Position numbers and translations under genes: made by a program. The notes beneath the pieces are model-generated. The model saw nothing but the letters and a program-made list of their open reading frames with translations. It was not told the origin of the DNA and made no database searches. Source: Candidatus Daviesbacteria bacterium (GTDB lineage Bacteria > Patescibacteriota > Microgenomatia > Daviesbacterales > UBA10151). From it: a stretch of 64,000 bases of DNA. Shown here piece after piece: positions 1-64,000 of this stretch. Each line of letters opens with the position of its first letter. Within the stretch, counting starts at the first letter, position 1. The stretch covers positions 7,878 to 71,877 of the forward strand of contig JACOXD010000006.1 of NCBI GenBank assembly GCA_016176465.1. Direction: 5' to 3'.

Positions 1-11
1 TAGAAACTGCG

Positions 12-1019
12 ATGGGTGAAAGAGGATTAGTCTTTGTACGCAATGGCAGATCAGAAACTCCTATTACAGATCATTTAGATTCATTCGGAAGCGAACCCGT
101 AATATTTGGTAGAAGGCAATCTATAGAGCCTCAACACCCAAGAGAAGGGTTAGTTTTTATGAGTGACACACGTAGACTAATTGTTTATCCAAATCCTCAC
201 GCAGTTATTGGTGCCTCTGCACTACCAGGCGGCGAAGGGTTTATTATTCAAAGCCGAGAAGAAGCTGGAGTAATAACTTTAGCCACATTAGATCCCTATC
301 GCTTAACCCCTCTTTATACCTCTTTACAGACTATGCGCGATAGGAGGTTTGGACCTGTAGTTACCAGCTTTAGACAAACTGATACAGGAGCTTTTGCCAA
401 CATGCCCGGAGTGTATGAAGCTTATGGTCCAGCAGTTGATCCTGGACAAGATTACCAATTAGCTAGCGAATTTAGGTTCATAACACGACACATGGTTAGA
501 ACAGACACCAAAGATTCTTTTGAAAGAGCTTTCCCCGTACATGTACCTGAAGACTTAAGTTATTCTAAAATCCTAACAGATTTTGTTAAACCTAATGAGA
601 TTTATGTTCTTTGGTTAGCCAGTTCAGTTGAGGATAGAAATGGCAATAAAATATCTACTATTTTAGAACTAGATCCCCCTAGAAATCATCTTTGGAGACG
701 TTTTGGTCTAAATCAAGAATTAGAAATAAATAATCCAACTATAAAATCCGCGACAAGATATGGGGAATCTGTTTACCTTTTAGTTGATTCCAAGGACTTG
801 GAAGATCAAGAGAGATCTCTCATTATTAAAGTATCTACTACACAACCTCAAAACCAAGAATTAGTAGACACTGATGGTTGTGGAGGAGAGGTAATTAAAA
901 AACTAGAGATCATAGATTATGATGGTAAGCCTGGATTTGTCGCAATAACAGCTAATAGAGTTTATTCTAAAATACAAAATAGACCTCAATCAGACTGGAA
1001 AACTGCACAACTAGTTTAA
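12..1019 (+). CDS. hypothetical protein; may start upstream of the window
   Basis: 335-aa ORF with no stop in frame back to the window edge. No recognisable motifs. Confidence 0.4.
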   Translation: MGERGLVFVRNGRSETPITDHLDSFGSEPVIFGRRQSIEPQHPREGLVFMSDTRRLIVYPNPHAVIGASALPGGEGFIIQSREEAGVITLATLDPYRLTPLYTSLQTMRDRRFGPVVTSFRQTDTGAFANMPGVYEAYGPAVDPGQDYQLASEFRFITRHMVRTDTKDSFERAFPVHVPEDLSYSKILTDFVKPNEIYVLWLASSVEDRNGNKISTILELDPPRNHLWRRFGLNQELEINNPTIKSATRYGESVYLLVDSKDLEDQERSLIIKVSTTQPQNQELVDTDGCGGEVIKKLEIIDYDGKPGFVAITANRVYSKIQNRPQSDWKTAQLV

Positions 1020-1043
1020 TAACACCCTCAGGGTGATTTAGCT

Positions 1044-3278
1044 TTACACCTTTTCTTCTTTAGGCTTTGTCCATGAAGCATATTTACAATTTGGGTAATT
1101 TTTACATCCATAAAAAACTCTTCCTTTTTTAGTTCTTCTAACTACTATCTCTCCCCCATCTTGGGGGCATTTAGCATTTATTTTTATATCCAGACTTCCT
1201 GTATATTTACACTCAGGGAAGCCTGAGCAAGCTAAAAACTTACCAAACCTGCCTATTCTAATTACTAAATTTTTGCCACAATTAGGACATTTTTCATCTG
1301 TCATTTCTAGCTCTAATTTAACTTTTCCTGCTTTTTCTTCTGTTTTTTCTAATTTTTCTTCAAAAGGAGTGTAAAAATTTTTTAAAGTTTCTTTCCAGGG
1401 TCTCTCACCCCTTGAGATCTCATCCAATTGATCCTCCATATTAGCCGTAAATTTATAATCAAAAACATCTGGAAAATATTTAATTAAAAAATCCACTACA
1501 GCTATCCCTAAAGGTGTTGGGAATAATTTTCTTTCTTTTCTTTCTATGTAGTAGCGCTCTGTTATTGTGGCTAAAATTGGGGCATAAGTAGAAGGTCTAC
1601 CTATCCCCAGCTCTTCCAGTTTTTTAATTAAAGATGCTTCAGTATACCTGGGAGGAGGTTCAGTAAAGTGTTGAGAAGGCAACACCTGAACCATATTTAA
1701 ATCTTCCCCCTCACTAAGTTTTGGCAAAATCTGCTTTCTTTCATCTTTATCCTGAGCGTCCGCAGTGAGCGAAGCCGAACTGGAGTCGAAGGACTCTTCC
1801 TCAACTTGTTTTACCCCATATACACCCAACCATCCATCAAACTTTAAAACAGAGCCAGTTGCTCTAAGAAGATATTTATTCTTTGGGGGTCCTGCCAGCT
1901 CGGTATCTCGTCGTACCTCCTCATCTTGTAACAACTGCGCTGCGGGGGTGCGCCGAGACCTCTCCTCCCTGTCACCCTCCAAAGAGGTAACTACATCCAC
2001 AGTAGTCTGATCTAAAACAGCCTCATTCATTTGAGAAGCAAGCGTCCTTTTCCAAATTAGATCATAAAGTCTGCCATGATCCCTTGTCAGACCATTCTGA
2101 ATTCCGACATCCGACATCCGATATCCGATCTTGGTTGGCCTAATAGCCTCATGAGCCTCCTGGGCATTTTTTGATTTGGATTTATAAAATTTAGGCTGAT
2201 GGGGTAAATAAGCTTTGCTAAAATTTGAGGAGATATAAGCTCTAATAGCTGATAGCGCTGATTGAGCTAAATTAAAAGAATCAGTTCTCATATAAGTGAT
2301 TAACCCTTGCTCATAAAGGTTTTGCGATAACATCATAGTTTTTTTTGCTGTAAAGCCAAGTTTGTTCCCAGCATTTTGAACTAAAGTAGAAGTGATAAAA
2401 GGAGGGGAGGGGTAGCGTTTAACTTGCTTTTGCGTTATTTTAGAGATCTGATAACTAGCTTCTTTTAGATCAGCTACAATTTTATCTGCTTCTTTTTTGT
2501 CTTTTACATCTGCCTTTTTACCATTTACCTCAATCAGTTTGACAAAAAAGTTTTGCTTTTCAGTATTTTCCAATTCTACTTCTATAACCCAGTATTCTTG
2601 TGGTTTAAACTTCTCAATTTCTCTTTCTTTTTCTACTATTAACCTTAAAGCAACAGATTGAACTCTACCTGCAGATAATCCTCTTTTTATTTTTTGCCAA
2701 AGTAGGGGGGAGAGTTTATAACCTACCAGCCTATCTAAAACTCTCCTAGCTTGTTGAGCATCTACCAATTTTATGTCTATATCTCTTGGGTTTTTAAATG
2801 CATCATCTATAGCTTCTTTAGTAATCTCATGAAAAACGACCCTTTTTATTTGGACAGATTTGGACAAATTCTTTTCTGTTCTATCACCTCCTACTGCCAA
2901 ATCGTCCAATCGAACTTCTCTCTGATCTTGTCCACTTTTAACTTTTAACCTCGGGCCCCCGGATGGGAGTTTAACTTCAGGATTACTCAGTAATTCTGCT
3001 GTGTGCCAAGCAATAGCTTCACCTTCCCTATCAGGGTCTGTGGCTAACCATATTTGTTTAGCTCCCTTTGCTATCTTTTTAAGCTCATTTACCCTTTTTC
3101 TTTTATCTCTGGGAATAATATATTTAGGTTCAAAGTTAGCCTCTATATCTATTCCTAATTCAGCCTTAGGTAAATCCCTAATGTGGCCCATTGAGGCTTC
3201 AATTTGGTAACTATTTCCTAGAAACCTCGCTAGAGTGCGTGCCTTGGTAGGGCTCTCTACTATTACAAGATTATTCAT
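1044..3278 (-). CDS. topA: DNA topoisomerase I
   Basis: N-terminal Toprim segment MNNLVIVESPTKARTLARFLG. Conserved QHFTEPPPRYTEASLIKKLEELGIGRPSTY. C-terminal Cys4 zinc ribbons (CPNCGK...CSGFPEC, CPQDGG...CKNYPNC). Confidence 0.9.
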   Translation of the reverse strand: MNNLVIVESPTKARTLARFLGNSYQIEASMGHIRDLPKAELGIDIEANFEPKYIIPRDKRKRVNELKKIAKGAKQIWLATDPDREGEAIAWHTAELLSNPEVKLPSGGPRLKVKSGQDQREVRLDDLAVGGDRTEKNLSKSVQIKRVVFHEITKEAIDDAFKNPRDIDIKLVDAQQARRVLDRLVGYKLSPLLWQKIKRGLSAGRVQSVALRLIVEKEREIEKFKPQEYWVIEVELENTEKQNFFVKLIEVNGKKADVKDKKEADKIVADLKEASYQISKITQKQVKRYPSPPFITSTLVQNAGNKLGFTAKKTMMLSQNLYEQGLITYMRTDSFNLAQSALSAIRAYISSNFSKAYLPHQPKFYKSKSKNAQEAHEAIRPTKIGYRMSDVGIQNGLTRDHGRLYDLIWKRTLASQMNEAVLDQTTVDVVTSLEGDREERSRRTPAAQLLQDEEVRRDTELAGPPKNKYLLRATGSVLKFDGWLGVYGVKQVEEESFDSSSASLTADAQDKDERKQILPKLSEGEDLNMVQVLPSQHFTEPPPRYTEASLIKKLEELGIGRPSTYAPILATITERYYIERKERKLFPTPLGIAVVDFLIKYFPDVFDYKFTANMEDQLDEISRGERPWKETLKNFYTPFEEKLEKTEEKAGKVKLELEMTDEKCPNCGKNLVIRIGRFGKFLACSGFPECKYTGSLDIKINAKCPQDGGEIVVRRTKKGRVFYGCKNYPNCKYASWTKPKEEKV
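1741..1995. repeat. two GC-rich in-frame insertions in topA resembling the palindromic MITE-like element family
   Basis: nt 1741-1810 (atcctgagcg...cgaagcc...ggagtcgaaggac) matches copies at 35.7 and 50.2 kb. The segment 1900-1995 is GC-rich. In the protein these flank the native FRLKARGRILRFDGW-equivalent segment and add about 20 and 33 residues relative to E. coli TopA. Confidence 0.45.
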
Positions 3279-3348
3279 ATTTTTAACTTTCCAGTAAGTT
3301 TACCTTACTTGTCAAGTATTCTAATTATTTGACATCTTATTCTATATT

Positions 3349-3390
3349 CTATTCCACCTGGGAGGTGGATTAGCTAGACACCTAGGGAAT
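3349..3390. repeat. hairpin repeat unit, copy 1 (ccacctgggaggtgg + attagctagacacctaggg)
   Basis: Perfect 5-bp stem hairpin followed by an agctagacac motif. Related to the copy at 3932-3995 in inverted and partly direct orientation. Confidence 0.5.
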
Positions 3391-3411
3391 TTCTGTTAAG
3401 TTTTAGAAGAA

Positions 3412-3642
3412 TTATTTTGGTGGTCTGATGCTATCAAGTTGCTTTTGGTATGCTTCACTTGTCTGATCTCTAAAAAATCGAAAAACAGTAGCTGCTCCTG
3501 CCACTACAACCATGGATAAACTCCCCCAAGTAGGTATTGCCTCCACGGACATAGATCTCGTACTTCCTGGAGAAGTTGCTTCCATAGCAGTTGTTAAAGC
3601 AATTGTTAATAATGGTCCACCAATAATAAAAGTTCTCATCAT
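3412..3642 (-). CDS. small hypothetical protein with 2 predicted TM helices
   Basis: 76-aa ORF in a segment bounded by inverted hairpin repeats. Weak call. Confidence 0.2.
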   Translation of the reverse strand: MMRTFIIGGPLLTIALTTAMEATSPGSTRSMSVEAIPTWGSLSMVVVAGAATVFRFFRDQTSEAYQKQLDSIRPPK

Positions 3643-3931
3643 CCTTTCCTTCGTTCTGGCATCGACTATTTGTGTCTCTAAATTTCGTATTTGTTCCTCT
3701 TACTTAATTTTTTCCCTAAGTTCGTGTATCGCAGGAGAATGGTTAGGCAGTAACCTCCTCCCGCCAAGACCTATAACAACATTCCCGCCTAATCTGAACC
3801 TTCTTGCTGCAAACCTTTCTTGAATTCCTGCTTGATGTCCTTCAAGACTTCCTTCACCCCATCGCATAATAAAGTATTATAAGGGTAAATATTTACCAAA
3901 ATCAATTTTCATAGTAAAAGGAGAGGTGCAA

Positions 3932-3995
3932 AGCTAATCCACCTTTCAGGTGGATTATATAAGGCACCTATCGGGTATGAAATAGCTAGACACAT
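3932..3995. repeat. hairpin repeat unit, copy 2 (agctaatccacctttcaggtggatt ... atagctagacacatgagg)
   Basis: 8-bp perfect stem. Shares agctaatccacctNNcaggtgg and agctagacac with copy 1. Confidence 0.5.
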
Positions 3996-4011
3996 GAGGA
4001 GTGGATTTTAG

Positions 4012-4347
4012 TTAACCAGTTAGGGAAAGACCATTCCCATTTAGTAAGGTTGGCGGACGCTGACAGTTTTTAATAATCTTAACCCACGAATTTAAGGAAT
4101 CGTTAAATTTATACTTGTCAAATTGTCTTGATCTAATATAACCTAGCGTAAATCCTACCGGTGCTAAGATACTAAGCGTAAGTCCAAAAACTCTTCCTAA
4201 AAATGTTGGATTTACCTCCGGACCTGCCATCAAAATTGCCCAAGTCGTTGCAGCTGCTACACCACCAACGCTCAGATCGATTAATAAAGATCTAAGTGCC
4301 CTATCAACTTCAGATTTTGAAACAGGGATTTCTCTCTCTGTAGCCAT
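4012..4347 (-). CDS. hypothetical membrane protein
   Basis: 111 aa with hydrophobic central helices. Abuts the upstream ORF. Confidence 0.4.
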   Translation of the reverse strand: MATEREIPVSKSEVDRALRSLLIDLSVGGVAAATTWAILMAGPEVNPTFLGRVFGLTLSILAPVGFTLGYIRSRQFDKYKFNDSLNSWVKIIKNCQRPPTLLNGNGLSLTG

Positions 4348-4746
4348 TTATTTTAAAAGAAGCTTGCGTGTTGCTAGTAGCCCTGCCCCTAAGAAAAGAT
4401 AAAACGCTGCTTGAGAGATATCATTTATTTTGGCATTTTCCCTTTCCCTTTTTACAACTCTAAGACAAGACTCTTGATCTTTCTTTTGCTGTTCTTTTTG
4501 GAATTCCTCGGATGGAACTTGATCAGTAGCTGGGTAATAAGCACTGTAGGGTATCTGGCAATCTTCCTCTCTTTGACCATAATATGGTGGGATACCTGAA
4601 ATATTTAGAGGCACAACAGCACTACCTGTAGGATATTGGGTAAATAGGGTAAAATTAGCTGCTGTTTTTAATGCAGCAAACAGTCCAATTAGAAACAAAA
4701 CTGTACCTACAAATAAAAACCAATTTGAGACACTATCTTTCATCAC
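4348..4746 (-). CDS. hypothetical membrane protein
   Basis: 132 aa with N- and C-terminal hydrophobic helices. Confidence 0.4.
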   Translation of the reverse strand: MMKDSVSNWFLFVGTVLFLIGLFAALKTAANFTLFTQYPTGSAVVPLNISGIPPYYGQREEDCQIPYSAYYPATDQVPSEEFQKEQQKKDQESCLRVVKRERENAKINDISQAAFYLFLGAGLLATRKLLLK

Positions 4747-4767
4747 TTATTAAAAAATATAGCGCAA

Positions 4768-7278
4768 TTAACTAAGCATGTCTACACCCACCTCAATATT
4801 TTCTCCTTTAGCAATCTGATTATTTAAAATCATCATAGCTAATCTAGCTTCTAAGGTATCTTGGATTAATCTTCTTAAGGGTCTTGCCCCCAATACAGGA
4901 TCAAATCCTTTTATAGCTAATTGCTTAACTAATCCCTCTTCAAAGCTGATTAAATATCCTTGATCTTTCATTAAAGAAGCTAGTGATTTAAGTTTAAGAT
5001 CAACAATTTTTGTTAAGTCTTCAGCAGATAAAGGTTTAAAAATCACAACAGAGTCAAATCTATTAACTAACTCTGGCTTAAAAATATTTAATAACTCCTC
5101 CTTTACGCCTTCTTCCAAATCAGCCAGGCTCGCTCCTTTGGCTAACCCATTAGCAATAGTTAAAGAAGCCGCATTTGATGTAGCAATAATAATAGAATTG
5201 GTAAAATCTATTTCCCTTCCAGAACCATCTGTTAAATGTCCATCATCTAAAACCTGTAAGAATAAATTTAGGATATTTTTATTGGCCTTCTCAAACTCAT
5301 CTAAAAGTAATAAGACATAAGGCTTGTTTCTTATTTGATCTGTTAAAACTCCAGGGTTTTCTTGGGTACCAATTAACCTATTTAGAGAATCTTCGTTTTG
5401 GTATTCACTCATATCAAAGCGTAGATAAGCTCCTCTATCCTTAAAATAGATCTCAGCTAGTGTTTTAGCTAATTCTGTTTTCCCAACCCCTGTTGGGCCA
5501 ACAAATAAAAATGAACCTATTGGCCGATTTTCTTCCCGCAAAGCTGCTGCAGCTCTTCTTAGGGTATCTGCTACTGCTTTAACAGCTTCTTCTTGGTCAA
5601 TCAATTTTTCATGGATTAAGTTTTCTAAATTTAATAATCTATCTCTTTGAGTACTACCAACAGCCTCTAGTGGGACATTTATTCTTTCTGATAAAACTTT
5701 TTTAACTTCATAAGTTGTAATTTTGCCATCTTTTTCTAGTGCTTCTGCCTCATTTAAAATTGCTAGCGCACTATCAGGCAAAACTCGATCGTGAATCAGC
5801 TTAAATGAGAGTTCCACCATTTCTTTTATTGCCAGATAATTTACTTTAATTTTTTTATCCTTCTCTAAATTAATGGCGTATGTTTGGAGAACCTTTATAG
5901 TATCATCCTTACTTGCTGGTGGAACTTCTACTCTGGTAAATAGCCTAACTAGTGCAGAATTTTTTTCTAGAATCTTGGAATAACTCTCTGATTGGGTTGA
6001 ACCAATAAATTGAAACTCGCTTGATTCTAAATGGGGAAGCATCAATGAAAATAAATTAAACTCAACTCCGACCTCGCCAATTCCTAGGTTTGATATCTCA
6101 TCTACATAAATAATAATATCATCGGCAAACCTTACTTCTTCAAAAATGTTTTTAATTTTCTCTGCCAAAGATCCTTGAGTTGATACTCCAGACATTAGTT
6201 TACCCAAATCCAGCCTAACTAATCTTTTTGTAGCCAAACTGGGAGGTGCATCCCCTGTGACAATTTTTTTGGCTAAATAATTTACCAAAGTAGTTTTTCC
6301 TGCACCTGGAGGCCCTACTAAAATTACATTTTTATCTTTTTCTTGAGACAAAATATTAACAACCTCAGATAAGACTTCCTCCCTACCTATAAAATCTGGG
6401 AATCCTTTGGTAGCAGCCATTTTGGTTAAATCTTCTGAAGCAGAATCTAGTGAGGGGGTTGGAACACCCAGCCAACCCCTATTTACCCCTTTTAAATGTT
6501 TGACGCTAAATTTATTATCCCAAATATAAACAGCTTGCCATGTATTTTTTTTAAGTTGCAAGTAACTTATGGTGTTTTCAAAATCAGCAAGATTTAAGTT
6601 TAACTTTAAAAGCTCCTTATCAATTAAGGGGATTGATTTAAGCATTGCCAGAAAAAAGTAACCTTGATCGAGCGACTTTGCATTATTTTTTTTAGCCAAA
6701 GATAGAACTTCCTTATATATAGCATCTGTTATAGGGATATTGAAATTTTCAAAATTGGTTTTATCTATTTCTAAGTTATTTAATATTTCTTGAACCGCTT
6801 TTGACTCTAAGATTTTTTTCCAAGTTAAATCTATTTTTTCAAGTTTTGTAGCATCTAATATTTCATCGGGTTTTTTTATTTCAGCCAAACTTTTTCTTGG
6901 TAAAATCATTACTCTTAATGCAAACAATCCCAATCCTAAAATAAATATAACTTTAAGCATTAAACTTAAAAAAATAGGATTTGGGATAAAAATTAATATT
7001 GGCAGTGCAAACCAAATTAATGCTATAGTTAAAATTGCCAAAGTGGCAAACACAAAGGCTATTAAACCAATCAAGATTCTAAAAAGCCTAAAAATTACAC
7101 TTAATACTCTGCCAACAATTGATGAGTCATGGAAAAGGGGTACAAAAAGCAACCTGGCCATTAAAAAAACTGCTAAATCCTCCTCCAGTAAGGCTATAGT
7201 ATTGGACCAAATCATCATAAATGTAAAAAAAGAAGAAGGATACCAAAACTTAACTATTCTTACGGGCAACTCAAACAT
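4768..7278 (-). CDS. ClpC/ClpB-family AAA+ chaperone ATPase with N-terminal transmembrane extension
   Basis: Two Walker A motifs (LVGPPGAGKTTLV and FVGPTGVGKTELAK). Clp C-terminal GARPLRRLIQ. About 130 N-terminal residues are strongly hydrophobic (3-4 predicted TM helices). Confidence 0.85.
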   Translation of the reverse strand: MFELPVRIVKFWYPSSFFTFMMIWSNTIALLEEDLAVFLMARLLFVPLFHDSSIVGRVLSVIFRLFRILIGLIAFVFATLAILTIALIWFALPILIFIPNPIFLSLMLKVIFILGLGLFALRVMILPRKSLAEIKKPDEILDATKLEKIDLTWKKILESKAVQEILNNLEIDKTNFENFNIPITDAIYKEVLSLAKKNNAKSLDQGYFFLAMLKSIPLIDKELLKLNLNLADFENTISYLQLKKNTWQAVYIWDNKFSVKHLKGVNRGWLGVPTPSLDSASEDLTKMAATKGFPDFIGREEVLSEVVNILSQEKDKNVILVGPPGAGKTTLVNYLAKKIVTGDAPPSLATKRLVRLDLGKLMSGVSTQGSLAEKIKNIFEEVRFADDIIIYVDEISNLGIGEVGVEFNLFSLMLPHLESSEFQFIGSTQSESYSKILEKNSALVRLFTRVEVPPASKDDTIKVLQTYAINLEKDKKIKVNYLAIKEMVELSFKLIHDRVLPDSALAILNEAEALEKDGKITTYEVKKVLSERINVPLEAVGSTQRDRLLNLENLIHEKLIDQEEAVKAVADTLRRAAAALREENRPIGSFLFVGPTGVGKTELAKTLAEIYFKDRGAYLRFDMSEYQNEDSLNRLIGTQENPGVLTDQIRNKPYVLLLLDEFEKANKNILNLFLQVLDDGHLTDGSGREIDFTNSIIIATSNAASLTIANGLAKGASLADLEEGVKEELLNIFKPELVNRFDSVVIFKPLSAEDLTKIVDLKLKSLASLMKDQGYLISFEEGLVKQLAIKGFDPVLGARPLRRLIQDTLEARLAMMILNNQIAKGENIEVGVDMLS

Positions 7279-7285
7279 AGATAAT

Positions 7286-7645
7286 TTAACGCACTCTGAT
7301 AACTGCCCCTTCTGTATCTATCTCTACAAAATGTTTAGAGCTTCCTTGAAGATAAGATGGGCATTGATTTTCAGGCAGATTATCGACGCTAGAGCGGGGT
7401 TTGTGTACTATGTCCGCAACCCAACCTGGGATTAAAGCATCAGAAAGACAAGGACCTCCTGTTAAATCCATATTATTCCTTTTGCTTTCTCTAAAAAGTA
7501 CTAACGCCTGATTCACAGCTCGATCAGCTTCTTGGGAAAGCCCACTTTGGTAGCCTCTTTGCTCCTTATTAAACCAAAAAATAGCCAATCCTTCTAAGGA
7601 GATAACTGCCAATACTAAAATAAATAATTTTAATCTAAAATCCAT
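7286..7645 (-). CDS. small secreted/membrane-anchored hypothetical protein
   Basis: 119 aa with N-terminal signal-anchor MDFRLKLFILVLAVISLEGLAIFWF. Confidence 0.4.
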   Translation of the reverse strand: MDFRLKLFILVLAVISLEGLAIFWFNKEQRGYQSGLSQEADRAVNQALVLFRESKRNNMDLTGGPCLSDALIPGWVADIVHKPRSSVDNLPENQCPSYLQGSSKHFVEIDTEGAVIRVR

Positions 7646-7679
7646 ATACTTAATTTAATCATTTTTTAGTAACTAGAAT

Positions 7680-8759
7680 CTAGAGTCTAGAATAAACTCC
7701 TCCACCTAAATTTCTGACAATTCCTTGAATTTCCATTTTCATCAAACTGGAGCTTATATTTGCCGCTGATTGTTTAAGCAATCGGCAAAGTTCATCAATA
7801 TGTTTGGTTTCATTTTCTAATAAATTATAAATTTGCATTTCTAATCCAGTAAGGTTTGGTTTTATCTGCTCTTTACTTGAGTTAATATTATCAACTCCAA
7901 GTTCCTCCAAAATATCCTTTGTTTCGTAAACTAACTTGGCCCCTTCTTTAATTAGTTTAGCAGGCCCAATAGATAACTTAGAGGTAATAGGTCCGGGCAC
8001 TGCAAAAACCTCTCTGCCATATTCAATTGCCAAATGAGCAGTAATCAAAGAACCTGAATCTCCTGAAGCTTCAGTCACTAAAACTGCAAGAGATAATCCG
8101 GCAATAATTCTATTTCTGGATGGGAAATTTCCAGGTAGTGGGGGGTATTTGGGAGGAAATTCACTCAAAATTATCCCATTATTTTCAATAATTTCTAAAG
8201 CTAGTTTGCTATTTTCAGAAGGGAAAATATAGTCAATGCCTGAACCTAAAATTGCAACAGTTTTTCCTTTATTAAAAACAGTAGTTTTATGAGCGAGTGT
8301 GTCTACTCCTTTTGCTAAACCTGAAACAATACTAAAACCCGCCTCAACTAATTCCCTGGTAAACTTTTCTGTAACTAATTTTCCATAAGAACTCACTTTT
8401 CTTGTACCAACCACAGCAATAGTTTTCTCCTCATCAAAAATAAAATTTCCCTTGTAGTATAAAACGATTGGCGGATCATAAATTTGTTTTAAAAGTTTAG
8501 GATAATTTTCATCAAAAATAGTTAAAATTTTTATATCTTTTTCAATAACTTTCTCTAGAAATTGCTCCGGTATTAAACTTTTTCGTGTATCTTCTAAATT
8601 AGCAATAACAATATCAGGAATACTCAAAGCTTTTAATTCATGAAGAGTTGCCAACCAAGCCAGTTTTGGATCTTCAAAATGATCCAAAACTTTCTTTAGT
8701 CTAATTGGACCCAGTCCATCTATAGAATGTAGCGCTAAAAGATAAGCTAAATTTTTCAT
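7680..8759 (-). CDS. dprA: DNA processing protein DprA (Smf)
   Basis: Rossmann-like core GLAKGVDTLAHKTTV...AVPGPITS. Confidence 0.85.
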   Translation of the reverse strand: MKNLAYLLALHSIDGLGPIRLKKVLDHFEDPKLAWLATLHELKALSIPDIVIANLEDTRKSLIPEQFLEKVIEKDIKILTIFDENYPKLLKQIYDPPIVLYYKGNFIFDEEKTIAVVGTRKVSSYGKLVTEKFTRELVEAGFSIVSGLAKGVDTLAHKTTVFNKGKTVAILGSGIDYIFPSENSKLALEIIENNGIILSEFPPKYPPLPGNFPSRNRIIAGLSLAVLVTEASGDSGSLITAHLAIEYGREVFAVPGPITSKLSIGPAKLIKEGAKLVYETKDILEELGVDNINSSKEQIKPNLTGLEMQIYNLLENETKHIDELCRLLKQSAANISSSLMKMEIQGIVRNLGGGVYSRL

Positions 8760-8829
8760 TTGGATTTTCCAAGATCAATTTAGTATTATTCTTATACCAT
8801 TTCAAGTATGAATAATAAAAAAATTAAGA

Positions 8830-10686
8830 TTATTCTCCTAAAGACTTGGCGCTTTCTGTAGCTACAATTGGAGTTATATCTTTTACTAAATTAGTTTTAT
8901 CAGGAGAAAGAAACCATCTTAAAATTTCTTTAGCTACAGGGGAGGCAACTGATGAGCCTTCCCCACCTCCCTCAATTAAAATTGTGACTGCAACTTTTGG
9001 AGTATCTGTGGGTGCATAGGCAGTATACCAAGCATGAGTTTTATTCTTAGGATCTCCAAACTCAGCTGTTCCTGTTTTGCCTGCAGTTGCTATTGGAAAA
9101 GTAAAAAATGGCCAAGCAGTACCTCCTATCTTTGGTACTTCTTCTAATCCTTTTTTGACCAAGGCCAAATTTTCCCCATTAATTTGGGTAACCAGCGATG
9201 GGTTATATTGGAATTTTTTTATTTCTCTACCTTGCGAGTCAGTAATTTTTAAGGCTATATGCGGAGGGTATTGTTTACCATCTGCTGCTACTATTCCCAT
9301 CATTACGTTTAACTGTAAGGGAGTTGTTAAAACGAATCCTTGGCCTATAGACATATGGAGGGTATCTCCTGGGAACCAAACCTGATCCATATAATTTAAC
9401 TTCCACTCGCTACCTGGAATTACTCCAACTTCCTCACCTGGTAGATCAATCCCTAATTTTTTACCTAAACCTAGCGATTTGGCTGTTTCTCCTATTAACT
9501 TTTCCCCTGTTAATTGGCTAAGTCTATAATAGAAAATATCATTGGAGCGTTTTAGCGCTTTAACTAAATCTACACTTCCTTCTTTCCTTCCATATTGGTT
9601 AAAAAACCAATTTGAAAATTCAAATTCCCCTAAATATATAACCCCTGTATCTTCAAAACTGGTATTTTTATCGATTTTTCCGGAAATTAAACCGGCAAAA
9701 CTGGAGACAATTTTAAATACCGAACCAGGAGGGTAAACTCCGGCTATACTTCTATTCAAAAATGGGAAGTGTTCTCTGTTTAAAGCATTTTCTAAATCTG
9801 ATGGATTATAGGAAGGATAGGAAACTAGGGCTAAAATTTCACCAGTTTGAGGATCAGAAACTAAAGCAGCGGCACAACAAGAGTTAGCTTTAATAGCAGC
9901 TTCTTTTATCAATTTAAAGGTAAGCAGCTGTAAATCTTTATCAATGCTAAGATATAGATTTTGGCCGGGAGAAGGTTTGCTCTCTCGCAGCAACCTCTTT
10001 TTCTTACCCTGCGCATCTATTTCAACAATTTCCCCACCATCTTTACCTCTTAAAATAGACTCATAAATTGATTCAACCCCTTCTTTTCCGATTTTATCCC
10101 CAAGCCTAAGCAATTTATACTTAGGATCCTTTAGTTCCTCATCAGTTATCTCAGCTACATAACCTAACACATGTGCACCTGCTTCTCCCAAAGGGTAGGA
10201 ACGGATGTGGTCTATCTCCAAATTGTTAAAAAGAGGATTACCTTCTATCTCTAATTTTAGCGCCTCATCCCTAGTAATTGTTCGTATTTTTTTAGCTCCA
10301 GGTGAACTTTCATCGATTCTAAATCCTGGTTCGTTTTGAGCTAAAATCTTGCCATTTCGATCATAAATTACACCTCTTGGCGCATGAATAACTTTTATTT
10401 GCACCCGATTAAAATCTGAAAGTTCACGATTAGTTGATCCTTCGATTATTTGTAAATGAAACAACCTAAATAAGAAAGTGGCAAAAACTACTATGACTAT
10501 GATGAGCAAAAAATATCTTCGCCAAATACTAAAAGAAGGAGTTAATTCATTATAAGAGGACCATCCATAAACTAATGACTCAATCCATTCTTGATTTTTT
10601 TCGTTTTGCTTAAAATGCCCACTTTTAACGGAAATCTTGGCCATTTGGTCTTTAAAAGCAAAACCCAAGAACTTTTTCTTTTTCAT
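8830..10686 (-). CDS. mrdA: penicillin-binding protein 2 (elongasome transpeptidase)
   Basis: N-terminal TM anchor, SxxK motif (GSVFKIV) and KTG motif (AGKTGTAE). Directly downstream of mreC-mreD. Confidence 0.85.
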   Translation of the reverse strand: MKKKKFLGFAFKDQMAKISVKSGHFKQNEKNQEWIESLVYGWSSYNELTPSFSIWRRYFLLIIVIVVFATFLFRLFHLQIIEGSTNRELSDFNRVQIKVIHAPRGVIYDRNGKILAQNEPGFRIDESSPGAKKIRTITRDEALKLEIEGNPLFNNLEIDHIRSYPLGEAGAHVLGYVAEITDEELKDPKYKLLRLGDKIGKEGVESIYESILRGKDGGEIVEIDAQGKKKRLLRESKPSPGQNLYLSIDKDLQLLTFKLIKEAAIKANSCCAAALVSDPQTGEILALVSYPSYNPSDLENALNREHFPFLNRSIAGVYPPGSVFKIVSSFAGLISGKIDKNTSFEDTGVIYLGEFEFSNWFFNQYGRKEGSVDLVKALKRSNDIFYYRLSQLTGEKLIGETAKSLGLGKKLGIDLPGEEVGVIPGSEWKLNYMDQVWFPGDTLHMSIGQGFVLTTPLQLNVMMGIVAADGKQYPPHIALKITDSQGREIKKFQYNPSLVTQINGENLALVKKGLEEVPKIGGTAWPFFTFPIATAGKTGTAEFGDPKNKTHAWYTAYAPTDTPKVAVTILIEGGGEGSSVASPVAKEILRWFLSPDKTNLVKDITPIVATESAKSLGE

Positions 10687-10688
10687 TC

Positions 10689-11177
10689 TTAACTTTTAAC
10701 TCTTAACTTTATTTGGGGTCTAACTATAAATCTTCCCTCCCAAAACCTAAGCAGAAAATAGGTTGGTATAGAAATACAAGTTTCAACAATTATTTTTCCA
10801 TAACTTAAACTTATTTTAAGAAAAACAAGTTCTCCAAAAGCCATTAATAAAAATCCAAGAAAAGATAATGGTAAAATTGCATAGATGTTTGAGTGGATTG
10901 GAGTAATTTTAACTAAAGAGAGTAGCTTACTTATAAGTAGAAAAAAAATAGCATAAAAGCCAATATTTTGTGAAGAGAGAAACCCTACTAAAATCCCACC
11001 CAAAAAAGCCAAAAAAAGATTCATCTTTTCTGAAACTATTAATGTTCTAGCGATAAGTAAAGTTAAGCAAAGGTTGAGAGGAATTAGGGTGGTTTGCAAA
11101 ATGGCTGCAACAATCAAAATTACTAAGAATAGTTTCATTATTCGATAATAGTTAAAGTCCAACCAAAGTTCGGCCAA
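10689..11177 (-). CDS. mreD: rod shape-determining protein MreD
   Basis: 162-aa polytopic membrane protein between mreC and PBP2. Confidence 0.6.
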   Translation of the reverse strand: MAELWLDFNYYRIMKLFLVILIVAAILQTTLIPLNLCLTLLIARTLIVSEKMNLFLAFLGGILVGFLSSQNIGFYAIFFLLISKLLSLVKITPIHSNIYAILPLSFLGFLLMAFGELVFLKISLSYGKIIVETCISIPTYFLLRFWEGRFIVRPQIKLRVKS

Positions 11178-11189
11178 AAAATGCCAAAT

Positions 11190-11981
11190 CTAGTTTGTTA
11201 TCACAAAGACAATATCTAAATTAGTTACTTCAAAAATAGGTTTCACTTTGGCTTGTTTAAAAATTTGATTATCCTCATCTTTAACCTCGGAAATACTACC
11301 TATTATTAATCCTCTAGGAAAATTAATTTCTGTCCCTTCTGTATAAACTAAATCTCCAATATTTAGTGGTTCTTGGTGTAAAATTTTCTCCATTAACATC
11401 TCTGAGCCAAACTGGCCAACCAAAATCCCTCTGGCCCGCCCATTTTTATTTGAGGCAAAAACAGAGATTTTTGAATCTGGATCTGTTGGTAAAATAACTT
11501 TGGATTGCCTTGGAGAACTTTCAGTAATTTTACCAAGGTAATTATCCTTATAAACTATAACCATATCTTTTTTCACTCCATCTATACTTCCTTTATCTAT
11601 AAGCAAAAACCTAGAAATCCCTACAGGTCTGGCTGCAATTTGAGTAAAAGTTTGTGGATCTAGAGAACGTTGCTGTTCTAAAAACCCCTCAGTTTCTGCC
11701 AATTTTCTTCTTAAATTAGCATTTTCAGATAAAATTTGAGCTAACTGTTCAGTCAGGGCTTTTTTTTCCTGTCCCGCACGCCTCGCTAAAAAAATAAATT
11801 CAAATTGCCTACTAATAGCCACACCTGATCTATACAAACCATACTGGATAGGAACTGTTACAATTTGGACAGCTTGTTTAGGTAAATTTAATAAATTTAA
11901 ATTATCTGCAAAAATTAAAAGTAAGGAAATAAATAAAAGAGGGATAAAATATTTATAATCCTGGAGCAGCGCTTTTAGCAT
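11190..11981 (-). CDS. mreC: rod shape-determining protein MreC
   Basis: N-terminal TM, coiled-coil (LRRKLAETEGFLEQQ) and C-terminal beta domain with the GLIIGSISEV pattern. Confidence 0.7.
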   Translation of the reverse strand: MLKALLQDYKYFIPLLFISLLLIFADNLNLLNLPKQAVQIVTVPIQYGLYRSGVAISRQFEFIFLARRAGQEKKALTEQLAQILSENANLRRKLAETEGFLEQQRSLDPQTFTQIAARPVGISRFLLIDKGSIDGVKKDMVIVYKDNYLGKITESSPRQSKVILPTDPDSKISVFASNKNGRARGILVGQFGSEMLMEKILHQEPLNIGDLVYTEGTEINFPRGLIIGSISEVKDEDNQIFKQAKVKPIFEVTNLDIVFVITN

Positions 11982-12036
11982 ATGGGAAATATACCAAACT
12001 TTATTTAAGATGACAAAGCTATATTTTAGAAGCTTC

Positions 12037-13173
12037 TCAGGGATAGATTACTTGTCCAACTGCTACCATAATTTGCTCACCGTTAAAAACAGGTACTTCT
12101 CTTAAAACTACTTTTTTTACTCTTCCTTTTACTTTTACCCCATTAAAAGGTGTCCAGCCACACTTGGTATATAAAAACTCATTTCTAATCTCCCACTGCT
12201 CATCTAAATCTACCTCTATATAAGTATTATTGTCATCCTGAGCACGGGCCCCCAGAGGGGAGAAGGATCCATTTAGATTCTTCGTCTCGCCAAAGGCGGA
12301 CTCAAAATGACGGGAAGAAAGTCCAAAAACTTTCTTAGGATTAGTTGAGGTTAGTTCTATTACCCTTTCTAAGGTCAATCTCTTCTCAGCTACAGCATTT
12401 AAAAGTAACGGTAGGGTGGTTTCTAACCCTGGGACCCCAAAAGGAGGGTTTTCTGATTTTAATTTTTCATCAACAGTGTGAGGTGCATGATCAGATGCAA
12501 CCATATCCAAAACATCTAAATTTTTCCAAATATATTCAACATCTTTTTTAGAAGATAGCGGTGGTTTCATAATTCCAAAAGGTCCTAATCTTTTTAAATC
12601 TTCATTTGTTAAAAATAGATGATGGGCAGAAACTTCAGCAGTAATTGGCATTCCCGCTTCTTTAGCTATCCTAACTTGATCAATTTCTGAAGCTAGCGAT
12701 AAATGACAAACATGGAGTCTTTGTCCATGACGTTTTGCCAGATCAATCGCCGTGGCTAGGGTCGGACCCTCTGCGTGAACCATAATTATTTTACTCTTGG
12801 GCCAGTTAGCAAAAATTAACTCCAAATCATTTTGATCCTCAATAAGTAGGGGACCTGTGGTGTGATTCATATACACCTTTAGCCCCCAAACTTTTTTCTT
12901 TACTTGTTCAAAAAAAGGAACAGAAACTTTAGAGCCACCAAAGTGAAACCCTAAATCACAAAATATCCTCCCAGGAGCTAAATCTATTTTTTCTTCTAAT
13001 GATATATTGTCAACTATGGGGTTTGGGTTATTGGGCATGTCAAAAATAGTAGTATACCCTCCTGCTATGGCAGCTTTGCTGCCTGTAGCAAAGTCTTCTT
13101 TTTGGATATTCCCAGGCTCTCTTAAGTGAACATGGACATCAACTAGACCTGGCAGTTTAACAATTTTAGACAT
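12037..13173 (-). CDS. pyrC: dihydroorotase carrying an in-frame palindromic-element insertion
   Basis: Metal-binding LPGLVDVHVHLREPG. Amidohydrolase fold. C-terminal region contains a ~28-aa GC-rich insert. Confidence 0.8.
   Translation of the reverse strand: MSKIVKLPGLVDVHVHLREPGNIQKEDFATGSKAAIAGGYTTIFDMPNNPNPIVDNISLEEKIDLAPGRIFCDLGFHFGGSKVSVPFFEQVKKKVWGLKVYMNHTTGPLLIEDQNDLELIFANWPKSKIIMVHAEGPTLATAIDLAKRHGQRLHVCHLSLASEIDQVRIAKEAGMPITAEVSAHHLFLTNEDLKRLGPFGIMKPPLSSKKDVEYIWKNLDVLDMVASDHAPHTVDEKLKSENPPFGVPGLETTLPLLLNAVAEKRLTLERVIELTSTNPKKVFGLSSRHFESAFGETKNLNGSFSPLGARAQDDNNTYIEVDLDEQWEIRNEFLYTKCGWTPFNGVKVKGRVKKVVLREVPVFNGEQIMVAVGQVIYP
12231..12312. repeat. MITE-like palindromic element inserted in-frame within pyrC
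   Basis: tgtcatcctgagcacgggcccccagaggggagaaggatcc...agattcttcgtctcgcc...ctcaaaatgacgg has the family termini and GGGCCCC core. The ORF reads through it. Confidence 0.75.
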
Positions 13174-13900
13174 TTAAATTCCTTGAATAATTTAAATATT
13201 TTACTGTTTCATCATACTGATCCTTAGATATTGTTTTAGTACTCAAATAATAATCTAAAAGCTGACTTAAAGTTAAAGCAGAATATATTTTATAACCCTT
13301 CTCTTCCATAACCTCCTTACCTCCTTCTTCTCTATCTATTAATATAAGTAGACCCATCACCTTATAGCCAAGGTCTTCTGCGACGTTTATAGCTTCCATT
13401 TTTGATCCTCCTTTTGTTATCAAATCATCTACTATTAAAAGCTTTTTTCCATTTCCTTTTTGTGCATTACCTGCTGGGAGTATTTGATGATGTTGTGGGG
13501 TATCATCCTTTTCAAGGATTGCTACATAAGGAATACCACTAATCTCTGAGAATTTTTTTGCATAAGGTACCGCTGCATTAGGAATTCCCGTACAAAAATC
13601 AGGTCTTTCATCAAGTTTAATTTCATTTAAAACTTTAGCTATCTGATCTATAACATTCCCTGGAAGGCTTCTTAAATTTATATACATTGGAGAAAGAGCA
13701 GCTCCTGGAGTAACTTCGTGGTGTTTAAAAACAAATTCTCCAGGATCTATCCTAAAATCAAATGGTGAGGTATCCCTGATAATATGATAAAATTCGAAAC
13801 TTCCATCAGGATTTTGCTTTCTTCTTCTAATTTTAGCTTGAGTCTTGGTTTTAAACAGTAAATCTGCTAATTTTTTTTGTTTGGCAGTTAATTCACTCAT
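13166..13900 (-). CDS. pyrE: orotate phosphoribosyltransferase
   Basis: PRPP-binding motif LLIVDDLITKGGS. N-terminal FKHHEVTPGAALSPMYINLRSL resembles the OPRTase hood. Confidence 0.75.
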   Translation of the reverse strand: MSELTAKQKKLADLLFKTKTQAKIRRRKQNPDGSFEFYHIIRDTSPFDFRIDPGEFVFKHHEVTPGAALSPMYINLRSLPGNVIDQIAKVLNEIKLDERPDFCTGIPNAAVPYAKKFSEISGIPYVAILEKDDTPQHHQILPAGNAQKGNGKKLLIVDDLITKGGSKMEAINVAEDLGYKVMGLLILIDREEGGKEVMEEKGYKIYSALTLSQLLDYYLSTKTISKDQYDETVKYLNYSRNLNV

Positions 13901-13906
13901 AAGTAT

Positions 13907-14785
13907 TTATGCAGCATATTTTAGGACACTTCGATGTAACTCCTCTGTCTTGGCTCTGGCAGCTTCTGCAAAATCCTCACCCGCTGATGCAAAAATGATT
14001 GTACTACTGGAGTTTATGATCATTCCCCAACCTCTGGAATCTCTTCCTGCTTGAATGGTTGCTTCCACATCTCCATCTTGAGCACCGAGTCCAGGAATTA
14101 AGATTGGAATATCTCCAATGATGGATCTAACAACTGCAAGTTCCTTTGGAAAAGTAGCCCCTACTACTACTCCACAGTTACCATTTTTATTCCATACAGT
14201 AGCTACTCTCTCGGCCACCGTCTCATAGAGAGTTTTGCCCGTATCAGCCAGTTTTTGATCCTGAAATTCCCCATTACCTTTATTAGATGTTTTAACAAGA
14301 ATTATAACTCCTTTATTTTTATAAGCTAAAAATGGATCTAGAGCATCTTCTCCAAAATATGGATTTACTGTGACTGCACCGAACCCCAAATTATCAAAAA
14401 TAGATCTAGCATAGGATGCACTAGTTCTATCTATGTCACCTCTTTTGGCATCTAATATAGGTACTATATGGGGATAATTTTTATTTATGTAAGCTGCTGT
14501 TCTAGCAAGAGCATTCCAACCTTCTGCACCCTGTTCTTCATAATAAGAACTTTGGGGTTTAAAAGCACAAACTAAGTCAGCAGTTGCATCAACTATAGCT
14601 CTGTTAAATTCAAATATTGCATCCTCAACTGAGCTACCATCCTTAACTGCTTGAGGTAGTCTCGCATAATCACTATCCAACCCAACACAAACAAATAATC
14701 CTTTTGCCCACTGCCCCTCAAGCTTTGTTACAAATTCACTCTTTCCCATTGCAAGCAATTTACTATTAATTAAATTAAGTGTCAA
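13907..14785 (-). CDS. pyrF: orotidine 5'-phosphate decarboxylase (long type 2 form)
   Basis: VCVGLDSDY and ILDAKRGDIDRT...PGLGAQ motifs. Confidence 0.8.
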   Translation of the reverse strand: MTLNLINSKLLAMGKSEFVTKLEGQWAKGLFVCVGLDSDYARLPQAVKDGSSVEDAIFEFNRAIVDATADLVCAFKPQSSYYEEQGAEGWNALARTAAYINKNYPHIVPILDAKRGDIDRTSASYARSIFDNLGFGAVTVNPYFGEDALDPFLAYKNKGVIILVKTSNKGNGEFQDQKLADTGKTLYETVAERVATVWNKNGNCGVVVGATFPKELAVVRSIIGDIPILIPGLGAQDGDVEATIQAGRDSRGWGMIINSSSTIIFASAGEDFAEAARAKTEELHRSVLKYAA

Positions 14786-14872
14786 TGTTAATTTGCGGTG
14801 TTAGTTAGATTGATCAATTAGCATTTTGTATCTGATACAAAGGAATGCTATAGCTTATGTTTGTATCATTTA

Positions 14873-14910
14873 TTACACCTCCTATCACACCTCCGAGGTG
14901 TGATAAAAAA
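14873..14910. promoter_or_regulatory. 17-bp perfect palindrome (tcacacctccgaggtgtga) in the divergent pyrF / 14976 promoter region
   Basis: Perfect hairpin with A-run. The same core recurs at 49274-49293. Confidence 0.35.
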
Positions 14911-14975
14911 TCTTCCTAAGTTTGATATATTTAATATATATTGTCCAAAAATGAGGGGTTTGCTAGTATGGAAAA

Positions 14976-15320
14976 ATGTTAACTAAACAGGATTTGGAAG
15001 CAATAGATAGGCTCGTAACTAAAAGATTAGATCCTATTAAACAAAGAGTAAATGAAGTAGAAATCAGTTTAAGATCAGAATTGCAGGGAGAAATTGGTTC
15101 ATTAAATAAAACAGTAGGTTCATTAAGTGGGACAGTAGAGGAGTTGAGGAAAGATATGAACAGAGGATTTAAAGATGCACGTAGAGAATTAAACAAATTA
15201 CACCAGAGTCAGGAAGAAATTATTAAATTCTTTAATGAAGAAGCTTTATCTCTAAAAAAGGAGGTCGATAGAATTGAAAAAGTTCTTAATCTCCCTCCAT
15301 TACCCAAACTCACTTCTTGA
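14976..15320 (+). CDS. small coiled-coil hypothetical protein (paralog of the 40184 ORF)
   Basis: 114 aa with heptad-rich sequence. N-terminus MLTKQDLEAIDRLVTK resembles MLTVDDIKKLAEVFVTK of ORF 40184. Confidence 0.4.
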   Translation: MLTKQDLEAIDRLVTKRLDPIKQRVNEVEISLRSELQGEIGSLNKTVGSLSGTVEELRKDMNRGFKDARRELNKLHQSQEEIIKFFNEEALSLKKEVDRIEKVLNLPPLPKLTS

Positions 15321-16533
15321 CAGCAAATTCCTTCTAACTTATAGTAGCTTTGAGTTAATGAAGGCTAATAATAGGGGCAAATCTTCAAATAATCTTCTTC
15401 ATCCCAATCAACCCACCTTTATATATGATATTAATAAACCTTGGGAAGAGGTGATAAAGAGTGAACCTATTTGGCTTTCTCAAAAATTCCCTCCCCGCCC
15501 AAAACTTTACTGCTTTTTAGGACACACCCTAATTTCCCCTGTCGTTATAGCAGCGGGGCCTGCCTCTGGAAAAATCTGGACAGATTTTTACTTTAAGATG
15601 GGCTATGGTGCTGTAATTCAAAAAACTATGAGAACTGCTCCCCGCAGCTCTAACTTAGCTCCTAATATTGCTATTGTTAAAGCAAGCAAACCTATAGCTA
15701 GAAATAGTTTAGGTCAAACAATGCATGCTACTATGAACCAGGATGAATATCCTAAATTTCAAAGCATCACCAACTCTTTTGGCAACCCCTCACCTCTACT
15801 TTCAACTTGGGCTAATGAGTTAAAAGAGCAAAAGAAGGGTGTTAATCCAGGGCAATTATTAGGGTGCTCAGTAACAGCCTCTATTGGAGAAAACTCAAGC
15901 TGCAGCGTTATCTTTGGTGAGAATCCCCCAATCTCCCAGGTTTTAGAAGTAGCCACAGACCTTTTAACAGCAGCCTCTGTTGCTGTAACTTCAGGAGCTG
16001 ATTTTGTGGAGTTAAATTTAGCTTGCCCTAATGTAATGGAAAATACTGAAGAAAGTGAGATGTTTCAAAACGCCAAGTTGATTCAATATACTTTAGAGGA
16101 ATTTAAAAAAAGATTTCCTAATATTCCAATAGGATTTAAGTTTGGCTTATATAAAGATAAAGATCAAATGAAGCGAGTTTTTGCACAAGCAGGAGATAAT
16201 CTTGATTATGTTTCAGGAATTAATGCCTTAGCTATGCCTGTTGAGGCTGAGGATGGTAAAGATATTTTACCCGGAAGGAAAAAGAGTGGTGTTTGTGGAA
16301 GGGTAATTAAAGATATTGCACTAGAACATATTGAGTGGGCCTCCCAAATCAGAGAAGAAGAAGGGTTAAAGTATGAAATACTAGGTGGTGGGGGAATTTT
16401 AGAATCTGAAGATGTAGATAAATTTTTAAACCTAGGTGCTAATGCAGTCCAAGTTGCAACAGTAGCCCTAACTAATCCCTTATTTGCTCATCAATATAGC
16501 CTCCACACTCAATATCAATCCCATGCAAATTAA
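15274..16533 (+). CDS. pyrD: dihydroorotate dehydrogenase-like flavoprotein
   Basis: ISPVVIAAGPASGKIW, ELNLACPNV and GGGGI...ANAVQVAT motifs. About 90-aa N-terminal extension, so the true start may be internal. Confidence 0.65.
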   Translation: MKKFLISLHYPNSLLDSKFLLTYSSFELMKANNRGKSSNNLLHPNQPTFIYDINKPWEEVIKSEPIWLSQKFPPRPKLYCFLGHTLISPVVIAAGPASGKIWTDFYFKMGYGAVIQKTMRTAPRSSNLAPNIAIVKASKPIARNSLGQTMHATMNQDEYPKFQSITNSFGNPSPLLSTWANELKEQKKGVNPGQLLGCSVTASIGENSSCSVIFGENPPISQVLEVATDLLTAASVAVTSGADFVELNLACPNVMENTEESEMFQNAKLIQYTLEEFKKRFPNIPIGFKFGLYKDKDQMKRVFAQAGDNLDYVSGINALAMPVEAEDGKDILPGRKKSGVCGRVIKDIALEHIEWASQIREEEGLKYEILGGGGILESEDVDKFLNLGANAVQVATVALTNPLFAHQYSLHTQYQSHAN

Positions 16534-16542
16534 TATATCACT

Positions 16543-17643
16543 TTACTTGAGACCTCCTGTTACCCTAACTTTACTTAATAAATCCAGATCATCTAGCAAC
16601 TTATAACAACCCCTAACCACTGTAGTTAGAGGATCCTCTGCTATCCAAACTGGCATTTTAGTCTCATCTGACAACCTTTTATCAAACCCTCTAATTAGAG
16701 CTCCTCCTCCAGTTACCACAATTCCTCTCTCAAGTAGATCCCCTACAAGCTCTGGTGGAGTTTCCTCTAAAACCTCCTGGATTGCTCCAATAATTTGATT
16801 GAGAGTAGAACTCAAAGCTTCTCTTACCTCTGAGGCAGAAATCTTAATGGATTTTGGTAAGCCCGTTGCAAGTTCTCTTCCCCTAACTATTGTTTCCCTT
16901 TCTTTTTCTAGCTGTATCGCAGAACCTAAATCTATCTTTACCTCTTCTGCAGTCCTCTCACCAATCAACATCCCATATCTCATCCTTAAATAATTAATTA
17001 TATCTTGATCCATCTCATCTCCAGCTATTCTTAAAGATTTATTTATGACCATTCCACCTAAAGAGATAACTGCTATCTCTGTTGTGCCTCCCCCAATATC
17101 TACAACAAAACATCCATCAGGCTCCTCTATCCTTAGATCAGCTCCAATAGCAGCTGCCATGGGTTCTTCTATTAAAAATGCTTCCCTTGCACCTGCAGAT
17201 AAGGCTGCATCCTGAACTGCCCTTCTCTCAACCTCTGTTACACCAGATGGAATGCCTATCACTACTCTTGGCCTTGGGATTTTGGGAATCCGCCAGCTGG
17301 CGAAGCCAGGAGATTGGTGCACTTTTTGGATAAAGTGTCTTAGCATTGCCTCAGTTGTATCAAAATCAGAAATTACCCCATCCCTTAGTGGTCTAACTGC
17401 CTCTATTACTGCTGGAGTTCTCCCTAACATCCTTTTTGCCTCAGAACCTATAGCTAAAACCTGCTTGGTTTTTTTATGGATTGCTACAACAGAGGGTTCT
17501 CTAATTACAATACCTTTACCCTTAACAGCTACTAAAGTATTAACTGTTCCTAAATCTATACCTATATCATGAGAAAAAAGACTCCAAATCCTTCCTAACA
17601 TTGCAAAGGGGAGTGTAACAAGAAAACCCGGGCAAGACAACAA
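16543..17643 (-). CDS. mreB: rod shape-determining actin homolog MreB
   Basis: IGIDLGTVNTLVAV phosphate-1 and VVDIGGGTTEIAV phosphate-2 motifs. Confidence 0.9.
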   Translation of the reverse strand: MLSCPGFLVTLPFAMLGRIWSLFSHDIGIDLGTVNTLVAVKGKGIVIREPSVVAIHKKTKQVLAIGSEAKRMLGRTPAVIEAVRPLRDGVISDFDTTEAMLRHFIQKVHQSPGFASWRIPKIPRPRVVIGIPSGVTEVERRAVQDAALSAGAREAFLIEEPMAAAIGADLRIEEPDGCFVVDIGGGTTEIAVISLGGMVINKSLRIAGDEMDQDIINYLRMRYGMLIGERTAEEVKIDLGSAIQLEKERETIVRGRELATGLPKSIKISASEVREALSSTLNQIIGAIQEVLEETPPELVGDLLERGIVVTGGGALIRGFDKRLSDETKMPVWIAEDPLTTVVRGCYKLLDDLDLLSKVRVTGGLK

Positions 17644-17664
17644 TCAACGTCTTAGATGTAGGCA

Positions 17665-19805
17665 ATGCTAAACAAATTTGTTAAACTCAAGAAAAGCAAT
17701 TGTATGCTAAATAAAGTATTAACTTGGAGTTTTTATATCCTCTTTTTTGCAACACCCCTTGTTTGGGCCTCTTTTACTAGTGAGCTTTTTGAGCTAAATA
17801 AAATGTTTTTAGTCTATTTTTTGACCATTGTTATTACTACAACTTGGGTTATTAAAATGGTTCTAGAAAAAAAACTAATCTTTAAAAAAACTCCTTTAAG
17901 TATGCCTTTACTTTTATTTTTAGGAGCAAACTTTTTATCTACTGTTTTCTCAAGCGATGCCCATCTTTCTATTTATGGCTACCACTCCAGGCTAAATGGG
18001 GGGTTACTTTCCATAATTTCTTATACTCTTTTATATTTTGCTTTAACTTCTAATTTTGGCAAAGAACAAATTATTAACTTTTTAAGAACAATACTTCTTG
18101 GAGGGTTTTTAGTCTCTTTATATGCTATCCCTGAGCATTTTGGTGTCTCCCCTTCCTGCTTAATTTTGACTGGCAGCTTAAATGCAGACTGTTGGGTTCA
18201 AGATGTAGAGGCTAGGGTTTTTGCCACTTTGGGCCAGCCAAATTGGCACTTTATTTTTACATTACAGCTAAATCAAGAGTGCAAACTATTATCTATTTCC
18301 TATTATCTATTACCTATTATCTGGCTTTTACTTTTACTTACTCAAGAGGAGCTAGCTTAGGATTTTTAGCAGGCCTAGGGGTGTTTATAGTCTTACAAGT
18401 TTTAGCTTTCAACCCCCGGGGTTTCAATCTAAAGTTTTTGTACACTTTTAAGCCTATATTCATAGTGCTTATTATTTTTCTTTTTATAAATCTACTTTTT
18501 GGCTCAGCTTTAATGGGAGACTTTAAGCTGATTAAACAAAACGCTCCTCCTGCTAGACCAGCAATAAGTGTAGGTACCCAATTAGAAAATGGGGGCAGCG
18601 AGTCTGGACAAATTAGATTAATTGTTTGGAAGGGGGCCTTGGAGATATTCAAAAATAATTTTTTACTTGGATCAGGTGTTGAAACTTTTGCCCAGACTTA
18701 TTATCAATATAGACCTAAAGAACACAACTATACTTCTGAATGGGATTTTTTATATAACAAAGCTCATAATGAATACTTAAACTATCTGGCTACTACTGGA
18801 CTGGTGGGATTTTTAAGCTATTTGGCAATTATCCTAATCTTTATAGTATATAGTATTTGGTATATTGTATATGGTAAAAAAGAAATACAAAATACTAAAT
18901 ACAAAATACTAAATACTAGCTTGCTAGCATCCTATATGAGCTATTTAATCCAAAATATTTTTGGATTTTCAGTAGTCATTATTGCTGTATTTTTTTATTT
19001 ATTCCCAGGTTTTGCTTTTCTAGTTGCAGATTCTATAAAAGAGGTTAATGCCTCCAAGAGGCTATCCTCTATACGCTATTTACTCTACGCTACTTTATAC
19101 AGACGTCAATTATACAGCTACATTTTTCTTGGTTTTATATTCTTAACAGCAGCCTACTTAATTTATAGCTTAAACTTAATGTACCGAGCAGATATACATT
19201 TTGCCAAAGGTTCTCAAGCCCTAGAACAGGAAAATCCTGGAAGGGCATACAATGAACTTTTAGAAGCTGTTGAACAAAACCCAATAGAGCCTGTTTATAG
19301 AAGCTACTTGAGCCTTTCTGCAGCAACCGCAGCTTCAGGATTACTTGGCGAGGATAAAAAAATTGCGGAGGAGTTAAAAGATGTTGCTTTATTTGAAGCA
19401 GAGCTAATACTTAAAACTTATCCTCAAAATGTTTCTTACCTTAGAAATGCTATCAGCACTTATTTTGCACTATCAGCCTTAGATCCTAAATACTTAAATC
19501 AAGCTTTAGATGTAGTTAATAGGGCAATAAAGCTTGCCCCAACTGATCCTAAACTGCTCGTAAATAAAGCCATAGTGTTAGAGGAAATTGGGAAGAAAAA
19601 AGAGGTTGAGGAAGCATATAAATTTGCTATTAATTTAAAACCTGACTATGCCGAAGCCCATTTTGGTTTAGCTTACTTTTATGAGAAGCAAAAAGATAAG
19701 GAAAATGCTATAAAAGAGTATAAAGAGGTGTTAAAGATAGTACCAGGACATCCTGAAGCTTTGCAGAAAGTTGGAGAATTAGAAAAAAACAACGCGGGTA
19801 AATAA
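17665..19805 (+). CDS. O-antigen ligase/Wzy_C-family membrane protein with C-terminal TPR repeats; apparent frameshift near 18240-18300
   Basis: ORFs 17665..18360 and 18243..19805 are consecutive parts of one polytopic protein. LGQPNW is in frame 1 and YSRGASLGF is in the second frame. The C-terminus has TPR-like repeats. Confidence 0.6.
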
Positions 19806-19808
19806 TTA

Positions 19809-20093
19809 ATGAAGAAAGTATCTCAAATACTTGATCAAACCCAAGCTATCTTTAAAGATAGGCCTAAAAACTTATCTAAAGAATTTCAAGTTTATGGAGT
19901 ATATTTAGCAGAAGCCTTAGGAGATACCAAGCATTATTCTTTATACATTAAGCTTGCTAAAACATTACCTAGGCATATATTAGATGAGGCTTTAACTTTT
20001 TGCAAGGAATATCGAAATGCCAGAAGCAAAGGAAAGATCTTTATGTGGAAGTTAGAAAAGTTAAAACAGCAACTTAAAGAGGCGACCGTTTAA
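19809..20093 (+). CDS. hypothetical protein
   Basis: 94-aa ORF immediately after the TPR gene. Confidence 0.35.
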   Translation: MKKVSQILDQTQAIFKDRPKNLSKEFQVYGVYLAEALGDTKHYSLYIKLAKTLPRHILDEALTFCKEYRNARSKGKIFMWKLEKLKQQLKEATV

Positions 20094-20308
20094 CATGGTT
20101 CTATTGGCTTGATTTTACTAGGCCTACCTCGTTTTACCTGCGCTAACTTGGGATCTGCGGCAAATTCTGCTCTGGCCTTGGCGATTGACTGTTCCAATGC
20201 TAATTTTCCCTTTTTGCCATCTAGTTCTTCTTCTTTCTGGTCGAGCGCATCAAAGAAACTAACTGCATCTAAACCCCTAGGTTGCAATTCTAAACTTTCT
20301 CTACCCAT
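20090..20308 (-). CDS. small basic hypothetical protein
   Basis: 72 aa, Lys/Ala-rich, in a locally GC-richer segment. Confidence 0.3.
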   Translation of the reverse strand: MGRESLELQPRGLDAVSFFDALDQKEEELDGKKGKLALEQSIAKARAEFAADPKLAQVKRGRPSKIKPIEPC

Positions 20309-20425
20309 AAGAAAAAAATTATAGAAACCTATTCGTTTTATGTCAAATTACCCTATAGGTCTAAATTAAAAAAATTTATAGGGTATCATAGGTAACTTTA
20401 GCCTGAAATATGCTACAATTTATTA

Positions 20426-20944
20426 ATGGAGATAATTATAGCCCCAGATGCAAGGTTGCGAGTAAAAACAAAAATTGTTAATAAACTAACCCCCTCATTA
20501 AAGGCAATAATAAAGGAGATGGTGAAACTAAGCAAAACGTTTATAGACCCAGAGGGTGTGGGCTTAGCATCAACCCAAATTGGAAATTCTGAACAATATT
20601 TTGTTATGAAATTAAGTGATGGAACTTTTAAGGCAGTCTTTAATCCTAAAATTTTATCTTATGGTAAAAAAACTAAAGTCTTTTTTGAAGGCTGTTTATC
20701 TATCCCCAAGTATTATGGAGAAGTAAAACGCCCTACTAATATTAGGGTAATTTACATGGATAAAGATGGGACACAAGTCAAAGAATCCTTAAAAGGAGTG
20801 TCTGCCTGGATTTTTCAGCACGAATATGACCATTTACAAGGAAAGTTATTTATGGACTTGCTTTTAGCCCAAAAAGGTAAATTATTTAAAGTTGTTGGTA
20901 AAGATAGAGCAGGCGCAGACATTTTTCAGGAAGTAGGTCTTTAA
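20426..20944 (+). CDS. def: peptide deformylase
   Basis: GVGLASTQIG, EGCLSIP and QHEYDHLQG motifs. Confidence 0.9.
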   Translation: MEIIIAPDARLRVKTKIVNKLTPSLKAIIKEMVKLSKTFIDPEGVGLASTQIGNSEQYFVMKLSDGTFKAVFNPKILSYGKKTKVFFEGCLSIPKYYGEVKRPTNIRVIYMDKDGTQVKESLKGVSAWIFQHEYDHLQGKLFMDLLLAQKGKLFKVVGKDRAGADIFQEVGL

Positions 20945-20945
20945 A

Positions 20946-21049
20946 TGTCATTCTGAAGCGCGGGCCCCTTTAGGGAGGAAGGATCTAAAAGAGCTAGATT
21001 CTTCTGGTCCACTGGACCATCAGAATGACAACTTTGCTCAGAATGACAA
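20946..21049. repeat. MITE-like palindromic element at the def/fmt junction
   Basis: tgtcattctgaagcgcgggcccctttagggaggaaggatct...agattcttc...cagaatgaca with an extra terminal half-repeat. The element's ATG is in frame with fmt. Confidence 0.8.
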
Positions 21050-21912
21050 AACTAATTTTTTTTGGAAATACAAAATACTCAATAATTGGAGCAAAGGTTA
21101 TTCATAAAACCTTTCCTTTATCCGCTGTAGTGACAATTCCTGATAAAATTATTGGACGCAAAAAAGAAGTAGTACTCTCCCCTGTTAAAAAATTTGCCAT
21201 TTTGCATAACATCCCAGTTATTGAGACTAATAAATTAACAGATGAGGTGGTAGACAAAATAAAGTATTTAAACCCTGATTTTTTAGTTGTAGAAGATTAT
21301 GGCCTAATTTTACCTTTAAAATTACTAGAGATTCCTAAAATTGCTCCTTTAAACATTCATCACTCCTTACTTCCTAAATATAGAGGCCCATCCCCTGTTC
21401 CCAGCGCAATTTTAAATGGGGAAAAGTTAAGTGGAGTGACTATAATCAGGATGACTAAAGATATAGATGCAGGGGATATTTTAGCACAAAAAGAATATAC
21501 ACTAATACCTAATGAGACTACTGATTCTCTTTTAACTACATTAAACTCAATGGGTGGCGAACTTTTAGTTGATGTGATTAATCAATATTTACAAGGAACC
21601 ACTACACCACAAGCACAGAATAAAGATAAAGCTACTTTAACCAGACTTATAAAAAAAGAGGATGGGTATTTTGATATTGAAAATCCTCCAGACTCTGAGC
21701 AATTAGATAGAATGATTAGAGCTTACTTTCCCTGGCCAAATGTTTGGACAAAATGGAAGGGTAAAGTAGTGAAATTTTATCCCTCTCCCAATCATCCTGA
21801 TTCAGCTTCCGCCGGAGAAGGATCTATTCTTGTACAAATGGAAGGAAAACAAAAAACTCCTCTTAAAGATTTCCTCAATGGCTACCCAAATTTTCCTATA
21901 AAAAAAATTTAA
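21025..21912 (+). CDS. fmt: methionyl-tRNA formyltransferase
   Basis: FFGN...NIHHSLLPKYRGPSP motif. The first ATGs lie inside the element's terminal repeat, so the real start is likely near 21046. Confidence 0.85.
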   Translation: MTTLLRMTKLIFFGNTKYSIIGAKVIHKTFPLSAVVTIPDKIIGRKKEVVLSPVKKFAILHNIPVIETNKLTDEVVDKIKYLNPDFLVVEDYGLILPLKLLEIPKIAPLNIHHSLLPKYRGPSPVPSAILNGEKLSGVTIIRMTKDIDAGDILAQKEYTLIPNETTDSLLTTLNSMGGELLVDVINQYLQGTTTPQAQNKDKATLTRLIKKEDGYFDIENPPDSEQLDRMIRAYFPWPNVWTKWKGKVVKFYPSPNHPDSASAGEGSILVQMEGKQKTPLKDFLNGYPNFPIKKI

Positions 21913-21916
21913 AATA

Positions 21917-22624
21917 TTATTCTCTTTCTCTGCTTGGAGATCCTATCATTCCTTCTGAGGCTTCTTGATTAACAAATGGAGAATTATCCATAAGATCATA
22001 TCTGCCAGACCAGACTTCTTTTAATACTGCTTCTGATAATTTTCCATCCTGAACATCCATAATTAAAGAAAGTACTCCTCTATTATATGCCAACTCCCTT
22101 CTGGTCTGAAGATGCTGGCCAGATTCTGATTCAATTAGGGGCATCCGAAGTTCATTCTCATCTACCATTTCTTCAACATAAGAGGTAAATTGCTCATATA
22201 AAATACCTTTATGTCTTTCCAATATACGTAATTGATCTCTCCTTCTTTGTTTAGGCTCAAAGGCCATATCCATAAAATCCTTACTAAACCAAACATCAGG
22301 TAGCTCTGAGTAACCAGGGGTTCCTCTATTTAGGACTGATTCCCATCCTTCCCAGCTTTCATAACCTAAATCTATCGACGAGGTAACATTGCCATCAGTA
22401 TTTGTTGCATCAATCTTCACTCTAACTCCGCGCATGGGTCTAGTTAAAGGTCTATCACTAAGTGTAAACTCAATGGAAGAATTCCACCCAGGCTTCTTTG
22501 CTGCAGCTTCTGCAGTTCTTACTGCTTTATTAATTTCAGATTCCTTCCTATCTGAGACAGTAAGTCTGGTTGGAGTATAAGCAAAAACATTAGGGGTATA
22601 AGCTAGGACGTAAAGTGTTTTCAT
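21917..22624 (-). CDS. hypothetical protein
   Basis: 235-aa ORF. No recognised motifs. Confidence 0.45.
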   Translation of the reverse strand: MKTLYVLAYTPNVFAYTPTRLTVSDRKESEINKAVRTAEAAAKKPGWNSSIEFTLSDRPLTRPMRGVRVKIDATNTDGNVTSSIDLGYESWEGWESVLNRGTPGYSELPDVWFSKDFMDMAFEPKQRRRDQLRILERHKGILYEQFTSYVEEMVDENELRMPLIESESGQHLQTRRELAYNRGVLSLIMDVQDGKLSEAVLKEVWSGRYDLMDNSPFVNQEASEGMIGSPSRERE

Positions 22625-22689
22625 ACTCTAGGATAGATTTATACTCCTATGCCTAAATTTTGTCAAGGAAGAGATTAAAGACTTTTAAA

Positions 22690-22929
22690 TTAAACTTGAG
22701 CTTGAGAGGCCTCCGGGGCTTTTTGGAATTTGGCTATAAAGCTTGCCTTTATCTTTCTTAAACACTTTGTACAGTACTTTTTTCCTTTAAATTTATGTAA
22801 ATTAGGGTGTTGAACTCTTTTGCTGATTTGAGCACGCAAAGGCCACTCAGATGCACCAGAGGAACCTTTTTTATGTCTCGACCAGGAAATTTTATTAGGC
22901 TTCTTCCCACAATTACTACAGATTAACAT
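22690..22929 (-). CDS. rpmB: ribosomal protein bL28-like
   Basis: CSNCGKKP...RVQHPNLH resembles the L28 zinc-ribbon N-terminus and PNLH motif. Very basic. Confidence 0.5.
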   Translation of the reverse strand: MLICSNCGKKPNKISWSRHKKGSSGASEWPLRAQISKRVQHPNLHKFKGKKYCTKCLRKIKASFIAKFQKAPEASQAQV

Positions 22930-22987
22930 AAATTTATTAGTCCTTTAGAAGAAAAATATTAACACAGAAATTAGAAAAAAGAAAGGA

Positions 22988-23443
22988 TTATGATCCTCGA
23001 ATAGATTTAATGACTCTGCTGCCTACCATTCCAACGGCCCGAACAAATGGTCTCCCAGTGAAACCTACTGCCCATCCAACTTCGCTTCTTCCGGTAATAG
23101 CGGCTGCAACAAATCCTGCGCCTATCGAACCTACAGCTTCAAACGTAGCTATTACCATACTTATTCCGGCATCTCTTTCTAATCGACGTATTGCTCTTGA
23201 CCAATACGCTTCATCCTCCTGGTTATATTCTTGTGAATTAAATACTAAACCATGCAACCTATTAAGGTGCTCACTTAGTTTTATATGGTTTATCGCTCCA
23301 ACATAATGCCTATATGCTTCTAATGCTGGGAAATAAGTAAGCTCTATTTCACCTATAATAGTCATTAACCCTTGGCCAAAAGGATCATTAGGCGTAAGAT
23401 CTTTTGCAAATTCTCTTGGCGATAATCTTTTATATTCACTCAT
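22988..23443 (-). CDS. hypothetical protein with C-terminal glycine-zipper-like membrane segment
   Basis: 151 aa. C-terminus is GxxxG/A-rich (VGSIGAGFVAAAITG...AVGFTG...AVGMVG) and GC-rich at nucleotide level. Confidence 0.45.
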   Translation of the reverse strand: MSEYKRLSPREFAKDLTPNDPFGQGLMTIIGEIELTYFPALEAYRHYVGAINHIKLSEHLNRLHGLVFNSQEYNQEDEAYWSRAIRRLERDAGISMVIATFEAVGSIGAGFVAAAITGRSEVGWAVGFTGRPFVRAVGMVGSRVIKSIRGS

Positions 23444-23529
23444 ATAAGTTTAATATAATACTATATATTATAGGATAATGCAAATTTTTCCCTATATTTA
23501 TTCGGAACGAGTCTGGTAAAATACCATAA

Positions 23530-24183
23530 ATGAGCCCTGAATTTCTAGCAATTTTACTGGTAGTTTTAATTTTTTCTGTAATAGTTCATGAGGTAATGCA
23601 TGGATTGGTGGCCTTATATTTTGGAGATCACACCGCTGAAAGGGCGGGAAGGTTAACTTTAAACCCTATCCCTCATATTGACCCCATTGGAACGATTTTT
23701 CTTCCTGCAGCACTACTTTTACCTGCCATACTTAGTGGTATGTCTCCACAATTCTTTCTGGCTTGGGCAAAACCTGTGCCTGTTAATCCTCTCAATTTTA
23801 GCGATTTAAGAAAAGGCGAGCTATTTGTTTCAGCTGCTGGGGTGTTGGCAAACTTAAGTTTAGCATTAATTGGAGCTATTATATATCATCTATCGAACAC
23901 CGCTTTTACCCTACCCTATTTAAATGTGGTCGCCCTTATTACTGTTAATATCAACCTATTACTAGCAGCTTTTAACTTACTCCCCATTCCTCCGTTAGAT
24001 GGATCAAAAGTGCTTTTATCACAACTCCCTTATAACTTAGCCAGAGAATACCAAAAAATAGAACCTTATGGATTCTTAATACTGATTGCCCTTCTTTTTA
24101 TTAGAATTGGTGACACTTCTATAATTGGCATTTTTTTAGAAATTGTGGTAGGAAACTTAAGTAGATTACTAATAGGTTCTTAG
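23530..24183 (+). CDS. site-2 protease-family (M50-like) intramembrane zinc metalloprotease
   Basis: HExxH inside the first TM helix (VIVHEVMHGLVA). Polytopic membrane protein. Confidence 0.7.
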   Translation: MSPEFLAILLVVLIFSVIVHEVMHGLVALYFGDHTAERAGRLTLNPIPHIDPIGTIFLPAALLLPAILSGMSPQFFLAWAKPVPVNPLNFSDLRKGELFVSAAGVLANLSLALIGAIIYHLSNTAFTLPYLNVVALITVNINLLLAAFNLLPIPPLDGSKVLLSQLPYNLAREYQKIEPYGFLILIALLFIRIGDTSIIGIFLEIVVGNLSRLLIGS

Positions 24184-24214
24184 TGAGTTTGAGGCTAATT
24201 TACACATTTCTTAC

Positions 24215-24243
24215 TTGACTGATTAAACTTACTTTGATATGAT
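24215..24243 (+). promoter_or_regulatory. sigma70-like promoter (TTGACT-17 bp-TATGAT)
   Basis: Near-consensus -35 and -10 with 17-bp spacing. Confidence 0.45.
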
Positions 24244-24477
24244 AACTTTGTCCTTAAAAAGGACAAAGTAGATGGCAAAAAGCCATAGCCTACTGGCACG
24301 TTTGACATTTGAAGATTAATTTTCCTCCGCTGCTGTTTAACCTTTTCGGGTTTCCAGTAGTCTTTAAGGATTTAATCCTTAAAGAGAGGACTCCCATCTT
24401 TTTGTATTAGGGGGAAAACCTTCAAAAAACGACCAAGTAGGCAGAAATCATCTGTCCAAAAGACGTTTATAGATTTT

Positions 24478-24513
24478 ATCCACACACCTTTTTTAGGTGA
24501 GTGGATTTTTTAT
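24478..24513 (+). terminator. rho-independent terminator-like hairpin + T-run
   Basis: atccacacacc/ggtgagtggat stem followed by tttttta. Confidence 0.45.
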
Positions 24514-24558
24514 AGGATTTCAATTAAAATAAATCCTATCACAAAAACTACTAAATTA

Positions 24559-24630
24559 GCCTCCTTAGCTTAATGGTAGAGCAATAGTTTTGTAAACTAT
24601 AGACGACGGTTCGATTTCCGTCAGGAGGCT
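24559..24630 (+). tRNA. tRNA-Thr (anticodon UGU)
   Basis: Hand-folded cloverleaf: acceptor gcctcct/aggaggc, D-arm gctt...gagc, anticodon stem atagt/actat with loop tttgtaa, T-arm gacgg/ccgtc (8-nt T-loop, slightly atypical). Confidence 0.7.
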
Positions 24631-24898
24631 CATAATAATTATAAATTTTGATATATTTACATTTGGGTAATATTCGGTATATCCTCTTCATATGCGTCCT
24701 GCCTTTTATGATAATCCTGGATATAAAAGAAAACAGGCGGAGATAACCCATAGATATTGGCAAAGGGGCACCTTTAACTTTATAATAAAACCGCGTCAAA
24801 TAAGAATTTGTTCTAACATAAAATGCTCCCTATCCTTTCGGACCTTACCTGCCGATCCAAAAAAATATTGTAGCCATAAAGCTTTACTGGAAATTTTT

Positions 24899-25135
24899 CT
24901 AAGCAACTTGGCCTTGCCCTCCTTGCATATTAGAACCCTGCTCACTCCAACCCAAAGCTTTAATAACTTCATCTGCAGAGCTGTATGTTCCCTCAGGGAG
25001 ATTTTGCATAAACCATTTTTTATCTTCCTCAGAAAAGTCAGATAAATTACTACACTCCGCTACTAGCTGATCTTTTGTTGCAGGGTAATTTTGATGTGAC
25101 TTTAAATGCATCATAGCATTATCTTTATCTTGCAT
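24899..25135 (-). CDS. small DUF2795-like protein
   Basis: NYPATKDQLVAECSNLSDFSEEDKKWFMQNLPEGTYSSADEVIKALG matches my recollection of the DUF2795 pattern. Confidence 0.5.
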   Translation of the reverse strand: MQDKDNAMMHLKSHQNYPATKDQLVAECSNLSDFSEEDKKWFMQNLPEGTYSSADEVIKALGWSEQGSNMQGGQGQVA

Positions 25136-25193
25136 TCTTTCTCACCTCCTTTATATTAAAGTTGCTTATATATAAATCATGAAAAATAATTTT

Positions 25194-26153
25194 TCAAGTG
25201 GGAATCTCTTTTGAAGGTATAATAGTATTAGGGAAAGGTTCTGGAAATAATTTAGCAAATTTATTTAAACTAAAAAATCCTTTAACTTTAATTCTTCCAA
25301 GTAACATTGCTAAAAAGGGACTTTGGATATTATTAATGGTTTTAACAAAAGTTTCTATAGATTGACTCATTACCAAATTTGGGTTATTAACTTTTCTCTC
25401 TACAACTTCAAATTGGTCATTTTTTACTTTGATACTAAAAACTCCATTATATTCTCCAACAAAATCAAAAATTGCCCTAAACTCTTTAATTTTCAAAGCC
25501 TCAGATTTATTTAAAAACATTCCCATCAGTTCCATATACATCCCCAAAGCTTTTTTAGTAACTGAAGGGAGAGGCAAAGGCTCATTTCTTTTAAGGTGAA
25601 TCCTAAGCTGCATTAGGAGATTCCAGGTATGCCCAATTAAACCAAGTAAGGCTTCCTCTGCGCTAATCCATCCCATTCCGGGTAAAGGTACAAAAACTTT
25701 ATCTTTAAGGTTAGAATCCTTCATCTTTTCTAATACTTTTCTAATTAAATTTCTTGACTGTCTCATTTGCCTTAAAGATTTTTCTACACTTTGTTTCTTG
25801 GGGCGCATTTTAAACATGAATGCGTTCCAATTGTTTAATTGCCTCATTGTTTTCATCACTACTTGTTTTTTCTTGGGATATTTTTTACCTTTTTTTAATG
25901 CAAAATAAACTAAACCTTTATCAAAATAAGAAAGGTGGTATGGTACATCTGCCATAATCCAATCTTTTCCATGTTTTTTTTGCCAATCATTTGGGGAAAT
26001 AGAAGATAGAAGTTTATCTAATCCTTCCCATAAGTTTTCTAAATTAGAAAGGATCTCTTTTACTTTTAAGCCTTTTTTAGTTTTAGATCTAGCTAACATA
26101 AATAAAGGCAGATTAGTTTGGGGTATCTTAAAAATATAATAGATAAAAGTCAA
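25194..26153 (-). CDS. hypothetical protein, possibly DinB/YfiT-like N-domain plus SCP2-like C-domain
   Basis: 319 aa. The architecture guess rests on weak motif resemblance only. Confidence 0.4.
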   Translation of the reverse strand: MTFIYYIFKIPQTNLPLFMLARSKTKKGLKVKEILSNLENLWEGLDKLLSSISPNDWQKKHGKDWIMADVPYHLSYFDKGLVYFALKKGKKYPKKKQVVMKTMRQLNNWNAFMFKMRPKKQSVEKSLRQMRQSRNLIRKVLEKMKDSNLKDKVFVPLPGMGWISAEEALLGLIGHTWNLLMQLRIHLKRNEPLPLPSVTKKALGMYMELMGMFLNKSEALKIKEFRAIFDFVGEYNGVFSIKVKNDQFEVVERKVNNPNLVMSQSIETFVKTINNIQSPFLAMLLGRIKVKGFFSLNKFAKLFPEPFPNTIIPSKEIPT

Positions 26154-26210
26154 TTAATTAGTTTTGTAGTTGGAACTAATATAAAAAAGTTGTTAAAATA
26201 TCAGCCTAGT

Positions 26211-26285
26211 GCCGACTTAGCTCAGTGGTAGAGCAACTCCATGGTAAGGAGTAGGTCGTGGGTCCAATTCCCACAGTCGGCTCCA
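26211..26285 (+). tRNA. tRNA-Thr (anticodon GGU), CCA encoded
   Basis: gccgact/agtcggc acceptor, tagctcagtggtagagc D-arm, anticodon stem actcc/ggagt with loop atggtaa, T-arm gtggg-tccaatt-cccac, terminal tcca. Confidence 0.85.
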
Positions 26286-26441
26286 AATGAAACTGAAAGG
26301 TTTGAATTAGCCTCAATCTGTACTTGATATTTAGATCTAATCCAAGATTTGAAATATAACTCTGTTTACAACAGGAGTCCTTTAGATAGATTATTAAATA
26401 GTTGTTACGCAGTTTTTTATTCATTATGGTAATATTTACTT

Positions 26442-26654
26442 ATGAAGATCACAGTTACTAAACAACCTGAAACTAAAATTACTCAACCAATTGAACCGTC
26501 AGGTTCGGTCAAAATAGCTGGAGAAAAAGTCTCTATTGGTACACAAACAGTATCCAGTAAACCAGGATCATCACCAAAGGCTATTTTAAAGGGTTTAAAA
26601 GAGGCTTCTAAGAAAGCTATTTTCCCACCTCCTGCCTTAGCTATTAATGAATGA
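26442..26654 (+). CDS. putative antitoxin (VapB-like partner of the PIN protein)
   Basis: 70-aa ORF overlapping the downstream PIN gene start by 8 nt. Confidence 0.4.
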   Translation: MKITVTKQPETKITQPIEPSGSVKIAGEKVSIGTQTVSSKPGSSPKAILKGLKEASKKAIFPPPALAINE

Positions 26655-27183
26655 GGAGACACCACAACAAGTTATTATCCTTGACACAAATATTCTTCAG
26701 TATATAAACAACCAAAAAATTTTAACTCAGCTCCTCTCTTATTTGACAGATCTAGTCAAAAGAGGGTTCGGTTTGGCGATATCAGAGGTTACTTACTATG
26801 AACTGTTGTCTGGTACAACAGCTAAGCAGGAAGAAGACGGACTAAATATCCTTAACAATTTCACAAGATATGTTGTTGAATTAAGGGTATTAGTGGCTGC
26901 ATCCCAATTATCTACTCTTTATTATCATCAATGTAAGTTGGAAGGTAGAACTTCACATGACATTTCTGTGCAAGATAAAATTATTGCCTCAACAGCTATC
27001 TTAACAGGTTCGCTTATATTAACTGCTAATATTAATGACTTCCCTAGACCTTTCTTTCAGGAGACCGAGGAGAAACCTATTTTTTACAAAGATGGAAATA
27101 GATCTAAAATGTTAGTGCTACAATTACTAAGGCCAAACCAAGTTGTTATTCAGCAAAGATTTCAAGAAAGACCAGTTAAATAG
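26647..27183 (+). CDS. vapC: PIN-domain toxin (VapC-like)
   Basis: ILDTNIL at the N-terminus and DKIIASTAILTGSLILTANINDF later, matching conserved PIN acidic positions. Confidence 0.7.
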   Translation: MNEETPQQVIILDTNILQYINNQKILTQLLSYLTDLVKRGFGLAISEVTYYELLSGTTAKQEEDGLNILNNFTRYVVELRVLVAASQLSTLYYHQCKLEGRTSHDISVQDKIIASTAILTGSLILTANINDFPRPFFQETEEKPIFYKDGNRSKMLVLQLLRPNQVVIQQRFQERPVK

Positions 27184-27353
27184 TATCCTGCTTTAAAACT
27201 CCCTCTAGGTTATTTTTGAGAAGTTCTAATTGAAAAGCTAGAAGTTTAGCCTCATCTGAGTTATCATTGAATAGTTTTGGAGTCCGACCCTAACACCGAC
27301 TCCCGCTCCCTTTTTATTTGACTCCTTTTGCTTAAATATGACATCCTTATCTT

Positions 27354-28466
27354 ATGAACCCGGAAGCTGTCCAACCAAGCGCTAAGACAATTTCTAAAGC
27401 TGCGGCGGCAAAGCAAACCGCTGGTATAAGGGAAGCTGGAGCAACAGAGCGTACAGCAGATATTAATCGGCGTTTAACTGCTTCAGCCCAAGGAAAACCA
27501 GCACAGGCTGTTAATTTAGCTGAGTTAAGAGCTAGATTTGCAATTGCCACTCCTATGTCTTACGAAAAACCTCAATCACAATTTGAAGCTTTTCCAACAA
27601 ATCAACCTCCTAGTCCCATTGAAGATAGAGATAGCCCAGAATTAGAGAGACTTAGAGAATTAGCCACCCAAGTAGAAGAAACTATCAAAATGAGCCATGG
27701 TTTAGAAAATGAGGATCTGCCCAGAATTGCAGAACATTTATGGGATGGAACAGATGATGAGTTAAAAGCTTTAACTCGACGTTCTACTCTCAACCCAAAA
27801 GCCTCTAACTACACAATTGCAGGAAGAGATCAAAGTGGGCAGGGTATTTATTCTGATGTAGTTTATCTTAGTCCAAAAATCCGTGAAAGCTTATCTAATG
27901 CTTCAGCTGAATCTTTATCGGAAGTTGGTACAACAAGATCTGAATTCCAAGCACTTATAGAAGAAGTGAGCCATTTTGTTTACAAAAATTACTACCGCCA
28001 ACTTTATGGAAGTAATCCCCACTCTGCATCTGTAGAATTAGTTGCTGTTTTGGATGAGTATAATGTTTTCCAATATCTATCAAGAGCTGCTCAAGGGAGA
28101 ACATTAAGCATTGAAGAACATTTGGCTACCATGGAACAATATGCGGCAGCCTATAATCCCGAGTACAGATCAGAAGGAGAATATATTGTTGGTCATGAAC
28201 TAGGATCCAAATATTTACTCTATTTAAATAGATTGCACAATAGTGGGCAAGATGCTGGAGCAGAACTTGGCAGATTTTATAGACTAACTAATCGCCAACA
28301 ACTTGAGTATTTATTTTACAATATAGGTTTAAGGGTAGAACACAAAACAAAAAATGAACAGCAAGAAGTAGCAAGGGTATTTTCTGAAATTAGTTCTTTG
28401 CAAAGTTCTGTTAGTAATCAGCCTCAAAGTAATGGCCGAGTATTCACTCCCAATAGGGCAGCATAA
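27354..28466 (+). CDS. hypothetical soluble protein with atypical (GC-richer) composition
   Basis: 370 aa with Ala/Gln-rich N-terminus. No TM or signal peptide. Confidence 0.5.
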   Translation: MNPEAVQPSAKTISKAAAAKQTAGIREAGATERTADINRRLTASAQGKPAQAVNLAELRARFAIATPMSYEKPQSQFEAFPTNQPPSPIEDRDSPELERLRELATQVEETIKMSHGLENEDLPRIAEHLWDGTDDELKALTRRSTLNPKASNYTIAGRDQSGQGIYSDVVYLSPKIRESLSNASAESLSEVGTTRSEFQALIEEVSHFVYKNYYRQLYGSNPHSASVELVAVLDEYNVFQYLSRAAQGRTLSIEEHLATMEQYAAAYNPEYRSEGEYIVGHELGSKYLLYLNRLHNSGQDAGAELGRFYRLTNRQQLEYLFYNIGLRVEHKTKNEQQEVARVFSEISSLQSSVSNQPQSNGRVFTPNRAA

Positions 28467-28606
28467 ATCCCTTTGAGTTGAACTTATTTAAAATCCTTGC
28501 TAAGCTTAAACTTAAGTATTTATGATTTTTAAAGTTTTTACTCATAAAGTTGTTGATCCTAAAGAGTTATTTTTTAATAAAGCTTTAAGAATCCTTTTAA
28601 CCACAA

Positions 28607-29071
28607 ATGCTTTGGTTTTGTGGGGATTTGATGGCTGCCAGCATAACTGGTGCAATTTTTGCTTTAACTGCAGGGATAGTTGTCTTATTTTCAGCTAAAA
28701 TCTCTGACAAAATAAAAAGAGCAGATTTAATTGTTATCTTAGGGTACCTTTTAATTGGCCTAGGATTTTTACTATTTATTTTTGCAAATTCTCTTCTTTT
28801 TTTATTTTTAATCCAAATTGTTATTGGTTTGGGTGAGGCCATTTATGCACCGGCTTTTGATAAACTTTACTCATCCCATTTAACTCCTGCTAAAACAGGT
28901 AGGGAATGGGGGGCTTGGGAAGCAACTCATTATTTTGCTATAGCAGTTGGTGCAGTTTTGGGTGGAATAATAGTCACAAATTTTGGTTTTAATGTATTAT
29001 TTATGATAATGGCTTTACTTTGTTTTTTCAGTGCCTTTTATATATATAAATTGCCCAAGCATATTCTTTAA
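28607..29071 (+). CDS. membrane protein resembling half of an MFS transporter (possible gene fragment)
   Basis: 154 aa with about 4-6 TM helices. No N-terminal half in frame upstream. Confidence 0.35.
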   Translation: MLWFCGDLMAASITGAIFALTAGIVVLFSAKISDKIKRADLIVILGYLLIGLGFLLFIFANSLLFLFLIQIVIGLGEAIYAPAFDKLYSSHLTPAKTGREWGAWEATHYFAIAVGAVLGGIIVTNFGFNVLFMIMALLCFFSAFYIYKLPKHIL

Positions 29072-30028
29072 ATGAGCCATAGAAAACTCACTTTAACACT
29101 ATTTATTGTTTATATTGTGGGCATGACTGCTGTTATGATTTGGCAAGGGATAGGAATTGCCCCTGATCGCTATGCCTTTGTTTTGCTTTTAGGAAGCTTA
29201 CTGGTAAAAAGGACAAGAAGATTTTTATTAGATTGGGTACCATTTTTATTCATCTTAATTTCTTATGATTTTTTAAGAGGTTTTGCCGATAATTTAAACA
29301 ACAGGGTCCATTTTTTTGAACTGATCCATTTTGATAAAGCCTTATTTGGAGAGCTTCCTACAACTCATTTACAAAAGTTGCTTTACACTCCTGGAGTGGT
29401 TCACTGGTACGATGTTGCATTTACAATTATTTATTTTCTCCACTTTGCACTACCTATGGCGTTTGGGTTTTTACTCTGGCTTTATAGTAAACCCCGCTTT
29501 AGGGAGTTTACTTTAGGGCTATTACTACTTTCTTATGCTGCCTGGATTACATATATTATCTACCCTGCTGCTCCCCCCTGGATGGCTGCTGATAAAGGCT
29601 ACGTACAAGTGGATAAAGTTATGTTTCAAACATTTGGGCTGTTTCCAGAAAAAATTTCTCTACCTACTGTCTATCATAAGTTTAATCCAAATCCAGTAGC
29701 TGCCATTCCTTCTATGCACGCAGGCTACCCGATATTTGTTTTACTGTTTGCTTTTACTATTTTTAAGAAAAAAGCATTGTTTTTCTTGCCTTATGTATTA
29801 ATTGTTTGGTTCGCCATAATTTATCTTGGAGAACACTATGTTATTGATGTATTACTTGGTGCTCTTTATGGAGTATTCTTCTTTATAGTTGCAAAAAAGC
29901 TCTCAGCTCATGTAAAATTCCTCCACCATTCTGAGACACACACTGGCTCTAAAGCTCAATTGGCAGAATTAAAGAATGAGGAAGGAGATACATTTAGGTG
30001 GCTAAAAAAGAAAATAGACAGATTTTAG
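29072..30028 (+). CDS. PAP2-superfamily-like integral membrane protein
   Basis: Polytopic protein with PSMHAGYP and GEHYVIDVLLG resembling PAP2 motifs C2/C3. Confidence 0.5.
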   Translation: MSHRKLTLTLFIVYIVGMTAVMIWQGIGIAPDRYAFVLLLGSLLVKRTRRFLLDWVPFLFILISYDFLRGFADNLNNRVHFFELIHFDKALFGELPTTHLQKLLYTPGVVHWYDVAFTIIYFLHFALPMAFGFLLWLYSKPRFREFTLGLLLLSYAAWITYIIYPAAPPWMAADKGYVQVDKVMFQTFGLFPEKISLPTVYHKFNPNPVAAIPSMHAGYPIFVLLFAFTIFKKKALFFLPYVLIVWFAIIYLGEHYVIDVLLGALYGVFFFIVAKKLSAHVKFLHHSETHTGSKAQLAELKNEEGDTFRWLKKKIDRF

Positions 30029-30171
30029 GATTGGATTGCAGCGTTTGTAAAAACCGAAACTATATAACTTCAAAAAATACTCTTAACACTAAAGATAAGT
30101 TAAGATTAAATAAATACTGCAAGCACTGTAGAAAAGTGACCCCTCATGAGGAAGTTAAAAAGCTCCATTAG
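29998..30171 (+). CDS. rpmG: ribosomal protein bL33 (not in ORF track because it is under 60 aa; GTG start)
   Basis: Hand translation gives VAKKENRQILGLDCSVCKNRNYITSKNTLNTKDKLRLNKYCKHCRKVTPHEEVKKLH*. This is the canonical L33 pattern with a CxxC...CxxC zinc ribbon. Confidence 0.85.
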   Translation: MAKKENRQILGLDCSVCKNRNYITSKNTLNTKDKLRLNKYCKHCRKVTPHEEVKKLH

Positions 30172-30218
30172 TTTGCTCCACCGTCCAAAAAAATTTGATT
30201 GACAAAATGTATATTTAA

Positions 30219-30509
30219 GTGTACATTTACAATATGCAAAATATAACTACTACCCAACTTAGAACAAAATCAAAAGAGTTAGTAAAAACTCTTAAAGAAG
30301 GGGGGACATTTCGTCTAATCCATAGATCTAGCGTGATAGGCGAGATTACACCATTAAGGCATCAACCAAAACCAATCACAGATATAGAAGCTTTCAAAAG
30401 GGCACTTGATGCTATCAGACCCAAGAAACTGATCCCTAAATCTCAGAGAGAAAAGGTTTATAGGAAGCACTTAGAAGAAAAACATGGTAAAAATATTTTT
30501 CGACGCTAA
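30219..30509 (+). CDS. putative antitoxin of a second VapBC-like pair
   Basis: 96-aa ORF overlapping the downstream PIN ORF by 26 nt. Confidence 0.4.
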   Translation: MYIYNMQNITTTQLRTKSKELVKTLKEGGTFRLIHRSSVIGEITPLRHQPKPITDIEAFKRALDAIRPKKLIPKSQREKVYRKHLEEKHGKNIFRR

Positions 30510-30849
30510 TTTCTATATTAGTCTAGTCGAGCAGAGAACCGCAATAGATCTAGATTATTTTAAATCACACATCCTTTTTGTCTCTCCCTTATCAATTGCG
30601 ATCCTAACCTATCTTTATAAATATCAGGTTCCTAATCAGAAATTAATTACTTCTTTGGACGATTTTCATTTAGTTACTTTAGATCAAGAAATTATCTATG
30701 CAGCTCTAGACGGACCAACTTCTGATCTTGAGGATAACATTCAGCTTCACTCTGCTTTTGAGGCTGAGTGTGATCTATTTTTAACAGAGGACAAGAGACT
30801 ATTAAGTTTAAAGTTTTTTGGCAAACTTAAGATTATCTCCAATCTTTAA
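30484..30849 (+). CDS. PIN-domain toxin-like protein
   Basis: IFFDANFYISL at the N-terminus and C-terminal FEAECDLFLTEDKRL (conserved D). Confidence 0.6.
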   Translation: MVKIFFDANFYISLVEQRTAIDLDYFKSHILFVSPLSIAILTYLYKYQVPNQKLITSLDDFHLVTLDQEIIYAALDGPTSDLEDNIQLHSAFEAECDLFLTEDKRLLSLKFFGKLKIISNL

Positions 30850-30890
30850 TGTTTATCCCTAAACTTAAATTTGGTAAAATTAGCATCTAT

Positions 30891-30966
30891 AGGGGTGTGG
30901 CGCAATTGGTAGCGCATCGGTCTCCAAAACCGACGGTTACAGGTTCGAGTCCTGTCGCCCCTGCCA
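30891..30966 (+). tRNA. tRNA-Trp (anticodon CCA), CCA encoded
   Basis: aggggtg/cgcccct acceptor, gcgc-aattggta-gcgc D-arm, anticodon stem tcggt/accga with loop ctccaaa, T-arm acagg-ttcgagt-cctgt, gcca end. Confidence 0.85.
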
Positions 30967-31003
30967 ACTCCTAAATCCTATAGTTTGAGTTTTTCTCCTT
31001 AGA

Positions 31004-31423
31004 ATGTTAATATTAGATCCTATGGAACGTGGACATTTACGTGTAGTCGGCGGCAATAAATCCTCTTTTATAGAGTCAGTAACTTTGCAAATTCCAGATA
31101 AGCATGATAGAAGATATACAACTGTGCTTCTTCGCGCCTCAAGAGATCGGCCTTTATTTAGCTTAGTTGCTCACAATCAAGAAGTGGGTATCGCTCCTCG
31201 GTCCAATATAATTGCAACGATTACTGAAGTATTAGCAGGAGGAGGAACCGCAGAAGTAAGTATAAAAGGTCAAAAAGATGGGGACTCTATAACTGTTATT
31301 TACTCTGGTCCTCATCAAGATAATCCAGGGAGTTTTTTGTTAGATAGTGAAACGTATAGATTTTCTGTAGATGTTGGATGGAAAAAAATAAGGAGTGCGT
31401 TGCTTATCCCTTCCCTAGAATAG
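31004..31423 (+). CDS. hypothetical protein (GC-richer orphan next to tRNA-Trp)
   Basis: 139-aa ORF. Confidence 0.4.
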   Translation: MLILDPMERGHLRVVGGNKSSFIESVTLQIPDKHDRRYTTVLLRASRDRPLFSLVAHNQEVGIAPRSNIIATITEVLAGGGTAEVSIKGQKDGDSITVIYSGPHQDNPGSFLLDSETYRFSVDVGWKKIRSALLIPSLE

Positions 31424-31463
31424 AATCTTGCTCTTTTTAAAGCTTTACTTTTAAAATTAGTTA

Positions 31464-32942
31464 ATGCTCGCTATTTTTAAACCTTTTTTAATATTTTTAT
31501 TTTTCCCAATTTATCTACTTTTAGAAAATTTTATCTTTAGAAAAGATGAGCTTAAAAGGGGTTATAAAATTTTTACATCCCTACTTGCAGTTTTTATTTT
31601 ACTTCCAATTTGGATTGTAATTTATTTTAGCGCTGCTTTAATTATAGCTGGGCAACTGCATTTTTTTAAAGAGCCTGTAGCTATTGCTGGTAGCGGCTCA
31701 ATGTATCCCACTTTTCCCAAAGGAGTCGAAAAAGACCCTAAGGTTGCTGCAAAAGAGATTGTTGGAGAATACTTTGCACTACCTTATCCAACTGGGTTTA
31801 ACCTTTTTGGTAAATCTTTTTTTTCTTACCAAATTAGTCATGGGGATATTGTTATTTTTGAAAACGAAAAAGTCAAAGCTATAACTAATACAGTTTATGG
31901 CTCCCCTTCCGGTTTAATAAAAAGGGTAATTGCTCTTCCAGGAGACAGTATTGAAATAAGAGATGGGTTGGTAATACTAAACAACAAAACTTTGGAAGAA
32001 CCATACATCGCTAGAGCCAGATCTACATTTGGCGGTGAATTTTTACCTGAATGCAAAAAGTTAGTTATTCCACAGGACAAATTATTTGTGATGGGAGATA
32101 ATAGGACAGGAAGTTCTGACTCTAGGTATGATGTACAACTAATAGACTTTTCAGATATTACCCATGTAATCCCCTTTGATAACCAAAAAGGTAAGTTAGA
32201 TAAAAATTGGCGCGACAGCACAAATGATTTACTTGAAAGTTCCAAAATTCACCTTGATAAGTTTGTCTATTTGGAACTTTTAAATAAAAAAAGAGTGGAA
32301 AATGGACTAAAGCCACTTAAATACCAACCTAAACTAGAATTATCTGCCAAATTACGTGGAGAGATAATGCTAAGGTTTGATGATTTCTCATTTGAAGCCT
32401 CAAGGAGTGGCTATACAATGGAAAAAGCACTCCAAGATGTTTCATATTCCAATATCACTTGGGGAGAAATTCCCACTCAAGGGTATTTTGAGGCAGAGGA
32501 GTTAATTGAAGGATTATTTGAATTTCCTGAAGGTAAAAAGTTTTTACTAAACCCAGATGATGAGGAGTTTGGAATTGCGCAAGTGCCAGGAGAGTTAAAT
32601 GGCTGTCCCACTCAAGTAATAGTCCAACATTTTGCCGGGTATATACCCCCTAATTATTCCGCGAAGGATATAGAGTCCTGGAAATCTCTTCTTAAAAACT
32701 TGCAGGAGATTAAAGCAGGTTGGCAAAACTTAAAAGACTTGGAAAAGTTTTATCAGGAAGAAAAGATTGATGTTGATAGAATAAATGAAATCATTCAATT
32801 TAGGTTAAATAATGTACCCAGAATAATTTCCCGTATGGAAGCAAATGAATGGCTGACTAAAGAAGAGCTTGACTATATTAAACAGGATAAAAATCTTAGC
32901 GAGGAACAAAATCAAATAGCAGACAAATTAAATAAAAGGTAG
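31464..32942 (+). CDS. lepB: signal peptidase I with long C-terminal extension
   Basis: Catalytic Ser region GSGSMYPTF, KRVIALPGDSIEIRDG and GDNRTGSSDSRYD boxes. An extra ~270 C-terminal residues. Confidence 0.8.
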   Translation: MLAIFKPFLIFLFFPIYLLLENFIFRKDELKRGYKIFTSLLAVFILLPIWIVIYFSAALIIAGQLHFFKEPVAIAGSGSMYPTFPKGVEKDPKVAAKEIVGEYFALPYPTGFNLFGKSFFSYQISHGDIVIFENEKVKAITNTVYGSPSGLIKRVIALPGDSIEIRDGLVILNNKTLEEPYIARARSTFGGEFLPECKKLVIPQDKLFVMGDNRTGSSDSRYDVQLIDFSDITHVIPFDNQKGKLDKNWRDSTNDLLESSKIHLDKFVYLELLNKKRVENGLKPLKYQPKLELSAKLRGEIMLRFDDFSFEASRSGYTMEKALQDVSYSNITWGEIPTQGYFEAEELIEGLFEFPEGKKFLLNPDDEEFGIAQVPGELNGCPTQVIVQHFAGYIPPNYSAKDIESWKSLLKNLQEIKAGWQNLKDLEKFYQEEKIDVDRINEIIQFRLNNVPRIISRMEANEWLTKEELDYIKQDKNLSEEQNQIADKLNKR

Positions 32943-32954
32943 TACACTAAAAAT

Positions 32955-33500
32955 ATGTCTGCCCTATTACGTAGTAACATATTAAAAAGTAAAAGAGGCT
33001 TCACATTAGTTGAATTAATAGTGACAATTACCATTATTGCTGTTTTATCGGCTGTTGCTCTAACTACCTACTCCAGTGCCCAAACTAAAGCCAGGGACCA
33101 TAGAAGAAAACAAGACATAAAATCAATCCAAACCGCTTTGGAGCTTTATTATTCAGTGAATAAAAAATATCCAAGTTCAACAGGTTGGTACTTATCTGAT
33201 AATACCTCTACCTGGTTGCCAGGACTTGATACAACTTACATCAATCAAGTTCCAAATGATCCCAAGAAAAACGGCCAAAATCCCGTTTTAACAAGCGGTG
33301 CACTAGGATACGCTTTTAGATCAGGTCCGATTAACGGAGGCTCGTGTAGTGGAATTTCTGGTACAGACCAATATTATATTTTAGCGACGGGTCTGGAGGA
33401 TAAAAATGATGGAGAAAGGAATGCTATTAAACAATATAAAGACTGCAACAATGACACCCCAACTAATCCGGATGCCTATGTAGTCTTTAGCAACCAGTAA
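32955..33500 (+). CDS. type IV pilin/pseudopilin
   Basis: Prepilin leader and N-methylation motif KRGFTLVELIVTITIIAVLSAVAL. Confidence 0.8.
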   Translation: MSALLRSNILKSKRGFTLVELIVTITIIAVLSAVALTTYSSAQTKARDHRRKQDIKSIQTALELYYSVNKKYPSSTGWYLSDNTSTWLPGLDTTYINQVPNDPKKNGQNPVLTSGALGYAFRSGPINGGSCSGISGTDQYYILATGLEDKNDGERNAIKQYKDCNNDTPTNPDAYVVFSNQ

Positions 33501-33523
33501 AAGAGTTCATAGTTGGTAGTTAT

Positions 33524-34831
33524 ATGTCTGATAATTTACCTAAAGCGATCCACGACCACAATACTCTAAAGTTTCCCGAAGGCTTTCTCTGGGGTAGCGC
33601 CACATCCGCTCACCAGGTAGAAGGAGCCAATATTAATAATGATTGGTGGCAGTGGGAAGCGCAAAGGCCTCTTAGTTTTCGATCGGGTTTAGCCAGCGAC
33701 CAATATAACCGCTACGAGGGTGATTTTGAATTAGTTAAAAATCTAGGACACAATGCTCATCGCCTAGGAGTTGAATGGTCCAGAATTGAACCCGCTGATG
33801 GAGAGTTTGATACAAGCGAAATTAGACACTACCAACAAGTTCTTAACTCTTTAAAGGATAAAAAAATAAAAATTATGCTAACACTTTGGCACTTTACCTT
33901 ACCTTTATGGGTGGCTAAAAAAGGAGGGTGGGAAAATCCAAAGATAAGTTTTTATTTTGAAAGGTTTGTTAAAAGATTAGTACCAGAGATAAAAGATTTT
34001 GTAGATTTTTGGATTACATTAAATGAACCAACTGTTTATCTTTACAATCTATATATTGACCCAAAATGGCCCGGGGGTAAAAAAACCTGGCTACTTAGGA
34101 ATATAAAAACTTTTTTTAATTTTACCTCCGCACATAAAAAAACATACAGGGTTTTAAAACTACTTGATCCTAATAAACCCGTGGGGATAGCTAATAATAT
34201 ACAATCGTTTGAACCTTTCCATAAACATTCTATCCCAGAGCAATTAGCTGTTGTTTTTAGCGATATTGTTACTAATCATATGTTTTATTTTTTTACCAAA
34301 GGAACACACGATTTCTTAGGGGTAAATTATTACTTTCACTATCGCTTGGATCATTTTCCAACCATTAGCAGGCCAAAGAAGCTATTTTCCGCACTTGTTG
34401 GAGATAAGCAAAAATTCCGAGATGTTTCTGATTTAGGTTGGGAGATTTACCCTGAGGGAATTTTTGACATACTTATAGATTTAAAAAATCACCTACCAGT
34501 TTATATAACTGAGTGTGGTATTGCTTCAACTAATGATGATAGAAGAACTAGGTTTTTAATTCATTATTTACAAGAAATTTTTAGAGCTATTAAATCAGGG
34601 GTGAATGTCAAAGGATTTTTTTATTGGTCGCTTCTTGATAACTTTGAGTGGCATCTGGGATTTAATCCCAGATTTGGATTAGTAGAGATAGATTATGGCA
34701 ACAATCAAAAAAGAACAGTTAGACCCTCAGCCTATGTTTATAAAGAGATAGCAGAAACTAATGGCATACCCCATAAACTTCTAAAATTATTAGGTCATGG
34801 GATGAGAGTTGAGGAATTAATAAAAGTATGA
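33524..34831 (+). CDS. glycoside hydrolase family 1 beta-glucosidase
   Basis: FLWGSATSAHQVEGA N-terminal signature, TLNEP acid/base and YITECG nucleophile motifs. Confidence 0.85.
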   Translation: MSDNLPKAIHDHNTLKFPEGFLWGSATSAHQVEGANINNDWWQWEAQRPLSFRSGLASDQYNRYEGDFELVKNLGHNAHRLGVEWSRIEPADGEFDTSEIRHYQQVLNSLKDKKIKIMLTLWHFTLPLWVAKKGGWENPKISFYFERFVKRLVPEIKDFVDFWITLNEPTVYLYNLYIDPKWPGGKKTWLLRNIKTFFNFTSAHKKTYRVLKLLDPNKPVGIANNIQSFEPFHKHSIPEQLAVVFSDIVTNHMFYFFTKGTHDFLGVNYYFHYRLDHFPTISRPKKLFSALVGDKQKFRDVSDLGWEIYPEGIFDILIDLKNHLPVYITECGIASTNDDRRTRFLIHYLQEIFRAIKSGVNVKGFFYWSLLDNFEWHLGFNPRFGLVEIDYGNNQKRTVRPSAYVYKEIAETNGIPHKLLKLLGHGMRVEELIKV

Positions 34832-35724
34832 CACATATTCCCATTACTCTTCTTGCCTATCTCTTAAACGGTCTCGCCGTGATTGGGGGTAAATTTTTAA
34901 TTTCTACCACTCTTCCTCGCCCACTGACCTATGTTTTTTACTTCAGCGCCTTCTCTTTAGTAGCCTTAATCCTTCTTCCTTTTACTTTAGTCCCCAGTTT
35001 GGAGGCTTTTGTTTTAGCTTCAACTTCTACTCTTCTTTGGACCTCTGGGGCTTATTTTATGTTTCAAGCGTTAAAATTGGGCCAAGCTTCCAGGGTAGTT
35101 CCTATTATTGGGGTATTAATTCCTACTTTCTTGCTATTTGATGCAACAATTTCACTTAGCATTCTACCAAATGAAATTTATGCTGTAGTTTTATTTATCT
35201 TAGGGTTATTTTTTTTGACTTTATCAAACTTAAAAGGAGACTTTCAAAAAAATGAGCTTATTTTTGAAGTTTTAAGCGCTTTCTTTTTTGCTATTTCTTA
35301 TTTAGTATTAAGAGAGGCCTATCTTCGCGCAGATTACTTATCTGTGCTTGTTTACTCACGATTTATCTTAATTCCGGTTGCAATTGTCATTTTATTAATT
35401 CCATCCTGGCGCCGGGTTATCCTTTTTTCCTCTGGAGCCATCTCACTTGTAAAAATCCGCTCTAAAATTGGTATCCTTTTTCTACTAACTCAAGCAGCTG
35501 GTGGAGCATCCGAGCTGCTTTTGACCTTTGCCATATCTTTAGCAAACCCTGCATTAGTAAACTCATTACAAGGAGCTCAGTACATATTTATTTTTGTTAT
35601 TAGCTTAGTTCTGGGAAGGTTTTACCCATCAATTTTTAAAGAAAGCTACAGCTTTGCAAGTCTATCAGGTAAAATTTTTGGCATAATTCTAGTAGGTGCG
35701 GGATTATATATATTAGCATTTTAG
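34828..35724 (+). CDS. DMT/EamA-like polytopic membrane transporter
   Basis: About 10 predicted TM helices with duplicated 5-TM halves. Confidence 0.45.
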   Translation: MTHIPITLLAYLLNGLAVIGGKFLISTTLPRPLTYVFYFSAFSLVALILLPFTLVPSLEAFVLASTSTLLWTSGAYFMFQALKLGQASRVVPIIGVLIPTFLLFDATISLSILPNEIYAVVLFILGLFFLTLSNLKGDFQKNELIFEVLSAFFFAISYLVLREAYLRADYLSVLVYSRFILIPVAIVILLIPSWRRVILFSSGAISLVKIRSKIGILFLLTQAAGGASELLLTFAISLANPALVNSLQGAQYIFIFVISLVLGRFYPSIFKESYSFASLSGKIFGIILVGAGLYILAF

Positions 35725-35917
35725 TAAGCGTCATCCCCTCGGGTCTGAGCTCCCCGAGTCTGAGCCTCGGAGTCGAAGACCTGAAGCGCATTAGTAATTG
35801 TCATCCTGAAGCGCGGGCCCCTTTAGGGAGGAAGGATCTCAGGATCTAGATTCTTCGCCTTCGGCTCAGAATGACAAAAAAATATCAGAATGACACAATA
35901 AGTCAGAACGACACAAT
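35725..35917. repeat. composite of two adjacent palindromic MITE-like elements (two subfamilies)
   Basis: gcgtcatcccctcgggtctgagc...ggagtcgaagacctgaagcgc followed by tgtcatcctgaagcgcgggcccctttagggaggaaggatct...gctcagaatgacaaaaaaatatcagaatgacacaataagtcagaacgacaca. Confidence 0.8.
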
Positions 35918-35923
35918 AAATAT

Positions 35924-36943
35924 ATGTCTAAATTACTGCTCACTTTTGTTTGTTTGTTGTTTTTAATTATTCTATCTGTCTTTTTTTACTCTTATTCTTT
36001 GGAGAAATCTGCTTTAGAAAAAAATCCCAAACTGGGAGTTACCTTTTCAGATAAATATGCCAGGTATTTAGGCTTAAATCCAATTGAAGTGCTAGAGGCA
36101 AGCATTAAAGAGTTGAAGGTTAAAAATATAAGAGTTCCACTTTACTGGGATCAAATAGAAAAAGCTGTGGGTGAATATGAATTTAGTGATGTAGATAAAT
36201 ATGTTAATTTAATATCCAAAAATGGTGGGAAAATTATTTTAGTAATCGGTAATAAAGTTCCCCGCTGGCCAGAATGCCATACACCCACTTATTTAAAAAA
36301 TCTCAGCAAAGAAAGAAAGCAAGAAAGGCTTTTAAAATATTTAGAAATTGTGGTTAAACGCTATGATAAGAATCCCTCTATCGTTGCTTGGCAGATAGAA
36401 AATGAGCCATTTTTAAATTTTGGGATTTGTCCTAAGCTAGATAAGCAAAGCTTTCCTACGGATAGGGAATTTTTAGAAAAAGAAATTAGTTTGGTTAGGA
36501 GCTTAACTCAAAAACCCACTATTGTAACTGATTCCGGAGAACTAACTACTTGGAAAAATAGCCTTAAATTATCTGATATTTTGGGTATCTCTGTTTATAG
36601 GGTGGTTCATGATCCATTCTTTAGTTACGTAAATTACCCATTTTCTCCATCATTTTATTCCTTAAAAGACAAACTACTTCGTTTTCTTTTTCCTTCAAAC
36701 AACAAAGAAACAATCATTGTAGAATTGCAAGCAGAGGGCTGGTTCACTAAAGGTATTAGAGAAACCAAAGTTCAAGAACAAATTAAGGCATTCCCAGTAA
36801 AAAATATAGAGAAAAATTTGCAGTTTGCTAAAAAAACAGGATTCGCTGAAGTTTATTTTTGGGGGCTTGAGTGGTGGTATTACTTAAAGCTAAAGGGACA
36901 TAGTGAGTACTGGGAGAAAGCTAAAGAAATCTTTAATAATTAA
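35924..36943 (+). CDS. membrane-anchored clan GH-A glycoside hydrolase (GH5-like)
   Basis: N-terminal TM. AWQIENEP (acid/base Glu) and IVELQAEGW (nucleophile Glu) spaced as in (beta/alpha)8 clan-A enzymes. Confidence 0.55.
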   Translation: MSKLLLTFVCLLFLIILSVFFYSYSLEKSALEKNPKLGVTFSDKYARYLGLNPIEVLEASIKELKVKNIRVPLYWDQIEKAVGEYEFSDVDKYVNLISKNGGKIILVIGNKVPRWPECHTPTYLKNLSKERKQERLLKYLEIVVKRYDKNPSIVAWQIENEPFLNFGICPKLDKQSFPTDREFLEKEISLVRSLTQKPTIVTDSGELTTWKNSLKLSDILGISVYRVVHDPFFSYVNYPFSPSFYSLKDKLLRFLFPSNNKETIIVELQAEGWFTKGIRETKVQEQIKAFPVKNIEKNLQFAKKTGFAEVYFWGLEWWYYLKLKGHSEYWEKAKEIFNN

Positions 36944-36997
36944 TTTGACAATATAGTTTTATAAAGTATATGCTCAAATGAGAGAGAATTTCTGCTC

Positions 36998-38884
36998 ATG
37001 GGTAAAGCTAAACTGTTTTTAATTCTAACTTTTTTTCTATTATTTTTTCTCCTAACACCCAAGGTTTATGGACAAGGAGGTTCAGGTGGAGTTATTAAAC
37101 AAGAGGATACTCCATGTCCCAATACACCAGTAATCGGGGATGCATGTGAATGGGTTGACGACAATATAATCACACCTGTTAATCAATGGGGTTGTGATAA
37201 TTTTGGGAAATGCAGTGACGAAGGACGAGACCCTATCACCCCAACTCCAGAAGAACCAAACCCCACTAATCAATCAGCTACATCAGAGGGCGATGATCCC
37301 CCTCCTAATTGCGGAATCGTACAATTTGTATGTAATGCGGTAGAACCAATAGTTGATGCAGGCGAGTCAGCAGTTGAAGCTGGAGGGGGTGTTGTTGAAA
37401 CAGTTAAAACTGCTGTTGGTGACGCAGTTACCAGTGTTACATGCGGAGTAGCTGGAGTTTGGTGTGGAGACGACAACTCCTCATCCGCTCAAGGAAGTGA
37501 TCAAGAAACTAGTACTAATGATGAAGATGGTAATAGTAATCTTCCAGTTCCTGCTGATAGGGGTAACAGGAATGATGAAGATAATGACCGTATTCCGGAT
37601 GATGAAGATGTTTGTCCTTACAGAGCAGGGCCTAGAAGAAATGTAAATAATGGGTGTCCTATTAGTACAACTGGGCAAGGCCAAGAAGACCAAGGACAGA
37701 GTGCTACCTCTGATTGTAATACACTTGGATGTCCGCAAGGCAAACAATGTCTTCCACTTAGCATTGTAGGAGGTGATCCAAACACTTTTAGATGTATACT
37801 TAAAGCAGCTTTAAATGATTGTAGGACTAAGGGTTGTCCAGATCCAGTAAATCAAGTATGTACTCAAATAGGAACTAGTGGAGCTTGGGGTTGCCCAGGG
37901 ATTAACACGCCTGGAGCTGGAGTCAAAAATGAAACTCCTTATAATCCAGCTAATGATCGAGATGGTGATGGAATACCAAATATTAATGGGGAGGATGTTT
38001 GTCCAGATTCCAGGGGACCTAGAAGGGCTGTTAGAAACGGCTGTCCAGCTGGGCCTGATCCTGACTTTGAAGAAGCAGATTGTAATGGTAGGTGTGGAAT
38101 CAATGATATGGTAAACTTTCCGCGCTGTCTCTATGTCGCCGCAGGATTATATGCGTGTTATGCTAATGACCCATCAGCTGAGGTTCCCTCACGGACAAGA
38201 GAAGTAGAAAATCAAGCAACTATAGCAACCAATGGGGAGTATCGACCTGGTCAATCCACGCAGTTCACCCCTCCCTCTAATCCTAATTTATCTGATGTAC
38301 CTTGTATATACACAGATCTAAAAGGAGGAGAAAATAAGTGTTATATAGGAAAATGTAGAAAAGATCACTTGGAAGATTGTACTTTTAATAATTGGTGTGA
38401 ATACTCACCTGATATTCATAGACAAATAGATTGTCCAAGCAGACCCCAGGTATGTATTTATCCTCAGAAAGAAACAACTGGGGATGCTTGTTATTATGGA
38501 ATCTGTGAAGGTGATAATTGTAAGCAGGGACAAGTATCAGACCAATGTGCGTATATGGGAGGGTTGGGACAAAAATTAAATAGCTGCCCAACTGGCTCTA
38601 CTACTTCTGCCTCTAGTCAAGGATCAGGAGGTAGTAAAGGGTTAAGAGAGATCTGGATATATGAACAGCCTTTTTCAAATGATATTCCTGTTAAGAAACT
38701 CCTCCCTTCAGATTGTAATTTTATTTCAGGCAATCTATTATGTAACTACAAATTCAGGGATAATATAAAAGAACCAAAAACTATTTATGTTAGATTTATA
38801 TCTAATGAAAAAGATCTCAATACTCCAGATCCAGATGACTATAAATTTAAAGATGCAGAGCCATTAAGAATTGATAGGAACTAG
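36998..38884 (+). CDS. secreted Cys-rich protein with thrombospondin type-3-like Ca-binding repeats and a C-terminal Cys-rich module shared with ORF 43701
   Basis: Signal peptide. Two DxDxDGIPDxxDVCP...GPRRxVxNGCP units. C-terminal PCIYTDLKGGENKCYIGKC...QIDCP...VCIYPQ...CYYGICEG...GQKLNSCP. Confidence 0.6.
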   Translation: MGKAKLFLILTFFLLFFLLTPKVYGQGGSGGVIKQEDTPCPNTPVIGDACEWVDDNIITPVNQWGCDNFGKCSDEGRDPITPTPEEPNPTNQSATSEGDDPPPNCGIVQFVCNAVEPIVDAGESAVEAGGGVVETVKTAVGDAVTSVTCGVAGVWCGDDNSSSAQGSDQETSTNDEDGNSNLPVPADRGNRNDEDNDRIPDDEDVCPYRAGPRRNVNNGCPISTTGQGQEDQGQSATSDCNTLGCPQGKQCLPLSIVGGDPNTFRCILKAALNDCRTKGCPDPVNQVCTQIGTSGAWGCPGINTPGAGVKNETPYNPANDRDGDGIPNINGEDVCPDSRGPRRAVRNGCPAGPDPDFEEADCNGRCGINDMVNFPRCLYVAAGLYACYANDPSAEVPSRTREVENQATIATNGEYRPGQSTQFTPPSNPNLSDVPCIYTDLKGGENKCYIGKCRKDHLEDCTFNNWCEYSPDIHRQIDCPSRPQVCIYPQKETTGDACYYGICEGDNCKQGQVSDQCAYMGGLGQKLNSCPTGSTTSASSQGSGGSKGLREIWIYEQPFSNDIPVKKLLPSDCNFISGNLLCNYKFRDNIKEPKTIYVRFISNEKDLNTPDPDDYKFKDAEPLRIDRN

Positions 38885-38916
38885 ACTATTTTAAAAAAAT
38901 AAGATAATCTAAATTT

Positions 38917-40110
38917 ATGACCCTTTTAGAAAAAATCAGAAATTCTCAAATAGGACAGTTACTAGATAGAAAAAATTTTAAAAACTTAGTTATTGTTGTA
39001 ATTTTACTCCTGCTTTTACCTATTGCCTTATTTTTAATCTCTCAGCAAGCCAAGTATAAATCACAAGCAGCAACAGCAGGAGTGCAAGTTGCAAGAGATA
39101 ATCGAATACAAAAAGATAGTAATCCTCCAGTGGCTTTAGGTGATGAGATTGGTCTAATTTTAACTTCTCCTTTTGATGTGCCTGGAGGCAATCAAGCAGG
39201 TGGACAACCAGTAAGTTCACAGACCCAATCAGGATTGGATGCAGCTAAAATAGCTAGGTGTGAAGCAATCCCTCATTGTAGTGGTGCCAACTGTACTTTT
39301 GAGGTTAAGTTTTATAAAAACGGTCAAAAACAATCTTCTGGCTACGAAATAGCTTGGGAAGCTAATGCAGGGGATGCAAGATTTACCAAACAAGATCCTT
39401 CTAAGCCTGCTGGAAGCTGTAACAAAGACCATCCTGAAAATTGTATTCCTGAAAGTGGGGATCCAAAAGCAATTTCTGGCTGGTTATCTTTAACAACTCC
39501 TAATGATAAAGGTGATGTTGCTACTGATTCCAAGGTATCTATTGACTATGGTAATGCTGCTGAGGGGCCTTATACAGCTAAATTTAATATAAGAACCAAT
39601 GATGACCCAGGTTTATTTGCCTCTTGCCAAGTAAGGGTTTTGAGCCCAGGAGGTATAGCTTCAGGAACAGGAGCTGATATTGGTTATAACTGCTCCAGAG
39701 CCTGCAATGGACAAATTAGGGTTCATGTATTTGAAGATCTAAATGGGAATAAGAAGTTAGACAATGACCCCTCTATAGATGATGTATTAAATGGGGCAAA
39801 AGTAAAAATTGTCAGCACAGATGATTCTAGGGACCACGTAGAGATTACCAGGATTACCCAAGATAGAGGAAGAGCTTACTTTGACTGTATTCCAGCCAAA
39901 CAAGTTTCACTAAAACCAAATTGTATACCAAATGATAAAGACGACTGTACTACAAATGATGGTATAAAATATAGTGTAACTTTGCAATCAGTTCCTTCAG
40001 GCCACTCACTTCCTTCTGTAAATGTAAGCACCTCTCCTAACTTAGATTCCTGCAATGATACAGATGATGTTAACTTCCCTTTACCACCCAGCTTCGGGGC
40101 CAACCGTTAA
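38917..40110 (+). CDS. secreted/anchored hypothetical protein
   Basis: 397 aa with N-terminal signal-anchor. Cys-containing extracellular region. Confidence 0.5.
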   Translation: MTLLEKIRNSQIGQLLDRKNFKNLVIVVILLLLLPIALFLISQQAKYKSQAATAGVQVARDNRIQKDSNPPVALGDEIGLILTSPFDVPGGNQAGGQPVSSQTQSGLDAAKIARCEAIPHCSGANCTFEVKFYKNGQKQSSGYEIAWEANAGDARFTKQDPSKPAGSCNKDHPENCIPESGDPKAISGWLSLTTPNDKGDVATDSKVSIDYGNAAEGPYTAKFNIRTNDDPGLFASCQVRVLSPGGIASGTGADIGYNCSRACNGQIRVHVFEDLNGNKKLDNDPSIDDVLNGAKVKIVSTDDSRDHVEITRITQDRGRAYFDCIPAKQVSLKPNCIPNDKDDCTTNDGIKYSVTLQSVPSGHSLPSVNVSTSPNLDSCNDTDDVNFPLPPSFGANR

Positions 40111-40160
40111 GATTGACTAAACCCCTAACTACCTATTAAGTAAGATATTGAGATAGTGTG
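40109..40160 (+). promoter_or_regulatory. repeated promoter motif (attgactaa...ta(t)tcta), copy 1 of 3
   Basis: TTGACT -35-like box. Related sequences at 40463 and 41345. Confidence 0.4.
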
Positions 40161-40183
40161 CCTTTTTTGTTAATGTAAAGCAT

Positions 40184-40453
40184 ATGTTAACTGTTGATGA
40201 TATTAAAAAATTAGCTGAGGTTTTTGTTACTAAAGAAGAGTTAAAGCAGGAAGTTGAAAAACTTTTAACTAGGGATGAATTTAATGAGAAATATGACAAG
40301 ATTATGAACATGCTTGATAAAGTTTATGGTGAAGTAAAGACTATGCGAGAGGAACAAGCAGCTCACACTCAGAGACACGAGGACGTTGAAAATCGCCTAA
40401 TCAAAATAGAGACAATCCCCTCTGTTGCTCATGAACTTAAAAAGAAACTCTAA
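40184..40453 (+). CDS. small coiled-coil hypothetical protein (paralog of the 14976 ORF)
   Basis: 89 aa, heptad-rich, shared N-terminal motif. Confidence 0.4.
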   Translation: MLTVDDIKKLAEVFVTKEELKQEVEKLLTRDEFNEKYDKIMNMLDKVYGEVKTMREEQAAHTQRHEDVENRLIKIETIPSVAHELKKKL

Positions 40454-40462
40454 AAAGTTTAG

Positions 40463-40583
40463 ATAGAATTGACTAATTCCCTCTTAAGTCTTATTCTAAA
40501 GATGGACTAAAGATCTGCCACAAATGCTAATAAAGAAGATTTTGAACTCCTAAGGTCAGGAAACCCTAATATTTCCAAGGATT
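40463..40583. repeat. ~120-bp direct repeat copy A (duplicate of promoter + first ~20 codons of gene 41404)
   Basis: About 85% identical to 41345-41464. The reading frame is disrupted here. Confidence 0.7.
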
Positions 40584-40610
40584 GCATAAGTAGGTGGTAT
40601 TATTTTAATA

Positions 40611-41195
40611 ATGGTCATCTTCATTGATGAATCTGGTACTCATAAACAATCTGATCATGCAACTATTGCTTTAGTTTATGTAGAAATAACAGATTTGGAA
40701 ATCTTTGAGCAAGCTGTTGAAGGGATTGAAAAAGGGCTTGGTATTAAGTACTTCCACTGGACTGATGAAAAATGGCAAAAGAGAGAAAAATTTATTGAGC
40801 AACTTTTAAAGTTAGATTTTACTTTCAAGGTAGCCATTTTGGAAAATCCTGTTAAACTTTCCAAGGATCTAGAAGAAATATTAAAACACCTTGTGGTTGA
40901 AGAAAATATCAGGAAAATTATTCTTGATGGCAGAAAACCTAAGTGGTACAACCAACGGCTTAAAAAATTACTTAGAGATAAAGGAGTATCAGTAAAAAAG
41001 ATTGTAACAATCAGAAAAGATGAATCTAGCCCTGGAATAAGAGTAGCTGATTGTTTAGCAGGACTTGTCAGAACTTCCTTTGATAATCCAGACTCTTTAG
41101 CTTCCAAGCTATATAACAAATTGAAAAAAGCAAACAAGGTTAGATTTGAATTAACTGGTTACTCGCATAAGCAGAGCTTGCGACCTTCGGTCTAA
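40611..41195 (+). CDS. DUF3800-like protein
   Basis: N-terminal IFIDESG motif and later RVADCLAG, as in DUF3800 proteins. Bracketed by the 120-bp direct repeats. Confidence 0.5.
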   Translation: MVIFIDESGTHKQSDHATIALVYVEITDLEIFEQAVEGIEKGLGIKYFHWTDEKWQKREKFIEQLLKLDFTFKVAILENPVKLSKDLEEILKHLVVEENIRKIILDGRKPKWYNQRLKKLLRDKGVSVKKIVTIRKDESSPGIRVADCLAGLVRTSFDNPDSLASKLYNKLKKANKVRFELTGYSHKQSLRPSV

Positions 41196-41344
41196 AAAAA
41201 GCCCCGCTTAAAGCGAGGCCAGTTGTACAAGTAGTTCCAAATTGCTTGAAACTCGGCGGCTCACCGTCCTTTGTCCCTGCCAACTTGTTGTAGCTGTATG
41301 TTACCACAATTATTATATTAATGTAAAGACATATTTCTTCTTAA

Positions 41345-41464
41345 TAGATTGACTAGTCCCCATTTAAGCTTTATTCTAAAGATAGATATAAATTCTGCCT
41401 TAAATGTTAAGTAAAGAAGATTTTGAACTCCTAAGATCAGGAAATCCTAATTTATCCAAGGATT
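41345..41464. repeat. ~120-bp direct repeat copy B (native promoter/5' end of gene 41404)
   Basis: See copy A. Confidence 0.7.
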
Positions 41465-43692
41465 TTAGGAAATTAAAGTTTGTACTAATTATTTTAATAG
41501 TATTAACTTTTATAATTATTGCTACTCCTTTAGGAGTTTATTTAGTAATAGAAAATTCAAATAAAGATTCCTCTCTAGCCTCCTCCCAAAACTCTAACCT
41601 TTTATACAATACAGGAAGACAAATTTATAATTTAGGGAGTGCTGCAGCTGCTAGATTAGGACTAGCTTCATCGGATACTACCTTTACAGGGAATATTATT
41701 GCACACGAAGGCGAAGGAGGACATATATTAGCAGGGCCTCCATTATCTGATACAGGCAGATCTAATAAAGAAGATATAAAAATAAGAATTGAAGCTCCTG
41801 TAGGCACTACTAAAGTTATCTTATCTGATGCGTTTAGATTAAATTATCCTTTTCTAAACGCACAAGGCATGCCATCTTGCACTGACTCTCAAACAGGACA
41901 AAAATTAAGTAGTTGTCAGGAAATAACAAATTTTATTTATTCAGATGGTAGCACGGATGTTGACTGGAATTTAAAAAGAGGAACAAACCAAATTCAAGCT
42001 TTGTATATTATTGATAATCAGTTTGATTTAGGTAATGCCAGTACAAGTAATATCTTAAGTGTTTTTTATGATCCTGTTTGCATGGCGCAAAGATTAATTG
42101 ACAGTGAGGGAAATCCTATCTCACTTGATTATATTGATACTGATCCTGATAGATATTACAGTAGCTTATATGCAACTGAAATTTATAGCTGTAGTGAAGA
42201 AACAGGTTTTTGTGATGGTAGACTTTTATCCCCTGGTTATGCATGCCAGATTTCAAACCCTACTGAAAGGGATATAACTGGGACCATTAGAACGTGTGTA
42301 ACAAAAACACCTGGTGGATCACATCTACAAAGTATTCAATGTACTGCCAACATAAGACCTTGTAATCCACTAGAGGTAGGAGGTTCTAATGAAAGTATAC
42401 TAGACGCTCTCGTAGACAGTTTAGTCGAGGATTTAACCGTTGGAGAATACTGTTACATAGAAGGGACTGCAAATACTTATTCTGAGGATACAGGGCATAT
42501 AGTTTTAGGCGCTACAGCTGTTAGTTCAGAAACTGTCAGAGCACTTGAGCAAAGAGCCTCAAACGGACAACTTTCTCCTGAAGAATTAAGTAGATTAGAA
42601 AGAGTCAGAGCCATTCAAAGTAGACAAATTGCCCAACGCATGGGAGAAAATATAAGCGGAGGAGGCAGAGTCAAAGCCTTATTAAGAATCGCCTCAGTTG
42701 CGGTCTTAGTCCTTCCCCATATCGCTGGTATTGTTAGTAACATTCCAGGAGGGGTAACTGTTGGAGACAATATTACACCTCCAGTTATAGAGGGTATCCA
42801 ACTTTGTGAAAATGTAACTGATCCTACTCAGTTTTGTATTGATGGAGAGACTGGTGAACTATGGTTTTATCCCGCATTTCTAAATAGTTTTGGACTAGGT
42901 ATACAAAATGCTAATATAAAGCGTTTTTCACTCCCTAATATGCTCAATAGGTTTGTAAGGTATGATCCCACAGGAAGAGCAAATTTAGTAGACGAGAATG
43001 GTCGTGTCGCAATGGTGGTTGACGCAGGTTTAAAACTAAGCCGTTTACATGAAAGTGCCAATAATTTGACTGGACGAGTTTTAAAAGAAATCTTTCCTAA
43101 TAAAAATTTCCGAGTTTTATTAAATGAAGGTAGTGGAGGTGTTCTCTGGCAAGATATCGGGGAACCTTCCTTAGTTTATAAGGTAGCTTTTCCTTTAGAT
43201 GATGTGCCAAAAGATACTGATTGGGAAAACTGGTATTCAAGTTATCGTCATTCTGATGATACCTACCAACGGAACGAGGCTAAAGTAATAGCTTTATTAA
43301 ATCAATACGGTCTTACGCCTCGCTTGCATTTATTTGTTCCATCCAGCGCGAATCCTGACCCTATACCAGGAAGGGTTTTAGATACAGTGGAAATCCCAAT
43401 AAGTAGACAGACTTCCAGAGTACCTATTATTGTTATGGACTATGTAGAAATTAATGAAGATAGGTTGGATCAATTACCCGAAGAACAAAAAAGACAATGG
43501 GCGTTAAGAACGGCCCAGATATTAGAAAGTTTACGACTTTTCCCGGCGGATACTGAAATAGTTTTTGATGAAATATCAGGAACTATAAAATTTGTAGATT
43601 TAGGAGGTATGTCTGAGAAATACGATGGGTTAGTTGAACATTTTGGTTCTCTTTATGAAAGACTCAGTAGTCTGCTTCAGATTACTCCTTAA
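41404..43692 (+). CDS. large membrane-anchored extracellular protein
   Basis: 762 aa with N-terminal TM anchor. Shares the GQKLSSC motif with neighbouring Cys-rich proteins. Confidence 0.5.
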   Translation: MLSKEDFELLRSGNPNLSKDFRKLKFVLIILIVLTFIIIATPLGVYLVIENSNKDSSLASSQNSNLLYNTGRQIYNLGSAAAARLGLASSDTTFTGNIIAHEGEGGHILAGPPLSDTGRSNKEDIKIRIEAPVGTTKVILSDAFRLNYPFLNAQGMPSCTDSQTGQKLSSCQEITNFIYSDGSTDVDWNLKRGTNQIQALYIIDNQFDLGNASTSNILSVFYDPVCMAQRLIDSEGNPISLDYIDTDPDRYYSSLYATEIYSCSEETGFCDGRLLSPGYACQISNPTERDITGTIRTCVTKTPGGSHLQSIQCTANIRPCNPLEVGGSNESILDALVDSLVEDLTVGEYCYIEGTANTYSEDTGHIVLGATAVSSETVRALEQRASNGQLSPEELSRLERVRAIQSRQIAQRMGENISGGGRVKALLRIASVAVLVLPHIAGIVSNIPGGVTVGDNITPPVIEGIQLCENVTDPTQFCIDGETGELWFYPAFLNSFGLGIQNANIKRFSLPNMLNRFVRYDPTGRANLVDENGRVAMVVDAGLKLSRLHESANNLTGRVLKEIFPNKNFRVLLNEGSGGVLWQDIGEPSLVYKVAFPLDDVPKDTDWENWYSSYRHSDDTYQRNEAKVIALLNQYGLTPRLHLFVPSSANPDPIPGRVLDTVEIPISRQTSRVPIIVMDYVEINEDRLDQLPEEQKRQWALRTAQILESLRLFPADTEIVFDEISGTIKFVDLGGMSEKYDGLVEHFGSLYERLSSLLQITP

Positions 43693-43700
43693 CTAAACTA

Positions 43701-45077
43701 ATGAATCAATTTTCCCAAAAAACTATCTTTGACAATCATATTGAAGAGAACTATCCTAAGTTAGTAAGTAAAACTCAATTAATGTTAAGTATTTTATCCA
43801 AGCTAATTATACTCTCAGTAATATTGATACTTATTTTATTAGGAATCCCTTATATAGAAGGTGGAGTATTAGGCTCTGATACAGATGTACCAAGTACAGG
43901 TAGTGATGCATCAACCATTCTCGAACAAATCAACAAGAGAAATGAGGCACCATCATCGAATCAAGGCTGGGAATTAGATTCTGCTGAAGGTCCTTGGCAA
44001 ATTTGGAAATCGAGCGAAAGAATATTACTTTGGGACCAAAGAAGTAACCATAGAGCAGTAGTTATTCGACGTACTCCTAATAACTGGGAAAGTTTAATGC
44101 TATTAAGGAGTGTCCTTAATCAGCAAATACCAGTAGGTACACAAGGTTTATTAAAATTTAATATTGCTCCTCCTGGTGATCCTGAACCACCCCCTTTTTC
44201 AACTGTTACTACTAACGAATTCTCTAATAAAGCCTGTGTTTACTCCCAGCTCGATAATGGTATAGAAAATTGTTATTGGGGAAATTGTAAAGATTCTTCT
44301 AAAAATTGTGGGAGTACTGTTAATGATAATTGTACATATATCCCTGGTAAATCTTCTGGAGAAAAATTATCTTCCTGTCCAGTAGGAGATATCTCTAACT
44401 TAACTCCTTCAAACTATACTATTACTGATCTCTCCTTTAACCCCCCTTGTATCTACTCTGAAGGAGAGAATAAATGTTTTGTAGGAAGGTGTGAGGACAG
44501 TTTAGGAAGGGGTTGTTCATTTAGCAATAATTGTAAATATAATCAAGCTACTCATCAGCAGATAGATTGTCCAGGAAGTGGGGGTAATGTAGATATCTCA
44601 GGTAATGTTTGTATCTATCCTCAAGCAGGAGCTAGTGGTACCTCTTGTTACTATGGAGTGTGTACTAAAGAAGCAGAAGCACAGGGTAAATGTAAACCAT
44701 ATACTGTATCAGAAGGATGTATCTACTCTTCAGGTTTTGGACAAAAACTAAACTCTTGTCCTGCATCAGGGAGTTTAATAGCTAACCCCTCATTGCTGGA
44801 GAGGGCTGCTGGGTTGCTTGGGCTAGGAAGTAATAAATATTTAGTAAAAATAGAAATAGATGATGATCCTAACTTTATAAATGTTTCTTCTGATAATATA
44901 TATAAGGGAGAAAAATTAAATAGTTTAAGAAAAGAGGGTGGAAGTATAATTATTCCAAGCTTTAAACTATCTCCAGCATCTCAAGAGAATAGACAAATAT
45001 GTGTAAGATATACCTCTAATTTAGGAGATACTAATTCTCCACCATGTATATCTATTAGGAAAACTCCTGAACTTTAA
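43701..45077 (+). CDS. membrane-anchored Cys-rich protein with two copies of the CxY...ENKC[YF]xGxC...GQKLNSCP module
   Basis: Paralogous to the C-terminus of ORF 36998. The two C-termini align over about 120 aa with conserved Cys spacing. Confidence 0.55.
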   Translation: MNQFSQKTIFDNHIEENYPKLVSKTQLMLSILSKLIILSVILILILLGIPYIEGGVLGSDTDVPSTGSDASTILEQINKRNEAPSSNQGWELDSAEGPWQIWKSSERILLWDQRSNHRAVVIRRTPNNWESLMLLRSVLNQQIPVGTQGLLKFNIAPPGDPEPPPFSTVTTNEFSNKACVYSQLDNGIENCYWGNCKDSSKNCGSTVNDNCTYIPGKSSGEKLSSCPVGDISNLTPSNYTITDLSFNPPCIYSEGENKCFVGRCEDSLGRGCSFSNNCKYNQATHQQIDCPGSGGNVDISGNVCIYPQAGASGTSCYYGVCTKEAEAQGKCKPYTVSEGCIYSSGFGQKLNSCPASGSLIANPSLLERAAGLLGLGSNKYLVKIEIDDDPNFINVSSDNIYKGEKLNSLRKEGGSIIIPSFKLSPASQENRQICVRYTSNLGDTNSPPCISIRKTPEL

Positions 45078-45102
45078 GGATAAAAGTGCCCGAGCAACAA
45101 GG

Positions 45103-45218
45103 TGTCATCTTGAGCCTCCTCCTTGTCATCCTGATCAGGCGAAGCCTGAGAAGGATCTAGACTCTTCCTCCCTAAAGGGGCCCGCGGCTCAGAATGACAA
45201 AATAAACATCAGAATGAC
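45103..45218. repeat. MITE-like palindromic element (inverted orientation) with tandem terminal repeat
   Basis: tgtcatcttgagcc...tgtcatcctgatcaggcgaagcc...ggatctagactcttcctccctaaaggggcccgcggctcagaatgacaaaataaacatcagaatgac. Confidence 0.8.
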
Positions 45219-45225
45219 TGATAGA

Positions 45226-45540
45226 TTAGGCCAATTCTGCTCTATGCTGTAGGATATTTGCCCAAGTTAAAGCCTTTTCAGCCCATAATAGTCTATTTTT
45301 CCCATTAATTTGTTGTTTTCTTAAGTTTTTATACTCTTTTTTGAAGTTATTCAGAGTACTCTTGAACTTTTCACTAACTTTCTCAGACTGCAGATCACTT
45401 AAATAAGTATCTGTTTGATGGAAAAATCTTTCAATTAACGGGATTTTTTCTTGATAGTCAGCTTGCGCAACCCAGCCTCCAATTCTCCCCATATTTACAG
45501 AAATATTTAAGATTTGAATGTTTTTTGGTAAGTCTCTCAT
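45226..45540 (-). CDS. hypothetical protein
   Basis: 104-aa ORF overlapping the upstream ORF by 4 nt (operonic). Confidence 0.4.
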   Translation of the reverse strand: MRDLPKNIQILNISVNMGRIGGWVAQADYQEKIPLIERFFHQTDTYLSDLQSEKVSEKFKSTLNNFKKEYKNLRKQQINGKNRLLWAEKALTWANILQHRAELA

Positions 45541-45932
45541 AACAATAATTTAGTAATTATTTTATCAATTTTTTCTCTAATTTCAGGGGCGGCTACTATT
45601 CGGCTTGGATTATCCTGATTTGGTCTAACATTAATCATTGAGTCATAATCTATTTTTTTTGTCTTTATATCTACTCCTGCTCCCCATAAATTTTCTTGAC
45701 TACATCCATATTGAAGCAACAGTCTTTCCTTATCATAGTGCATTTCTCCACCGCCCGCTAAGATTTCTTTCTCTATATCCACTACTACCTTAATATAATC
45801 TCCATACTCGTAGCACATTTTCTCAATCTCATTATCATTAGCTTTTTTTTCTCTAAGAATGATAATTGGCATCGATAAATTATAGCATTTTAAAACACTC
45901 TTAAAATATAGATCTTTTTTAGCCTCAAGCAA
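45537..45932 (-). CDS. hypothetical protein
   Basis: 131-aa ORF. Confidence 0.4.
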   Translation of the reverse strand: MLEAKKDLYFKSVLKCYNLSMPIIILREKKANDNEIEKMCYEYGDYIKVVVDIEKEILAGGGEMHYDKERLLLQYGCSQENLWGAGVDIKTKKIDYDSMINVRPNQDNPSRIVAAPEIREKIDKIITKLLL

Positions 45933-46083
45933 GTAATAAAAAGTTATTAAAAATAGTATATATCCTATATTTGATCCTATGAGATATATTTTGATATAAT
46001 TAATATTACTTTATTTTTGGCCCTTACTTACTCTAGAATGTGCTTGGGGTAAGTGGGGGTCAATAAAAATTTAAAGGAGGTTC

Positions 46084-48438
46084 ATGTTTAGAAAATCTAA
46101 AACCCTTTTACCGCTACTACTTCTAGTCTGGTTTTTAATTAAACTCGGTCAAATTCCCCTAACTTTAGTTAATTCACTAGCTTCCCTCCTTTATAAATGT
46201 TATTTCTTGCTCAGTAAAATAAATAAATTATCCCCCTCTGAAATCTTTAAAAAAAGAAAAATAAAACATGAGATCCAAATCAAAAACTCATCCATCAGAG
46301 GTTTAAGGTTACATTTACTTTTTTCTAAGAAAAAGAGGGGACGTCCCAGAATCCAACCTTTTTTACCTTTTTATTTAGGTAAACTAAAGAAACTTTTAAA
46401 TAAAATATTCCCTAAACCTTTAAGAATTGGGGTAGGTTTAGCGATTGTAGCTTTAACTTTATTTGCATACTCCTATTTTTTAATAGTAATCGCCCATGAT
46501 TTGCCCTCACCTGATAAACTAAGCAATTTGCAAGGCCCGCTAACTACTACTTTTTATGATAGAAAGGGAAGACTCCTTTATAAATTATATGAGGGAAGAA
46601 ATAGAACTTTAGTTAGCCTTAAAGACTTACCTCCTGATTTAGTAGATGCAACTATTGCTATTGAGGATAAGCATTTTTATAACCATCCCGGCGTAGATAT
46701 TTTTGCAGTAGGAAGAGCACTACTATCTAACGCCAGAGATGAATCTGTTCAAGGAGGCTCAACTATTACTCAACAATTAATTAAAAACACTCTTTTAACT
46801 CCTGAGAGAACTTTAGAGCGAAAAATTAAGGAAGTTTTGCTTTCCTTTTGGGCAGAGAAAATCTTTACCAAAGAAGAGATTCTCTCAATGTATTTTAATG
46901 AATCCCCTTATGGTGGAACAGCCTGGGGAATTGAGGCTGCAGCTGAGACTTATTTTAATAAAAAAGCTAAGGATTTAAATCTGGCAGAGAGCGCATTTTT
47001 AGCAGGACTTCCCGCCTCCCCAACTACCTACTCACCTTTTGGAGCTCACCCAGAACTTTCTAAGAAAAGACAAAGGCAAGTACTAAACAGGATGGTTGAG
47101 GATGGCTATATCAGCAAAAGTCAATCTGATGAGGCGGCTAAATTGGATTTGAATTTTAATACTTTAAATAACCAGATCAAGGCTCCTCATTTTGTTATGT
47201 ACACGAGGGAAATTTTAGCCAAAAAATATGGGGAAAAAGTAGTTTCTCAAGGAGGATTAAAAGTTATTACCACTCTTGACTTAGATATCCAGGAAATGGT
47301 TGAAGAGGTAGTTAAAAATGAAGTAGCCAGCCTCTTAAATCTAAACGTAACAAATGGTGCGGCAATGGTAACAGATGCTAAAACAGGACAAATTTTAGCC
47401 ATGGTTGGATCAAAAAACTATTTTGATTTAAAATTAGGCAATTATAATGTCACAACAGCAGAGCGCCAACCAGGTTCCTCTATCAAGCCTGTTACTTATG
47501 CTACAGCCTTTAAAATGGGTTATTCCCCTGGAAATATTCTACTTGATACTCCTACAGTTTTTAAAAATGCCTGGGAAACTTATGCTCCTATTAATTATGA
47601 TGGCAAATTTCATGGTGCTGTAACCATAAGAGTGGCCCTTGGTTCCTCCTACAATGTAACTGCAGTTAAAATGCTGCAAATTGTTGGCATCCAAAATATG
47701 ATCCAAACAGCTAAAGATTTAGGGATTACCACATTTAAGGATCCAAATAGGTATGGTTTATCCCTAACTTTAGGAGGAGGGGAGGTTAAATTAATAGATA
47801 TGATGAGTGTTTATGGGACTCTTTCTCAAAATGGCGTTAAATATGAAGTTAGCCCTGTTTTAATGATAGCTGATGCATCTGGAGTAATTATTGAGGATAA
47901 CCAAACACCCCAAGGTAGCCAAGTTTTAGCTCCGGGTGTTGCTTATTTACTAACAGATATTTTGATGGATAATAAAGCCAGGACTCCTGCTTTTGGGGAA
48001 AATTCCCTGCTTAAGATTAGAAATCACCAAGTTGCAGTAAAAACAGGTACCACAGATAGCAAAAAAGACAACTGGACTTTTGGCTATACACCTGAATATG
48101 TGGTTGGGGTTTGGGTTGGAAATAATGATAGCTCCCCCATGGATTCATCCTTAACTTCTGGAATAACAGGGGCTGCTCCTATTTGGAATAAAATAATGAA
48201 TAATTTACTTATAGATAAAACTCCTGTCATTTTTAAAAAACCAGATGATATAGTTTTAGCTAGTGTTGATGGAAGAAAAGATTATATTGTTTCGGATTTA
48301 AGCCAAAGAAGCGTTGTGGGTATGGAAAGAAAAAGAGTTAAGGATGATAAAACTAAAGAAGAAAAAGATGTTATTACTTTTACAGACCCATTCACCACTG
48401 TCCAATCAGACCAATCAGGAACAACTACAATGCCTTAA
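46084..48438 (+). CDS. class A penicillin-binding protein (bifunctional GT51 transglycosylase/transpeptidase)
   Basis: GT51 motifs IAIEDKHFYNHPGVD and GGSTITQQL. TP motifs SSIKP, SYN and KTGTT. Strong SD (aaaggagg) upstream. Confidence 0.85.
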   Translation: MFRKSKTLLPLLLLVWFLIKLGQIPLTLVNSLASLLYKCYFLLSKINKLSPSEIFKKRKIKHEIQIKNSSIRGLRLHLLFSKKKRGRPRIQPFLPFYLGKLKKLLNKIFPKPLRIGVGLAIVALTLFAYSYFLIVIAHDLPSPDKLSNLQGPLTTTFYDRKGRLLYKLYEGRNRTLVSLKDLPPDLVDATIAIEDKHFYNHPGVDIFAVGRALLSNARDESVQGGSTITQQLIKNTLLTPERTLERKIKEVLLSFWAEKIFTKEEILSMYFNESPYGGTAWGIEAAAETYFNKKAKDLNLAESAFLAGLPASPTTYSPFGAHPELSKKRQRQVLNRMVEDGYISKSQSDEAAKLDLNFNTLNNQIKAPHFVMYTREILAKKYGEKVVSQGGLKVITTLDLDIQEMVEEVVKNEVASLLNLNVTNGAAMVTDAKTGQILAMVGSKNYFDLKLGNYNVTTAERQPGSSIKPVTYATAFKMGYSPGNILLDTPTVFKNAWETYAPINYDGKFHGAVTIRVALGSSYNVTAVKMLQIVGIQNMIQTAKDLGITTFKDPNRYGLSLTLGGGEVKLIDMMSVYGTLSQNGVKYEVSPVLMIADASGVIIEDNQTPQGSQVLAPGVAYLLTDILMDNKARTPAFGENSLLKIRNHQVAVKTGTTDSKKDNWTFGYTPEYVVGVWVGNNDSSPMDSSLTSGITGAAPIWNKIMNNLLIDKTPVIFKKPDDIVLASVDGRKDYIVSDLSQRSVVGMERKRVKDDKTKEEKDVITFTDPFTTVQSDQSGTTTMP

Positions 48439-50219
48439 CTCCCAACTGGAATTTTGACCTTCCCTAATTTTTGCCCCAACCATAAAACAGAGGTTAATAA
48501 AAAGTAATAAATTTTACCATGATAATCTTTTGAGCTTTTAACTAACTGCTTATACGCTTCCCCTTCTTTTAATTTCTTGGTAGAAGCACCGTGGTGATGG
48601 ATAAATTTAGCTGTGGGAATAAAATATATTGGCACCTCATATTCTTTGAGTCTTCTGCAATATTCCACATCCTCAAAAAAGATAAATTTATCTTCATCTA
48701 AATAGCCCACCCTATTTAAAATTTTTCTGGGGATTAGAAAACAGGCCATAACCAAACACTGCACCTTAACAGGTTTATCACCCAAAGGCAAATACATAAA
48801 ATAAGCTCCTTTTTGAGCCAGAAAATATTCTTTAAAAGCTCCAGTTATGGTAGGTAAGTTAAAAACAGAATCTTGGTTACTCATATCAGGAAAATATAAT
48901 CTTCCTCCTAAAACTGCCTCTCCTTTAAACTCCTCTGTAGCTTTAGTAATTTCCGCTAAACTATTCTCCAAAACTTCTATATCTGAGTTAAGCATTAAAA
49001 TATACTCACCCCTAGTAAACTTCATTGCTCTGTTATAACCCCCGCTAAATCCTGTATTTTCAGGATTTTCTATATATCTTGCTTGGGGATAGTCTTTCAT
49101 AAAGGACCCAACTGGATTTAACTTACCATTATCTAAAACTACTACCTCAGTTGATTGTTTATATATGCCTGATTTTTTATCATATATGCTTTTTAGAAGC
49201 GCTTTTACTAAATTTGCAGTATTGTAGTTAACAATTACTACTGATAGCTTTTTTTGATAACTTGAGCTCAATGTTACACCTCCGAGGTGTGAACCTGTGT
49301 CTTTATTTATTAAATCCTCTGGTGCTCCTTTTACACCCTTTAGAAAGTCCAAAACAGCCTTTTTTTGAGCCTTTCTGCCCACAATAAGAAACTTTATAGC
49401 CTCCCTAATAAGGGCAAATTTAGTTTTAAATGAGGCATATTTAAATCCAAAAATAAGTCTATTTCTAGTATGGAAATAATCAGTAAAGAAGGAGCCTATG
49501 CCTGTGGTTTGGGAGACTTTGTGATAGATAGAAACTGTCCCGTTATAAAATTTTTTAAACCCAAGCTTATTTGTTCTTAAAGAAAAATCATTGTCCTCCA
49601 TATAAGCAAAAAGATCCTCATCAAACATACCAACCTTTTCTAAAACCTCCTTTTTTATCAGCATGCAACAGCCTGTGATTAGATTTGTCTGCTCTACTTG
49701 GTCATATTTCCCTGAATCTACCTCATCTATTCCCCTATGTTTTGAGTAAACATTATTAAAATCAAACTCCCCACCGCCATACCATATAACTTTTCCCCTA
49801 TCTTTATCAGAATACCTATCCTTGTGAAACTCAAACCCAGGAGCAAAATAGATTTTAGGAGAAACTAGACCAATTTTTTCGCTAGATTTAGCAGTTTTGA
49901 TAAGCTCTTTACATAAATCTTTTGAATTTATTAAGGTATCATTATTAATAATCAAGATATAATCTGCTCCCCAAGCTAGTGAGTATTCCATTCCTCTGTT
50001 ATAGCCACCAGAAAAACCTTTATTTATATCTGTTTGGACTAAATCTACATTGGGAAACTTTTTTAAAATATCCTCAACTGAAGTATCTGAGGAACCATTA
50101 TCCACTACCACAGTTTTAACATCTAATCCAGAGGTATCAAGTTTTTTTAAACTCTCTAAAAACTCTAAAGTGTCCTTGGTGTTATTATAATTAACAGTAA
50201 CTATGGCAATTTTATCCAT
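48435..50219 (-). CDS. tandem two-domain family-2 glycosyltransferase
   Basis: Two GT-A modules, each opening with the IVTVNYNN / VVIVNYNT pattern and DxD-type motifs. Confidence 0.8.
   Translation of the reverse strand: MDKIAIVTVNYNNTKDTLEFLESLKKLDTSGLDVKTVVVDNGSSDTSVEDILKKFPNVDLVQTDINKGFSGGYNRGMEYSLAWGADYILIINNDTLINSKDLCKELIKTAKSSEKIGLVSPKIYFAPGFEFHKDRYSDKDRGKVIWYGGGEFDFNNVYSKHRGIDEVDSGKYDQVEQTNLITGCCMLIKKEVLEKVGMFDEDLFAYMEDNDFSLRTNKLGFKKFYNGTVSIYHKVSQTTGIGSFFTDYFHTRNRLIFGFKYASFKTKFALIREAIKFLIVGRKAQKKAVLDFLKGVKGAPEDLINKDTGSHLGGVTLSSSYQKKLSVVIVNYNTANLVKALLKSIYDKKSGIYKQSTEVVVLDNGKLNPVGSFMKDYPQARYIENPENTGFSGGYNRAMKFTRGEYILMLNSDIEVLENSLAEITKATEEFKGEAVLGGRLYFPDMSNQDSVFNLPTITGAFKEYFLAQKGAYFMYLPLGDKPVKVQCLVMACFLIPRKILNRVGYLDEDKFIFFEDVEYCRRLKEYEVPIYFIPTAKFIHHHGASTKKLKEGEAYKQLVKSSKDYHGKIYYFLLTSVLWLGQKLGKVKIPVGS
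49274..49293. repeat. second copy of the acacctccgaggtgtga palindrome, inside the GT2 inter-domain linker
   Basis: Identical 17-bp core to 14885-14903. Encodes GSHLGGVT. Confidence 0.4.
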
Positions 50220-50226
50220 AAAAGCT

Positions 50227-50368
50227 TGTTATCCTTTCGGGTCTGAGCCTCAGGGTCGAAGACCTGATCTTTCCTCTCGTCATCCTGAGGGCAAAACCCG
50301 AAGGATCTAGTCTAGAGATTCTTCACTTAGTACGCTCAGAATGACAATGAGTATACTTAGAACGACAC
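50227..50368. repeat. MITE-like palindromic element (composite subfamilies) between GT2 genes
   Basis: gttatcctttcgggtctgagcctcagggtcgaagacctg...cgtcatcctgagggcaaaacccgaaggatctagtctagagattcttc...gctcagaatgacaatgagtatacttagaacgacaca. Confidence 0.8.
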
Positions 50369-50369
50369 A

Positions 50370-51278
50370 TCATAGAACTCCTAAAGCCTCCAGGTAAGCA
50401 TCTTTTCTATCTTTTTTCCCCAAAATTGCAAACAAAAAGGCTCTAAAAATTAAAGATATAACCATTACTAATTTTACAAAAGGATATTCATCCTTGTAGT
50501 GCTGCCTATAGTACCTAACAATAGCTTTGATTTCACTCAAAAGCGGGTTTTTAAGCTCCCCTTTGGAGCTGGCTTTATCTATGTGAGTCACCTCAATTGA
50601 GGGTACATACATTAACCCAAAACCTTGATCTTTAATCCTTTTACACCACTCAACCTCCTCTCCATACATAAAAATACTCTCATCAAACCCATTTGTTGCA
50701 TCATATACTTCTCTTTTAAACATAAAATAAGCTCCCATTACCCACTGCACTTTTCTTTCTTTACTAAAAAAACTACTATCTTTAGGATGAATTGGGGATG
50801 CAATTTGATCCATCAAAGGAAACCTAGCCAAACCTGAAATCCAAAGTATGGTATTTAAAGGAGTAGGTAAATAACCTGCACTTGGCTGCAGTCTTCCATC
50901 TTTAAAGTTTAACCTAGGTCCAATTAAGTCTACCTCAGGATGGTTTTTAAAATATTCCAGTGATTTAACCAAAGTATCATCTACTACAAAACAATCTGAG
51001 TTTAAAAGCAAAATAAACTTACCCCTACTAGCTTTCATGCCTATATTATTCCCTCCACTAAAACCAGTATTAGTTTTAGAGATTATAAGCCTAACCCATC
51101 CATGTCTACTCTCCAGCATCTCCTTAGAACCATCAGAAGATGCATTTTCCACTACAATTACCTCTATTTCGCTCTTTAAGTTCTTTTCAGCAAATTCCTT
51201 AGCTTTTTTTACCCTGCTTAAACATTCATCAATTATATCTTTGGTATTAAAGCTTAAAATTATGATAGATAAATCCAT
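50370..51278 (-). CDS. family-2 glycosyltransferase
   Basis: N-terminal LSIIILSFNT GT-A pattern. Confidence 0.8.
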   Translation of the reverse strand: MDLSIIILSFNTKDIIDECLSRVKKAKEFAEKNLKSEIEVIVVENASSDGSKEMLESRHGWVRLIISKTNTGFSGGNNIGMKASRGKFILLLNSDCFVVDDTLVKSLEYFKNHPEVDLIGPRLNFKDGRLQPSAGYLPTPLNTILWISGLARFPLMDQIASPIHPKDSSFFSKERKVQWVMGAYFMFKREVYDATNGFDESIFMYGEEVEWCKRIKDQGFGLMYVPSIEVTHIDKASSKGELKNPLLSEIKAIVRYYRQHYKDEYPFVKLVMVISLIFRAFLFAILGKKDRKDAYLEALGVL

Positions 51279-52193
51279 TTAACTTAAAGTTATTTTTAAA
51301 ACCCTGTATTTTTCCAGTAAGTTGATCCCCAATAGTACAAAGTCTCTTAAAATTGGTGGATATTTTTTATAAAAATGCTTCTTATAAAAAATTCTCATAG
51401 CCATAGTACCAGCTTTAGCAGATTTGAGCTTTCTCTCCTTATTTACCTTTACAGCACCTGTATTCCATAAACCAGATGATGAACCTTTATAATGTATGAT
51501 TTGTGCCCGCGGATAATAATAAAACTGCCAACCTTTCTCCTTTAAGTTATAACAAAACTCAATATCCTCCCCATTCCAGAAATAATCGCTACTCCACCAA
51601 TTAATTTCCTCTCCAGATTGTTTTCTTACCATTAAGAAAGTTCCGTTGCCACAATCAACAGGATGAATAGTGTTTACGTCTAAATAAGTAGCGCTATAGC
51701 CTGAGAAAAGTTTAGATTTGGGAAAAAGTTTCGAGAGTCCTGAAAAATAGGCAAAAGCATTCCAGGGTGTGGGAAAACCTCTATGGCAAGAATAATCCAA
51801 GCGTCCATCTGGTAAAACTACTTTACAAGTTAACCCACCTATCTTTTCATCAGTTTTTAAAAAAGCTAAAGACTTGGAAATAGCATTATCCAACACTTTA
51901 GTATCAGGATTTAAGAATAATATAAAATCTGCCTTAGCTTTAGGCACTCCTAAGTTATTTCCCCTAGCAAAACCTAAATTTTCTTTACTTTCTATAATCT
52001 CTACTTGAGGATATTCTTTTTTTAAAGCCTCTACAGAGTTATCAATTGAGGCATTATCAACCACTATCACCTGCCAATTTTTACTATTTTGATCCTGATA
52101 AACACTCTTTAAACAATCTAAAAGCAAATCTTTAACATTGTAATTGAGGATGATTATGGATAAATCGGGTTTAGAATATCTTTCAGCCACCAA
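51279..52193 (-). CDS. family-2 glycosyltransferase
   Basis: N-terminal LSIIILNYNV GT-A pattern. Confidence 0.8.
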   Translation of the reverse strand: MVAERYSKPDLSIIILNYNVKDLLLDCLKSVYQDQNSKNWQVIVVDNASIDNSVEALKKEYPQVEIIESKENLGFARGNNLGVPKAKADFILFLNPDTKVLDNAISKSLAFLKTDEKIGGLTCKVVLPDGRLDYSCHRGFPTPWNAFAYFSGLSKLFPKSKLFSGYSATYLDVNTIHPVDCGNGTFLMVRKQSGEEINWWSSDYFWNGEDIEFCYNLKEKGWQFYYYPRAQIIHYKGSSSGLWNTGAVKVNKERKLKSAKAGTMAMRIFYKKHFYKKYPPILRDFVLLGINLLEKYRVLKITLS

Positions 52194-52249
52194 TTAATTA
52201 TACTAGAGCGAGCATTTTAAAGAAAATTAGATATAAACTAGTATTTTCG

Positions 52250-52654
52250 TTAAAGCACCATCCAGCCTCTTAAATCTTTTTTCTTAATCCTTACAGGTGA
52301 GGTAATAAACTTTTCTACTTCATCCATAAAAATTAAGGTAGCATATTTGGCATTTAAATGTTTATCAAAGTATCTCTGATCTTTTTTCTTGGAACCTAAG
52401 GATAAATTTTTCCCATATTTTTGCTTTATTAACTCCCACTCATCTTTACTCAAACCATCTATAAAAATAACTTTGGCAACCTTAAACTGACCCACTACTT
52501 CTCTTCCAGGAGGTTTAATGTAAACAATATCCCCACGCTCAATTACTCCAAAAGGAGCAATCTTTTTCTGAGAAAACCTGCTCTCAATATTTTTTCTACC
52601 GGCAAAGATTTCTTCAATTACATCTTTACTAAAAATTGCTAAATGCTTGCTCAT
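52250..52654 (-). CDS. ASCH/PUA-like domain protein
   Basis: 134 aa. Beta-barrel-like pattern resembling ASCH domain proteins (weak). Confidence 0.45.
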   Translation of the reverse strand: MSKHLAIFSKDVIEEIFAGRKNIESRFSQKKIAPFGVIERGDIVYIKPPGREVVGQFKVAKVIFIDGLSKDEWELIKQKYGKNLSLGSKKKDQRYFDKHLNAKYATLIFMDEVEKFITSPVRIKKKDLRGWMVL

Positions 52655-52987
52655 CAGTTTGGACTATACCTTACAACTTTATCCTTTTCAATATCAAAAG
52701 CTTGCTGTATTATCCAATCATAATATGGCTGGATTAGAAAGTGTGGAGAGGAAAAATGGCAGGAGAGGGTTTATCGTCCGCACAGGATTGTTTATAGTCG
52801 GAGGGTTAACAGCATTGGCTACCAGGGTTGGATTGAAGACAAAACCACTCATTCCTTTATTACTCTAAGAGAAGGTTATCAACCTTGGTTAAAAGATGTA
52901 ATTTTTGAGAATGAAATAATTTTAGACATAACTAAACATTTTGTTAGCTACTTTAATGAAAGTCGTAGACGAGGAAACAGGTTACTG

Positions 52988-53773
52988 TTGGGAGATTTCC
53001 TGACTTATACTTTTGAGCATACTTATGAAGTTTTAAATAAGCTTCCCTCTGATCAAAAAGAACCCGATATTAACATTCGACTTGAGGCTGCTCATGCTAC
53101 TCTTATTGCTTTAATGGGTGCTACTAATCCAAAGTGGGAAGCAGTGGAGTGGAGAAAATTGGGAGGAGAAATACCAGAAGATGGTTCGATACTAGATGAT
53201 TTTGAAGGAAAAAACGGGTTAAATAAAGTGGTTTTCCCATCAATTCTAAGTACAGGTGAACAATCAGATCGTGAAGGTCACTTTAGACATTTTATTCATA
53301 GTGCTGGTATTGCTTTTGAGAGAGGTTACGCTAAGTTATTTGGCCTGGCTGAGTATCGAACTATTCCAATTGGTCCTCAACTTTGGGCGCAAATTGTTAA
53401 GCCTTTTTATAAAGATTATGAAACAGAGGCCGTAAAAGTTGCTGATATTTTGGGTAAAGCTCATGAATTAGTTAGTACTTTTAGGAAAAACTCCATACCT
53501 CTAATTCAAACACCATCAGAAGGAATATTTGATCCTAATGTTGGCGGTGACTTAGCAGTAAATATTTTAGGAGCTAGGTTTGGAGCCAGAGTTTTATCTA
53601 TTTTACAAATGACTCCGTTTGCTAGACTTCGTTATCTTCTACTCCTTAGAAAAGAACTTAATGATCCTAAGTTTGAAAAGCTCTCTGATGGAGCTATTTT
53701 AGAAACCGCTACCCCCAAAGCAACTAAAGGTTTTCTCTTAAGGATTTTATCCCCACTGGAGGTTAGGGGTTAA
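52988..53773 (+). CDS. hypothetical protein (non-ATG start likely)
   Basis: 261-aa ORF immediately upstream of secE. Confidence 0.45.
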   Translation: MGDFLTYTFEHTYEVLNKLPSDQKEPDINIRLEAAHATLIALMGATNPKWEAVEWRKLGGEIPEDGSILDDFEGKNGLNKVVFPSILSTGEQSDREGHFRHFIHSAGIAFERGYAKLFGLAEYRTIPIGPQLWAQIVKPFYKDYETEAVKVADILGKAHELVSTFRKNSIPLIQTPSEGIFDPNVGGDLAVNILGARFGARVLSILQMTPFARLRYLLLLRKELNDPKFEKLSDGAILETATPKATKGFLLRILSPLEVRG

Positions 53774-53775
53774 AT

Positions 53776-53976
53776 TTGTTAAAATTAACGACAATGGTAA
53801 ATCCACTTGATTTTTTGCGTGAAGTTAGGGTAGAATTACAAAAAGTTGTATGGCCAACTTGGCCACAAACTTTTAGGCTTACAGTTATTGTTGTAATAGT
53901 TACAATTGCTGTAGGCTTTTTTATTGGCGGAATTGATCTAGCCTTAACTAAATTGACTGAACTTTTGCTAGAATAA
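53776..53976 (+). CDS. secE: preprotein translocase subunit SecE
   Basis: 66 aa. FLREVRVELQKVVWPT followed by a single TM helix. Position upstream of nusG. Confidence 0.75.
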   Translation: MLKLTTMVNPLDFLREVRVELQKVVWPTWPQTFRLTVIVVIVTIAVGFFIGGIDLALTKLTELLLE

Positions 53977-54003
53977 TGAAGCCAAGAGGCGCGATAGCGA
54001 CTC

Positions 54004-54057
54004 ATTGGCGGAATAGACCTACTTTTGACTAAACTAACAGAGTTAGTTTTACAATAA
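54004..54057 (+). pseudogene. diverged duplicate of the last 18 codons of secE
   Basis: IGGIDLLLTKLTELVLQ* versus secE C-terminus IGGIDLALTKLTELLLE*. In frame with its own stop 3 nt before the nusG ATG. Confidence 0.55.
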
Positions 54058-54059
54058 AT

Positions 54060-54728
54060 ATGGATGATGACAAAAAATTAAAACCTGAGGCTAATAAAGG
54101 ACCTTTGCAAACTACTGATCATGTAGTGGAAGCTTTGCAAGAAGAGGAAGATACCAAACAAACAGTCGATGCTATGTCAGAATCATTCAAATCTGACAAT
54201 CCACTAGCTAAATGGTATGTGGTCCATACTTATTCCGGACACGAAAACAGAGTTGCTAATGCTTTGAAACAGCGTGTTGAATCAGAGCACTTGGAACATA
54301 AAATTGTAGGTGTTTTAGTCCCTACCCAAGATAAAATAGAGATTAAAGGTGGTAAAAAGACCCAAGTTAAAGAAAAAATCTTCCCAGGTTATATTTTAGT
54401 AAAAATGGTTTTGGATGATAATACTTGGCTGGCTGTTAGAACTACTCAAGGAGTAACCTCATTTGTAGGAATTGGTAATAAACCTACTCCTATTCCTGAG
54501 CATGAGGTAAAAACAATTGTTAAATTTATGGAACAAGGAGCTCCTTCTACCTTTAAAGATGTTTACTTAGTAAATGACACTATTAAAATTGTTGATGGTC
54601 CATTTTCTGATTTTATAGGTAAAGTAGATGCTGTAGATAAAGAAAAAGGTAAAATTAGAGTTTTGGTTTCCATCTTTGGTAGAGAAACACCAGTTGAACT
54701 GGACTTTTTGCAGGTGCAAAAATTATAG
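54060..54728 (+). CDS. nusG: transcription antiterminator NusG (N-terminally extended)
   Basis: NGN domain KWYVVHTYSGHENRV and KOW motif GPFSDFIGKVDAVD. About 45 extra N-terminal residues. Confidence 0.9.
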   Translation: MDDDKKLKPEANKGPLQTTDHVVEALQEEEDTKQTVDAMSESFKSDNPLAKWYVVHTYSGHENRVANALKQRVESEHLEHKIVGVLVPTQDKIEIKGGKKTQVKEKIFPGYILVKMVLDDNTWLAVRTTQGVTSFVGIGNKPTPIPEHEVKTIVKFMEQGAPSTFKDVYLVNDTIKIVDGPFSDFIGKVDAVDKEKGKIRVLVSIFGRETPVELDFLQVQKL

Positions 54729-54839
54729 AAAATTTTTAATTATCAATTCTTAATTTTCATTGAATTTTCAATGTTTCAAAATTGAGTCATTGTAATATTG
54801 ATTAAAAATTGTAAAATTAGAAACTGAAAATTTAAACAT

Positions 54840-55265
54840 ATGCCAGCAAAAAAAATTAAAACTTACATTAAACTAAATATTCCAGCAGGCATAGCTACTG
54901 CTGCTCCTCCTGTGGGACCAGCCTTGGGTCAACATGGATTGCCTATTATGGACTTTGTCAAAGCTTTTAATGAGAGAACCAAAGAAAAAACTGGCAATAT
55001 TTTACCTGTTGTAATAACAGTTTTTACAGATAGAACTTTTAAGTTTATTACTAAAGAACCACCTGTAGCTGAGATGATTAAAAAAGCACTTAATTTGGAA
55101 AAAGGTTCAGGTAAATCTGGTCATGAATCTGCAGGTACCTTATCTAAAGCTCAAGTAGAAGAGATAGCTAAGAAAAAAATGCCTGATTTAAATGCTAATT
55201 CTGTTCAAGGTGCGATGAAAATTGTAGAAGGTACAGCCAGATCAATGGGAGTTAAAATAGGATAA
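54840..55265 (+). CDS. rplK: ribosomal protein uL11
   Basis: [38 protein letters not shown]. Confidence 0.95.
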
Positions 55266-55266
55266 A

Positions 55267-56187
55267 ATGGGAAGGCCAAAAATAAAAATTATAGATGACA
55301 GCAAGCCGGCAGAAGAATCCGCCTCCGCTAAAGCTACTGCGGACAAAGGAAGTAAAAAGGTAGCTCCTAAAGATAAATTAGCTACTTCCTTACTTGAGGA
55401 ATTAAACCAAGAGTTTGGCGAAGTCCAAGTAAAACCCTCCTTTGCTAAAGCTACGGAGGGCAAGGAAGAGAAAAAGCCTTCGACTCAAACCGCTCAGGCC
55501 AAGGAAACTCCTAAACAAGGTAAAGCTAAACCCAGAAGCAAAAAATACCAAGAAGCGTTAAAGCAAGTTGATCCAAACAATAAATATGATTTAAACGAAG
55601 CTGTCACACTAGCTCAAAAGGTATCATACAGTAAATTTCCAGCTACACTAGAGTTACATATTAATACTAATGTTAAAAACTTAAGAGGTTTTCTAACTTT
55701 GCCCTTTGCATCAGGTAAAAAACTAAGAATTTTAGCTTTTGGTCCTCATTCGCTAAAAGCTTCGGAAGGACAAGCCCTTCTATCTGATGGCGTAACCTTG
55801 GGTGATGATCAAATTCTAGAGGAGATTATAAAAGGAAAAGTCCAAGATGTGGATGTAGTGGTTACCACTCCTGAATGGATGCTTAAACTGGCAAAAGCTG
55901 CTAAAGTTTTAGGGCCTAAGGGTTTAATGCCTAATCCTAAAAATGGGACAGTCACGGATAACTTAGCTAAAACTGTAGCAGAGCTTCAGGGGGGCAAAAC
56001 AGAGTATAAAACAGAAGCAAATGGTTCTGTTATCCATTTAGCTGTTGGTAAAGTTTCACAACCTATTGAGGAGATTACAGCCAATATTAAATCTCTTTAT
56101 CAAATTATTGGTAAAACCAAAATTAAAAAAATTACCCTTGCTCCTACCATGGGACCAGGAGTAAAATTGGACCTATCCTCTCTTTAG
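55267..56187 (+). CDS. rplA: ribosomal protein uL1 with ~80-aa Lys/Ala-rich N-terminal extension
   Basis: L1 core (KYDLNEAV...VVVTTPEWMLKLAK...LGPKGLMPNPKNGTVT) preceded by a low-complexity basic extension. Confidence 0.9.
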   Translation: MGRPKIKIIDDSKPAEESASAKATADKGSKKVAPKDKLATSLLEELNQEFGEVQVKPSFAKATEGKEEKKPSTQTAQAKETPKQGKAKPRSKKYQEALKQVDPNNKYDLNEAVTLAQKVSYSKFPATLELHINTNVKNLRGFLTLPFASGKKLRILAFGPHSLKASEGQALLSDGVTLGDDQILEEIIKGKVQDVDVVVTTPEWMLKLAKAAKVLGPKGLMPNPKNGTVTDNLAKTVAELQGGKTEYKTEANGSVIHLAVGKVSQPIEEITANIKSLYQIIGKTKIKKITLAPTMGPGVKLDLSSL

Positions 56188-57171
56188 CATTTTCTTCCAA
56201 ACTAAACCTAGATCAAATTTTAGAAAATATATTGCGCCAATACCTAATATTAATAGGGCAAGGGTAGTTAGAATATGACCCAAAACTGTACTTGCTGCAA
56301 CTATGTTTGAATTTAATCCTAAAATACCAGAAAAAATTGCTAGTGCGGAAGCTTCTGCAGAGCCTATATAGCCTGGGGCTGATGGAATTAAAAAAGTTAG
56401 TGCTGAGAGTAAATTTCCAAGGTAAGCTTGTATAAGAGTAATATTTAACCCAAAAGCTAAAAATAAAAAAAGCCAAATTAAACCGTCAAGTAAAAAAGCA
56501 AAAGCAGTTAATCCTAGTAGTGATAAAATTTGCCAAGGATTTTTTCTTAATACTGCAAACCCATCAAGAATATTAAAGCTAAAACTTAAGAATTTATTTT
56601 TGAGGATTTTTAAAAAAAATAAGCTGCTTAAGAGCCTTAATAACTTTTTAAAAAAATTAACCTGGGTGATTACCAAAATACTTACCAGAGTAAATATTCC
56701 AAGTATTATAACCAATATTTGGGTAAAATTAGAAGGAAGCTTACTTGATGTAAAGTTTATTAAAATTCCTATGGCAGCCAATGCAAACCAAAAATCAAAA
56801 AATCTATCAATTAATATCCAAATTATAGTTTTTCCTAAAGGAAGAGAATATTGCGTGTTTAAATAAACACTTTTACTAATCTCCCCTGCTCTTATGGGAA
56901 TAAAAAAAGAAAGAAGTTGGCTTAAAAAATTTAAAAAAATTAAATTTTTCCAGGGAATTTTAAATTCATCCAGAATTACTTTTAGCCTAAGAGCCCTGAC
57001 TACAGATGAGGAGGCATATAAAATAAAAAAGACTAAAGTATATTTTAAATCTACCTTTTTTAGAGTATCCAAAAGTTTACTTCCATCGATAAACTGTAGC
57101 CAAATAAAAATTAGTACTACTCCAATTAAGGTATTGATTAGGATTTGTAAAAGAGTTTTTGTAGAAAACAT
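56173..57171 (-). CDS. polytopic membrane protein resembling lysylphosphatidylglycerol-synthase-TM/flippase-like family
   Basis: 332 aa with about 8 TM helices. PSAPGYIGSAEASALAIF motif typical of that family (weak). Confidence 0.45.
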   Translation of the reverse strand: MFSTKTLLQILINTLIGVVLIFIWLQFIDGSKLLDTLKKVDLKYTLVFFILYASSSVVRALRLKVILDEFKIPWKNLIFLNFLSQLLSFFIPIRAGEISKSVYLNTQYSLPLGKTIIWILIDRFFDFWFALAAIGILINFTSSKLPSNFTQILVIILGIFTLVSILVITQVNFFKKLLRLLSSLFFLKILKNKFLSFSFNILDGFAVLRKNPWQILSLLGLTAFAFLLDGLIWLFLFLAFGLNITLIQAYLGNLLSALTFLIPSAPGYIGSAEASALAIFSGILGLNSNIVAASTVLGHILTTLALLILGIGAIYFLKFDLGLVWKKMLKRG

Positions 57172-57184
57172 AGAGAAAAATTAG

Positions 57185-57252
57185 TGTCATTCTGAGCGAA
57201 GCGAAGAATCTAATTAGATCCTTCAATCGTTTCACTCCTTCAGGATGACAAT
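57185..57252. repeat. MITE-like palindromic element (minimal form)
   Basis: gtgtcattctgagcgaagcgaagaatctaattagatccttcaatcgtttcactccttcaggatgacaa. Confidence 0.85.
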
Positions 57253-57293
57253 ATAGATTTTTAATTTAGATGTATTCATAGTATATTAAAGTT

Positions 57294-58172
57294 ATGCTGC
57301 ATGTAAATCTATCCTGGGAATTTCTACAAAATGGGTTTTTTCAAAATAGAAAGGCTTTAATAGGGATTTTTGTTGGACTTATCATCGCCATACCTACCCT
57401 AACCTTTCTTCTTAAAACAAGAGTAGGTTTTCAGTCTCAAGCTTCAACAGATCAACCATATAATCAAACAGTAACTGATAAAACTAAAGATAAAAAAGGT
57501 TTATCGCTTGAGGATTTAACCAAAGACACTAAAGGGGCAACAGATTCAGCTGAAATTACCCCTAAAGTAGGCTTTGGACCAACTCTAAATTTTAAAATTC
57601 AGCTTCAAGGCAGGCCAAAATCTGATCAATCCACCTCCCTTTTTATTGGTTTGGCAGAGGGGGATATCAAGGTAAACCCACCTTATCTTTTAACCTTTAC
57701 CATAGATATAGATAAAACAGGGATTTTTGAAGGGTTATCCTTAGCAGGATTAACAGTTGGAAGTAAATATAGTGCTTACTTAAAAGGAACTGCACAAATT
57801 GCATCCTCATCCACATTTACCATGGGAGGTGCCACTAATATATTAAATTCTAATAATCCCATTTTATTAACCACTGGGGATTTAAATGAAGATAATACCA
57901 TAGATAGTTTGGATTACAACATTGCCAAAGCAGCTATGGGCAAAACCTCTAAATCCCCAAACTGGAACGGAGTTATAGACTTTAACCTGGATAGAGTTAT
58001 TAATAATCTAGATCTATCTATCATTGTTAAAAATATGAGTAAAACAGGCGCGGGTGATTTATATATTTCTAAAGTTTCCAGCCAATCTGGTATCTTAACT
58101 CCAAGTACAGGTTCAACTCCTAATGAGCTACCTACTCCTAGGGGTGGCTATTGGCTCTGGGTTCCAGAGTAA
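57294..58172 (+). CDS. secreted protein with C-terminal dockerin-like Ca-binding repeat pair
   Basis: N-terminal TM/signal. TGDLNEDNTIDSLDYNIAKAAMGK and GVIDFNLDRVINNLDLSIIVKNM resemble the duplicated dockerin type-I segment. Confidence 0.5.
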   Translation: MLHVNLSWEFLQNGFFQNRKALIGIFVGLIIAIPTLTFLLKTRVGFQSQASTDQPYNQTVTDKTKDKKGLSLEDLTKDTKGATDSAEITPKVGFGPTLNFKIQLQGRPKSDQSTSLFIGLAEGDIKVNPPYLLTFTIDIDKTGIFEGLSLAGLTVGSKYSAYLKGTAQIASSSTFTMGGATNILNSNNPILLTTGDLNEDNTIDSLDYNIAKAAMGKTSKSPNWNGVIDFNLDRVINNLDLSIIVKNMSKTGAGDLYISKVSSQSGILTPSTGSTPNELPTPRGGYWLWVPE

Positions 58173-58242
58173 AATTAGCTTTTCCCCATAAAACCTATGA
58201 GCTTGATTTTAAACTATATTAGTAGTATCATTAGCCTCAAAT

Positions 58243-58920
58243 ATGAGTAATATCACCAGACCAGAAGGAGCCAAACACGCTTTCTTAGCATGCCTAGAAC
58301 AATATAATATTGGCGATGAAGAGGTCGTGAGCGCATACTTGGATAAAGCTCGAGACGCTTTAAACACTGAGCTTGATGGACCGGGAGTAAACAGTTTTGC
58401 AGCTTACCAAGCCAGGAGATCCCCTAGTTATTTAATAGACACAGTTTCTTTTGTATCAAGGCTGCCTGATGAATTTCAAGATTTATTTAAGTCATTGTGG
58501 GGAGAAGATCAAGGTAAATCCATGCCTGAGTGGGTCAGATTTAACATAGAAAGAACGGGAACCCCTAATATTCGAGTTATTACCATAAATGGGCAGCCAA
58601 CTCCTGAGCCTCCCCCACAAATCCACAAAGTTAGATTTGAGTTTCTTTCAAACAACGCCATTAATTACCTAAACAAGACCGGAGTAGTATTGCCATCTCA
58701 GGAAATTCTAGCTTCTTTGGAATTAACTATGGAAGGCAATAGAGCTAAGTATCTGTGCCAATACCCAAAACCAAATCCAGTTATGGAAATTTCCCTATCT
58801 GAGCTGCAAAAACCCGATAGAGGAGCTACTATTGCTTTAATGCTGGCTAGAAGTGTGGGTGAGGAGATTGCTTTAATTAAATCCAGGCAGGGCCTTCCTG
58901 AGGGACGCAAAACAGCCTAG
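58243..58920 (+). CDS. hypothetical protein
   Basis: 225-aa ORF. Confidence 0.45.
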   Translation: MSNITRPEGAKHAFLACLEQYNIGDEEVVSAYLDKARDALNTELDGPGVNSFAAYQARRSPSYLIDTVSFVSRLPDEFQDLFKSLWGEDQGKSMPEWVRFNIERTGTPNIRVITINGQPTPEPPPQIHKVRFEFLSNNAINYLNKTGVVLPSQEILASLELTMEGNRAKYLCQYPKPNPVMEISLSELQKPDRGATIALMLARSVGEEIALIKSRQGLPEGRKTA

Positions 58921-60311
58921 AGTTCTATCCAGGATAAATAATTTTTTCCAAGTTCAGGACCTGTGGTGGCAAAAATTACAGGGGCAATATTTTTTCCTAA
59001 GTAATCTAGATACACTTTAGCTTCCTTTGGCAAATCTTTAGGAGATTTTATTTTTTTAATCTCTTCCCCATCCCAACCTTTAAACTCAACTCCCCTAGCT
59101 TCTAACTTATCTAAATGATCTTGATAAGGTAAGTAAAAACTTTTTTCTCCTGTTTTCCTATTTCTATACTCAGTTATAACTTTTATTTTTTCTCCTTTGC
59201 TGGCATCTAAATGGGTTGCAATTAAATATTGATAACCCGCTGCTTTTTTAAGATATTGCGCGATAGGCACAGATACAGGGTATATATCGCGCAATCTGCC
59301 AGTTGAACGACCTTTCTCATCAAACTTTTCTTGGATCCATTTTTCAAGCTTTGGATCAGCAATGGTTGGCAAGATTCTTTGCCCTACAGAAGACATATAA
59401 GTTGTTTTCATTACTGCAGCTCTAATAGCAATATCAGCAGGCTCAACTATAGAGTAAGTTGAATCTCCAATAAAGCGAGACATTGGCCTGGATGAGGTTA
59501 CATCAGGATAGACTCCATGGTATGGATCTAAACCTGCCCCTTGAGCTCCTTCAAAAGTAAAAGCTACTTTAGTATTTTCCCAAGCATTTTTTAAAACTTC
59601 ATAAAAATTCCAACCAATATACTCTCTTAAAGCTACGATACCTACTTTTAAACTATTAATAAAGTCCTTTTCTGAACCTACTCTTAACTTTCCATCAATA
59701 CCTAATCTTTTTACCTCTATATCTGCTAAATTAAACTTTTTTCCAAAACCCAAGGTCATGTTTCTATAAAACTTATAATGATCCCTTAAGAGCCCTTGCC
59801 AATCATTTAGATATAGATCCCCAAAAGTTACTGGGAAACGTAAATAAAAACTGGCATAAGCTGTAGCTAACCCTCTTCCTGTTGAACCCTTTCCTCCTGA
59901 AGTTGCACTGTTATACACAGTTTCTAAGGCTCGATGAGTATCTAGACAAAGAGGAGTTTTAGGATCTATTAATAATTTTCCCGGCAATTTACCTTTAAAG
60001 ATTTTTTTTACTTGACTTAATTCTGTAACTAAGTCTTGAGGGTGAATTACCATTCCTCTTCCCATTAGAGCTGTTGCTCTTTCTTGGATAACTGTCATGG
60101 GAAGTTGATGAGTTACTATCTGTTTACCATTAACATAAACCTCATGCCCTGCATTTGCTCCTCCATTATATCTTAAGGAATATAAAGATCTCTTTGTAGA
60201 TAGCAACCTATTAAATTCTGCAACTACTCTACCCTTACCTGAATCCCCAAAAAATACATCCTCAACTGATACTGAGTTAACTCTGACTCCAGGCTTTAGT
60301 ATAAATTTCAT
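58917..60311 (-). CDS. purA: divergent adenylosuccinate synthetase-like protein
   Basis: FFGDSGKGRVV P-loop, RYNGGANAGHEV and GGKGSTGRGLATAYAS correspond to AdSS motifs GDEGKGK / GGHNAGHT / GTTGRGIGPAY. Confidence 0.6.
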   Translation of the reverse strand: MKFILKPGVRVNSVSVEDVFFGDSGKGRVVAEFNRLLSTKRSLYSLRYNGGANAGHEVYVNGKQIVTHQLPMTVIQERATALMGRGMVIHPQDLVTELSQVKKIFKGKLPGKLLIDPKTPLCLDTHRALETVYNSATSGGKGSTGRGLATAYASFYLRFPVTFGDLYLNDWQGLLRDHYKFYRNMTLGFGKKFNLADIEVKRLGIDGKLRVGSEKDFINSLKVGIVALREYIGWNFYEVLKNAWENTKVAFTFEGAQGAGLDPYHGVYPDVTSSRPMSRFIGDSTYSIVEPADIAIRAAVMKTTYMSSVGQRILPTIADPKLEKWIQEKFDEKGRSTGRLRDIYPVSVPIAQYLKKAAGYQYLIATHLDASKGEKIKVITEYRNRKTGEKSFYLPYQDHLDKLEARGVEFKGWDGEEIKKIKSPKDLPKEAKVYLDYLGKNIAPVIFATTGPELGKNYLSWIEL

Positions 60312-60391
60312 GAATCAAGGTTAGTCTAGCTAATAAATAAGTATTTGACAATAGAGTTAATCAAAGTTAAAATATTCAAAGCTTAAGATAG

Positions 60392-60433
60392 TGAGTTCTT
60401 AGATCCTTCGCTAAAACGCTCAGGATGACACGA
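60392..60433. repeat. half MITE-like element
   Basis: gagttcttagatccttcgctaaaacgctcaggatgacac matches the right arm of the family. Confidence 0.6.
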
Positions 60434-60592
60434 GGATAAATCTCACCGAGGCGGATTTAAGCTAGCGTTTAGTTAATAGCGTCTAGCGTTAAGTTACGCG
60501 CCTTGAGCGCGTTTTTTTATGGAAATCATGAAGAAAGGAAAGATAGAGGTTTAGAAACTTTACCCTTTACGCTAAACCCTATACCCTAGCAG
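60434..60592 (+). promoter_or_regulatory. candidate rplJ (L10) leader with terminator-like hairpin
   Basis: acgcgccttgagcgcgt + T7 at 60494-60517 sits about 75 nt upstream of the rplJ ATG. This resembles the autoregulatory L10 leader arrangement. Confidence 0.3.
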
Positions 60593-61138
60593 ATGCCTAA
60601 AACAAGACAACAAAAGAAAGATTTAGTAACTAAATTAGCTGAGAAGTTAGCTAGAGCTTCCAGCGTAGTTTTTGCAGACTATCGAGGCCTTACTATGGCA
60701 AAGCTACAAGAGCTTAGGAAAGCTTTAAGGGAGCAAGAAGCAGAGTTTAGCATAACCAAAAACAACTTGCTCAAACTGGCAATAAAAGACTCATCACTCA
60801 TTACTAATTACCCATCACTGTTTGAGGGTCCAACTGCAACTCTCTTTGCTTATGGTGACCAAATCTTACCATTAAAAACTATGACAAAATTAATTAAAGA
60901 TACTAAAATTGGGGAAATAAAATTAGGTTTAATGGATGGGGAGATTTTAGATAAATATGCAATTGAAAAACTTGCTTCCCTTCCTTCAAAAGATGAACTT
61001 AGAGCTAAAATTGTGGGAAGCTTGGGCGCTCCACTTTATGGAATTGTTGGGGTTTTGCAAGCTAATTTAAGGAATTTAGTTTACGCACTAGATGGAATTA
61101 GAAAACAAAAAGGAGGTGACATACAAATGTCATCTTGA
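60593..61138 (+). CDS. rplJ: ribosomal protein uL10
   Basis: VVFADYRGLTMAKLQELRKALRE...EFSITKN. Stop codon lies inside a MITE terminal repeat. Confidence 0.9.
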   Translation: MPKTRQQKKDLVTKLAEKLARASSVVFADYRGLTMAKLQELRKALREQEAEFSITKNNLLKLAIKDSSLITNYPSLFEGPTATLFAYGDQILPLKTMTKLIKDTKIGEIKLGLMDGEILDKYAIEKLASLPSKDELRAKIVGSLGAPLYGIVGVLQANLRNLVYALDGIRKQKGGDIQMSS

Positions 61139-61201
61139 GCGTAAGCGAAAGATCTCAAGATTTAAGTCTTTAGATTCTTCGTCTTCGCCTCAGAATGACA
61201 A
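61128..61201. repeat. MITE-like palindromic element spanning the rplJ stop / rplL start
   Basis: tgtcatcttgagcgtaagcgaaagatctcaagatttaagtctttagattcttcgtcttcgcctcagaatgacaa. Confidence 0.85.
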
Positions 61202-61725
61202 TTGTTATTATGCAAGATTTACAAAATAAACCAAAAGATGCTCCAGTAGCTGGAGAAAACACAATAGTTGAAGCTGCGCCAGCAGAGCCTGCAAAAGAAG
61301 CAGCTGAAGTTTTAGAGAAAGTAGAGGAACCTAAACCTGTTTCAGCAAGCTTAGAAAAAATAATTGAACAGATTGAAAAATTATCTGTTTTAGAGTTGGC
61401 TGATTTGGTTCATGCTCTTGAAGAAAGATTTGGAGTAAGCGCAGCAGCTCCTGTAGCAGTTGCAGCAGGTGCCCCCTCCACCGGAGGTGCCGGCGAGCCA
61501 CAGGAAGAACAAACTACTTTTAATGTAGTTTTGGCAAATGCTGGAGCTAATAAAATTGGTGTTATTAAAGCAGTTAGAGAGTTAGTTCCAACTTTAGGAT
61601 TAAAAGAGGCTAAAGATTTAGTTGAAAGCGCACCAAAACCAGTTTTGGAAGGCGTTAATAAGCAGACCGCTGAGGGGGCAAAAGCTAGATTAGTTAGTGC
61701 TGGGGCTCAAGTTGAGTTACAGTAA
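61195..61725 (+). CDS. rplL: ribosomal protein bL12 (L7/L12)
   Basis: [30 protein letters not shown]...[34 protein letters not shown]. The first ATG is the element's cagaATGaca, so the in-frame ATG at 61210 may be the real start. Confidence 0.9.
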
Positions 61726-61752
61726 TAGCTTGGTCAGTTAACGGTCAAGCTT

Positions 61753-61772
61753 GCGAAATACTTCGCTTTTTA
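61753..61772 (+). terminator. rho-independent terminator after rplL
   Basis: gcgaa-atac-ttcgc hairpin followed by ttttta. Confidence 0.5.
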
Positions 61773-61811
61773 CAATGATCGTTGTCTTGTAAAGGCTACG
61801 TATTTCTTAAG

Positions 61812-61874
61812 GAGACTGCTAATGAGGCTAAGACGAAACTTACAGCTTCTGGAGCAACAATAGAACTGCAGTAA
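61812..61874 (+). pseudogene. diverged duplicate of the last 20 codons of rplL
   Basis: ETANEAKTKLTASGATIELQ* versus rplL C-terminus [21 protein letters not shown]. Confidence 0.55.
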
Positions 61875-61918
61875 ATTTAGATACAAGAAGCTTGGCATCT
61901 GGTATCTATTTTCGTATC

Positions 61919-61947
61919 TTGACATGTTCTGAAAATATGTGATATAC
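61919..61947 (+). promoter_or_regulatory. sigma70-like promoter (TTGACA -35) upstream of the HTH gene
   Basis: Exact TTGACA. The AT-rich -10 region tgtgatatac lies 15-17 bp downstream. Confidence 0.35.
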
Positions 61948-61958
61948 AAAAGATTAGT

Positions 61959-62195
61959 ATGGCAGATAAAATCTCACTTGAAAATCTCCCAGATTTACTC
62001 ACAGTAAAAGAAGTTGCTCAAGTTCTAAGAGTATCTCCCCTAACAATTAAAAGGTGGGGTAAAAGAGGAAAACTCCCGGCAATTAGAATAAATTCCAGAG
62101 GTGATAGGAGATATAAGAAGGAAGCAGTTCTTTGGTTATTGGGAATCTCCCAAAAATCTTCTGCAGATTCTGGTTCTGGCTCTCCATCATATTAG
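61959..62195 (+). CDS. small HTH DNA-binding protein (excisionase/MerR-like)
   Basis: LTVKEVAQVLRVSPLTIKRWGKRGKLPAIRI fits a helix-turn-helix excisionase/AlpA-type motif. Confidence 0.5.
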   Translation: MADKISLENLPDLLTVKEVAQVLRVSPLTIKRWGKRGKLPAIRINSRGDRRYKKEAVLWLLGISQKSSADSGSGSPSY

Positions 62196-62252
62196 CAATT
62201 AAGTAACTATTTATGCTAGTTGCTATAGATTAGACTTTTACAATAGGAAAAA

Positions 62253-63032
62253 CTATTTTTTCAGAATTAAGAAAATAAATTTCACAAGAGCATCAAATCT
62301 TTTTATCCTCCAAGGTTGAACTATTAATCTAAATAACCATTCAAATCCTATCAGTCTAATAAAAAGTGGTGCTCTTGGAATCTTTCCTGAGATATAATCA
62401 AGGGTGCCTCCAACACCGATAAATACTTTACTATCAATATGTTTTATATTTTCCTTGATCCATTTCTCTTGCTTTCCATGACCAAAAGCTACCAATAAAA
62501 TATCAACTTTTTCTATTTTTATTTTTTCATTATTTAGCATTTCTCCATCACTACTTATTTTTCCACCATGATCTGTATAGACAATTTTCAAATTGGGAAA
62601 TTTAGTTAACAAGCGCTCTTTTGCTTTGGCTGCTACATTTTTTTGCCCTCCCAAAAGGCCTATTCTAAAGCCTTTTTCCTCACAAATAGACATAAATTTC
62701 AGTATTAAATCTGTACCAGTTACTGTAGGAAATTTGCTTTCTATCAATTTAGGAAATATAAAAAAAGGCCAGTAGATCAATTTCACTATAAAGTTGTTAG
62801 TTTCTAAAACTTTTAGTGCCCATCCTAACCTAGAACTATCGGGAATAGATAAATCTGCATCATTTATTATTTTTTTAAATTCTAAATCTTTCTGAGCCTG
62901 TATAATTATTTCTACATTGGTTGTGACTATATAGTGTTTACCCTGGCCACTAATCCAGACTTGAATATGTTTTAAAACATCTTGGTAATTTACTTTACTT
63001 ACTTTTACTCCTAAGATATTAACTTGCTCCAC
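62253..63032 (-). CDS. WecB/TagA/CpsF-family (GT26) glycosyltransferase
   Basis: VNILGVKVSKVNYQDVL...DADLSIPDSSRLGWAL N-terminus and overall length are typical of GT26. Confidence 0.7.
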   Translation of the reverse strand: MEQVNILGVKVSKVNYQDVLKHIQVWISGQGKHYIVTTNVEIIIQAQKDLEFKKIINDADLSIPDSSRLGWALKVLETNNFIVKLIYWPFFIFPKLIESKFPTVTGTDLILKFMSICEEKGFRIGLLGGQKNVAAKAKERLLTKFPNLKIVYTDHGGKISSDGEMLNNEKIKIEKVDILLVAFGHGKQEKWIKENIKHIDSKVFIGVGGTLDYISGKIPRAPLFIRLIGFEWLFRLIVQPWRIKRFDALVKFIFLILKK

Positions 63033-63999
63033 TGTTTACCTCCTTAAATAGCTTAAGTGTCTCTTTTGCAGCTATCTGCCAAGAAAATTTATTTAACTGC
63101 AAATAACCCTTTTTTGTTAGTTTATCCCTAAAATTATTATCCGTTAATTTGATCATACCATCTCTAATTGCATCAATATTATAAGGGTCAACCAAAATGG
63201 CTGCCTCACCTGCAACTTCAGGTAAGGAGGAAATATTTGAAGTTAAAACAGGACAGCCACAAGAGAAAGCCTCCAATATAGGCAAGCCAAATCCTTCAAA
63301 CAGGGAAGGATATACTAAACCTAGTGCTCCGGAATACAAAGCAGGCAAATCCCTATCTTCCACCCTGCCCAGAAATTTTACTTTACCTTCAATTCCCAGC
63401 TTCTTTGGTAACTCGTAAATTTCATCAGATTTCCACCCTTTATCTCCTACTAAAACTAATTTAATACTGTCATTCTGAACCGAAGGTGAAGAATCTATCA
63501 AACTATTCTTTCGCACTTGAGATCCTTCCTCGCTAAAAGGGGCCCGTGCCCTCAGGATGACATCACTAAAAGCCTTAATTAATCTCTCCAGATTTTTCCT
63601 TGGCTGAATTGTTCCTACAAAGAGAAAAAAGTTTTTTGATACTAGGTTATACTGCCTCAAACTGTTTACTAACATCTTACCTTTGACAGCTTTAAATACC
63701 TCTCTATCTACTCCTTCATAAATAACTTTAATTTTTTCCTCCTTAATCCCTACTTTTTCTACTAAATCTTTCTTTGTAGCATTTGATACTGCAATAATTT
63801 TTATGGCAGTTTTGAGTTGAATTTTGGTTATAAATTTTAGATATAAGATTTGTTTTAGCTGATGGTATCCAGGCAGGTATTCTGAACCCAAATCATGAAC
63901 AGTAAGTACAGTTTTAAGTCTTGGATTTCTAACTATGGGCAAAGTATGCGCAGGTATAAAAAGAAGATCTAAGTTATCCTTAAAGGTTTCAATTCCCAA
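63019..63999 (-). CDS. GT4-family glycosyltransferase (N-terminus beyond window) with in-frame palindromic-element insertion
   Basis: C-terminal GT-B motifs FLFVGTIQPRKN...LVLVGDKGW...PSLFEGFGLPILEAFSCGCPVLTS. A 32-codon GC-rich insert sits between the beta-strand and the LVLVGD motif. Confidence 0.75.
   Translation of the reverse strand: MGIETFKDNLDLLFIPAHTLPIVRNPRLKTVLTVHDLGSEYLPGYHQLKQILYLKFITKIQLKTAIKIIAVSNATKKDLVEKVGIKEEKIKVIYEGVDREVFKAVKGKMLVNSLRQYNLVSKNFFLFVGTIQPRKNLERLIKAFSDVILRARAPFSEEGSQVRKNSLIDSSPSVQNDSIKLVLVGDKGWKSDEIYELPKKLGIEGKVKFLGRVEDRDLPALYSGALGLVYPSLFEGFGLPILEAFSCGCPVLTSNISSLPEVAGEAAILVDPYNIDAIRDGMIKLTDNNFRDKLTKKGYLQLNKFSWQIAAKETLKLFKEVNSGAS
63468..63563. repeat. MITE-like palindromic element inserted in-frame in the GT4 gene
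   Basis: tgtcattctgaaccgaaggtgaagaatct...gatccttcctcgctaaaaggggcccgtgccctcaggatgacat. 96 nt = 32 codons, read through as ...SDVILRARAPFSEEGSQVRKNSLIDSSPSVQNDS... Confidence 0.8.
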
Positions 64000-64000
64000 T

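What the first reader, a model, noticed from the sequence alone, without database searches (positions are those of the whole stretch)
36998..45077. Island of paralogous secreted Cys-rich surface proteins sharing a novel ~50-aa cysteine module
ORFs 36998, 38917, 41404 and 43701 all begin with a signal peptide or TM anchor and have large extracellular regions. ORF 36998 (C-terminus) and ORF 43701 (at least two copies) share a module with fixed Cys spacing: PCIY..(G)ENKC[YF][IV]G[KR]C..D.L..C.F.N.C.Y....H.QIDCP....VCIYPQ....CYYG[IV]C....GQKLNSCP. The GQKL[SN]SC signature also appears in ORF 41404. ORF 36998 additionally has two thrombospondin type-3-like Ca-binding repeats (DxDxDGIPD..DVCP...GPRRxVxNGCP), which are rare in bacteria. 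Together with the adjacent glycoside hydrolases, type IV pilin and dockerin protein, this looks like a diversifying adhesin/host-interaction locus. Such a locus would be expected for an episymbiotic CPR-type cell. The Cys module may be an undescribed domain family.
Basis: partly seen in the sequence, partly recalled or inferred. Interest (0 to 1): 0.75.

Follow-up and report, generated by a model that had tools for sequence, protein, structure and literature searches.

The report
Orphan six-cysteine repeat in surface proteins
Two cell-surface proteins of an uncultured Daviesbacteria (CPR) bacterium end in the same array of about 50-residue six-cysteine repeats, which match no described domain and occur in only one other protein among about 15 billion; the repeat is real and new at sequence level, but it is a tiny lineage-specific family of unknown function, not a four-gene paralogue island.

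Summary
The genes are Ca. Daviesbacteria HYS91_02620-02645, all annotated as hypothetical proteins.

- **Homology:** only ORF 36998 (A) and ORF 43701 (D) are homologous (blastp E 1e-32).
- **Shared cassette:** tandem 45-54-aa six-Cys modules, two in A and three in D, followed by a divergent tail of about 85 aa.
- **ORF 38917 (B) and ORF 41404 (C):** they are not paralogues of A or D. C shares only the short G[QE]KL[NS]S motif.
- **Database matches:** Pfam, NCBIfam, PDB sequences, PADLOC and PHROGs give no match to the module.
- **Distribution:** a profile search of 1.84 billion representatives found one further real member. It is a 961-aa protein in a syntenic locus of a related genome, built from a C-like N-terminal half and a D-like C-terminal half.
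- **Disulfide evidence:** every protein has an even Cys count, Cys are gained or lost in pairs, and all have N-terminal export signals. This points to extracytoplasmic disulfide-stapled repeats.
- **TSP3 repeats:** A's two repeats are genuine bacterial OmpA-type Ca-binding TSP3 repeats (E 2.5e-7 to PDB 5WTL). They are not a rarity in bacteria.
- **Structure:** both AlphaFold2 models had low confidence, so the fold and disulfide map remain open.

The most likely role is a rigid surface stalk or adhesion cassette. This is inferred, not shown. Interest is modest.

The parts
36998..38884 (+). ORF A (628 aa, MBI2011639.1). Predicted secreted protein with 38 Cys (6.1%). Order of features: signal peptide, Cys-pair-rich N-terminal region, TSP3 repeat, two 4-Cys units, TSP3 repeat, modules beta and gamma, tail.
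   Evidence: promoter-like TTGACA-18-TATGCT at 36945-36974
36998..37072 (+). Predicted Sec signal peptide of A (MGKAK, hydrophobic core, VYG|QG)
   Evidence: Hydropathy peak 2.16 at aa 6-24. The cleavage site is read from the sequence by the -3/-1 rule. No dedicated predictor was available.
37565..37660 (+). TSP3-type Ca-binding repeat 1 of A (DEDNDRIPDDEDVCPYRAGPRRNVNNGCP)
   Evidence: Pfam TSP_3 17.2 bits, below the gathering score of 25. Aligns to repeats of OmpA 5WTL.
37949..38050 (+). TSP3-type Ca-binding repeat 2 of A (DRDGDGIPNINGEDVCPDSRGPRRAVRNGCP)
   Evidence: phmmer against 5wtl_A, E 2.5e-7 for the segment; best stretch covers query residues 137-172
38297..38440 (+). A module 1 (type beta, aa 434-481): C-IY-x9-C-YIGK-C-x7-C-x5-C-EY-x9-C-P
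   Evidence: Module HMM 73.7 bits; z = 20 against D module 2
38447..38593 (+). A module 2 (type gamma, aa 484-532), ending in GQKLNSCP
   Evidence: Module HMM 74.4 bits; z = 20 against D module 3
38630..38881 (+). C-terminal tail of A (about 85 aa, one Cys pair), shared with D
   Evidence: 30% identity to the D tail. Included in the blastp high-scoring alignment. AF2 pLDDT for the equivalent D tail is below 40.
38917..40110 (+). ORF B (397 aa, 12 Cys). Signal-anchored protein, not homologous to A or D. It is the conserved downstream partner gene: its orthologue follows the module protein in L002.
   Evidence: (E 3.6e-62 to L002 9916-11088)
41404..43692 (+). ORF C (762 aa, 12 Cys). N-terminal anchor and a second hydrophobic segment at aa 423-447. 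Not a module protein. Residues 257-354 resemble residues 107-204 of the L002 fusion protein.
41896..41916 (+). GQKLSSC motif of C, inside a C-x11-C loop. This is the only element shared with the modules.
   Evidence: repeat family D4
43701..45077 (+). ORF D (458 aa, 20 Cys, MBI2011644.1). Order of features: signal anchor at aa 31-49, linker, modules alpha, beta and gamma, tail. Starts 8 nt after C.
44229..44384 (+). D module 1 (type alpha, aa 177-228, ending in GEKLSSCP). The most conserved unit.
   Evidence: 87% aa identity to the L002 protein over this module and its linker, against 48-51% for beta and gamma and 26% for the tail. Up to 89% nt identity per 150 nt, against a GH1 orthologue mean of 60%.
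44442..44576 (+). D module 2 (type beta, aa 248-292)
   Evidence: 63.1 bits
44604..44765 (+). D module 3 (type gamma, aa 302-355, ending in GQKLNSCP)
   Evidence: 68.0 bits
44814..45074 (+). C-terminal tail of D (about 87 aa; contains GEKLNSL)
40468..41464 (.). Interruption of the island, not part of the surface-protein set. It comprises the DUF3800 gene (40611-41195, +) and a DUF3800-II sRNA (41217-41291, -), bracketed by a 116-nt direct repeat (40468-40583 and 41348-41464).

Best explanation
A and D are extracytoplasmic proteins of a Ca. Daviesbacteria cell. A is secreted through a cleavable signal peptide, and D is held by an N-terminal membrane anchor. Both end in the same cassette: tandem six-cysteine modules of about 45-54 aa, in a fixed order of alpha-beta-gamma (A lacks alpha), followed by a divergent beta-rich tail of about 85 aa.

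The cysteines most likely form three intramodule disulfides, and C3-C4 is probably one of the pairs. Each module would then be a disulfide-stapled, beta-hairpin-based bead, and the array would form a stiff rod projecting from the membrane. In A, two Ca-binding TSP3 repeats and further local Cys pairs extend the same 'beads on a string' design.

The cassette is attached to unrelated N-terminal parts in A, D and the 961-aa L002 protein. It therefore behaves as a portable surface module. I think it is most likely a presentation stalk or adhesion/recognition element of the cell envelope, working with the conserved neighbour B and, for D, with C (a fusion of the two exists elsewhere).

Shown: homology, repeat structure, export signals by hydropathy, the paired behaviour of Cys, the TSP3 repeats, synteny and narrow distribution. 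Inferred: the disulfides, the rod shape, and the adhesion or host-contact role.
For: **Homology and repeats**
- A and D are homologous over the modules and tail (E 1e-32).
- There are 2 and 3 module copies at 63-74 bits each, with pairwise z up to 39.

**Export signals and cysteine behaviour**
- All four proteins have N-terminal hydrophobic signals.
- A, D and B are the three most Cys-rich ORFs of the window, at 6.1, 4.3 and 3.0% against a median of 0.4%.
- Every protein has an even Cys count: 38, 12, 12 and 20, and 34 in P0003.
- Cys are gained or lost in pairs. Module 2 of P0003 lacks C3 and C4 together.
- The B-specific insertions SCNKDHPENC and NCIPNDKDDC each bring their own Cys pair.

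**TSP3 repeats**
- A's repeats match bacterial OmpA TSP3 repeats (E 2.5e-7).
- The paper on that structure reports intra-repeat disulfide-dependent Ca binding (Dai et al. 2017, cited in PMC12045341).

**Structure model**
- AF2 places beta-hairpins at C1-IY...C2-YxGxC3 in each module, but with pLDDT of only 55-73.

**Synteny and modularity**
- Synteny is conserved: pilin, GH1, membrane protein, GH5, module protein, then B, in both the window and L002.
- The cassette sits on different N-terminal parts. P0003 combines a C-like N-terminal half (E 1e-4) with a D-like C-terminal half (50% identity, E 1.5e-53).

**Precedents**
- Large Cys-rich extracellular proteins of CPR Peregrinibacteria have been proposed to act in attachment (PMC4736985).
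- The Cys-rich beta-hairpin stalk of Myxococcus TraA is described as a presentation stalk (PMC12045341).
Against: - There is no experimental or structural support. Both AF2 models are low-confidence (mean pLDDT 48.5 and 47.3), and fold searches returned nothing with E <= 0.001.
- No thiol-disulfide oxidoreductase turned up among the 48 window ORFs scanned with Pfam.
- There is no recognised cell-wall anchor on secreted A. No LPXTG motif is visible in the sequence, and no anchoring domain was found by Pfam or NCBIfam.
- Only three family members exist, so selection, variation and co-evolution cannot be measured.
- The neighbourhood argument (pilin, GH genes) is circumstantial.
- Signal and TM calls rest on hydropathy only.
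Confidence: 0.5

Rival explanations
1. The six-Cys modules are carbohydrate-binding modules, analogous to small disulfide-rich lectin or chitin-binding domains. They would tether the proteins to a polysaccharide (host wall, own wall or substrate) and work with the adjacent GH1 and GH5 enzymes.
For: - The GH1 and GH5 genes lie immediately upstream, and that order is conserved in the related locus L002.
- Invariant or near-invariant aromatic residues sit beside the cysteines (C-[IV]-Y, C-[YF]-x-G, C-x-Y), a feature I recall as typical of small Cys-rich sugar-binding domains.
- The cassette is portable across different N-terminal parts, as CBMs are.
Against: - No CBM or lectin family matches in Pfam, even at E <= 10 per module.
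- Aromatic residues next to Cys are equally expected in a purely structural hairpin.
- GH1 has no signal peptide visible in its N-terminus, so it is probably cytoplasmic, which makes a functional link weak.
- The lectin hits in the fold search have probability <= 0.04 on a low-confidence model and carry no weight.
Confidence: 0.2
2. A and D are secreted or displayed effectors, either toxin-like or antimicrobial. The disulfide-rich modules would be the stable active part (knottin- or defensin-like), used against competitors or the host.
For: - The proteins are secreted or surface-located and very Cys-rich.
- Distribution is extremely narrow and architecture is mosaic, as in polymorphic effector families.
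- The L002 homologue carries an HEFVH (HExxH-like) motif upstream of the modules (read from the sequence).
Against: - No match to any toxin, immunity or defence family.
- No small immunity-like gene is paired with A or D.
- The modules sit in an ordered tandem array with a conserved tail, which looks structural.
- D is membrane-anchored, not released.
Confidence: 0.1
3. The cysteines bind metal (Zn, Cu or Fe-S) or carry out redox chemistry, and are not structural disulfides.
For: High Cys density with fixed spacing; one module gave a weak zinc-finger-type hit (E 0.18).
Against: - The location is extracytoplasmic.
- There are no His or Asp partners and no CxxC pairs conserved in the module.
- Cys are lost or gained in pairs, and module 2 of P0003 tolerates loss of exactly two.
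- The Pfam hit is a single member at a non-significant E-value.
Confidence: 0.05
4. The shared module is a chance or compositional artefact, or the ORFs are not real genes.
For: None beyond the absence of homologues for C and D in word-indexed searches.
Against: - E 1e-32 between A and D.
- z-scores up to 39 against composition-preserving shuffles.
- An independent homologue lies in a syntenic locus of another genome, with synonymous divergence (27% of conserved codons differ) and 87% aa identity in module alpha.
- The ORFs are long and fill the region.
Confidence: 0.01

Closest known systems
Cysteine-rich repeat stalk of Myxococcus xanthus TraA (with partner TraB, which carries TSP3 repeats)
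   Same: - A surface protein built from a variable part plus a tandem Cys-rich region.
- That region is described as beta-hairpins stiffened by oxidised thiols and acting as a presentation stalk.
- It has a conserved partner protein, and Ca-binding TSP3 repeats occur in the same system (PMC12045341).
- Here too there is a variable N-terminal part, a Cys-module array, a conserved neighbour B, and TSP3 repeats in A.
   Different: - No sequence similarity was detected: no Pfam or NCBIfam Cys-rich repeat family matches.
- There is no MYXO-CTERM tag, PA14-like variable domain, OmpA domain or outer membrane context.
- Here the TSP3 repeats are in the same polypeptide as the modules.
- Anchoring is N-terminal (D) or absent (A).
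- The resemblance is in design only.
Large cysteine-rich extracellular proteins of CPR Peregrinibacteria (Anantharaman et al. 2016, PMC4736985)
   Same: - They come from CPR organisms and carry signal peptides.
- They have very high Cys content and no functional annotation.
- They were proposed to act in attachment.
   Different: - Those proteins are much larger (mean 1,655 aa) and come from a different phylum.
- They are reported to show weak similarity to Myxococcus Cys-rich repeats.
- No homology to the module here was seen in a search of 1.84 billion representatives.
Bacterial thrombospondin type 3 repeats of OmpA-family proteins (PDB 5WTL; Pfam PF02412)
   Same: - A's two repeats have the D-rich loop (DxDxDGIPDxxD) followed by C-P...G-C-P.
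- They align to each of the five 5WTL repeats (E 2.5e-7).
   Different: - There are only two repeats, they are not tandem, and the first is degenerate (DEDNDR instead of DTDGDG).
- The score is below Pfam's gathering threshold (17.2 against 25 bits).
- There is no OmpA domain.
- This concerns A's middle region, not the new module.
Eukaryotic six-Cys repeat modules (EGF-like, TNFR-type Cys-rich domains)
   Same: These are modules of about 40-50 aa with six Cys, arranged in tandem in extracellular proteins and built from small disulfide-linked hairpins (my own knowledge).
   Different: - The spacing here is C-x8-11-C-x4-C-x4-9-C-x5-8-C-x11-14-C-P, without the C-x-C of EGF.
- Only 1 of 8 modules gave a weak EGF-like hit (E 0.011).
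- No PDB sequence matches.

Membership tests
Any described Cys-rich domain family (Pfam-A 2025, NCBIfam 20.0) | Profile match at or above the curated threshold | tested here: not met
   - No family covers the modules in A or D at E <= 1.
- The 8 modules were also scanned singly at E <= 10. Only two one-off hits appeared: EGF_STAB1-2 at 0.011 and zf-CCCH_tandem at 0.18.
Any protein of known structure (PDB sequences) | Sequence similarity of the module profile to a solved chain | tested here: not met
   hmmsearch with the 8-module profile gave 0 hits at E <= 10. Full-length A, B and C gave nothing significant outside the TSP3 repeats.
[not shown]
   AF2 with a 3-sequence alignment gave mean pLDDT 48.5. 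Foldseek against PDB gave 0 hits at E <= 0.001. The model is too poor to exclude a known fold.
Thrombospondin type 3 repeat (PF02412; bacterial OmpA-type) | Asp-rich Ca-binding loop DxDxDGxxDxxD | tested here: met
   DRDGDGIPNINGED (repeat 2) and a degenerate DEDNDRIPDDED (repeat 1), both aligned to 5WTL repeats
Thrombospondin type 3 repeat (PF02412; bacterial OmpA-type) | Intra-repeat Cys pair (C-P ... G-C-P) | tested here: met
   VCPYRAGPRRNVNNGCP and VCPDSRGPRRAVRNGCP. The role of the disulfide is taken from Dai et al. 2017, as cited.
Thrombospondin type 3 repeat (PF02412; bacterial OmpA-type) | Score above Pfam's gathering threshold | tested here: not met
   17.2 bits against 25. However, phmmer of the segment against 5wtl_A gives 34.1 bits, E 2.5e-7.
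Thrombospondin type 3 repeat (PF02412; bacterial OmpA-type) | Ca2+ binding | not testable with these tools
   Needs biochemistry.
Sec-exported or membrane-anchored surface proteins | N-terminal signal peptide or signal anchor | tested here: met
   Kyte-Doolittle peaks of 2.2-3.3 within the first 50 residues of A, B, C and D. In the sequences shown there, Lys/Arg-bearing stretches precede each hydrophobic core. SignalP and DeepTMHMM were not available.
Sortase- or S-layer-anchored Gram-positive surface proteins | C-terminal LPXTG sorting signal or an SLH/cell-wall-binding domain | tested here: not met
   No LPXTG appears in the C-termini of A or D (sequences), and Pfam finds no anchoring domain.
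   - Only A-D is significant (1e-32).
- All pairs that include B or C have E >= 0.019 in a four-sequence database.
- C scores 1.4 bits on the module HMM.
- hhalign aligns 16 columns only.
Anti-phage defence or phage protein families | Match to PADLOC or PHROGs profiles | tested here: not met
   No hits for A, B, C or D.

The most novel reading that the evidence does not exclude
The alpha-beta-gamma array is a new disulfide-rich fold that forms the recognition end of a Daviesbacteria cell-contact apparatus made of A, B, C and D. On this reading the alpha module is the ligand-binding unit. It is 87% identical between two genomes whose housekeeping orthologues are about 50% identical, and its synonymous sites are also less diverged. 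It would be either held under unusually strong constraint or exchanged between co-occurring lineages. The fission or fusion of C and D would reflect a two-part receptor.
Probability: 0.15. Interest if true: 0.6.

Novelty: new variant of a known kind. Interest (0 to 1): 0.35.

Why it matters
CPR bacteria are thought to live attached to other cells, and their surface proteins are mostly unannotated. A portable, disulfide-stapled repeat cassette with one strongly constrained unit would be a concrete candidate for an attachment or recognition element in Microgenomates. It is also a small, expressible target (D residues 170-458) for structure determination and binding assays.

The result also shows how narrow such inventions can be: three proteins among about 15 billion. 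That limits its general importance, and it means bioinformatics alone will not reveal the function.

Tried and rejected
- **Word-indexed homologue searches.** D and C each found only themselves. With the 8-module alignment, only 3 candidates shared words and none was scored, so this gives no extra information.
- **Exhaustive profile search.** The two borderline hits, P0004 and P0005 (E 2.5e-4 and 8.5e-4), are highly repetitive, unrelated proteins with 4-5 summed stretches. I rejected them as noise.
- **Collection scans.** Metagenome scans for the cassette and for the B family found nothing, and the viral contig scan found nothing. These scans depend on two strict peptide patterns each, so they are weak negatives.
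- **AF2 of D170-458.** With a 3-sequence alignment, pLDDT was 48.5, and Foldseek against PDB gave nothing with E <= 0.001. No fold or disulfide map could be derived, and the tool gives no coordinates.
- **Kinase-like reading of C.** By eye the C-terminal 313 aa of C looked protein-kinase-like (GSGG...VYKV...VMDYVE...PAD...VDLGG), which would make C a receptor kinase. Pfam found nothing at E <= 5, single-sequence AF2 gave pLDDT 47.3, and Foldseek returned no kinase. The idea is unsupported and I dropped it to an untested lead.
- **Homology of C residues 105-241 to the A/D cassette.** hhalign aligned only the GQKL.SC motif (probability 3.6%). Rejected.
- **Recent transfer of module alpha.** DNA identity is high (up to 89%), but 16 of 60 conserved codons differ synonymously. 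The same-codon fraction is 73% against 53% in GH1 (Fisher p = 0.0075). The conservation is therefore mostly protein-level constraint, and a somewhat more recent shared ancestry is not excluded.
- **Strain variation.** L001, and the part of the module-protein gene held on L003, are identical to the sequences already in hand, so nothing was learned.
- **Alignment of the three tails.** It is poor. The tail of P0003 may not be homologous throughout.

Full report
**What is at the coordinates**

Four + strand ORFs fill 36998-45077:
- A, 36998-38884, 628 aa
- B, 38917-40110, 397 aa
- C, 41404-43692, 762 aa
- D, 43701-45077, 458 aa

They are Candidatus Daviesbacteria bacterium proteins MBI2011639.1, MBI2011640.1, MBI2011643.1 and MBI2011644.1 (locus tags HYS91_02620, 02625, 02640 and 02645). 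All are annotated 'hypothetical protein', and each is a singleton cluster at 90% identity.

The rest of the window is ordinary chromosome. It holds TopA, ClpB, DprA, PBP2, MreB/MreC, pyrimidine biosynthesis genes, deformylase and formyltransferase, NusG and L1.

The local neighbourhood is envelope-related. In order it reads: signal peptidase I (31464), a type IV pilin-like protein (32955), GH1 (33524), a multi-pass membrane protein (34828), a signal-anchored GH5-like protein (35924), then A and B, an 89-aa ORF, DUF3800, then C and D, then DUF5674, PBP1A (46084) and GT2 genes. A dockerin-domain protein exists, but it lies 12 kb downstream at 57294-58172.

**Checking the observation**

- **Export signals.** All four proteins start with a strongly hydrophobic segment (Kyte-Doolittle 2.2-3.3). 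In A it follows MGKAK and ends in VYG|QG, which I read as a cleavable signal peptide. In B, C and D it lies 23-30 residues in, after Lys/Arg-bearing stretches, which I read as signal anchors with the bulk of the protein outside. No dedicated predictor was available.
- **Cysteine content.** A, D and B are the three most Cys-rich ORFs of the window, at 6.1, 4.3 and 3.0% against a median of 0.4%.
- **Homology.** All-against-all blastp shows that only A and D are homologous (A407-610 vs D205-447, E 1e-32). An out-of-register second alignment (E 3e-8) betrays internal repeats. B and C are not significantly similar to A, D or each other.
- **Distribution in the window.** An HMM of the modules finds exactly these five copies in the six-frame translation of all 64 kb, at 63-74 bits each. 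C scores 1.4 bits.
- **Chance control.** Against composition-preserving shuffles, module pairs score z = 2.7-39.
- **Module types.** The pairs define three types in a fixed order. Alpha is D m1, beta is A m1 and D m2, and gamma is A m2 and D m3.
- **Tail.** A divergent tail of about 85 aa follows the array in both proteins (30% identity).
- **The short motif.** G[QE]KL[NS]S occurs five times in the window, all in A, C and D, against 0.012 expected. In C it sits in a C-x11-C loop. Profile comparison aligns nothing beyond that motif. C therefore shares a motif, not a domain.

**TSP3 repeats**

Pfam's TSP_3 model reaches only 17.2 bits, below its gathering score of 25. The middle segment of A, searched alone against PDB sequences, matches the OmpA-family protein 5WTL at E 2.5e-7. 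A's two repeats (DEDNDRIPDDEDVCPYRAGPRRNVNNGCP and DRDGDGIPNINGEDVCPDSRGPRRAVRNGCP) align to that protein's [27 protein letters not shown] repeats.

That structure is the published bacterial TSP3 example, with intra-repeat disulfide-dependent Ca binding (Dai et al. 2017, cited in PMC12045341). The repeats are therefore real, but they are the usual bacterial kind and not a rarity.

**Is the module known, and how widespread is it?**

- Nothing covers the modules in Pfam-A or NCBIfam. Scanning the eight modules singly at E <= 10 gave two unrelated one-off hits.
- PDB sequences give nothing. PADLOC and PHROGs give nothing for A-D.
- A HMMER profile of the A/D cassette was run against 1.84 billion representatives of about 15 billion proteins. 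It returned five proteins at E <= 0.001: D, A, a 961-aa protein P0003 (E 3e-13), and two repeat-driven false positives.
- A scan of one genome per GTDB species found the same single locus, L002. Two JGI metagenome scans and a viral scan found nothing.
- NCBI taxonomy lists more than 25 Daviesbacteria entries, yet the family, at HMMER sensitivity, consists of three proteins in two genomes.
- Reads or contigs of both organisms come from neighbouring accessions (SRR12113383, SRR12113384 and SRR12113430).

**The related locus**

L002 is labelled as a Gammaproteobacteria MAG. It has 33-36% GC and the same gene order as the window: pilin, GH1, membrane protein, GH5, then P0003, then a B orthologue. 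Identities to the window proteins are 45% for pilin, 53% for GH1, 46% for GH5 and 34% for B. It is therefore very probably a related CPR organism.

P0003 occupies A's slot but is built differently:
- Residues 107-204 resemble C residues 257-354 (E 1e-4).
- Residues 661-866 are 50% identical to D residues 145-365 (E 1.5e-53) and carry alpha-beta-gamma plus a tail.

The cassette is thus attached to three different N-terminal parts. The adjacent genes C and D, separated by 8 nt, are represented elsewhere by one fused protein, which is a Rosetta-stone hint that they act together. The pair 'module protein followed by B' is conserved.

**Evidence that the cysteines are disulfides**

1. The proteins carry N-terminal export signals.
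2. Cys counts are even in all five proteins: 38, 12, 12, 20 and 34.
3. Cys appear and disappear in pairs. The beta module of P0003 lacks exactly C3 and C4, which suggests a C3-C4 bond.
4. The two B-specific insertions relative to its orthologue each carry their own pair, SCNKDHPENC and NCIPNDKDDC.
5. Outside the modules, A's Cys mostly occur as close neighbours (40/50, 66/72, 105/112, 149/156, 206/220, 335/349, 573/582), as expected for a chain of small disulfide-closed loops.

**Uneven conservation**

Between D and P0003, identity differs sharply along the cassette:

| Region | aa identity |
|---|---|
| Alpha module and its linker | 87% |
| Beta module | 51% |
| Gamma module | 48% |
| Tail | 26% |

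At the DNA level the alpha block reaches 89% identity per 150 nt. The GH1 orthologues average 60%, with a maximum of 77%. Sixteen of 60 conserved codons still differ synonymously. The same-codon fraction is 73% against 53% in GH1 (Fisher p = 0.0075). The block is therefore not a very recent transfer. It is mainly under strong protein-level constraint, possibly with somewhat more recent shared ancestry. Alpha is the best candidate for a functionally critical surface.

**Structure**

AlphaFold2 on D170-458 with the three-sequence alignment gave a mean pLDDT of 48.5. The modules scored 55-73, with a beta-hairpin spanning C1-IY...C2-YxGxC3 in each, and the tail scored below 40. Foldseek against PDB gave no hit with E <= 0.001. 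The fold and the disulfide map remain open.

**Most likely mechanism**

I think A and D are disulfide-stapled, rod-like envelope proteins, and A is additionally Ca-stabilised. The module array acts as a rigid stalk or recognition cassette at the distal end of a membrane-anchored protein (D, P0003) or a secreted one (A), and it works with B and C.

The design parallels two published cases. One is the Cys-rich beta-hairpin 'presentation stalk' of Myxococcus TraA, whose partner TraB carries TSP3 repeats (PMC12045341). The other is the large Cys-rich extracellular proteins of CPR Peregrinibacteria, proposed to act in attachment (PMC4736985). No homology to either was detected. I put this at about 0.5.

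The rivals are:
- a carbohydrate-binding module linked to the conserved GH neighbours (0.2);
- a secreted Cys-rich effector (0.1);
- metal binding (0.05);
- an artefact (0.01).

**Verdict**

The 'island of paralogues' shrinks to two related proteins plus two unrelated envelope proteins, interrupted by a DUF3800/sRNA insertion. The family is tiny, and the function rests on inference. It is a new variant of a known kind (Cys-rich extracellular repeat proteins of CPR and other bacteria), of modest interest (0.35).

Noticed in passing
window 40468-41464: The DUF3800 gene (40611-41195, +; PF12686, E 1.2e-11) and a convergent DUF3800-II sRNA (41217-41291, -; RF02961, 55 bits against a gathering score of 43.2) are bracketed by a 116-nt direct repeat (40468-40583 and 41348-41464, 76-92% identity, one 1-nt indel). 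The sRNA has its own terminator-like hairpin at 41220-41200. Copy 2 of the repeat carries a TTGACT-17-TATTCT promoter-like site and the first ~20 codons of ORF C. Copy 1 is a frameshifted relic of the same 5' end and now sits upstream of DUF3800. This looks like a ~765-nt DUF3800+RNA cassette inserted into the 5' end of gene C with duplication of the target, which suggests the gene-RNA unit is mobile. The gene-RNA association itself is known (Weinberg et al. 2017, PMC5737381). DUF3800 also weakly matches the DUF3800 part of a PADLOC RT-DUF3800 defence model (E 4.7e-4)..
   Followed up: partly
L002 7024-9909 (P0003, 961 aa): The only outside homologue of the cassette is a fusion-like protein with a C-like N-terminal part and D-like modules. 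It also has two further hydrophobic segments (aa 231-249 and 335-353) and an HEFVH (HExxH-like) motif in an otherwise unmatched middle region of about 300 aa. Pfam gives no hit. A metallopeptidase domain is possible but untested..
   Followed up: partly
L002 (CAYWKL010000026.1): The contig is labelled 'uncultured Gammaproteobacteria bacterium' (binchicken MAG). It has 33-36% GC and is syntenic with this Daviesbacteria window (pilin, GH1, membrane protein, GH5, module protein, B) at 34-53% protein identity. It is probably a mis-binned or mislabelled CPR contig..
   Followed up: partly
window 42751-43689 (C residues 450-762): After a second hydrophobic segment (aa 423-447), the C-terminal 313 aa of C show, by eye, a protein-kinase-like motif order (GSGG, VYKV, E, VMDYVE, PAD, VDLGG). 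Pfam (E <= 5), single-sequence AF2 (pLDDT 47.3) and Foldseek gave no support. If the reading were right, C would be a receptor-like protein with a cytoplasmic domain, not a purely extracellular one..
   Followed up: yes
window 31464-32942: The signal peptidase I homologue (Peptidase_S26, E 4.9e-27, aa 50-232) is unusually long at 492 aa. Its C-terminal extension of about 260 aa has only a weak CAP/Cys-rich-secretory-protein-family hit (E 0.032)..
   Followed up: no
window 57294-58172: A 292-aa protein with a type I dockerin domain (PF00404, 30.7 bits against a gathering score of 22.9, aa 195-247). It lies 12 kb from the island. No cohesin partner was looked for..
   Followed up: no
window 38917-40110 and L002 9916-11088: B and its orthologue share eight invariant Cys and a strongly conserved block (SGTGADIGYxCxRxCNGQIxVH...GAKVKI...LDSCNDTDxVNF). 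No Pfam, NCBIfam or PDB match was found, and a metagenome scan found no further relatives. B appears to be a second orphan family, always downstream of the module protein..
   Followed up: partly

Follow-up and report, generated by a model that had tools for sequence, protein, structure and literature searches.

A DUF3800 gene and its DUF3800-II RNA form a compact cassette beside a duplicated gene start in Candidatus Daviesbacteria

The closest described counterpart of the locus analyzed here is the DUF3800-II RNA motif, which occurs with DUF3800 genes, is catalogued in Rfam as RF02961 and is an RNA whose function is not known (Weinberg et al, 2017; PMC5737381). The association of protein and RNA has remained unexplained since 2017, and DUF3800 genes are also found beside Cas12a2/a3, Cas13 and type VII retrons with no known role. 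DUF3800 proteins are marked by an N-terminal D-E motif and a C-terminal QxxD motif, and similarity to type 2 RNase H has been reported for the DUF3800 protein of type VII retrons (PMC7736814). In a Legionella Tn-seq study, a strain-specific DUF3800 gene scored as essential, alongside antitoxins (10.1101/2020.10.01.323287).

We analyzed a 64-kb stretch of DNA from Candidatus Daviesbacteria (hereafter, the window) in which a DUF3800 gene lies between two direct repeats, which the first-pass annotation had attributed to integration of a gene cassette with target duplication or to recombination between promoter copies. The locus shares with the DUF3800-II motif a score above the Rfam gathering threshold, a DUF3800 neighbor, a Rho-independent terminator and a covarying structure, and nothing essential differs; it is an insertion scar beside a known gene-RNA pair and not a new kind of system. 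What it adds, for this clade of candidate phyla radiation (CPR) bacteria, is a strictly convergent layout, conserved extended −10 elements for both partners, a predicted leaderless ORF and limits of ~0.72–0.76 kb.

The DUF3800 protein and its RNA partner

The DUF3800 ORF (40611–41195, plus strand) encodes a 194-residue protein with an RNase HII-like fold. Its family assignment in the first-pass annotation agrees with the Pfam match to PF12686 (45.9 bits, cut-off 21, E 1.2e-11), in which residues 3–155 align to profile positions 2–148 of 149. D6, E7, D106 and D147 are invariant across the DUF3800 family alignment, and at the QxxD motif the family consensus Q-L-A-D is changed to R-V-A-D in the window protein, the glutamine being replaced. 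A sequence-level search of the PDB with the protein returned no match. The AlphaFold2 model (pLDDT 86.5) gave 1eke_B as its best Foldseek match (E 3.5e-6, probability 1.0); the RNase HII structures 1eke, 1io2 and 3puf were the best structural matches (E 3.5e-6 to 1.2e-4, probability 1.0, TM ~0.5), and retroviral integrase cores matched more weakly. The model is thus that of an RNase HII-like enzyme whose DEDD set is intact; compared without superposition, the numbers of these residues lie close to those of the Methanocaldococcus jannaschii RNase HII residues, which we take to be D7, E8, D112 and D149. Unlike archaeal/eukaryotic type 2 RNase H (RNase HII), to which it is 13–16% identical, the window protein has a structured RNA of its own as partner. 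The only PADLOC matches were weak ones to the DUF3800 models of retron type VII (E 5e-4 to 1e-2); in contrast to that system, which combines a reverse transcriptase with DUF3800, neither the cassette nor its neighbors encode a reverse transcriptase, and the RNA matches RF02961 rather than a retron RNA.

The DUF3800-II small RNA gene occupies 41195–41300 on the minus strand, including its intrinsic terminator, and is convergent with the ORF. The RF02961 match covers 41217–41291 (minus strand, 55 bits, gathering score 43.2, full model positions 1–69). The terminator comprises 41220–41200 followed by a T-run (minus strand) that overlaps the DUF3800 stop codon. The first-pass annotation had placed the ORF and a hairpin between the repeats: the ORF does lie there, but the hairpin is this terminator and not a free element. 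Against covariance model R1, built in this analysis, the RNA scores 121.5 bits. Changes on both sides were found in 24 of 30 pairs, and 95% of pairing cells were compatible with the structure versus 30–49% with slid partners, values that none of 500 shuffles reached. Among close relatives the RNA is conserved, with a mean column identity of 86%, and their comparison revealed no variable guide-like segment.

Each partner has a predicted promoter of its own. That of the RNA (41298–41327, minus strand) combines a −35 element, TTTACA (41327–41322), with an extended −10, TGGTAACAT (41306–41298); an extended −10 lies at the matching position in 35 of 40 loci. The extended −10 of the DUF3800 gene, TGGTATTAT (40595–40603, plus strand), ends 7 nt before the ATG and would yield a leaderless mRNA; of 40 non-redundant loci, 20 have the same element ending 4–9 nt ahead of the DUF3800 start codon, where the background rate is 1.1%. 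The duplicated promoter is therefore not needed by the cassette, and we dropped the idea of promoter capture because the cassette owns an extended −10 element. With the RNA ends, promoters and putative catalytic residues now defined exactly, experimental constructs can be designed.

Limits, locations and possible role of the cassette

The DUF3800 gene and the DUF3800-II RNA together form a compact unit of ~0.72–0.76 kb with two promoters of its own. Here it spans roughly 40584/40592 to 41330/41343, and the gene-plus-RNA layout is alike in ~40 non-redundant CPR loci. Among fetched loci with enough 3′ sequence, the RNA lies directly 3′ of the DUF3800 gene on the opposite strand (60 matches, all minus relative to the gene), except in a distant subfamily (L017, L051, L053, L054 and L059; L numbers denote loci) and at two loci holding a gene fragment only. 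The homology of the window to its relatives is confined to 40592/40602–41309/41313, just inside the repeats, and the closest relatives sit in other contexts, in keeping with the discrete cassette between repeats that the first-pass annotation had proposed. The closest of all, L078 (89% protein identity), adjoins ychF and NYN genes and lacks a repeat. These homology limits, together with the unrelated context of the closest relative, identify the unit as a relocatable cassette. Similarly, L003 and L004 are 88.6% identical in DNA over 718 bp, with no similarity beyond this stretch, and the cassettes L004 and L013 lie on a single contig. Three cassettes have NYN-domain genes nearby. The recurring partners that the first-pass annotation had suggested seeking near DUF3800 homologs did not emerge, as all-against-all comparison of flanking ORFs gave synteny groups only, with no constant partner.

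How such a unit moves, and whether it is selfish or addictive, are the questions that the locus and its relatives raise. DUF3800 is the only ORF in the cassette, and no transposase was found there in Pfam, PADLOC or PHROGs. Terminal inverted repeats were likewise not detected (best end-to-end inverted match 9.5; shuffles averaged 7.1 and reached 12 at most), and the cassettes have no conserved ends beyond the promoters. Flanking duplications have no fixed length, measuring 117 nt here, 46 nt at L060 and 37 nt at L028, and are lacking at most loci. Transposon-style target duplication, one of the routes initially envisaged, is accordingly unlikely, given the missing transposase and terminal inverted repeats and the differing lengths. 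No tyrosine or serine recombinase was found by Pfam between the repeats or in the neighboring ORFs scanned. We also considered tRNA-adjacent integration, as minus-strand tRNA genes lie 60–190 nt from L006, L024, L008 and L034, and rejected it: most loci have none, and no att-like tRNA duplication was seen at the cassettes.

Compact pairs of a protein and a small RNA are familiar from type I (convergent antisense) and type III (RNA-protein) toxin-antitoxin modules. The cassette resembles them in being a two-part module of variable regions, with a convergent RNA whose terminator overlaps the end of the ORF. It differs in that its protein is a 194-residue enzyme with a predicted RNase H fold, rather than a small membrane peptide or a ToxN-type RNase, and in that its RNA is a single structured unit and not a repeat array. 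As a working guess, the cassette may be a selfish, addiction-type or defense-type protein-RNA pair whose RNase H-like enzyme binds or processes its structured partner RNA. The bolder notion of a minimal mobile element of ~0.75 kb, or of a new addiction module in which the RNase H-like protein restrains a toxic structured RNA, appears very unlikely to us.

Three copies of a promoter and leader around the cassette

The direct repeats bracketing the cassette (40463/40468–40583 and 41344/41348–41464) are 82.9% identical over 117 nt. Their alignment consists of a 63-nt block (76%) and a 53-nt block (92%) separated by a single 1-nt indel, and its local score of 76 far exceeds that of dinucleotide shuffles (11.1 ± 1.6, z ~40), so the ~120-bp direct repeat of the first-pass annotation is real and in its place. 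As that annotation also recognized, the right-hand repeat (copy B, 41344–41464, plus strand) contains the TTGACT promoter (TTGACT-17-TATTCT, 41349–41377) and codons 1–20 of a gene for a 762-residue membrane/surface protein (41404–43692, plus strand); it also holds the leader, and its promoter is the functional one. The 762-residue protein is an orphan, with no Pfam match and a sole match to itself in an NCBI entry from Candidatus Daviesbacteria. The left-hand repeat (copy A, 40463–40583, plus strand) holds the same promoter (TTGACT-17-TATTCT, 40469–40497), leader and first 20 codons, starting at an ATG at 40524; loss of 1 nt from codon 3 shifts the frame and leads to a stop after 9 codons. Copy A is a dead duplicate of the promoter and 5′ end of the 762-residue gene.

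The third promoter copy that had been noted ahead of an 89-residue coiled-coil gene (40184–40453, plus strand, between this copy and copy A) is weaker yet significant against shuffles. This copy 0 (40109–40192, plus strand, TTGACT at 40113) is the most diverged and the oldest of the three, at ~62% identity over 85 nt (score against copy B 21; shuffles 10.4 ± 1.6, maximum 17, n = 500). The 89-residue protein belongs to a real small-protein family, in which it matches 210 cluster representatives at E ≤ 1e-3, or 44 if E ≤ 1e-10 is required, mostly aligned from residue 1; it has no Pfam or PADLOC match, and its PHROG matches are weak and of unknown function. The gene itself is a further non-DUF3800 gene flanked by a promoter/5′-end duplication.

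Three colinear copies, one ahead of each gene, could suggest, in line with the second option of the first-pass annotation, that the copies came first, as a tandem promoter/5′-end duplication or a local promoter family between whose members the 89-residue gene and the cassette landed or recombined. Repeated intergenic sequence is indeed common in variable regions (6.8% of control genes at a score of at least 14; 4–5 copies at L081). However, the rest of the 64-kb window contains no further copy, which shows that copies A and B are not a dispersed repeat. Moreover, A and B comprise more than a promoter, extending through 20 codons of one particular orphan gene, and there is no evident reason for a duplicated gene start to have existed beforehand without a gene following it. 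Pre-existing copies are for these reasons an improbable origin.

The differences between copies A and B are unevenly distributed. Substitutions affect 5 of 59 coding sites and 14 of 60 non-coding ones (Fisher p = 0.043, marginal with 19 substitutions), and three of the four changed codons are synonymous, the fourth exchanging Leu for Ile (p ~0.05–0.10, marginal with 5 substitutions). This pattern would be expected if the copies had diverged as working genes in two lineages, and the mostly synonymous coding differences hint that one copy was perhaps imported from a relative together with the cassette.

Integrating elements that bring along a replacement for the end of their target gene leave a comparable signature, examples being phage 21 and e14 at icd of E. 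coli and islands in tRNA genes. In both situations, the insert lies between diverged direct repeats that include a gene end, the gene remains intact, and the two copies differ like orthologs, with mainly synonymous changes; copies A and B thus have the direct repeats with a target-gene end by which att islands are recognized. Unlike those elements, the present insert measures just ~0.75 kb and has neither an integrase nor an att core, and close relatives of the cassette lack the A/B repeat. With regard to integron cassettes, the repeats are promoter/5′-end copies and not imperfect palindromes, and Pfam detected no integrase domain among six neighboring ORFs scanned.

Duplications at other loci and the origin of the scar

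Duplicated gene ends also flank other cassettes. At L060, a 46-nt repeat (93%) corresponds to the 5′ end of the downstream glycosyltransferase gene, and at L028, a 37-nt repeat (86%) to the 3′ end of secA. A 59-nt repeat comprising a promoter plus ATG flanks a non-DUF3800 gene at L033. The first tests found flanking repeats at 9 of 37 cassettes versus 1–2% in controls, and the gene-centered control raised the background to 6.8% at a score of at least 14 and 1.9% at a score of at least 20. After removal of dispersed repeats, 4 of 37 cassettes and 3 of 161 control genes reached a score of at least 20, a moderate enrichment around the cassettes. With its early strong signal reduced by this control and by the dispersed repeats, a general hypothesis of long target duplications was abandoned. 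L007, L029, L011, L003 and L081 were discarded as duplication cases for REP- or MITE-like dispersed repeats: that of L007, L029 and L011, 'GAACTTTTTGG', is terminator-like, and that of L003 and L081, 'TTTGTACCCAGATAA', is a leader repeat with 4–5 copies in 6.5 kb at L081. This leaves the window, L060 and L028 as the only clean cases, and L063 and L059 may be further ones. L059 has a 74-nt repeat (96%); a search for its empty site through the upstream DUF2779 protein yielded one identical contig (L079), arranged in the same way, and other DUF2779 relatives were at most 68% identical, with different neighbors. A 'CUGAG...CGAAGG' hairpin upstream of some cassettes was rejected as a cassette-specific RNA, since it is a genome-wide dispersed hairpin that also occurs in the window, far from the cassette.

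In syntenic groups of loci, the duplication is present in one member only. It need not date from the primary insertion, then, and may arise secondarily, while similar scars around non-DUF3800 genes make the mechanism look host-general. Both observations speak against the tie between duplication and insertion that had originally been drawn.

A further idea is that of an autonomous element, in which the RNase H-fold DUF3800 enzyme, with its RNA as cofactor, would insert DNA and leave long, variable target duplications. The predicted fold with its intact DEDD set and weaker integrase-core matches, the strict protein-RNA pairing, the many contexts, the two cassettes on one contig and the somewhat enriched flanking repeats are all compatible with it. 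If true, this would be gene-boundary insertion, a mode of transposition or homing not described for bacteria. Yet the cassette has no terminal repeats or conserved ends beyond its promoters, its well-conserved RNA offers no guide-like segment, the same scars flank non-DUF3800 genes, syntenic sites attest to vertical inheritance over long periods, and near-identical copies at different sites were not seen. We regard it as highly improbable.

A duplication made in situ, by filling in of widely staggered nicks or by replication template switching (FoSTeS/MMBIR-like) during insertion, would have placed the resident promoter and 5′ end (~120 bp) once on each side of the cassette, the upstream copy then decaying. 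Consistent with this, the repeats lie within ~10–15 nt of the homology limits, the left copy is frameshifted, and the duplications have locus-specific lengths (37 nt at L028, 46 nt at L060 and 117 nt in the window) and take in coding ends of neighbors. Neutral decay, however, should neither spare the former coding part nor favor synonymous sites (although the statistics are weak), the cassette is older than the repeat in syntenic groups, and an enzyme for long staggered cuts is not evident. On balance, in situ duplication seems rather unlikely.

The duplication is best read as an ordinary recombination scar. Our preferred explanation, to which we give slightly less than an even chance, is that the cassette came to lie beside the 762-residue gene and that host recombination of imported DNA, not a transposase, produced the duplication. 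Homology-facilitated illegitimate recombination and Campbell-type single-crossover integration of transforming DNA would leave resident and imported stretches of variable length on either side of an insert with no dedicated enzyme, and both routes fit the similar scars around unrelated genes. For this locus, we infer the following route and order of events. A fragment or circle from a related strain would have brought the self-contained ~0.75-kb cassette along with the donor strain's version of the neighboring promoter and 5′ end. Homologous joining on one side only, by either route, would have set the cassette directly upstream of the 762-residue gene, between the resident and imported ~120-bp copies; such one-sided recombination would require competence or circular intermediates. 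Of the resulting two copies of promoter, leader and first 20 codons, the downstream one would have continued to serve the gene and the upstream one would have become the frameshifted relic. A similar, older event probably put the 89-residue gene behind copy 0. The first-pass annotation had proposed looking for relatives without the DUF3800 insert, but exact look-ups of the DUF3800, 762-residue and 89-residue proteins gave the same arrangement only, contig L077 is uninformative because it ends exactly where copy A ends, and neither an empty site nor a donor allele was found. What is directly shown is the cassette with its limits, RNA partner and differing locations among relatives, together with the dead upstream copy.

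Taken with its relatives, the locus adds to the DUF3800/RNA pairs a bounded two-promoter CPR unit, with a putatively leaderless ORF and a modeled RNase HII-type catalytic set, that changes genomic location and sometimes lies between duplicated neighbor-gene ends. The scar also shows small genes wedged before resident genes in reduced genomes without silencing them.

Direct repeats flanking the DUF3800 gene

Repeat search and blastn confirmed the direct repeat of approximately 85% identity proposed in the first-pass annotation, placing a left copy (copy A) at 40463/40468-40583 (+) and a right copy (copy B) at 41344/41348-41464 (+), with 82.9% identity over 117 nt. Their alignment falls into two blocks with a one-base offset, 63 nt at 76% and 53 nt at 92%, and scores 76, compared with 11.1 ± 1.6 in dinucleotide shuffles. 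As the same annotation had held, copy B comprises a sigma-70-like promoter (TTGACT-17-TATTCT, 41349-41377, +), a leader and codons 1-20 of the 762-aa surface-protein ORF (41404-43692, +). Copy A shares this promoter (40469-40497, +) and has its ATG at 40524 (+); read from the sequence, its frame ends after nine codons owing to a 1-nt deletion in codon 3, making copy A a dead duplicate. The third promoter copy suggested upstream of the 89-aa ORF (40184-40453, +) is present at 40109-40192 (copy 0), although much weaker, at about 62% over 85 nt; its score of 21 against copy B is significant (null 10.4 ± 1.6, shuffle maximum 17, n=500). No additional copies of copy 0, A or B occur elsewhere across the 64-kb window. 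A database search with the 762-aa protein returned only itself, as an NCBI entry from Candidatus Daviesbacteria.

The DUF3800 gene and its RNA partner

The ORF between the repeats (40611-41195, +) matches PF12686 (E 1.2e-11), in agreement with its initial assignment as DUF3800. The accompanying feature, previously taken for a plain hairpin, belongs instead to an RNA gene on the opposite strand, DUF3800-II RNA (RF02961; 41217-41291, −; Rfam, 55 bits vs a gathering score of 43.2). DUF3800-II is among eleven RNA motifs adjoining DUF3800 genes described by Weinberg et al. (2017; PMC5737381), who proposed no function. The sRNA promoter combines TTTACA (41327-41322, −) with the extended -10 TGGTAACAT (41306-41298, −), and the stem of the intrinsic terminator lies at 41220-41200 (−), its T-run extending into the DUF3800 stop codon. 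The DUF3800 gene has an extended -10 of its own, TGGTATTAT, at 40595-40603 (+), upstream of its ATG. Because the DUF3800 mRNA lacks a plus-strand terminator, its transcript probably reads antisense across the sRNA gene.

At least 159 relatives of the DUF3800 protein exist, and we fetched 73 related loci (designated by L numbers) from genome and metagenome collections, nearly all of them from Microgenomates-group CPR bacteria. A covariance model trained on ten close RNA copies and run on these loci yielded 60 matches, every one of them (60/60) directly 3' of a DUF3800 gene on the opposite strand. Every locus with enough 3' sequence had a match, except for two gene-fragment loci and L017, L051, L053, L054 and L059, which constitute a distant subfamily without an RNA match. 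Among 41 distinct RNA sequences, compensatory changes were found in 24 of 30 base pairs, and 95% of cells paired, compared with 30-49% with slid partners. The extended -10 of the sRNA promoter occupies a constant position in 35/40 non-redundant loci, while an extended -10 ending 4-9 nt 5' of the DUF3800 ATG, implying a leaderless mRNA, is found in 20 of the 40 (background 1.1%). From the shared layout and the conserved promoters, the pair thus emerges as a compact two-promoter unit. Conservation is higher in the RNA than in the coding DNA, and comparison revealed no guide-like variable segment; the RNA looks like a fixed partner or substrate and not a programmable guide. At L019, the DUF3800 gene (5976-6330) is a pseudogene that lacks an internal segment (about residues 13-88) and carries a tandem duplication of 36 nt at the 3' end; the sRNA gene that follows is intact (117.5 bits).

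The AlphaFold2 model of the DUF3800 protein (pLDDT 86.5) has archaeal and human type 2 RNase H as its best structural matches (1eke_B: E 3.5e-6, probability 1.0, TM about 0.5), a predicted likeness in line with published remarks (e.g. PMC7736814). Residues D6, E7, D106 and D147 are invariant across 40 family members. By position, they presumably fall on the same elements as the DEDD residues of RNase HII. In a Legionella Tn-seq study (10.1101/2020.10.01.323287), a strain-specific DUF3800 gene scored essential, as did antitoxin genes. By analogy, this offers a lead towards an addiction-type module, but does not count as evidence for the present family. The finding is genuine and has more structure than was first recognized; its core is a further case of the already described DUF3800 gene-RNA association, and the locus is mainly useful as a well-defined entry point into the unsolved DUF3800-RNA problem.

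Limits, movement and residence of the cassette

The window DNA can be aligned to its relatives solely from 40592/40602 to 41309/41313, just within the repeats, and positional conservation of the sRNA promoter's -35 region extends to about 41328. None of the window's neighbour proteins was found in the other fetched loci. In the closest relative, L078 (89% protein and 82% DNA identity), the cassette adjoins ychF and an NYN-domain gene, without a flanking repeat; L003 and L004 are 88.6% identical in DNA across 718 bp and share nothing beyond; and in one case two cassettes lie on one contig. Together, these comparisons show that the cassette moves between genomic locations. Synteny groups, located near tRNA-His (L003, L006, L020, L037), between two glycosyltransferase genes (L015, L016, L052, L055, L060) and after secA (L019, L028), by contrast show long vertical residence. 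Within these groups the immediate neighbours vary, cassettes at the same site can belong to different subfamilies, and pseudogenised remnants are present (L019, L020).

Some junctions are tight: in L055, L016 and L052 the sRNA promoter's -35 meets the next gene's ATG without a gap, and in L015 and L016 the upstream gene's stop lies 3-7 nt 5' of the DUF3800 ATG. Genes for tRNAs occur near the sRNA-promoter side in L006 (6602-6674), L024 (5155-5227), L008 (1080-1155), L003 (7365-7439), L014 (7716-7789) and L034 (4646-4720 and 5691-5766), almost all on the strand opposite to the DUF3800 gene and with tRNA-His in three syntenic loci; the majority of other loci have no tRNA gene nearby. Three cassettes, those of L003, L011 (8094-8678) and L078 (2401-2937), have NYN-domain (PIN-like RNase) genes in their vicinity; in L003 (5054-5106 and 4380-5015) a solo right end of the cassette (sRNA promoter region; 85% against L004 and L014) directly follows the NYN gene. 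A DUF5674-family gene (45537-45932, −) is located 4.3 kb from the window cassette, and homologues (39-40%) in varying orientation lie a few kb from those of L003, L006, L024 and L037, which may represent remnant synteny or coincidence. Assemblies end at the final base of copy A (L077), 80 nt beyond the DUF3800 stop (L002) and at the cassette's right edge (L021); these independent breaks at repeat or cassette edges could reflect strain heterogeneity or merely low coverage.

Origin of the flanking repeats

In a first test, upstream-vs-downstream local alignments scored ≥14 in 9 of 37 non-redundant loci, compared with about 1% of mismatched pairs and 1.8% of random 700-bp segments (n=602). When the control was centred on genes, 6.8% scored ≥14 and 1.9% scored ≥20, and the association of flanking repeats with the cassette, strong in the first tests, was considerably weakened on closer inspection. 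The repeats of L007, L029 and L011 proved to be copies of a dispersed terminator-like repeat, and those of L003 and L081 copies of a dispersed leader-like repeat, with 4-5 copies per 6.5 kb of L081. Three clean cases were left, which are not dispersed repeats because the duplicated stretch holds a neighbour's coding end: the window (117 nt, the downstream gene's 5' end), L060 (46 nt, 93%, the 5' end of the glycosyltransferase gene that follows) and L028 (37 nt, 86%, the 3' end of secA). Possible extra cases are L063, where the repeat is a promoter, and L059/L079 (96% over 74 nt).

Each synteny group has the repeat in just one member, and the L060 repeat is far better preserved than the syntenic cassettes are among themselves (60-71% DNA identity). 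L033 contains a 59-nt direct repeat (86%; 2574-2632 and 3214-3272), including the promoter and ATG of the following 982-aa gene; it is a scar of the window's type, right beside the DUF3800 cassette, flanking a non-DUF3800 122-aa minus-strand ORF. Copies 0 and A likewise bracket the unrelated 89-aa gene, whose family is real (210 cluster representatives, E≤1e-3). Both the single repeat-bearing member per group and the scars around non-DUF3800 genes argue against a cassette-encoded duplication at the time of insertion. We found no terminal inverted repeats in the cassette and, by Pfam, PADLOC and PHROG searches, no transposase or recombinase; that the protein-RNA pair catalyses its own insertion is among the less likely explanations. 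The best interpretation of the duplication is a scar that recombination left when the cassette inserted.

Copies A and B differ at 14/60 aligned sites in the promoter/leader part and 5/59 across the codons (Fisher p=0.043). Four codons are changed, three of them synonymously (TTA/CTA, AGA/AGG, AAT/AAC) and one from Leu to Ile, which gives p of about 0.05-0.10 for an expected synonymous share of 20-30% among random substitutions here. This pattern fits, marginally, divergence as heads of working genes, that is, in two lineages, rather than neutral local decay, and we therefore favour recombinational import. Donor DNA from a related strain would have carried the cassette beside its own version of the upstream region of the 762-aa gene and integrated by homology on one side only, in a Campbell-type or homology-facilitated illegitimate event, leaving the cassette flanked by two versions of the stretch of about 120 bp, one resident and one imported. 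In-situ duplication through widely staggered nicks or replication template switching is a serious rival; promoter copies that pre-existed the cassette are a less likely source.

Several other elements accompany these loci. A dispersed intergenic hairpin, NNCUGAG-N5-9-CGAAGNN, often GTCATCCTGAGCGAAGTCGAAGGATC, has a stem that covaries among copies and appears to be a REP-like element in these CPR genomes; it occurs in the window at 35758-35780, 50241-50263 and 50283-50305 (+), about 60404 (−) and 1763 (+), and in L003, L006, L007, L011, L029, L033, L061 and L008, often beside the cassette yet not specific to it. The leader-like repeat, about 90-150 nt long, ends in CTTTGTACCCA(G/A)ATAA followed by an extended -10, and could be a MITE-like mobile promoter. 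Present in multiple copies per locus, it precedes different genes, DUF3800 included, as in L081 (304-389, 1374-1416, 2850-2998, 3732-3880 and 4199-4228), L020 (5909-5998 and 6558-6613) and 5' of the cassette in L003, L004 and L006. In the window, the cassette is surrounded by orphan Cys-rich predicted surface proteins (36998-38884, 38917-40110, 41404-43692 and 43701-45077), none with Pfam domains or with homologues in the fetched loci, a run that looks like a fast-evolving surface-protein island. Among the motifs common to the 628-aa and 458-aa surface proteins are CIYPQ...C(Y)YG(I/V)C and GQKLNSCP.

Follow-up and report, generated by a model that had tools for sequence, protein, structure and literature searches.

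The window examined here, a 64-kb stretch of DNA from a Candidatus Daviesbacteria genome, ends within a gene for a GT4 glycosyltransferase (GT-B fold) whose start lies beyond position 64000. The portion inside the window comprises the C-terminal 326 codons and the stop codon. The ORF matches the Pfam families Glycos_transf_1 (7e-34) and Glyco_transf_4 (6e-13) and is 100% identical to a 398-aa Candidatus Daviesbacteria GT4 protein (P0001). A complete palindromic element resides within this ORF, with termini TGTCATTCTGA (63468–63478) and TCAGGATGACA (63552–63562) that are 11-nt inverted repeats of each other with a single mismatch (10 of 11). A preliminary description of this DNA had reported a 96-nt element spanning 63468 to 63563. 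The element sequence that it quoted is indeed present at this location, but the length from terminus to terminus is 95 nt, one flanking base having been counted in. The ORF reads ...AFSDVILRARAPFSEEGSQVRKNSLIDSSPSVQNDSIKLVLVG... across the element, as was also quoted at that time, and the element itself translates as VILRARAPFSEEGSQVRKNSLIDSSPSVQND, which corresponds to residues 219 to 249 of the 398-aa protein. The DNA flanks of this copy read ...GCTTTTAGTG and ...ATTAAATTAGTT. The host gene and the parts of the element are as follows.

63019–64000, minus strand: host gene, GT4 (GT-B fold) glycosyltransferase
63468–63562, minus strand (mRNA strand): complete palindromic element of 95 nt, a heterodimer in which the tags of the two hairpin units point outward
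63520–63562, minus strand: C-type unit, TGTC / ATCCT / GA / GGGCACGGGCCCCTTTTAGCGAG / GA / AGGAT / CT
63497–63519, no strand: spacer between the units, 23 nt, longer than the spacers of the other window copies
63468–63496, plus strand: T-type unit, TGTC / ATTCT / GA / ACC GAA GGT / GA / AGAAT / CT

The units of this family are organized as an unpaired (T/C)GTC tag, a 5-bp stem (ATYCT/AGRAT), tandem G/A mismatches, a variable distal stem-loop and a CT(A) tail. Joined with their tags facing outward, two different units give the heterodimer its 11-nt inverted ends. Among 22 distinct units, the free positions of the stem are paired in every case and exhibit C-G to T-A covariation, wherein the third position is C-G in 11 units, T-A in 9 and T-G in 2, with no mismatches. 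The AT...AT start of the stem is likewise present in all units, but this feature was imposed by the search pattern. Six of the eight dimers in the window combine one ATCCT/AGGAT unit with one ATTCT/AGAAT unit, and thus base-pairing occurs within units rather than between the two arms. A hairpin formed by the whole element was rejected as the conserved structure, because the arms are systematically different units and the covariation is found within them. The folding z-scores of the GT4 copy are modest, at −1.35 as RNA and −1.8 to −1.9 as DNA.

The 95-nt stretch belongs to a REP-type DNA family with abundant copies in the source genome. The window holds 16 complete hairpin units, whereas 0.04 are found in shuffled sequences. 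The 19-nt left end has five matches (≤3 mismatches) against 0.01 expected, and the 11-nt tag TGTCATYCTGA has 24 (≤1 mismatch) against 1.8 expected. The GT4 copy matches the family profile with E = 2.5e-16, where the profile was built from eight window copies that include the GT4 copy itself. A search of the window with this profile returned eight dimers and one singleton. Of these, the singleton and five of the dimers are intergenic, another dimer runs over the end of rplJ, and the remaining two are in-frame insertions within genes. All eight copies carry the same 11-nt ends, and those other than the GT4 copy are 66 to 85 nt long, with lengths that fall into all three modulo-3 classes. The unit tag is TGTC in 14 of 16 units and CGTC in the other two, and TGTCAT (tag plus stem start) is invariant among the tag matches. 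The family members elsewhere in the window are listed below.

12037–13173, minus strand: dihydroorotase ORF, which hosts the next copy in frame
12231–12312, minus strand: family copy of 82 nt, at about residues 287–314 of dihydroorotase, read RHFESAFGETKNLNGSFSPLGARAQDD
20946–21030, plus strand: intergenic copy between def and fmt
21038–21048, plus strand: solo tag adjoining the def-fmt copy, whose ATG is the likely fmt start codon
35799–35876, plus strand: intergenic copy that, like the GT4 copy, combines a GGGCCCC-module unit with a short GAA-loop unit
35885–35895 and 35903–35913, plus strand: two more solo tags beside copy 35799–35876
45124–45199, plus strand: intergenic copy between convergent genes
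45103–45113 and 45209–45219, plus strand: nested outer tags flanking copy 45124–45199
50278–50346, plus strand: intergenic copy whose left end has a CGTC tag
57185–57250, plus strand: intergenic copy with a GCGAAGC mini-hairpin in its left unit
60401–60430, minus strand: single unit (singleton), from the unit pattern and profile search
61128–61200, plus strand: copy between rplJ and rplL

The inner module of the C-type unit, GGGCCCC...TTTAG, is common to the GT4 copy and the window copies at 12231, 20946, 35799 and 45199, and the T-type unit of the GT4 copy is 93% complementary to unit 35847–35876 and 87% complementary to unit 61171–61200. Repeat tags also supply codons to neighboring genes, as in copy 61128–61200, where the left tag holds the rplJ stop codon (TGA) and the ATG of the right tag opens the longest rplL ORF. 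A scan for promoters and terminators around the GT4 element gave nothing beyond shuffle expectation. A search of the whole window with Rfam at the gathering threshold returned three tRNAs and one DUF3800-II RNA, with no match on the elements, and relaxing the threshold to E ≤ 1 around the GT4 element added a chance snoRNA match only.

The preliminary description had placed the insert in the C-terminal Rossmann domain of the enzyme between conserved beta-strands. The domain assignment holds, but the insert site is located between a helix (residues 209–222) and a strand (residues 252–256), which is the alpha1-beta2 connection of this domain. From general Rossmann topology, we take this connection to be on the side away from the nucleotide-sugar site. 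In the AlphaFold model of the protein (pLDDT 86.6), the insert maps to a loop, and residues 225 to 247 are the only segment with a pLDDT below 50, a value that is not in itself proof of disorder. The alignment to MshA in the PDB ends at residue 218 and restarts at residue 264. The GT-B fold is otherwise intact, with Foldseek TM-scores of 0.71 to 0.78 to closed-state MshA (3c4q), BshA and other GT4 structures, and the gene order GT4-WecG-HTH is kept in orthologs. Both the sequence and the structure model support a reading of the GT4 copy as a floppy surface loop of approximately 31 residues within an intact, conserved gene, and the integrity of the ORF suggests that the insert-bearing enzyme is translated and active.

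The same description had regarded an exact multiple of three as a property of the element. This is not the case for the 95-nt element; rather, it is the whole loop (5 + 95 + 8 = 108 nt) that is a multiple of three. Of the six frames of the GT4 copy, only the one in use is open, and one frame of the tag contains TGA. Across the family, nine of 48 frames are open, compared with 8.5 to 13 in shuffled sequences. Given this lack of enrichment, the idea that the family is built to be translatable was rejected. The multiple-of-three length is a survivorship filter and not an element property.

Tolerance of the family within proteins, which had been proposed from the sequence of the window, is borne out by the copy in dihydroorotase. 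This ORF aligns with human CAD dihydroorotase at residues 2 to 286 and 315 to 372, with a break at 286/315 where it has 28 extra residues versus two in the human enzyme, and no insert of any kind is present at this site in 112 of 120 homologs. The GT4 copy had been called the third independent in-frame insertion in the window. Two internal insertions are verified, but the candidate for a third, a degenerate single unit in fmt (21792–21830; nhmmer E = 0.021), is only plausible. Independence at the GT4 site is uncertain, because related elements in many orthologs end at the identical nucleotide position.

The history of the GT4 loop was traced through these orthologs. The segment between the GT.QPRKN and GW motifs is 33 to 40 aa long in outgroup orthologs from CPR bacteria and Chloroflexi, and it has this same length at 13 of the 24 Daviesbacteria-level genome loci with a readable motif, whereas it is 61 aa long in the window. 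Thus, the insert is derived, and alignment shows its residues to be additional to those of outgroups and of orthologs without an insert. It had also been considered that homologs might carry a comparable loop whose DNA is unrelated to the element. Here the outcome is mixed and does not refute an element origin: among 120 homologs, approximately 27 have loops with the same tag signature, 10 are essentially loopless, and some contain unrelated repeats.

Eleven insert-bearing orthologs, all of which were chosen or recognized by a tagged insert, were read as DNA. In each of the 11, precisely 8 nt separate the end of a tagged element from the same beta-strand. The occupants otherwise vary, with left flanks of 2, 5 or 9 nt, element lengths of 62 to 113 nt, entry frames that read VIL or CH[PS], and stems of the ATYCT, ATTGC and ATCCC types. 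Despite these differing element lengths, the loop is free of stop codons and a multiple of three in all 11. The encoded peptides are unconserved between orthologs. The element termini are 87 to 90% identical, compared with 41% for synonymous third positions in those genes. Conservation of the termini so far above synonymous sites is not the pattern that neutral vertical decay would leave.

The loop occupants also resemble the repeats of their own genomes. ATTGC-type copies are found in the loop and in the flanks alike at locus L016, and ATYCT-type copies are found at L091 and in the window. Tags are almost absent from three loci without an insert, L001, L005 and L007. Long identical left halves of the element occur at L085 and L089. 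The combination of a shared end point with differing lengths, frames and subfamilies, along with conserved termini, makes the GT4 loop look like a long-lived landing pad with turnover in Daviesbacteria orthologs. We take the resemblance of occupants to the resident family of their own genome to mean that new elements have repeatedly inserted at an existing occupant or taken its place. The nearest GT4 homolog is only 62% identical, and a search for an empty-site allele of this lineage found none, the only other contigs with the GT4 protein carrying identical sequence. No ortholog has a loop as short as the one that remains when 95 or 96 nt are removed, and therefore simple insertion into a known ancestral sequence does not account for the event. 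In a neighbor-joining tree of the 120 homologs, the insert types are interspersed, and the tree is too shallow and unreliable for counting gains and losses.

Overall, we judge it likely that the element is a translated and tolerated REP-type copy at a recurrent landing-pad loop. The GT4 copy would be transcribed and translated with its gene as a disordered surface loop, and selection would act as a filter that keeps in-frame, open copies. Tagged elements of various subfamilies, lengths and entry frames would repeatedly enter, or replace the occupant, at one nucleotide position. We infer that the peptide is neutral, a passenger that is tolerated rather than used, and that the elements may move by hairpin- and tag-directed cutting and pasting of single-stranded DNA in the manner of RAYT/IS200, or by recombination between tags. 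No Y1/HUH (Y1_Tnp) or other transposase domain was found in the 29 small ORFs of the window. There is also no visible target-site duplication (direct repeat) or conserved flank motif around any of the eight window copies, and thus the fixed right junction is not explained by any visible sequence preference. A speculative proposal, which we regard as doubtful, is that an active tag-specific, hairpin-guided recombinase in Daviesbacteria keeps exchanging or adding TGTC-tagged units at a tag already in place, such that the coding loop serves as a cassette site. If true, the fixed junction would be no accident of ancestry, the loop content would be renewed from the repeat pool of the genome, and the nested solo tags beside many copies would be explained. 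Such an enzyme would also offer a first handle on the mobilization of CGTC/TGTC REPs.

It is unlikely, in our estimation, that the orthologous inserts instead trace to a single ancient insertion in an early Daviesbacteria ancestor that was inherited vertically, with its ends and hairpins kept by a function of the mRNA, the DNA or the loop. Candidate functions would include a translational pause between Rossmann-domain halves, an RNase or stability signal, or a binding site. Such a history would account for the identical right junction in all 11 orthologs, the conservation of the termini well above synonymous sites, the long identical left halves at L085 and L089, and the covarying hairpin stem, whose occasional T-G pair is tolerated in RNA too. 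However, outgroups and many Daviesbacteria are without the insert, and the occupants belong to different subfamilies, carry C- and T-type units in either order, use different entry frames and match the resident family of their own genome. Moreover, elsewhere the same elements lie mainly between genes, the encoded peptides lack conservation, and the folding of the GT4 copy is unexceptional.

There is only a slim chance that the family consists of classical MITEs, i.e. deletion derivatives of an insertion sequence mobilized by DDE cut-and-paste through their 11-nt terminal inverted repeats, with the GT4 copy as a recent random in-frame event. These ends, the size of 66 to 95 nt and the many dispersed copies are compatible with this proposal, but none of the eight copies is flanked by a target-site duplication, and the covariation favors hairpins within each half over pairing of the ends. 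Singleton units and extra solo tags are present, halves are shuffled between copies, and the window lacks a parent insertion sequence with the same ends. Random insertions also would not share one nucleotide position across 11 orthologs.

Ribosomes bypass palindromic inserts in yeast mitochondria, and the hairpins of the GT4 copy might invite the view that the element is absent from the protein owing to translational bypassing, removal from the mRNA, or decay of the gene to a dead pseudogene. We consider this highly improbable, given that the reading frame is uninterrupted for 398 codons and strongly conserved on either side of the element, that all 120 database GT4 homologs are called as single full-length proteins, that the dihydroorotase copy likewise resides in an intact ORF, and that Rfam has no match on the element. 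In addition, the stop-free, multiple-of-three loops of the 11 orthologs would be unnecessary if the stretch were skipped. Finally, although this connection differs in length among GT4 enzymes in general (about 25 residues in MshA), the view that it is an ordinary lineage-specific loop, similar to the repeats only by coincidence, is in practice refuted by the profile match, the near absence of units expected by chance across the window, and the agreement of both termini and both unit closures with the family.

The Daviesbacteria family matches the superfamily of CGTC/TGTC-tagged REPs by its published description, as distinct from the CGTC-1 to CGTC-4 consensus sequences. CGTC-tagged REPs, which include RPE-4 and RPE-6 of Rickettsia conorii and dRS3 of Neisseria, are reported from five phyla, often carry TGTC in place of CGTC (CCTC is also a variant), are mostly head-to-head heterodimers, and as intragenic dimers encode 20 to 30 aa in frame; no dedicated enzyme is known for the published class (Di Nocera, De Gregorio and Rocco 2013, PMC3733652). 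Shared features include an unpaired 5′ tetranucleotide tag, a stem that opens with complementary A-T and T-A pairs, and a short unpaired tail. Both groups are high-copy, dispersed, mostly intergenic and packed against gene ends, and both form head-to-head dimers that are often heterodimers, some of them intragenic and in frame. The published stems are 8 to 9 bp with loops of 4 to 5 nt and a CCA tail, whereas the Daviesbacteria tail is CT(A) and the stem is bipartite, with 5 bp, a GA/GA mismatch, a distal stem of 2 to 7 bp or more, and loops of at least 3 nt. The host, a candidate-phyla (Microgenomates) bacterium, is outside the five phyla reported.

Rickettsia palindromic elements provide the precedent for in-frame insertions in protein genes (Ogata et al. 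2000, reviewed in PMC10969869). As in Rickettsia, the palindromes described here lie in frame in conserved housekeeping genes, are read through, occupy fold-compatible positions and share sites among related species. The GT4 loop and dihydroorotase both agree with the in-frame character of the Rickettsia elements, a likeness by description and not by RPE sequences. RPE-1 is approximately 150 bp and encodes a conserved peptide (PMC10969869), whereas the Daviesbacteria elements are 62 to 113 nt, their peptides are unconserved, and many subfamilies are found at one fixed ortholog junction.

REPINs of the REPIN-RAYT system, which are described as extragenic and have the tag GTAG (Bertels and Rainey 2011, PMC3116915), are similar in having two inverted REP hairpins plus a spacer as one unit, singleton remnants, genome-specific populations, and a hairpin with a 5′ tag as the likely recognition signal. 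They differ in that the tag here is TGTC/CGTC, and no RAYT gene was found in the window. The Coxiella element QMITE1 (300 to 400 bp, with 2- to 3-nt direct repeats, overlapping ORFs; PMC5896051) is likewise a small non-autonomous repeat with inverted ends that can join annotated ORFs, but the Daviesbacteria copies are without flanking direct repeats and their conserved structure is the half-unit hairpin. Among the papers listed by literature searches on candidate phyla with REP, RPE, REPIN or RAYT, none contained both kinds of term, and searches for literal element or peptide strings gave unrelated primer matches only.

The kind of event observed here is already known, as in Rickettsia, and is now seen in a candidate-phyla bacterium. 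The finding reveals no new kind of system; rather, it indicates that small palindromic repeats do give rise to in-frame insertions in proteins beyond Rickettsia, in this case in a reduced candidate-phyla genome. The GT4 loop, where numerous occupants, independent or refreshed, share one nucleotide-exact junction, is a natural experiment that could be used for working out how tagged REPs move and where GT-B enzymes permit insertions. The peptides VIL..., CHPE..., ...QND and ...RMT are telltale signs that annotators meet in many “hypothetical” or oddly long proteins, and recognizing them explains length variation among orthologs as well as start and stop codons supplied by repeat tags. Peptides predicted from the GT4 loop are APFSEEGSQVR and NSLIDSSPSVQNDSIK.

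The sequence quoted in the preliminary description is present at window positions 63468–63563, and the ends of the element (TGTCATTCTGA and TCAGGATGACA) are inverted repeats that match at 10 of 11 positions. The palindrome described there as a 96-nt element is in place, although its length from terminus to terminus is 95 nt (63468–63562) and the figure of 96 takes in one flanking base. A minus-strand ORF (63019–63999) translates through the element without interruption (...AFSD-VILRARAPFSEEGSQVRKNSLIDSSPSVQND-SIKLVLVG...), which confirms that it is in frame in the GT4 gene and, with corrections, supports the original reading. The element is not a chance palindrome. Its 19-nt left end has five matches in the window at three or fewer mismatches (0.01 expected), the 11-nt tag TGTCATYCTGA has 24 at one mismatch or fewer (1.8 expected), and whole hairpin units defined by a strict pattern number 16, versus 0.04 in shuffles. 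A profile built from the eight window copies recovers eight complete elements plus a lone unit; the GT4 copy, itself among the training copies, scores E = 2.5e-16.

Every unit has the order (T/C)GTC tag, ATYCT, GA, variable stem-loop, GA, AGRAT and CT(A). At the variable stem position, the 22 distinct units show covariation (C-G 11, T-A 9, T-G 2, no mismatches), and one unit carries a double compensatory change (ATCTT/AAGAT). Six of the eight elements join one ATCCT/AGGAT (C-type) unit to one ATTCT/AGAAT (T-type) unit, and thus pairing is perfect inside units and imperfect between arms. The half-unit hairpin is the conserved structure, and the element is a heterodimer. The folding energy of the whole GT4 element is unremarkable, and an Rfam search returned no family matching the elements. 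Several units have inner loops of the GCGAAGC type, a sequence that forms an unusually stable DNA mini-hairpin; the loops would be consistent with a single-strand DNA signal.

The host ORF carries Glycos_transf_1 (7e-34) and Glyco_transf_4 (6e-13) domains and is 100% identical to database protein P0001, a Candidatus Daviesbacteria entry of 398 aa annotated “glycosyltransferase family 4 protein”. An AlphaFold model (36 homologs; mean pLDDT 86.6) gives TM-scores of about 0.71–0.78 against experimental GT4 structures, MshA and BshA among them. Insert residues 219–249 are predicted to lie between helix 209–222 and strand 252–256 of the C-terminal Rossmann domain, and residues 225–247 are the only segment with pLDDT below 50. 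The MshA sequence alignment breaks off at residue 218 and restarts at 264. In Rossmann folds generally, a helix is linked to the next strand on the side away from the strand ends that bind ligand, a position that agrees with tolerance of an insert.

Alignment of 120 homologs shows a segment between “...RKNLERLIKAF” and “LVLVGxKGW” that varies from 7 to 66 residues, with essentially no loop in ten of these proteins. The distance from GT.QPRKN to GW is 61 residues in the window protein. Among genome representatives, it is 33–40 residues in outgroup CPR and Chloroflexi orthologs and also in 13 of the 24 Daviesbacteria-level loci with a readable motif, and thus the short loop is the ancestral state.

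Orthology of the compared proteins follows from the conserved gene order GT4, WecG/TagA-type transferase, HTH protein. Loop DNA was read for 11 insert-bearing orthologs, a non-random sample picked for or recognized by a tagged insert. In all 11, the last base of the tagged element falls exactly 8 nt before the first β-strand codon. The left flanks are 2, 5 or 9 nt, counted from the Ala-Phe codons. Element length (62–113 nt), entry frame (VIL... or CH[PS]...), order of the C-type and T-type units (both occur) and stem type (ATYCT, ATTGC, ATCCC) all differ among them; at genome loci L085 and L089, the left halves are nearly identical and the right halves unrelated. The element termini are 87–90% identical between orthologs whose host genes share 65% protein identity and 41% identity at synonymous third positions, and thus the termini are not decaying neutrally. 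Locus L016 has ATTGC-type copies in the loop and in both flanks; ATYCT-type copies occur in L091 (10 tags per 10 kb) and in the window (3.3 per 10 kb); tags are almost absent from L001, L005 and L007, the loci without an insert. In this comparison, the loop occupant matches the repeat family that its own genome carries. Tag signatures are recognizable in the protein sequence of about 27 of 120 homologs at this loop, and unrelated palindromic repeats occupy it in many others.

Unrelated palindromic or tandem repeats were seen in the same loop of other Daviesbacteria, at L020, L025, L007, L014 and in many database homologs. Among them are AT-rich “KSLIINHKS” repeats and CACCTCCGAGG...CCTCGGAGGTG, whose translation is HLRGV...HLGGE. 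A second landing pad lies in the N-terminal domain of GT4 orthologs, between “YLRP” and “WPxNF”, where about 20 of 120 homologs have inserts of 13–57 residues. The tag peptides (VIL.../CHPE...QND/RMT) recur in many of these inserts. This site is empty in the GT4 protein of the window.

N-terminal-site inserts, database homologs: P0014, P0026, P0034, P0070, P0074, P0080, P0091, P0093, P0119 and others
N-terminal-site inserts, genome loci: L091, 10138–10262; L086, 1644–1671

The best reading of these data is that the GT4 loop is a permissive landing pad, long occupied in the clade, and that the repeats resident in each genome supply it with new content. New units could insert at a tag or hairpin already in place, or could arrive through tag-to-tag recombination. 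A single ancient insertion kept by a structural function is improbable, as subfamilies, unit orders and frames are mixed among orthologs and the occupant is linked to the resident repeat family. Nested extra tags spaced 18–21 nt apart adjoin several copies (window 21020/21038, 35866/35885/35903 and 45103/45124; also L091). They are consistent with events at existing tags, and this onion-like nesting may record the repetition of such events. Solo 11-nt tags with unrelated spacers lie outside complete elements at window positions 21020–21048, 35866–35913, 45103–45134 and 45189–45219, and nested solo tags at L091 positions 11337–11440 and 15311–15467. No sequence preference and no target-site duplication were found at element copies, and no transposase within the 64-kb window, so the mechanism of movement is one that we infer.

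In anatomy, the family agrees with the CGTC-tagged REP superfamily described by Di Nocera et al., in which the tag is CGTC or often TGTC, stems begin with A-T and T-A, head-to-head dimers are often heterodimers, copies adjoin gene ends, intragenic dimers code for 20–30 residues and a dedicated transposase is not known (PMC3733652). The class includes Rickettsia RPE-4 and RPE-6 (PMC3733652), and the classic precedent for insertion in frame is that of the RPEs (PMC10969869). The Daviesbacteria family shares the tag, stem start, heterodimers, gene-end siting and intragenic dimers, but differs in its bipartite stem (tandem G/A mismatches, very variable distal stem), CT(A) tail, candidate-phyla host and nucleotide-exact recurrence at one coding loop. 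The element's working is REPIN-like, but it lacks the GTAG tag of REPINs. A literature search found no such repeats for candidate-phyla bacteria, which is weak evidence of absence. The main interest of the GT4 element is recurrent occupancy at a fixed junction.

Six window copies lie between genes, tight against stop or start codons, and two are internal to proteins, in GT4 and dihydroorotase. Of the three in-frame insertions counted in the preliminary description, these two are confirmed; a possible third, in fmt, is a weak match.

21038–21048: extra solo tag at the copy between def and fmt, giving the likely fmt start ATG ACA AAA... (MTKLIFFG)
61128–61138: tag at the copy between rplJ and rplL, containing the rplJ stop TGA
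12231–12312: dihydroorotase copy, in frame in ORF 12037–13173, minus strand
21792–21830: possible third in-frame unit, inside fmt (21043–21912), E = 0.021

Aligned with human CAD dihydroorotase (E = 3e-88), the protein matches over residues 2–286 and 315–372 and has 28 extra residues at the copy site versus 2 in the human enzyme. An insert is lacking here in 112 of 120 homologs and present in the closest relatives only, two of which have the same tag signature; the copy is a clean insertion. The fmt unit is single and degenerate (AATC ATCCT GA ...GA AGGAT CTA); its in-frame translation, NHPDSASAGEGSI, falls in the C-terminal domain of methionyl-tRNA formyltransferase. The in-frame state is not a design feature of the family: open frames (9 of 48) are not enriched and a TGA occurs in one of the tag's reading frames, and thus the in-frame state is what selection passes.

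Repeat tags also provide gene punctuation, as the likely fmt start, the rplJ stop and the start of the longest rplL ORF, which is opened by the ATG of a tag at 61190–61200. This L7/L12 ORF (61195–61725, 176 aa) has an Ala/Pro/Glu-rich N-terminal extension of ~45 residues; the orthologs in L091 and L093 have 121 and 194 aa, and thus the extension is variable among Daviesbacteria. A different 30-nt repeat (CGrGTCTGAGCCTCrGrGTCGAAGACCTGA), at 35755–35784 and 50238–50267 (90% identical), directly adjoins two elements; it could represent a further repeat family or a composite. A DUF3800-II RNA (Rfam, 55 bits) lies at 41217–41291, just past the DUF3800 ORF (40611–41195), inside a direct repeat of ~116 nt (40468–40583 and 41348–41464; 76–92% identical, 880 nt spacing).
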